Below the pieces are notes generated by a model. That model did no database searches. It was not told the DNA's origin and saw only the letters and a program-made list of their open reading frames with translations. Of a stretch of 17,969 bases of DNA, positions 1 through 17,969 are shown in pieces. The DNA is taken from assembly GCA_963663405.2 (NCBI GenBank), contig CAXXSM010000015.1, forward strand, positions 1 through 17,969, given 5' to 3'. How positions within the stretch are numbered: position 1 is the stretch's first letter; each line of letters begins with the position of its first letter. Source of the stretch: a bacterium. GTDB lineage: Bacteria > Hinthialibacterota > Hinthialibacteria > Hinthialibacterales > Hinthialibacteraceae. Both the position numbers and the translations under genes were made by a program.

Positions 1-825
1 CGTCTTACCGGATTCCTTGCCGTCGGCCCGTTTCCATTCAACCGTCAGGCGTTCAATCCAGCCCGCCAATTTCTCATTGCTCAGGTCCGTAATCACACGC
101 GCGACCGTGTCGGCGTTGATCGCGTCCTGCTTGCGTTTCGCGTTATCGGGACGGTATTCGAAGCGGATGATGAGTTCATCGTTTTCCTCCGCCACAGGTT
201 TGTCTCCATGCAGCAGGAACCGCCGGTCGGCGCCATTGGCCGCTTTGATATTATCTTTCTCCGTATCCGCTTCGATGATCTTGAAATGCACACGATGGCC
301 GCTCGGTGTCTTGAAGGCATAGTCACGGAAATACTCCGTTGTCCTTAATGTAGTATTGGTCATGTGTTGGCCCAGTGGAGTTTTACTTCCTCGCCTTCGT
401 AAGGAATCGCGTAGGACACCTTCCTTGTAGCGGCGGAGTGAAATGAAATCGCCTTCGTCGTAATATCGGCTGAAGAAACTGCATAAGTGATCGTAGACTT
501 CGTTCTCCAGGGCCGTAACGTCCCACCGCTTCATCGCGGTCAGTTTGGTTCGAAGTTCCTTAGCTTTGGGAGCCTGTTCAGGATCCATACCAGCGGCTTT
601 AACGCCTTCGATAACTAAATCGAGATTTTTCTGAATCGCAGCCTTGTCACTTGACTTGTATGCGCCAAACGCTTCTTTAACCTGAGGTAGAAGATCTTTT
701 TCCAAGAATCGATTAATCTCATCCCGCCGCGCGTTCATGATCCGGTAAATACCGAAATCCAAATCGGCTTGATCCAATTGGAACAGCTCGGCGAGTTTAG
801 TCTTTAACTTTTCAAATGAATTCAT
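1..825 (-). CDS. Site-specific DNA methyltransferase, Type III R-M Mod-like (N-terminal part; runs off the left edge)
   Basis: Not in the ORF track; translated by hand. ATG at 825 with an AAGGTG RBS, 13 bp after the SNF2 stop. Reads MNSFEKLKTKLAELFQLDQADLDFGIYRIMNARR...ENEVYDHLCSFFSRYYDEGDFISLRRYKEGV and, after removing three single-base insertions, YAIPYEGEEVKLHWANHDQYYIKTTEYFRDYAF. I recognise this as the N-terminus of long Mod-type adenine methyltransferases. Catalytic motifs lie outside the window. Confidence 0.75.
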   Translation of the reverse strand, partial: MNSFEKLKTKLAELFQLDQADLDFGIYRIMNARRDEINRFLEKDLLPQVKEAFGAYKSSDKAAIQKNLDLVIEGVKAAGMDPEQAPKAKELRTKLTAMKRWDVTALENEVYDHLCSFFSRYYDEGDFISLRRYKEGVLRDSLRRRGSKTPLGQHMTNTTLRTTEYFRDYAFKTPSGHRVHFKIIEADTEKDNIKAANGADRRFLLHGDKPVAEENDELIIRFEYRPDNAKRKQDAINADTVARVITDLSNEKLAGWIERLTVEWKRADGKESGKT

Positions 826-838
826 ACATCACCTTCGT

Positions 839-3718
839 TTACTTGACGGTCCAACGGATCGTGAAAAGCGGCTCACTTTTCGTACGCTGCCGCATACGTT
901 TTTCAAGCGCATCGATCAGCGAGTCACGCTTCTCCATAATTTCATCCTCCACATCGAAGATCCGCTGCCGCTGACGGCGCTTCTTCTTTTCAAGATCCTT
1001 GATCTTGTCCTGAAGCTGGTGTTGTTCTTCAACGGTCGTCGCCTGCCGCGCCTGGCGATTGAGCGCTTTGATTTGTTCTTTGGTGTCGCGGAGTTCCTTT
1101 TCAGCGGCTAAAACCATGTCATCGGCCCACTTTTCAAGCTGCTCACGGGCCTCATTAAAATGATGGTTGTTTCGCTCGAGAGATTTGCTAATCGCCGCCT
1201 TGGCATGACGCTCAGAATCCGCCGCAATACGCTGCTTTTCAAACTCCGGTATATCTAAAACATCAAGCGTTTGCCCATCACAATTGAAGAGTTTCTCACA
1301 CGTTTCTTGATCGAGCGATCGCCCGTCGTCATCAAATCCTGAGAATAGAAGATACTCCTCCCGTTCAAACGAATCAACGAGAAGCCGCTGCAGGATCAGC
1401 CAACCAGATTTTTCCTTCAAATCCTCGATCATCGAGATTCTCGCCGGATGACCAGAGATATCGAAATTTACCTTCGTCACAGGCGTAGGATAGTCTTTCC
1501 CGGCTTGGATGACGAATTCACCGAGAGGATGCCCGAGACGGTAGAGGAACTCACCAGATACATTCTTTCGATCTTTCGAAATCATGTGGTACGTTCCTGA
1601 GTGGACGGATGGTAATGGTGGATTGTTTAGGTGAAAGGAAAGCGCCCGATCGTCAAACGAAGCTTTGTCATCCAGGATAAAACGTGTTAAGGTCCAGAAC
1701 ATGCGGCCTACGCGGTCAAGTTGTTCCTGTGCGCCGGTGAGATTAAAGCGAAGACGCGCATGTACATCCTCGTCAAAGTGTTCAAGAAGGATTTGCCTCG
1801 TCTCCTGTATCCGTGTCGTAATGGTTTCATCCAGTTCTTTACGTAAAGCCTCGAACGCGTTCTCGATCTCCTCCGGTGTCCGGCATAGCTGATAGATATC
1901 CAAGATGCGGCGCTCGAAGTCAATCCCAGATTCAATGCTGCCGAGAACCTCATCTGACGCGCCGAATAGGCCCGTGAATAGATTGAATTTCTCTTTAAGA
2001 AGTTCATACACACGCTGATCGGCGGCGTTGCGTTCGTTCAGAAAATTGATGACGACTACATCATGCTTCTGACCGTATCGATGACAACGTCCGATACGCT
2101 GCTCAATACGTTGCGGATTCCATGGCAAATCAAAGTTAATCACAAGCGAGCAAAATTGTAGATTGATTCCCTCGGCGGCCGCTTCCGTAGCGATCATGAT
2201 GCTTGCATTGTCGCGGAAATATTCGATAATGGCCATACGGGCGTCGATCGGCCGCGAGCCGGAAACTCTCCCGCTTTCCTTATTGACTTCCAACCATTGT
2301 TCGTAGATTCGTGTAGTTTCTGGTTCTCGGTTAGATCCATTAAATGTCACGACTCGGCTGGTGTAACCATTGGATTCAAGAAAATCCCTTAAAAACTGCT
2401 GTGTCCGCCGTGACTCAGTAAAAATGACTGCTTTTTGAGGAGCGCTTGTTTCCTCCATTTTGTCGAAACCGATCTCCAATGCCTTGAGAAGAGATCGCGT
2501 CTTTGTATCGATCCCGATACTGCGAGCCCAATTGATATATCTCTTTAGTTCCTCAATCTCTGACTCCAGTTTCTGCTTGTCGATCTTAACTATCTCTTCT
2601 TCCGCCGCGATGGAACCGGCATCCGATCTTTCATTCTCACCATTTAAGATTTCATCCAGCAGTTCATCTTCGATTTCCTCATCTTCAATAATCCGCTCAG
2701 CCAGCGTTGCGTCCATCTTCGCTTGATCGCGCATGGCAATGAGCCGGTCTCGCATGACCTCAAGGGTTCCGGCCAGCGCCTGAGAGGAAGACGCTAAAAG
2801 TTTGCGCACAATTAGCGCTGTTAGATGCCGTTGCTGATAAGGAAGAGAATATGTTCCATCACGTTTCAGGAATTCGGATACGGCCTCATAAAGTTTTTGT
2901 TCACGATCGGTTGGTTTAAACGGACGAGTAATTAGCCTGCGCTCTGTGTATTGGATGTATTCTGCGACTTGGCCCCGGAGAGTACGCAAACAGAAAGACT
3001 CAAGCCTGCTGCGAAGTTCTTGGAGATTACCACCGACATTGATGTATTGGGTTCGATATGACGGGAGATCACCAAAGATATGTTCATCAATTATGGTAGA
3101 AAGACCATACAACTCTAGAAGGGAATTTTGCATAGGCGTTGCTGTGAGAAGTACTTTACGACGATCTTCTAACGCCCAGCGGATGTTTTGCCCCATTCGA
3201 TTGCTTTGCCGGTATGCATTGCGTAATTTGTGCGCTTCATCGATCACAACAAGATTCCACTGGATCGGTTTGATTTCAGCCACCCGGCTACTGGCAAAAT
3301 GAAGCGAACAAATGACTATTCGCTCGTTCATGAAGGGATTTGGATTCCCACACCGAATCTGCTCTTTGTAAGTTTTCGTATCAAGAATCAGAGTTGGCAG
3401 ATGAAATTTCTCTTCAAGTTCAAGCGCCCATTGTTTACGTAATGACGCAGGGCAAATGACAAGGATTCGTCTATGACGTTCTGCCCAGCTTTGACAGATC
3501 GTCAAACCTGCTTCAATGGTTTTTCCTAGTCCAACTTCGTCAGCAAGAAGAACGCCTTTCGATATAGGAGATCGCAACGCGAAAAGCGCAGCCTCGATCT
3601 GGTGAGGATTTAAATCAACGCAGGCATCAAAAAGGGATCGGGATAAACGATCTACCCCAACACCACCTTGACGAGTCAATTCATGAGCAAAAAACCTTAC
3701 ATGGTAAGGAGTAGTCAT
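839..3718 (-). CDS. SNF2-family (SF2) helicase/ATPase with C-terminal coiled coil, R-M associated
   Basis: 959 aa. Walker A LADEVGLGKT, DEAH box, LLTATP (motif III), ATEAAAEGINLQ, DLPWNP and QRIGRCHRYGQ (motif VI). E/K/Q/R-rich helical C-terminus. Confidence 0.93.
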   Translation of the reverse strand: MTTPYHVRFFAHELTRQGGVGVDRLSRSLFDACVDLNPHQIEAALFALRSPISKGVLLADEVGLGKTIEAGLTICQSWAERHRRILVICPASLRKQWALELEEKFHLPTLILDTKTYKEQIRCGNPNPFMNERIVICSLHFASSRVAEIKPIQWNLVVIDEAHKLRNAYRQSNRMGQNIRWALEDRRKVLLTATPMQNSLLELYGLSTIIDEHIFGDLPSYRTQYINVGGNLQELRSRLESFCLRTLRGQVAEYIQYTERRLITRPFKPTDREQKLYEAVSEFLKRDGTYSLPYQQRHLTALIVRKLLASSSQALAGTLEVMRDRLIAMRDQAKMDATLAERIIEDEEIEDELLDEILNGENERSDAGSIAAEEEIVKIDKQKLESEIEELKRYINWARSIGIDTKTRSLLKALEIGFDKMEETSAPQKAVIFTESRRTQQFLRDFLESNGYTSRVVTFNGSNREPETTRIYEQWLEVNKESGRVSGSRPIDARMAIIEYFRDNASIMIATEAAAEGINLQFCSLVINFDLPWNPQRIEQRIGRCHRYGQKHDVVVINFLNERNAADQRVYELLKEKFNLFTGLFGASDEVLGSIESGIDFERRILDIYQLCRTPEEIENAFEALRKELDETITTRIQETRQILLEHFDEDVHARLRFNLTGAQEQLDRVGRMFWTLTRFILDDKASFDDRALSFHLNNPPLPSVHSGTYHMISKDRKNVSGEFLYRLGHPLGEFVIQAGKDYPTPVTKVNFDISGHPARISMIEDLKEKSGWLILQRLLVDSFEREEYLLFSGFDDDGRSLDQETCEKLFNCDGQTLDVLDIPEFEKQRIAADSERHAKAAISKSLERNNHHFNEAREQLEKWADDMVLAAEKELRDTKEQIKALNRQARQATTVEEQHQLQDKIKDLEKKKRRQRQRIFDVEDEIMEKRDSLIDALEKRMRQRTKSEPLFTIRWTVK

Positions 3719-3816
3719 TATCCAATATCCCCCCAGTCTCTAAATAGCGCATCTCCAATTCCGAATAACTTATCCTTAAATCTTTCAGATGCATTGGATC
3801 TTTTCCACATAGCCAT
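3718..3816 (-). CDS. 32-aa leader ORF translationally coupled to the SNF2 gene
   Basis: AAGGGGAG RBS (3822-3829) 5 nt before ATG. Encodes MAMWKRSNASERFKDKLFGIGDALFRDWGDIG. Its TAA overlaps the SNF2 ATG as TAATG. Confidence 0.5.
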   Translation of the reverse strand: MAMWKRSNASERFKDKLFGIGDALFRDWGDIG

Positions 3817-3868
3817 ATCAACTCCCCTTCGCGGAAAATACCATAGTATACCTCACAGAACCTATCAG

Positions 3869-3903
3869 ATGATATATCATACGATAATTGTGAACGATGT
3901 TAA
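3869..3903 (-). promoter_or_regulatory. Possible sigma70 promoter of the SNF2/methylase operon, overlapped by a 12-bp palindrome
   Basis: Minus strand TTAACA-16 bp-TATGAT (3903-3876). Perfect palindrome ATGATATATCAT at 3869-3880 overlaps the -10. Confidence 0.3.
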
Positions 3904-4097
3904 GATCATTATGGAAATTGGGGTATCAATCCGTAAAACAAAAAATCTCTTACAGAATTTTGTCTCTCCGGGAGTTTTGATCGGTTGAAATGAAAATGAT
4001 TAATAGAAAAGTCGAAATAGAATGATCATTCTGTGTAGAATCAAATTCGTAATATTACATCTCATTCTTCAATACCAATGATACCTATAATTATATA

Positions 4098-4110
4098 AAT
4101 CAATAACTTA
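4098..4110 (+). promoter_or_regulatory. IHF consensus site
   Basis: AATCAATAACTTA is an exact match to WATCAANNNNTTR, in an AT-rich context. Confidence 0.45.
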
Positions 4111-4310
4111 TACAAAATAAACACAATTACCCTGTAGCTTTTTGTAGCTCCAAACCGGAATATTTTTCCCCCAAGAATAGCCTTTGACTGATGAATAGCG
4201 AAAATGATAAAATGATGTCTGTCCAAAGGATGATAGTGTAATCCGAAGCTTTACGAAGCTTTTCTAAGGCAATTTTTTCCGCAAAAAAAAAGACCCTGTC
4301 AGAACGTCGA

Positions 4311-4420
4311 CCCGCCCCCGGGCCTCCCATTTTCCCCCCATACCCCCTGTTTGGTCTGGGACCCGGAGCGGAATTGGTCGCTCGAAATTTCGCGGCTCCG
4401 GGAGCGGGTGTGGGGGGGAA
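4311..4420. repeat. GC-rich nested inverted repeat / G-tract element
   Basis: Outer arms TTCCCCCCATACCC (4332-4345) and GGGTGTGGGGGGGAA (4406-4420). Inner arms CCCGGAGC (4362-4369) and GCTCCGGG (4395-4402). Palindrome CGAAATTTCG (4383-4392). Five G-runs of 3 or more on the minus strand at 4311-4347. Confidence 0.7.
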
Positions 4421-4489
4421 CGTCCTCTTTTGGAGATTCTACAAACCTTACAGTTACTGCATTTTTCATTTTCTACTATTCAAGTGATC

Positions 4490-4678
4490 TTATTCACTAT
4501 CCGAATACTTATAGACATTCAAACCTAGTCGGATAGAATTATTTTTTGGTACAGCGACATTCCCAGACGTAGTTGCAACTATGTGTGTCTTCCCAGATTT
4601 GGATGGTCCATAATCCTGTGTGAGATCGATCTCGATGAGTAACTTATTTTCTTTGTTTTCAAGCGTCACGTTTTTCAT
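4490..4678 (-). CDS. Small conserved hypothetical protein (GPSKSGKT...GLNVYK type)
   Basis: 62 aa, starts 1 nt after the dnaB stop. The pattern IDLTQDYGPSKSGKTHIVATTSGN...LGLNVYK resembles a small uncharacterised beta-rich family I recall from phage and prokaryote genomes. Confidence 0.75.
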   Translation of the reverse strand: MKNVTLENKENKLLIEIDLTQDYGPSKSGKTHIVATTSGNVAVPKNNSIRLGLNVYKYSDSE

Positions 4679-4679
4679 C

Positions 4680-6029
4680 TCAGAATGGCTCCTTTTCGCT
4701 TTCTGTTAGCGGTATAAACCGCGTTAATTTCTTCTGAAAATACAGTTCTACCTGTCCAATCGGTCCATGCCGATTCTTCGCGATGATAATCTCACGTATC
4801 CCAGATTCTTCTTTTAATTCGTCGTCTGGAGTATGTATGAAAATTACTTGATCCGCATCCTGTTCAATGGCTCCTGAATCCCGCAGATCGGATAAGCGGG
4901 GCTTTGCGTTTCCACTATTACTGCCGCGTTTTTCAATGTCTCTGGACAACTGGCTGAGTGTAAGAATCGGACAGTTCAATTCCTTCGCGAGGAGTTTTAA
5001 CCGACTTGATATCTCAGTCACGGCTTCATAGCGTTTCTGCGTTTGATTGATTCTGATTAATTGGAGATAGTCTATGACAATCAAATCTAAATCGTGAACA
5101 AGAGCCATGTATTTGGCCCGTGATTCGATCTTCTCAATTGGCAAAGGCGAATCATCGATATATAAATTCCAGCCTTCTGCGAGTTTTCCAGAATTAAGAA
5201 GTTTCGTTCTTTTTTGTCTGTCGAGGGCTTCCCTAATATTTATTTCCGCCACATTTGAGAGTACTCGTTCCGTCAATTCGAGTTTAGACATTTCCAACGA
5301 AAAGAAACCAACATGGTTACCTGATCGCGTTGCGTTCACGGCAATTTGCAGACCAAGGCTTGTCTTCCCTTCAGACGGTCGTGCCGCAAGAATAATCTGT
5401 CTGCCACGACCGAGACCGCCAGTTATCCGGTCGAGATCAGTCAAGCCAGTTGATATACCATCACAAGCGATCCGACCAGTTTGAATCCGCTCGCTTCGTT
5501 GGTTTATGCTGTCGAGCGCTTCAGGCAGTGTATCTGAGATCAGTTTCAAACCACCAGAACCGTCAATACGTTTGAATATTGTATGTAATTTGCTCTGAAG
5601 ATCGGAAATAACCTCTTCCGCTGAATCTGCTTCAGAGGCTTGTTTTTTGGTCTCTTCACACAAGCGGACAATTGCACGGCGGTTAGCGTGTTCCAATACA
5701 TATTTAGCAAAATACTCTACGTTCGCTGATGTTGCGACTGTCTGAGCGAGTTCAATCAAATAGTAAGGTCCACCGATTTTGTCTAGATTTCCCATCCTCT
5801 TGAGGATGTCGGCCAATGCCATAATGGTAATTTCTTGCCGATTGGCTGCCATATCGCAGAGCGTGAGAAATATGGTTCCATGTTTAGGCTCGTAGAAATC
5901 GTTGATTTGCAGAATCGCTTTTGCGCGCAGAATCGCTTCATCGTCAGAAAAACCATCGCGATTTTGCCGGAGGCACGATCCCAATAATTTCTTTTCTGCA
6001 TCGATATTATAAGGTATCTGGCTAGACAT
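4680..6029 (-). CDS. dnaB: Replicative DNA helicase (element-encoded)
   Basis: 449 aa. N-terminal PYNIDAEKKLLG...DFYEPKH, Walker A AARPSEGKT, FFSLEMS, VIDYLQL, LSQLSR, PRLSDLRDSGAIEQDAD and IIAKNRHGPIG. Confidence 0.96.
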   Translation of the reverse strand: MSSQIPYNIDAEKKLLGSCLRQNRDGFSDDEAILRAKAILQINDFYEPKHGTIFLTLCDMAANRQEITIMALADILKRMGNLDKIGGPYYLIELAQTVATSANVEYFAKYVLEHANRRAIVRLCEETKKQASEADSAEEVISDLQSKLHTIFKRIDGSGGLKLISDTLPEALDSINQRSERIQTGRIACDGISTGLTDLDRITGGLGRGRQIILAARPSEGKTSLGLQIAVNATRSGNHVGFFSLEMSKLELTERVLSNVAEINIREALDRQKRTKLLNSGKLAEGWNLYIDDSPLPIEKIESRAKYMALVHDLDLIVIDYLQLIRINQTQKRYEAVTEISSRLKLLAKELNCPILTLSQLSRDIEKRGSNSGNAKPRLSDLRDSGAIEQDADQVIFIHTPDDELKEESGIREIIIAKNRHGPIGQVELYFQKKLTRFIPLTESEKEPF

Positions 6030-7089
6030 TGATCGTTACTCCTCTTTCCCTCGCGAGAGCTTTGTATTCAGCGACTAAATCAACAATGGAACCATCCAGA
6101 ATTTCTTTTGACTGGAATTGTATTTTCTTCAACCGACAATGGATTGGTTTTAGGTCCTCACGGTTTTTTATAAAATCTCTTTGTTTTTCAACTTCACCAG
6201 TGCGCATGATTTTCACTCGATCTGTGAGTTCTTCGATAATCCATTTACGAGTTTGTTCTGCCTTAGTCCTCATAATTTTGAGTGGTGTCCATCCTTTCCG
6301 CGCATTCATCCATCCCGCCCTTTCTTCTCCATTCCATGCTCTATCTTCAAGCCACGTAGAAAACAATGGGATAAACTTCTTCTCTTCAGAATCATCAATC
6401 CGACTTTGAACGTATGGGCATGCCGCGTATTCTTTGATGGCGGTTAGAAGTTCTTCAAATGAAATCTCTTTCGACTGAATCAATCCTTCACATTTTTTCA
6501 TCCCTCGTCGTTTTTTTTCCTTCCTAGGATAGTAATTCCAAAGTTCTTCGAATTTATCTTCGAAGTCACCTGTTTTCTTCGCTGTAGTTTTTCGCTTTGT
6601 TTCTGTTTCAGAATCACAGGCGCCCTTATTGGAATGTTGTTCTATTGGATATTTCTTGGACTGGTGGCGATTTTTCGCCAGTCTTTCTACAGCTTTTTGC
6701 CGGTCTTTTACAATTTGGCTGGCGATTTTTCGCCGCTCTTTACCTCTCACAGATTGGCAGTTTTCTTCCGGTCTTTCGTCGAAAGGTTGTGGTTGCATAT
6801 TCAGCATGAAAGCGCAACAATGTGGGCCACGTCTGTATTGTTTTTTGATTAACTCGTGGCTTTTAAGCATTGAAATATGTTCACGGATTGATCGTTCAGA
6901 TGATTTCGTATTTTTCGCTATTGTCGACTCAAGCAATCGACAATAACCATTCTGATTCGCATTCAAACGCATCTCCGTATATGTAATGACTGCGCCTTTA
7001 GGTATAGGATAAGAAAAGAGATTCCTCCAAACTTCTCGTGGCATCCAGAGGAATTGCTCTCTTTTTTTTAGTGGTTCTATACTACTCAT
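6022..7089 (-). CDS. Phage-type replication initiator / replisome organiser
   Basis: 355 aa. N-terminal winged-HTH-like segment (ESTIAKNTKSSERSIREHISML). Motifs FEELWNYYPRK and FIPLFSTWL typical of phage initiators. Overlaps dnaB by 8 bp and contains internal DNA repeats. Confidence 0.8.
   Translation of the reverse strand: MSSIEPLKKREQFLWMPREVWRNLFSYPIPKGAVITYTEMRLNANQNGYCRLLESTIAKNTKSSERSIREHISMLKSHELIKKQYRRGPHCCAFMLNMQPQPFDERPEENCQSVRGKERRKIASQIVKDRQKAVERLAKNRHQSKKYPIEQHSNKGACDSETETKRKTTAKKTGDFEDKFEELWNYYPRKEKKRRGMKKCEGLIQSKEISFEELLTAIKEYAACPYVQSRIDDSEEKKFIPLFSTWLEDRAWNGEERAGWMNARKGWTPLKIMRTKAEQTRKWIIEELTDRVKIMRTGEVEKQRDFIKNREDLKPIHCRLKKIQFQSKEILDGSIVDLVAEYKALARERGVTINV
6665..6776. repeat. 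Four 22-bp iteron-like repeats (putative replication origin)
   Basis: TGGCGATTTTTCGCCAGTCTTT (6665), CTACAGCTTTTTGCCGGTCTTT (6687), TGGCGATTTTTCGCCGCTCTTT (6720), TGGCAGTTTTCTTCCGGTCTTT (6755), in the linker after the initiator's HTH. Confidence 0.75.
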
Positions 7090-7178
7090 TTTAAATCACT
7101 CATAATTTCTTCATGCGGATCAGAATGAGATCTTTTTGAATCGAAAAACTAAGCACATCTTTAATAGGAGAATGGGAT

Positions 7179-7379
7179 TCACCGTTCCAAAAAGATCAAG
7201 CCTTCATTGAGAATGACCTCGCGCTTAAATCGCCATACGCGGCCAAATCGTCGCCCACAATTGGGGGCAATCTCACCAGCAGCGCAACGTCGTTTTAGTG
7301 TAGACAGACTCAATTGGGTTATTTCGCAGACTTGCTTCATATCAAGCCAATATGGTAATACGGCTTCTTGCGGTTCCAT
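7179..7379 (-). CDS. Excisionase/AlpA-like HTH DNA-binding protein
   Basis: 66 aa, WLDMKQVCEITQLSLSTLKRRCAAGEI...RRFGRVWRF (HTH_17/MerR-like pattern). AGGAGA RBS at 7385-7390. Confidence 0.85.
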   Translation of the reverse strand: MEPQEAVLPYWLDMKQVCEITQLSLSTLKRRCAAGEIAPNCGRRFGRVWRFKREVILNEGLIFLER

Positions 7380-7424
7380 ACGAATCTCCTAAGACGATTA
7401 AAATTCTTTGTGGAATCACAACTC

Positions 7425-7440
7425 TGCAGAAAGCATGCCA
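7425..7440 (-). promoter_or_regulatory. Sigma54 (-24/-12) promoter for the xis-rep-dnaB operon
   Basis: Minus strand TGGCATGCTTTCTGCA, exact GG-N10-GC spacing (consensus TGGCAC-N5-TTGCW), preceded by TTT. Predicted start near 7414, about 35 nt before the xis ATG. Adjacent to a bEBP gene. Confidence 0.8.
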
Positions 7441-7469
7441 AAAGCGCATAATCCATATAAGTTATATAT

Positions 7470-7482
7470 ATTCAATATGTTA
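7470..7482 (+). promoter_or_regulatory. IHF-like site between enhancer and sigma54 promoter
   Basis: ATTCAATATGTTA, one mismatch to WATCAANNNNTTR, in an AT-rich tract at about -56 to -68. Confidence 0.5.
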
Positions 7483-7495
7483 TGAGATTTTTTTA

Positions 7496-7560
7496 TTAAG
7501 TGGAGTAATAGGTGGAGTTTTGTTTTTTTAAGTGGAGCAAGAACCATTTAAGTGGAGTAA
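7496..7560. promoter_or_regulatory. Four direct repeats TA(A/G)GTGGAG, candidate upstream activator sequences
   Basis: GTGGAG cores at 7500, 7512, 7532 and 7552 (spacing 12, 20, 20): TAAGTGGAGTAA, TAGGTGGAGTTT, TAAGTGGAGCAA, TAAGTGGAGTAA. Located about -85 to -145 from the predicted start. Confidence 0.65.
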
Positions 7561-9588
7561 TTAACTCGGATACTGGAGAGGAGAAATTTTATGCTCTATC
7601 GCGTAATCATAGAAAGACTTTGGTGTGATCTTTGTTTTGGTTTCTTCCCATTCTGCTTGAGCCGCTTTGTGACAATCTCCTTCATTATCTTTGAGTAACC
7701 TTTCTCTCCTTTTCTTCATTTCTTCATCTGTCTTTCTTCCTTTCTTCCTCACTGGAGAATTGGTGTCACTAGAATTATTCAATAAAAGAAAAGCAATATA
7801 GGTATCCATGGCAGAAGGAAAGTGGTTTTCTGTATAGTCAATTAACATGCAATCGTCCCATTCATACATAAGGGATCTTTTCCGTTCAAGAATCATGCGA
7901 TTCTCGTCTTCATTAAACCGTTTTTGGTCCTGCGTAGTTAAATCGTTCAGTTGCTGATCGCATACTTCCATTTCTTTGATAATTTCATAAATCCTCTTTT
8001 TATTCTCTTCAAGTACATCTGGATATATTTTGATAATATCTTGTGGTGTGATAATAAGTGGCGTATCTGATTCACCAGTTTCAAATATAATATATGTCGC
8101 TAATCGGCTGACTAGATTCCTCATTTCCCGAATGTTACCTTTGCTGAAAGGAAATGACGAAAACATTGATAACGCGGTTGGTTCAATTTTGATTGAATAA
8201 TCGTCCATCAATTTCTTTGCTAGGATCATTCGATCGTTTTCCCGTTTCCGGAGTGGTGGAACATTGATTTCATTTCTAAGACCCAATCGCCATAGCAAAT
8301 CAGGTATCACTCTTTTTTGTAACTTATTCACTGAAAGGTTTGAAGCGGCAATGATAGTCGCTTGGGTTGTCTCACAATCCTCTGGATCGGATCCAAGTTT
8401 ATTAAATCTGTTATCTTCGACGACTCGTAATAACATGGCTTGTATGTTTTTATCTAAATGATGAAATTCATCAAGGAATACTACATTATCTTTTGCGGTT
8501 TCAAATAATCCCCTTCTATCTTTTTCAGCGCCGGTGAAAGCACCCTTTGTGTGACCAAAAAGTTCGGAATAGCCAAGGTTGTCAGGAATGCTGGCGCAAT
8601 TGATTGAATGTACTTTTTTGCCAATAAGTGTTCCAATCGCTTTACAGACGAGTTCTTTTCCGGTTCCGCTTTCACCTAAGACCAATAAATGTCTGTTGCT
8701 GTACAGAGATGAAACCTTTGTTTTCTTACTAACCTTTTGGAGTCTTGCCGCATGAGCATTGATCACTTTCATCAGATCCAGAAGCAAACCACTATTACCA
8801 TCCCATTTTTTAAAAGCCCCTTTTGATTTCCTTTTAAGATTTATAATTTCATCATTATCATTGACAGATTTTTCTGCTGTTTCAATTATCTTTAAAGTCA
8901 GTGACTGCCATTGGCTATACGTTTTTCGATCATTATCATCTATACAATGCCATCTTATCGCTTGCTGATTCGCATCTCGTAAAATGGTAAGAATCGGATC
9001 TAATTTTTCAAATTCACCAACTCTTATATAGATCTCCGCTAGCCAGTCATTCAGTGTCCAATATACTTCTTGAAAACGCTGTTGAAGCGTTATTTTTGAA
9101 TTCTTATAGTGTTTTAGTATTTGTTTACTCTTTTGAGAGAGTAAAGTAAATTCAATTAATATTTGTAGCAAATCAATGAATTCCGATGGAATATAATTCC
9201 ATTTCCCTTTTGTCCAGGGAGACATTTTGGTTGGATCATCTTTTTGCAGATCACTGACTAACTTGCTTACTGGATATTCGACCTTATCATCCAATAGGGG
9301 GAAGAATTGATTAGTACGACTCATATCATACAGACAATCCACGAGTAACTTTGAAAATCCTCCATCGGGCAAGTATTTCAAATAAAGTGATTCAACATAG
9401 TGTCTTTCTAATTTCAAATTTCCTAACGCTTGGATAAAATTCTTCTCTATCCAATCTTCGAATTTCTCAAGTTCTTTTTGATCACCAATTCTTTCACTTA
9501 ATAGCGTATAATTTTGCTGGTCTTTAATAGAGTCTTTTGAGAGTTTGAGAATTGTTTTTTTTTGTTTTGCCATCGCACCGATCCTCAA
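7561..9588 (-). CDS. Sigma54-dependent enhancer-binding protein (AAA+) with unrecognised N-terminal domain
   Basis: Walker A GESGTGKE, NCASIP...SELFGHTKGAFTGA, Walker B VFLDE, QAMLLRVVE, DLLWRL and sensor II GNIREMRN. C-terminal Fis-like HTH variant (LLKDNEGDCHKAA...ITPKSFY). Probable start ATG 9573 with GAGGA RBS, directly after the integrase stop. Confidence 0.92.
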   Translation of the reverse strand: MRIGAMAKQKKTILKLSKDSIKDQQNYTLLSERIGDQKELEKFEDWIEKNFIQALGNLKLERHYVESLYLKYLPDGGFSKLLVDCLYDMSRTNQFFPLLDDKVEYPVSKLVSDLQKDDPTKMSPWTKGKWNYIPSEFIDLLQILIEFTLLSQKSKQILKHYKNSKITLQQRFQEVYWTLNDWLAEIYIRVGEFEKLDPILTILRDANQQAIRWHCIDDNDRKTYSQWQSLTLKIIETAEKSVNDNDEIINLKRKSKGAFKKWDGNSGLLLDLMKVINAHAARLQKVSKKTKVSSLYSNRHLLVLGESGTGKELVCKAIGTLIGKKVHSINCASIPDNLGYSELFGHTKGAFTGAEKDRRGLFETAKDNVVFLDEFHHLDKNIQAMLLRVVEDNRFNKLGSDPEDCETTQATIIAASNLSVNKLQKRVIPDLLWRLGLRNEINVPPLRKRENDRMILAKKLMDDYSIKIEPTALSMFSSFPFSKGNIREMRNLVSRLATYIIFETGESDTPLIITPQDIIKIYPDVLEENKKRIYEIIKEMEVCDQQLNDLTTQDQKRFNEDENRMILERKRSLMYEWDDCMLIDYTENHFPSAMDTYIAFLLLNNSSDTNSPVRKKGRKTDEEMKKRRERLLKDNEGDCHKAAQAEWEETKTKITPKSFYDYAIEHKISPLQYPS

Positions 9589-10701
9589 TCCTTACTAGAC
9601 AAATTGGATATACTTTCTATCGCTCGCCGCTTCTGGTCTTCCAGTGATGTTAAATAACGCATCGTTGTTGTGATTGTGCTGTGTCCAAGAAGTTGTTGGA
9701 CGGTTCGGATATCGGCGCCTCGTCTCAACATGCGGGAGGCAGCCGTATGTCGAAGGTCATGAAATTTGAATCGTTCTATCTTTGCCGCTTTTAATAATCT
9801 GGGAAAGTCCTTGATAACAGTAATGGGTTTTGATGGATCTCTTAATAATGGAAATAAATAACCAGATTCTTTTTTATTCATTTTGAGTTCTTCGAGTAGA
9901 ATGGTTGGGATAGGAACTTTCCGCCTACGGCTTTTCGTATCCTGCAAATCAAAAATGTTGTTTTCTAAATCCACATAGTTAATACGTTTCCCACTCGTCC
10001 AATTCCATTGAAGGGTAAATATCTCTCCCCGCCGCATCCCTGTATATAACGCAATTAATACGATCAGCCGAATCCGGTCAAACCGCTTATCTTCCAAGGC
10101 AGAGAGTAAATCGCTCCACTTCATCTTCATTCAGTATCCTTTCACGATGCTCAGTCTCTTTCAAGAACTTGAATCCACACATGGGATTCTTGATGATCTT
10201 TTCCGTCTGCAGCCCCCAATTGAGAAGACGCCTTAATTCAGAGAGTTCCCGGTTGATTGTCGATGGAGAAACTGGTTTCTTTGTTTTTTCTGTCAGAGAA
10301 GAGAGTCGCTCTTTGACATATTGACCGAGTCGTTCGTGAGTGATACTTTCCACTGTAGGAAATCGTTCAAGAAAACGGCTCATAAGCTTGGTGTGGTTAC
10401 GAATACGATTTATATCCCACTGGCTCTCGAAAGCTTCCCGATAACTACACTCGAGTTTTGTCAGATTCGTGAGTTTATCATTGTCATATCCATTGAGTCC
10501 GATTTTACCGCCGGTTGATATTTCAGCGGCGAGGACGGCGGCGATTTTTTCCGCGTGAGTTTTGGTGGTAGGTCGTTCATTGGTAATCGGATCACGCAGA
10601 GATCGCATAATCATTTTCCCGCCGGGTTTCTTAATCCGTAAATACCAATACCGGCCACGCTTGAATAAACACCCAGTTCCTGCTGTTCGACGTGTTTTCA
10701 T
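9585..10701 (-). CDS. Tyrosine recombinase/phage integrase, split by one +1 frameshift near 10109
   Basis: N-terminal arm-binding-like MKTRRTAGTGCLFKRGRYWY and core-binding SPSTINRELSELRRLL. Removing one T from CGATTTACTC joins ERILNEDEVER to LLSALED...YTGMRRGEI...KS...FHDLRHTAAS...LLGHSTITTTMRY, giving the full R-K-H-R-H-Y set. ATG 10701 with GAGG RBS. Confidence 0.92.
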
Positions 10702-10722
10702 CCTATGCCTCACTGATGACAG

Positions 10723-10777
10723 AAGTGATTACTCCAGAGAATCACTTTATTGTACCAGAAGGTACTTGGTTATACAA
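10723..10777 (-). promoter_or_regulatory. Sigma70 promoter of the int-bEBP operon with a downstream operator-like palindrome
   Basis: Minus strand TTGTAT (10777-10772), 17 bp, TACAAT (10754-10749) with extended TGn. Inverted repeat AAGTGATT-9 bp-AATCACTT at 10723-10747 covers the predicted start. Confidence 0.6.
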
Positions 10778-11164
10778 GAAAACACTAAAAATTTTTCCTG
10801 TAAATTACAGATATAGATATTCTTATAATCAATAAAAACAGTATGATACGTATATGTCACTGAGATAATTAGAGATATGGAAGAGTGATCATTAATGAGG
10901 AGATATAATTAGTACACGGATGCAAAAGCCTTGTTCTTGCTGAGTCAACGTTTGATACACTCCAGAATTAGACATTCAATTGAATTGCGAGATGATAATT
11001 CAAAAAGCTATCATACCAGCCCAATGCGTGGACAATATGAGTCTTTTCGCAATCATCGGAATTGATACATGAATTGCGTCTATAGAGGTTCAGTTTAAGA
11101 GTATTTATTGAAAAAAAATCATATGATATAACATGAATAAGTCAAGCGATTAGTAATACTCCCA

Positions 11165-11187
11165 TTCGATTCCTGCTTGACAGCACC
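11165..11187 (+). other. Possible tRNA 3'-end remnant (candidate att site)
   Basis: TTCGATTCCTGCTTGACAGCACC looks like T-loop, T-stem 3' strand, acceptor 3' strand and ACC, with no 5' half. It is one nt longer than a standard 7-bp acceptor. About 460 bp upstream of int, near the composition shift. Confidence 0.35.
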
Positions 11188-11341
11188 GCACATTTCTTCC
11201 CCGTTTACACTTGATTTGCTGAAGGGAAATCGTAAGTGGCTCATTTTGTATAACTTTACTTTTTCGATTTCTTAAAAATGACCTTCGCGTATAGAAGATG
11301 AATAAAACTGAAATTCATCGTATGTTTTCTATCTGTATCAG

Positions 11342-11350
11342 TGATATAAT
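11342..11350 (+). promoter_or_regulatory. Extended -10 promoter for the secreted protein gene
   Basis: TGATATAAT (TGn-TATAAT) about 90 bp before ATG 11442, which has a GGAGG RBS at 11429-11433. Confidence 0.45.
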
Positions 11351-11441
11351 AAATCGTTAGGTGGATGTATTCAGTGTAGTTAATCCAAATTGGATGGGCA
11401 GGGATTGAATTGATTCATTGCAGGAATTGGAGGGATAGGAA

Positions 11442-14194
11442 ATGAATGTGACCAGATTTCGTTTCATTCGATTGTTCCACTTATTGATTTTTTTTGCTTT
11501 TGTTGGATTGAGTTCTGTGTGGCTTTCCGCAGTCTCTGCTCAGGAAATGGGAGAGAGAGCATGGTGGGGAGTAAACACATTCACAGGTGAAACAACCCAG
11601 TTTCCTGATACGAGTGAATGGGCGAGGCCCTACAGCGTCTCTTTTTATCACGCGGGATCAATTCGCCGTCACGGATGAATACGCGTTGGCGTTTCCGAAG
11701 GATTTCGATCCGTCTAAAGCCTATCCGGTTTGGATCAAATTTCTGCCTTTCTATGGTTCACTGGCCGGGATATACCATCCCTCCTTCGCCCAGAATTTCT
11801 GCGATGAAAACCAAGTGATTTTTGTCGGTTTCGCCGCCCGTTCGAACACACCGGTGGAAGACGCGGGTGGGGCTTTTCTGGGTGACAATCCGGAGTATGG
11901 CACATTCTTTGGACCGTGGATACGCAACGACCTGAAGGAATTGATGAACGAATTGACGCGTCTCTTCCACGTGAAGTATTTTGCGTTTACCGGAGATTCA
12001 ATGGGGGGGTATTCCTCTTTCCGGATCGCTGTGGACGTGCCTCGTGATTATTTCGGCGTTGTTTGTCACGAGCTGCCCGGCAATCTTTTTCCGGGAATGG
12101 ATCACGGGGCAGGATTTAATCGCGCAAAAAGTCAAAGAAGACTGGTTTAAAGACCGGCTTGTATATGTTTTTCAAGGGATTGAAAGACGACACTGTATAT
12201 GTGGAAGACATCGACCGGCTCTATAACGACGCGCCCAGCAAGGAATGGTGGAATTATTTCCGGATCGAAGGCGCTGGTCATGAGGGATTCTTCTTGATTG
12301 AGGAAGAAGGAGGGAGATCAATGGGGCAAGGTCGTTCCTTCCGTTTCGGATAATCCCAACATCGTTTGGGATTCGGTCCGGTTATGGGAAACGGCCCATC
12401 CGGAAATCGCTGAGCACCATTCTCGAACCAATGCAAGGTTGGTCTCCACCTGACGCCAGGAATGATTGGTATATTCCCCTGGATTTAGTCGAGTGGGCGC
12501 TCGTCCAGCAAGGCGCTCCCACTTCCACGCCGGCGCCGGATCTTCCTATCACGCCGACGCAAACGCCGGGAGTACCCCAACAACCATCTCCTACGCCGGT
12601 CATCACCCAACTACCGTCTCCCACACCTGTGGATTCCATCGATTCAACAGCGCCGATAGCCCACCGGATTGTTCCATTGGAGGTGATTCTCGATGCGTGT
12701 GAATATCTTGATCAGGGAGACATCCCTACGGATGATTTCCAACCGCCCGCCGACACCATCTATGTGGCAGTGGATGGAGATGACAACAATAGCGGCGTCA
12801 TTGACGCGCCCTTTGAGCATCTCGATCAAGCCATCGGTTACGCCAATGAACATCCTGATACACCGTTAACGATCTATCTCCGGGAAGGGATTTATTATTT
12901 CAAAGATCCGCGCAATCATCCCGAAAATCCATATCTTTCCATCGACCGGGGGAATGTGTATATCGCCGGTTATCCAAATGAAAATGTGATTATCCGGCCT
13001 TTCTATTGGCCCGGCAATCCAACCGAAGAAGGGGACGAACGTGTCTTTACATTTCAAAGCGCGTATTCGGAGTTTCAAGGTCCACCTGAGAATTTCACAT
13101 TTGACAATCTCCAATTCGAAGGCTGGGCGTTGATCTTTTACATCCGATCTCCTCTCGATACACCGCCCGTCCGCAACGTGACAATCAAGAATATCACCGC
13201 CGGTCAATTCAGAACCCGTGGGGGGAACGAGGAAGATCTCACCCAGTTTCTTGAGACGGGGTATCTCGATGATGACGTTTATGGGGAAGGGAAAGTGATT
13301 TTCAACGATCCAGAAACGGCTCACTATCAGATTGAAAACCTGATTCTATCCAATGTCACGGTTCATGACGCCGATTTGCCCTGTCAATGTCGGGGATGAA
13401 AATGACGCCAATGTCAAAGGAATGCGCATCTCCCAGTTCAATGTTATCAATCCAACCCGGCAGGCGGGAGGCAGCGTCAGCGACGCGTTCGCGATCGTAA
13501 ACAGTTATAAAATCCTCATCGATCACTGCCAGTTGATAAACATCAATGATGACGGCGTCGACACCAAATCGTTCGACGCGGCGGTCGTCAATTGTTATAT
13601 CGAAGGAACAGGCCGGAACGCCGTCAAATTTTGGCGCAGTGGAGAAATCATCAATTCGATCCTCTATCATGTCACGGACATCAACGATGGGGCCATCATT
13701 GCACAAGAAGGTCCGTTCCGCATGATCAACAGCGTTCTTCTCGGCCATTCAAATGGGTACGCGGGATCCTTGAACTACGAGACTCCTACCACGGTGAAAA
13801 TGGAACTGGTGAACAGTATTTTTGGTGAAGTGAAGAGTTTTTATATCAATACCAACCGATCTGTGGGCGCGGAATAACCGGTATTTTGATATTCTCGACG
13901 GAGAGCCCTTGATCACAGGACAGCGCGATATAGAAACCGCCGAAGAATTGAACGCCCTGTCCCATTGCGGGGGGAATGTGGTTTCCACCAATCAATTTCA
14001 CCGATCCGGCGTCGGGCGATTTCACACTGCGTCCCGGCAGTGAATGGATCGATGCGGGAATCCAAGAAGGCGTCCATCTGCCTTCCTTTGATTTCCTGGG
14101 GAATCCACGCGTACAGGGGCAGGAGATTGATATCGGACCGATCGAATATCAAGAGTCAAATTCTTGTATTCAATTATGGTTTCTGCATGATTAA
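11442..14194 (+). CDS. Large secreted protein: signal peptide, alpha/beta-hydrolase, Pro/Thr linker, parallel beta-helix and choice-of-anchor-Q-like tail (multiple frameshifts; errors or pseudogene)
   Basis: Consecutive ORF fragments join by single-base shifts. Signal peptide ending AVSA-QE. Nucleophile GDSMGG, acid QG/LKDD and base GAGH. Linker PTSTPAP...PSPTP. Beta-helix start TIYVAVDGDDNNSGVIDAPF and DDGVDTK. Tail DPASGDFTLRPGSEWIDAG...DFLGNPR...DIGPIEY. Confidence 0.75.
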
Positions 14195-14580
14195 TCAGCC
14201 CGCTCAGTTCAACAATTCAGTGTAACAAGCTATGATTCGAAGACGCAGGATATTACCTTCAACGTTTTCAGTTTGAGTCCTAACTAATGGAATCTTTTTT
14301 TTAGAGCGTACTATACCTTGCAAATTCTCCCACCTCATTACCTTACTCTATGACCACAATGAACCGTTGGATTTCTATAAGGGTTTGTAAATTAAATAGT
14401 TGCGGCAGCGAATTTCCTTGTAATCAAGTATAGGTTTCAAAAATTTTCGTTTTCGTTCTGTCAAAATCCCAATAAATTCAATATCTTCCCCAAAAAAAGG
14501 CTATTTTATACGCGCATAAAATGATAAAGTATAAGTATTAGATAACCATAAAAACAGATACTTTATCGAACCGGTGAAAA

Positions 14581-15265
14581 ATGACTCCCCAACCAACACA
14601 CGATCGAAGATAAAACCCTTCAAGTTTTTCGGAAGAAAAAAGTATTGAGAATCGGCCAACTCGCCCGGCTTCTCGAACGGTCTATCCCGACTGCGCGCCG
14701 GCGGCTGAAAGAGTGGAAAACCTATACGAGTTATAACCACAACGGAAAATATTATGTGCTGCCTGACGTGCCCAAGTTTGACGCCAATGGATTATGGCAG
14801 TACGACTCGATCCGCTTCTCTCAACATGGCACGCTGAAAGAGACGGTGATCCATCTTGTGAAGAATTCGGACAGGGGGCTTTTCGCTCAAGAGATCGGCC
14901 GTCTTGTGGGGTTGGCGCCGCATTCATTCTTGTCTCATTTTCGAGGCGCGTCCGGCTTACAACGAGAACGGTTCAACGGACGATGGATTTATTTTTCCTC
15001 GGAGGAGACGATCTTGAACGTACAAAAACGGGAAAGAGAACGGTGGGCGCAAACCCAATCCACTTCGCTCCTCACAGATGCGGAAGCCGTTCAACTCCTG
15101 GTGGAAAGGATTCGACATCCCCACCTCAGTTTAGACGATCTGAGCCAGGCGCTTCATACCAAGGGGATGGCCATCTCGTCCGAATCGATTCGCCGTTTTC
15201 TCGGCCAGCACGGCCTACTAAAAAAACAACGGATACGCTCTCGTTCGACACCTGAGAACATATAA
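14581..15265 (+). CDS. IS OrfA, HTH-type DNA-binding accessory protein or transposase N-terminus
   Basis: HTH-like IGQLARLLERSIPTARRRL, then TSYNHNGKYY...GLWQY...FSQHGTLKET and a second HTH-like C-terminus. The frame is open from 14585; ATG 14581 joins it if one base of the C4 run is removed. Confidence 0.7.
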
Positions 15266-17072
15266 GAATCAATTGCTGACCAACCTTTCGGCCGCCACGT
15301 GTTTCCCGTCTCCTCCCACCCTTGTGTTTCGGCCGTCTCATCGCGTTTGTTCTTGCGGCGCGAAACTGAAAGTGCAAAAAACACACAGGAGGACTCTTGT
15401 CACCTTGGATATTGGGGAATGGCACGCGAAAGAAATCCTTTACTATTGCGATGGCTGCGGCGATCCAACGATCCATTCTTCGGAAGAGTTACAAACGCTG
15501 GCGCCCCCTCGATGTAAGTTCGGCTATGATATTTTGGTCGAGGTAGGAACCGCGTGGTTTCTCCGGCGCCGGAGTGAAACCAGTATTCAAGAAGAACTCG
15601 CCCGGAAACACATCCGGATTTCCAAGAGCGAAATCGAGTATCTCGCCCAAAAATTTATCATTTATCTGGCCGTTGTCCATCGAGAAAACGGTTCCAAAAT
15701 CAAAGAAGATATGGCGTTGCGGGGAGGCTATATTCTCCAATTGGATGGAACGTGTGAAGGGGAAAGCCCTCATTTAATGAGTGTCTTGGATGGCCTTTCC
15801 GAAATTGTTTTGGACAACGTAAAAATTCCCTCGGAAAACGCGGAACAAATCATTCCGTTTCTCTCCCGGATTAAAGAGACGTACGGTCTCCCTCAAGCGT
15901 TGGTGAGTGATATGGGAAAAGGGATTGGATTGGCCATCCAAAAAGTGTTCCCGCTCGTCCCTGCTTTCCTCTGTCATTTCCATTTTTTGCGCGATCTCGG
16001 AAACGATCTGTTCGGAATCGAAAACGATATTATTCGGACTCATTTGAAGAAGTACGGCCTGCAAAGTTTGTTGGGTAAATTGGTGAAAGAACTGAAGCCA
16101 ATTATGAAGGCCGATCCAACCGGCATTGATTCCCTCGTCACGTGTATCGAAAGCCAAAACGGGGACGAAGAAACGGCGCCGGAATTCCTGCCCGCTGTCT
16201 ATGCGTTAATTCTCTGGGGATTGGGCGCCAAACACCAAGGAGACGGCTTGGGATTTCCGTTCGATCGCCCCCATCTTGTTTTTTATCAACGGCTGGCCAT
16301 CCTGCGCTCTACCTTCACAAAAATTCAGCCGGCTCCACCCATTGACCGTCCATTGTATCAACAACTCATTTGTACATTGCAGAAGGTCATGGACGATCCG
16401 ATTCTCCACTATACCGCCTCCCAAATGCAGCAAAAGGTTCTTGTGTTCGATCGGCTGCGGAGAGCCATGCGCATCACTCTCCCCGGGAAGAAACAAGGCC
16501 TCAATGATGAGGGAGAAGATACCGATATCCGGACCATCGAAAAGGGGGTGACTGAGTTCCGCGAATGGCTCTGCGGTGATCCCACTCTTTCAGCGGATGC
16601 CGATGTACAAAAGATGATCGCGCAACTCGATAAATATTGGGAGAAACTCTTTGCCGATCCCATTGTGGTTGATACGCCGAATGGGAAAGTCACCATCCAA
16701 CCGCAAAGGACAAACAATCTGCTGGAACGCTTCTTTCGGAATTTAAAACACAGCCATTGCAAAAAAAACGGGAACGAGTTCGATGAAGAAGGTGTTAACG
16801 ACTATGCTTCCGGATACGCCTCTCGTGAAAAACCTTGAAAATCGACATTATATGGAGATGATCTTGAAGGGAAGAGCCAGCCTGGAAGAACGATTTGCTG
16901 AAATTGATTCGAACACCATTCGCGAAGAAATGAAAAAAGCCAAGATTCAGAACGAAGGAATTCCACGAAAATTAAAAAAAATCATCACCAAACACGATTT
17001 CCCTGGAATCTTGATTGAAGTGCTTTTCATAAAGACGGAATTATTAAATCCAACCGTTTGTTGGGGTCATAG
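15222..17072 (+). CDS. DDE transposase (RNase H fold, CxxH type), frameshifted at A8 16761-16768
   Basis: Zn-ribbon-like CSC...CDGC. Catalytic candidates LQLDGT, LVSDMG and RTNNLLERFFR. LCHFH (CxxH). Removing one A joins HCKK to TGTSSMKKVLTTMLPDTPLVKNLEN. Exact start and stop are uncertain; a TAG falls at the last 3 nt of the right TIR. Confidence 0.88.
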
Positions 17073-17969
17073 ACCTTACTCCTACAGCGTAGATCAAAAC
17101 GCCCACTCGTTAAAAATTGCCTTGCTCCATCAAAGGGCATGAGGTAAATTTTAAACTGATATTGATGTCCGTCTTGTGGGCCATTCCTATAGTTATTCGC
17201 GGTTTTGAAATATTGATTTGGCGTCCACCAAAAGTAATTCATTATCCCTGTTAAAGTTTGTCCCATAAATTCGTAGTCTTCATTATCCACTTTGACATAC
17301 AATTGATATTCATTGACCAGGGCTGGTTCTACACCAAAATTCCAAGCGATGTATAAAGCCCTCCAGTGGGATAAATCGGTATCTGAACCGGTTTCACCGA
17401 TCGGCGCGAGATTTCTCCCTCCTAGAATATCGTCATGAATAATCACATCATCGACAAGCGCATTCGGCATATCCGGCTGGATAAGAGAAATCTCGTTTCC
17501 TCCTTCGGCGTTGAATCCGACGGGCGCTCTCATGTCGAAGAAATCATCTGGCCCTAACTTATCATCTATGCGGATCATACGAAACAAGTAAACGGAATTG
17601 AAATCGGGTCCATTCGCTAATTCGGATGCAATACGTGGAGCGCCAGCATACCAGTCAAAACTGCGAACATCACCGGCGCCTGTCTGACCCAGGTATTTCA
17701 TTCCCTTAAATCCTTGGCGCACATACACATGCCAATTGGCCGCTGCCGCGCTTGCCGCGTTGCAATGGATCGTGAGATTCCGATTGTCAAGCGCATCGAA
17801 ATCGGTTTGACCAGTTTGGTCTCCCGTTACATCATTCGCATTATCAAATACGAGTACAAACGGTTTTTGACTTGGTGTCACGAAAGGAGATGGCGCCGGT
17901 GTCGGTGTGGCTGTGGATATCTGCACGGGGGTGGATGTCAGGGTACGGGTTGGTGTAGGCGTTGGTGTC
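17073..17969 (-). CDS. C-terminal part of a large, probably extracellular protein: Pro/Thr linker plus two tandem beta-rich repeat domains
   Basis: Frame is open past the right edge (TPTPTPTRTLTSTPVQISTATPTPAP). Two related ~125-aa units follow. The IS sits at the extreme 3' end. Confidence 0.75.

What the first reader, a model, noticed from the sequence alone, without database searches (positions are those of the whole stretch)
4490..10777. Satellite-like element whose excision/replication operon appears to be driven by its own sigma54 activator
Seen: int and a GAFTGA-containing bEBP are coupled behind a sigma70 promoter. The next 180 bp contain, in canonical order and distance, four repeated boxes (-85 to -145), an IHF-like site (about -60) and an exact GG-N10-GC box (TGGCATGCTTTCTGCA), in front of xis-rep-dnaB-small ORF. 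No CI/Stl-like repressor or divergent switch is visible. Established: sigma54 promoters are silent until a bEBP bound 80-150 bp upstream hydrolyses ATP, often with IHF looping. Temperate phages and PICIs normally use repressor switches at this position. Inference: this element replaces the repressor switch with a positive, ATP-dependent sigma54 switch. I do not know of a described element family with this design.
Basis: partly seen in the sequence, partly recalled or inferred. Interest (0 to 1): 0.92.

Follow-up and report, generated by a model that had tools for sequence, protein, structure and literature searches.

The report
Mobile element with own sigma-54 switch
A small integrated mobile element carries its own sigma-54 activator protein placed just before a sigma-54 promoter that faces its excision and DNA-replication genes, a positive on-switch in the place where such elements normally keep a repressor.

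Summary
On the minus strand lie: integrase (split by one frameshift), a 675-aa bEBP with GAFTGA, four direct boxes (-139 to -87), a weak IHF-like site (-62), TGGCATGCTTTCTGCA (exact GG-N10-GC), then AlpA-like xis, rep, DnaB and a 62-aa ORF. Only the sigma-70 promoter before int was not reproduced.

Comparison supports the interpretation. Two paralogous elements in the same genome (C47, C6) and one in another family of the order (G018) keep the -24/-12 box 41-48 nt before xis. A fifth locus (G010) has it before a primase-polymerase. The upstream boxes keep their number and spacing, but their sequence changes together with the activator's C-terminal helices.

The N-terminal 280 aa of the activator has no relatives outside this small group. 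rpoN is missing from this 82%-complete assembly. It is present in 20 of 20 relatives, and the genome holds about 30 bEBP genes.

In IMG/VR viral contigs, 40 of 44 short bEBP genes are followed by a same-strand sigma-54 box. My eight searches of papers found no description of this design.

"Satellite" is not shown, and no expression data exist. Most likely this is a sigma-54/bEBP-gated excision-replication operon (confidence about 0.7).

The parts
3965..10997 (.). Approximate extent of the integrative element (about 7.0 kb)
   Evidence: blastn against paralog C47: the ends of similarity are 9542-10997 (90.7% identity) and 3965-4322 (91.3%). GC is 40.1% for 4490-10777 against 46.6-46.7% in the flanks. 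No att direct repeat of 11 nt or more was found.
9585..10713 (-). Tyrosine integrase, read as two ORFs (10713-10087 and 10130-9585) because of a 1-nt frameshift near 10105-10108
   Evidence: Phage_integrase 1e-27. PHROG integrase 4.6e-42. 91% nt identity to the C47 integrase, with one indel in each copy at different places. Contigs of another study (X3) lack one base at 10108.
7561..9588 (-). bEBP: orphan helical N-terminal domain (about 1-280), sigma-54 AAA+ core with GAFTGA, and a C-terminal three-helix putative DNA-binding domain
   Evidence: Sigma54_activat 9.2e-37. AF2 model with pLDDT 85-93 in the core and C-terminal helices 617-660 at 81-87. Foldseek finds FleQ, NtrC1, FlrC and PspF at E 1e-15 to 1e-12.
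7496..7558 (-). Four direct upstream boxes, RCTCCACYTAW, with start-to-start spacing 20, 20, 12. Putative enhancer (UAS).
   Evidence: In the whole genome these boxes cluster only here and at the C47 paralog.
7470..7482 (+). IHF-like site (one mismatch to WATCAANNNNTTR) in an AT-rich tract between the boxes and the promoter
   Evidence: chance-level on its own. The aligned site in C6 is a perfect match.
7425..7440 (-). Sigma-54 -24/-12 box TGGCATGCTTTCTGCA. Predicted +1 near 7414.
   Evidence: Conserved in C47, C6 and G018 and present in G010.
7179..7379 (-). AlpA/Xis-family HTH_17 protein (66 aa). AGGAG ribosome-binding site about 7 nt before the ATG.
6022..7089 (-). Replication initiator (winged-helix; lambda O / DnaD-like)
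   Evidence: PHROG replication initiation protein 3e-20. Weak HTH_36.
6665..6776 (.). Three to four iteron-like 19-22-nt direct repeats inside rep. Putative origin.
   Evidence: The rep genes of C47 and G018 carry 4 and 5 repeats of other sequence at the same relative place.
4680..6029 (-). DnaB-type replicative helicase
   Evidence: DnaB_C 3.5e-77 and DnaB 3.6e-22.
4490..4678 (-). Conserved 62-aa protein of unknown function
   Evidence: No Pfam or PHROG hit. Copies at 53-82% identity in C47, C6 and C100.
3965..4322 (.). Conserved non-coding end segment of the element
   Evidence: 91.3% identity to the far end of the C47 element. A neighbouring piece, 4285-4429, is 82% identical to C6. No protein domain in its small ORFs.

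Best explanation
The window holds a roughly 7-kb integrative element (about 3965-10997, minus strand) with two transcription units.

Unit 1 is int-bEBP. It is expressed from an unidentified ordinary promoter.

Unit 2 is xis(AlpA)-rep-dnaB-orf62. It is read from a sigma-54 promoter (7440-7425, +1 near 7414). Such a promoter is closed until the element's own bEBP opens it.

Inferred mechanism:
1. The bEBP binds, through its C-terminal helix-turn-helix, to four direct boxes at -139 to -87.
2. It assembles into an AAA+ ring and reaches the sigma-54 holoenzyme across a bendable AT-rich, IHF-like spacer.
3. It uses ATP and its GAFTGA loop to open the promoter.
4. The orphan 280-aa N-terminal domain presumably holds the ATPase off until an unknown signal arrives.
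5. Activation yields the excision cofactor/activator, the initiator and the helicase together. It also sends transcription through the iterons inside rep.

In this reading the activator takes the place that a CI/Stl-type repressor holds in prophages and PICIs.

Shown: the gene content, the motifs and their conservation and co-variation. Inferred: binding, sigma-54 dependence, the signal, and excision.
For: 1. The bEBP has the full activator core: Sigma54_activat 9.2e-37; GESGTGKE, FLDEF, GAFTGA and the GNIRE sensor II; fold matches to FleQ, NtrC1 and PspF.
2. The exact GG-N10-GC box is the only such site in the window.
3. It is conserved 41-48 nt before xis in C47, C6 and G018, while the surrounding sequence has diverged. 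A fifth family member, in G010, has TGGAACGTTACTTGCT about 95 nt before a primase-polymerase/PolA/integrase operon. The chance of such a box in a 200-nt single-strand region is about 0.0014.
4. Four boxes are found with spacing 20/20/12 (C15), 46/20/12 (C47) and 18/22/12 (C6). G018 has two 22-nt repeats.
5. C15 and C47 share both the box sequence and the C-terminal stretch KITPKSFYDYA. C6 differs in both.
6. The boxes cluster nowhere else in 8.4 Mb: 25 sites in all, 4 + 4 at these two loci and the rest scattered.
7. The G018 C-terminus hits Fis-type HTH_8 at 21 bits against a 22-bit cut-off. The window protein models as three helices at pLDDT 81-87.
8. No repressor-like ORF was found, and no sigma-70-like site on the minus strand of the intergenic region.
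9. The host lineage uses sigma-54. There are 36 Sigma54_activat matches in the genome and rpoN in 20 of 20 relatives. Nine HU/IHF-family genes are present.
10. Independent analogy: in 75 IMG/VR loci, 40 of 44 short bEBP genes have a same-strand sigma-54 box within 1.1 kb of the stop codon, against 2 of 31 long ones. In locus L180 the box precedes exonuclease, Sak4 and DNA polymerase genes.
Against: - rpoN was not found in this assembly with three models. The assembly is 82% complete.
- No transcript data exist, so the start site is untested.
- No intrinsic terminator was detected between the bEBP gene and xis. Read-through from unit 1 could express xis without sigma-54.
- The window protein's C-terminus has no Pfam HTH hit.
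- The boxes are direct repeats, whereas classical bEBP sites are usually inverted repeats (recalled, not from a call).
- The integrase is frameshifted here and, at another place, in C47. The element may therefore be decaying.
- The IHF-like site is at chance level and weak in C47 and G018.
- The G010 activator lacks the C-terminal domain and has only a 2-copy 9-nt repeat upstream.
- The loci are few and partly related. Three are paralogs in one genome, and the metagenome locus L126 is near-identical to G018.
Confidence: 0.7

Rival explanations
1. The element is a decaying remnant. The circuit once worked, but in this genome the integrase is broken and the operon is no longer used for excision or replication.
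For: Each of the two nearly identical integrases (C15, C47) carries one 1-nt indel at a different place. No att direct repeats were found. No joint across the element was seen in contigs (reported only as tried).
Against: All other ORFs are intact: the bEBP, xis, rep, dnaB and orf62. Contigs of another study that are about 99% identical over 9982-10160 lack the extra base at 10108. Word depth in the likely source run is only about 2.8. Several other bEBP genes of this assembly are also split. An assembly error is therefore as likely as decay.
Confidence: 0.15
2. xis-rep-dnaB is expressed mainly by read-through or from an unrecognised housekeeping promoter. The sigma-54 box and the bEBP only modulate it, or the bEBP's real targets lie elsewhere.
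For: No terminator was found between the bEBP gene and xis. The promoter consensus of this phylum is unknown, so the sigma-70 scan is weak evidence.
Against: The -24/-12 box is the most conserved island of the intergenic alignment. It recurs in distant members. The box clusters occur only at these loci. bEBP genes next to their target promoters are the common arrangement (established knowledge; recalled).
Confidence: 0.1
3. The four boxes are not an enhancer. They would instead be binding sites for Rep, Int or Xis (origin or recombination sites), and the GG-N10-GC match is fortuitous.
For: The boxes are direct repeats, as iterons and arm-type sites are.
Against: A separate set of iterons lies inside rep in all three rep-type elements. 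The element ends, where attP would form, are more than 3 kb away. Box sequence tracks the bEBP C-terminus. The C6 element has the same box architecture although it uses a D5-type primase-helicase instead of rep. The -24/-12 box is conserved in 5 of 5 family loci examined.
Confidence: 0.05

Closest known systems
Classical chromosomal bEBP/sigma-54 units with enhancer and IHF (NifA-nifH, NtrC-glnAp2, PspF-pspA)
   Same: AAA+ core with GAFTGA. Binding sites about 80-150 nt upstream. An AT-rich, IHF-like spacer. GG-N10-GC. Activator gene next to its target operon.
   Different: The unit is carried by a mobile element and faces excision and replication genes. The N-terminal 280 aa has no relatives. 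The C-terminal HTH is divergent. The sites are four direct repeats.
Gram-negative PICIs and P4-like satellites (int ... alpA - primase/rep)
   Same: Integrase, an AlpA-family small HTH protein and then a replication module. The C6 paralog has a P4-alpha-like Toprim/D5 primase-helicase.
   Different: No packaging, capsid-size or helper-interference genes were found. No repressor was found. Control is by a sigma-54 activator. Helper dependence is unknown.
Lambdoid replication modules (O-type initiator with the origin inside its gene, plus a DnaB-type helicase as in P22)
   Same: A winged-helix initiator with 3-5 iterons 310-450 nt into its own gene, followed by a helicase.
   Different: Transcription into the origin would come from a sigma-54 promoter rather than from a repressor-controlled pR.
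Htm (Gp204 of Mosigvirus AV110), a phage protein structurally similar to bEBPs (bioRxiv 10.64898/2026.10.06.757011; passages read)
   Same: A bEBP-like AAA+ protein encoded by a mobile element and proposed to act on sigma-54 RNA polymerase.
   Different: According to that paper, Htm lacks the GAFTGA loop and the DNA-binding domain and acts broadly on host genes. Here both appear to be present (the C-terminal HTH is predicted, not confirmed), and a cognate promoter lies in the element itself.
Uncultivated viral contigs with a short (about 250-310 aa) PspF-like bEBP followed by a sigma-54 box (IMG/VR loci L145-L202)
   Same: An own activator gene directly before a consensus -24/-12 box on the same strand. 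In L180 the box precedes replication and recombination genes.
   Different: These proteins have no DNA-binding or sensor domain, and no upstream boxes were looked for. They share only 28-48% identity with the window protein, over the AAA+ core. No relative above 60% identity was found in 50,697 GenBank phage records.

Membership tests
Bacterial enhancer-binding proteins (sigma-54 activators) | Sigma-54 interaction AAA+ domain above the curated cut-off | tested here: met
   PF00158, 126.7 bits against a 20.2-bit cut-off. Foldseek top hits are FleQ, NtrC1, FlrC, LuxO and PspF.
Bacterial enhancer-binding proteins (sigma-54 activators) | GAFTGA loop, Walker A/B, sensor II | tested here: met
   GHTKGAFTGA, GESGTGKE, VVFLDEF and GNIREMRN are read directly in the translation and alignments.
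Bacterial enhancer-binding proteins (sigma-54 activators) | C-terminal helix-turn-helix DNA-binding domain | tested here: inconclusive
   No Pfam HTH hit for the window protein. The G018 homolog reaches 21 bits for HTH_8 against a 22-bit cut-off. AF2 gives three helices, 617-660, at pLDDT 81-87.
Bacterial enhancer-binding proteins (sigma-54 activators) | Host encodes sigma-54 (rpoN) | tested here: inconclusive
   No hit with PF04552, PF04963 or TIGR02395 in the 82%-complete assembly. 20 of 20 relatives have it. The genome gives 36 PF00158 matches.
Sigma-54-dependent promoter | GG and GC doublets exactly 10 nt apart in a TGGCAY-N5-YTGCW context | tested here: met
   TGGCATGCTTTCTGCA at 7440-7425 is the only site in the window.
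Sigma-54-dependent promoter | Conservation of the box at the same place in related loci | tested here: met
   5 of 5 family loci have it: C15, C47, C6, G018 and G010. Three of them are paralogs.
Sigma-54-dependent promoter | Transcript start about 12 nt after the GC; dependence on rpoN and the activator | not testable with these tools
   No RNA run is listed for this sequence.
Phage satellites (PICI / P4-like) | Integrase + AlpA-type regulator + own replication module | tested here: met
   The integrase is frameshifted in this assembly.
Phage satellites (PICI / P4-like) | Genes that hijack a helper's packaging or capsid assembly | tested here: not met
   None were found by Pfam or PHROGs in the window element or in the longer C47 and C6 versions. 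Several small ORFs remain unassigned.
Phage satellites (PICI / P4-like) | Induction and transfer by a helper phage | not testable with these tools
   Needs an experiment.
Tyrosine recombinase integrative elements | Intact integrase and flanking att repeats | tested here: not met
   There is a 1-nt frameshift, possibly an assembly error. No direct repeat of 11 nt or more lies at the ends.

The most novel reading that the evidence does not exclude
Mobile elements of several kinds carry their own sigma-54 activator and place a sigma-54 promoter in front of their replication (and excision) module. Here these are small integrative elements; in IMG/VR they are many uncultivated phages. Host sigma-54 would thus serve as a leak-proof, ATP-gated, repressor-free on-switch for the mobile life cycle. 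In the integrative family, the activator's orphan N-terminal domain would be the sensor that decides when the element leaves the chromosome.
Probability: 0.45. Interest if true: 0.85.

Novelty: new variant of a known kind. Interest (0 to 1): 0.72.

Why it matters
Decision switches of prophages, satellites and integrative elements are understood almost entirely as repressor circuits. Sigma-54 promoters have essentially no basal activity, because open-complex formation needs ATP hydrolysis by an activator. A mobile element that gates excision and replication this way would get very tight silencing without a repressor, and it would tie its activation to whatever the activator's sensor domain detects.

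The comparative data give testable parts: four boxes, a -24/-12 box, and a specificity pair (the C15/C47 type against the C6 type).

Sigma-54 regulons are usually described as host functions such as nitrogen metabolism, flagella, stress responses and the cell exterior. The viral contigs with short activators suggest that mobile elements use sigma-54 more widely than the searches of papers made here indicate.

Tried and rejected
- **Homolog searches.** The word-index search with the whole bEBP listed 120 of 488 hits; apart from the two own proteins (P0001, P0002) every listed hit covered at most 46% of the query. The N-terminal profile with lengths 'longer' again gave only those two. The exhaustive representative search gave 108,091 hits; among the 150 listed, only P0126 and P0141 looked like family members, and I inspected 28 of the 150.
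- **Locus scans.** The genome-contig scan with alignment A2 was swamped by ordinary bEBPs (80 loci, AAA+ core only) and was of no use. The metagenome scan with the xis alignment gave two loci. One is near-identical to G018, and the other is a 13-residue match that I did not follow.
- **P0126.** Its genomic context could not be obtained.
- **Other protein look-ups.** The ESM Atlas gave no usable hit for the N-terminal domain. The phage collection searched with the window bEBP and with a viral short bEBP gave only matches below 60% identity; judging by the features annotated under the matches (ordinary bacterial regulators), many of these records appear to be bacterial sequence filed as phage.
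- **Expression and reads.** No RNA holder is listed. Contigs of four runs showed no joint spanning the element; contigs cannot show absence.
- **att sites.** No shared 11-mers between the two ends in C15 or C47.
- **Sigma-70 scan.** At chance level and uninformative.
- **Earlier notes of this scan.** Nothing found by place, by words or by sequence.
- **C100.** It shares the rep N-terminus and orf62 but has no sigma-54 box before rep, and it looks like a prophage (the terminase-like reading is by eye).
- **Papers.** Eight searches found no description of a bEBP/sigma-54-controlled excision or replication module. Only listings and abstracts were seen, except the Htm preprint, of which I read passages. 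Supplementary files were not consulted.

Full report
**What is there**

The window is a whole 17,969-bp contig (G000:C15) of an 8.44-Mb, 170-contig, 82%-complete assembly. The genes of the finding lie on the minus strand. In order they are:
- a tyrosine integrase read as two overlapping ORFs, 10713-10087 and 10130-9585 (Phage_integrase 1e-27);
- a 675-aa protein, 9588-7561, with a sigma-54 interaction domain (PF00158, 9.2e-37) and the motif GAFTGA;
- a 180-nt intergenic region;
- a 66-aa HTH_17 (AlpA/Xis) protein, 7379-7179;
- a 355-aa initiator, 7089-6022 (PHROG replication initiation protein, 3e-20);
- a DnaB helicase, 6029-4680 (DnaB_C 3.5e-77);
- a 62-aa ORF, 4678-4490.

GC is 40.1% over 4490-10777 against 46.6-46.7% in both flanks and 46.9% genome-wide. 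No tRNA and no Rfam family lies in the window.

**The intergenic region**

Read on the minus strand, it holds TGGCATGCTTTCTGCA at 7440-7425. GG is at 7439/7438 and GC at 7427/7426, exactly 10 nt apart, which puts +1 near 7414 and the xis ATG 45 nt after the box.
- It is the only match to a loose TGGC-N7-NTGCN pattern on either strand of the window.
- Genome-wide, TGGCA-N6-YTGCW occurs 29 times and TGGNAY-N5-YTGCW 116 times in 16.9 Mb of single strand. A given 200-nt stretch therefore holds one by chance about 0.0014 times.
- Upstream lie four direct boxes (RCTCCACYTAW) at 7558-7548, 7538-7528, 7518-7508 and 7506-7496. Three are exact, against 0.04 expected, with 0 of 200 shuffles reaching three. 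The fourth was found with the degenerate pattern.
- Their centres are at about -139, -119, -99 and -87.
- Between them and the promoter is an AT-rich tract. It contains a one-mismatch IHF consensus at 7482-7470 (about -62). Matches of that quality are at chance level in the window (36 against 28 expected), so the site counts only through its position.
- The sigma-70 scan gives nothing on the minus strand of this region. It also finds no terminator after the bEBP gene and no promoter before int, and promoter-like hits overall are at chance.
- By eye, a weaker TTGATT-17-TGTAAT lies around 10832-10804.
- Ten small or flanking ORFs have no Pfam domain, so no repressor-type HTH is visible.

**The activator**

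- The core has Walker A (GESGTGKE), Walker B (VVFLDEF), GAFTGA and sensor II (GNIREMRN).
- An AlphaFold2 model from a five-sequence alignment has pLDDT 85-93 through the core, and below 50 for residues 1-159. Three C-terminal helices (617-629, 634-645, 651-660) score 81-87.
- Foldseek places the core with FleQ, NtrC1, FlrC, LuxO and PspF (E 3e-15 to 4e-12).
- Pfam sees no HTH in the window protein's C-terminus. The aligned region of the G018 homolog scores 21 bits for Fis-type HTH_8 against a 22-bit cut-off.
- The N-terminal 280 aa is an orphan. The 5.8-billion-protein index returned only the two proteins of this genome, both with the whole protein and with an N-terminal profile. The Atlas gave nothing.
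- Among the 150 best of 108,091 hits in the exhaustive search, I inspected 28. Only P0126 (558 aa, aligned over 168-522) and the fragment P0141 share sequence outside the AAA+ core. The other high scorers are proteins with two AAA+ domains.
- The small family shares AF..W.G.S before Walker A, FLDE[FIL]HH, ASNL, VPP.R.R..D and PSA...Y.A..L.

**Related loci**

tblastn of the element's proteins against the genome found paralogous elements.
- C47 has int at 93-97%, the bEBP at 71%, xis at 59%, rep at 34%, DnaB at 67% and orf62 at 53%.
- C6 is cut by the contig end inside the bEBP gene. It has xis at 68% and orf62 at 60%.
- Both keep the box before xis. C47 has TGGCATACAACCTGCT, 41 nt before the ATG. 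C6 has TGGCATACTTTCTGCT, 45 nt before it.

A profile of the family was run over all 35 genomes held for the phylum. It gave family-level scores only in G000, G010 and G018; all other hits were ordinary bEBPs at E 1e-67 or weaker.
- In G018 (a 1,980-bp contig, another family of the same order), the bEBP C-terminus is followed by two 22-nt direct repeats. Then come TGGTATAACCTTTGCA, a xis homolog 48 nt further on, and a rep gene.
- A metagenome contig (L126) is near-identical to this locus and is not independent.
- In G010, a 576-aa family member is followed after about 850 nt by TGGAACGTTACTTGCT. About 95 nt later come an NrS-1-type primase-polymerase, a family-A DNA polymerase and an integrase, all on one strand.
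- The G010 activator ends before the C-terminal domain, and only a two-copy 9-nt repeat lies upstream. This locus is the weakest of the five.

In the four-way alignment of the xis-type regions, the invariant columns concentrate in TTGG.AT......TGC, while the rest averages 63% identity.

**Co-variation**

- The boxes keep their number and spacing: 20/20/12 in C15, 46/20/12 in C47 and 18/22/12 in C6.
- C15 and C47 share the box ACTCCACYTAW and an identical C-terminal stretch (KITPKSFYDYA).
- C6 has ATCTACAWAAT boxes and a different stretch (EIKAKTIRAYM).
- In the whole genome the first box type occurs 25 times. Four are at C15, four at C47, and the other 17 are scattered.
- This is what an activator and enhancer pair that evolves together would look like. 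It argues against the boxes being Rep sites, because C6 has the same architecture but uses a Toprim/D5 primase-helicase instead of rep-DnaB.
- Separate iteron-like repeats lie inside the rep genes, 310-450 nt from their starts. There are three to four in C15 (6665-6776), four in C47 and five in G018, each of different sequence.

**Host requirements**

- rpoN was not found in this assembly with PF04552, PF04963 or TIGR02395.
- The assembly is 82% complete, 20 of 20 relatives carry rpoN, and the genome gives 36 PF00158 matches. Absence from the organism is therefore unlikely, but its presence is not shown.
- Nine HU/IHF-family genes are present.

**The element**

- blastn against C47 puts the ends of similarity at about 10997 and 3965 in the window (7.0 kb) and at 10867 and 24004 in C47 (13.1 kb).
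- No att repeat of 11 nt or more was found.
- The longer C47 and C6 versions add an AAA ATPase, an ArdC-like antirestriction protein, SSB (C6) and a second integrase. No capsid, packaging or relaxase gene was recognised. 'Satellite' is thus a resemblance in gene order only.
- The integrase frameshift is a single extra base near 10105-10108. C47 has a different single-base indel in an A run.
- Contigs from another study that are about 99% identical over 9982-10160 lack one base at 10108. Depth in the likely source run is about 2.8.
- Several other bEBP genes of the assembly are also split. I cannot tell an assembly error from decay.

**A wider pattern**

- PHROGs has a family of unknown function (phrog_7998) that matches the AAA+ core (3.6e-27).
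- A scan of IMG/VR with the family alignment gave 75 loci with bEBP-like genes, all related only through the core (28-48% identity).
- Within 1.5 kb of these genes the TGGNAY-N5-YTGCW pattern occurs 45 times against about 4 expected.
- Of 44 loci whose bEBP ORF is 330 aa or shorter, 40 have the box on the same strand between -20 and +1100 nt of the stop codon; 39 of these lie within 270 nt. Of 31 longer ORFs, 2 do.
- Farther away in the same loci there are 12 hits against 6.6 expected.
- The 40 loci that I clustered, out of the 75, fall into ten groups at 60% identity. Two large groups hold 14 and 16 loci, so the count of independent cases is far below 40.
- In L180 the box is followed by exonuclease, Sak4-like and DNA polymerase genes.
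- GenBank phages hold no relative above 60% identity.

**Literature**

Eight full-text searches found no report of a mobile element whose excision or replication genes are under its own bEBP and a sigma-54 promoter. The nearest is a 2026 preprint on Htm, a T4-like phage protein that resembles bEBPs. By its authors' account it lacks GAFTGA and a DNA-binding domain (passages read). Subscription journals and supplementary files were not covered.

**Verdict**

I put 0.7 on a sigma-54/bEBP-gated xis-rep-dnaB operon. It is a new variant of known parts. If experiments bear it out, it would be a regulatory design for mobile elements that the searches of papers made here did not find described.

Noticed in passing
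IMG/VR loci L145-L202 (e.g. L180: bEBP 5884-6657, box at 6660; L145: bEBP 5863-6636, box at 6719): Uncultivated viral contigs carry short (about 250-310 aa) PspF-like bEBP genes directly followed by a consensus sigma-54 box on the same strand. This holds for 40 of 44 short ORFs against 2 of 31 long ones. In L180 the box precedes replication and recombination genes.
   Followed up: partly
window 14348-17072: A 2.7-kb repeat that is 99.4-99.7% identical to copies in contigs C21, C112 and C151 (two copies). It is probably an active insertion sequence; ORFs 14645-15265 and 15273-16838 lie in it.
   Followed up: no
window 11013-11200: A short dispersed repeat (73-82% identity) found in at least ten other contigs of the genome. 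It lies just outside the integrase-side end of the element and might be the insertion target.
   Followed up: no
window 6665-6776; L009 7100-7211; L098 1608-1716: Each rep gene carries 3-5 iteron-like direct repeats of its own sequence, 310-450 nt from its start, as in lambda O. Transcription from the sigma-54 promoter would run through them.
   Followed up: partly
G000:C100 about 19000-23500 (L011): A prophage-like locus shares the rep N-terminus (31%) and the 62-aa protein (82%) with the window element. It has no sigma-54 box before rep. A terminase-small-subunit-like ORF follows (read by eye).
   Followed up: partly
window 839-3718 (minus strand) and 1-825: A 959-aa SNF2-family helicase lies next to the element, followed by an open 275-aa ORF without any Pfam domain. 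Whether they are cargo or host genes is unknown.
   Followed up: no
G000 contigs C64, C160, C140, C121: Several ordinary bEBP genes of this assembly are split or contain stops. With the low depth seen, this suggests single-base indel errors in the assembly.
   Followed up: no
window 3965-4322: The non-coding end segment of the element is 91% identical to the far end of the 13-kb C47 element, and an overlapping piece is 82% identical to C6. A G-rich tract follows at 4330-4420. Its function (att, oriT or RNA) is unknown.
   Followed up: no
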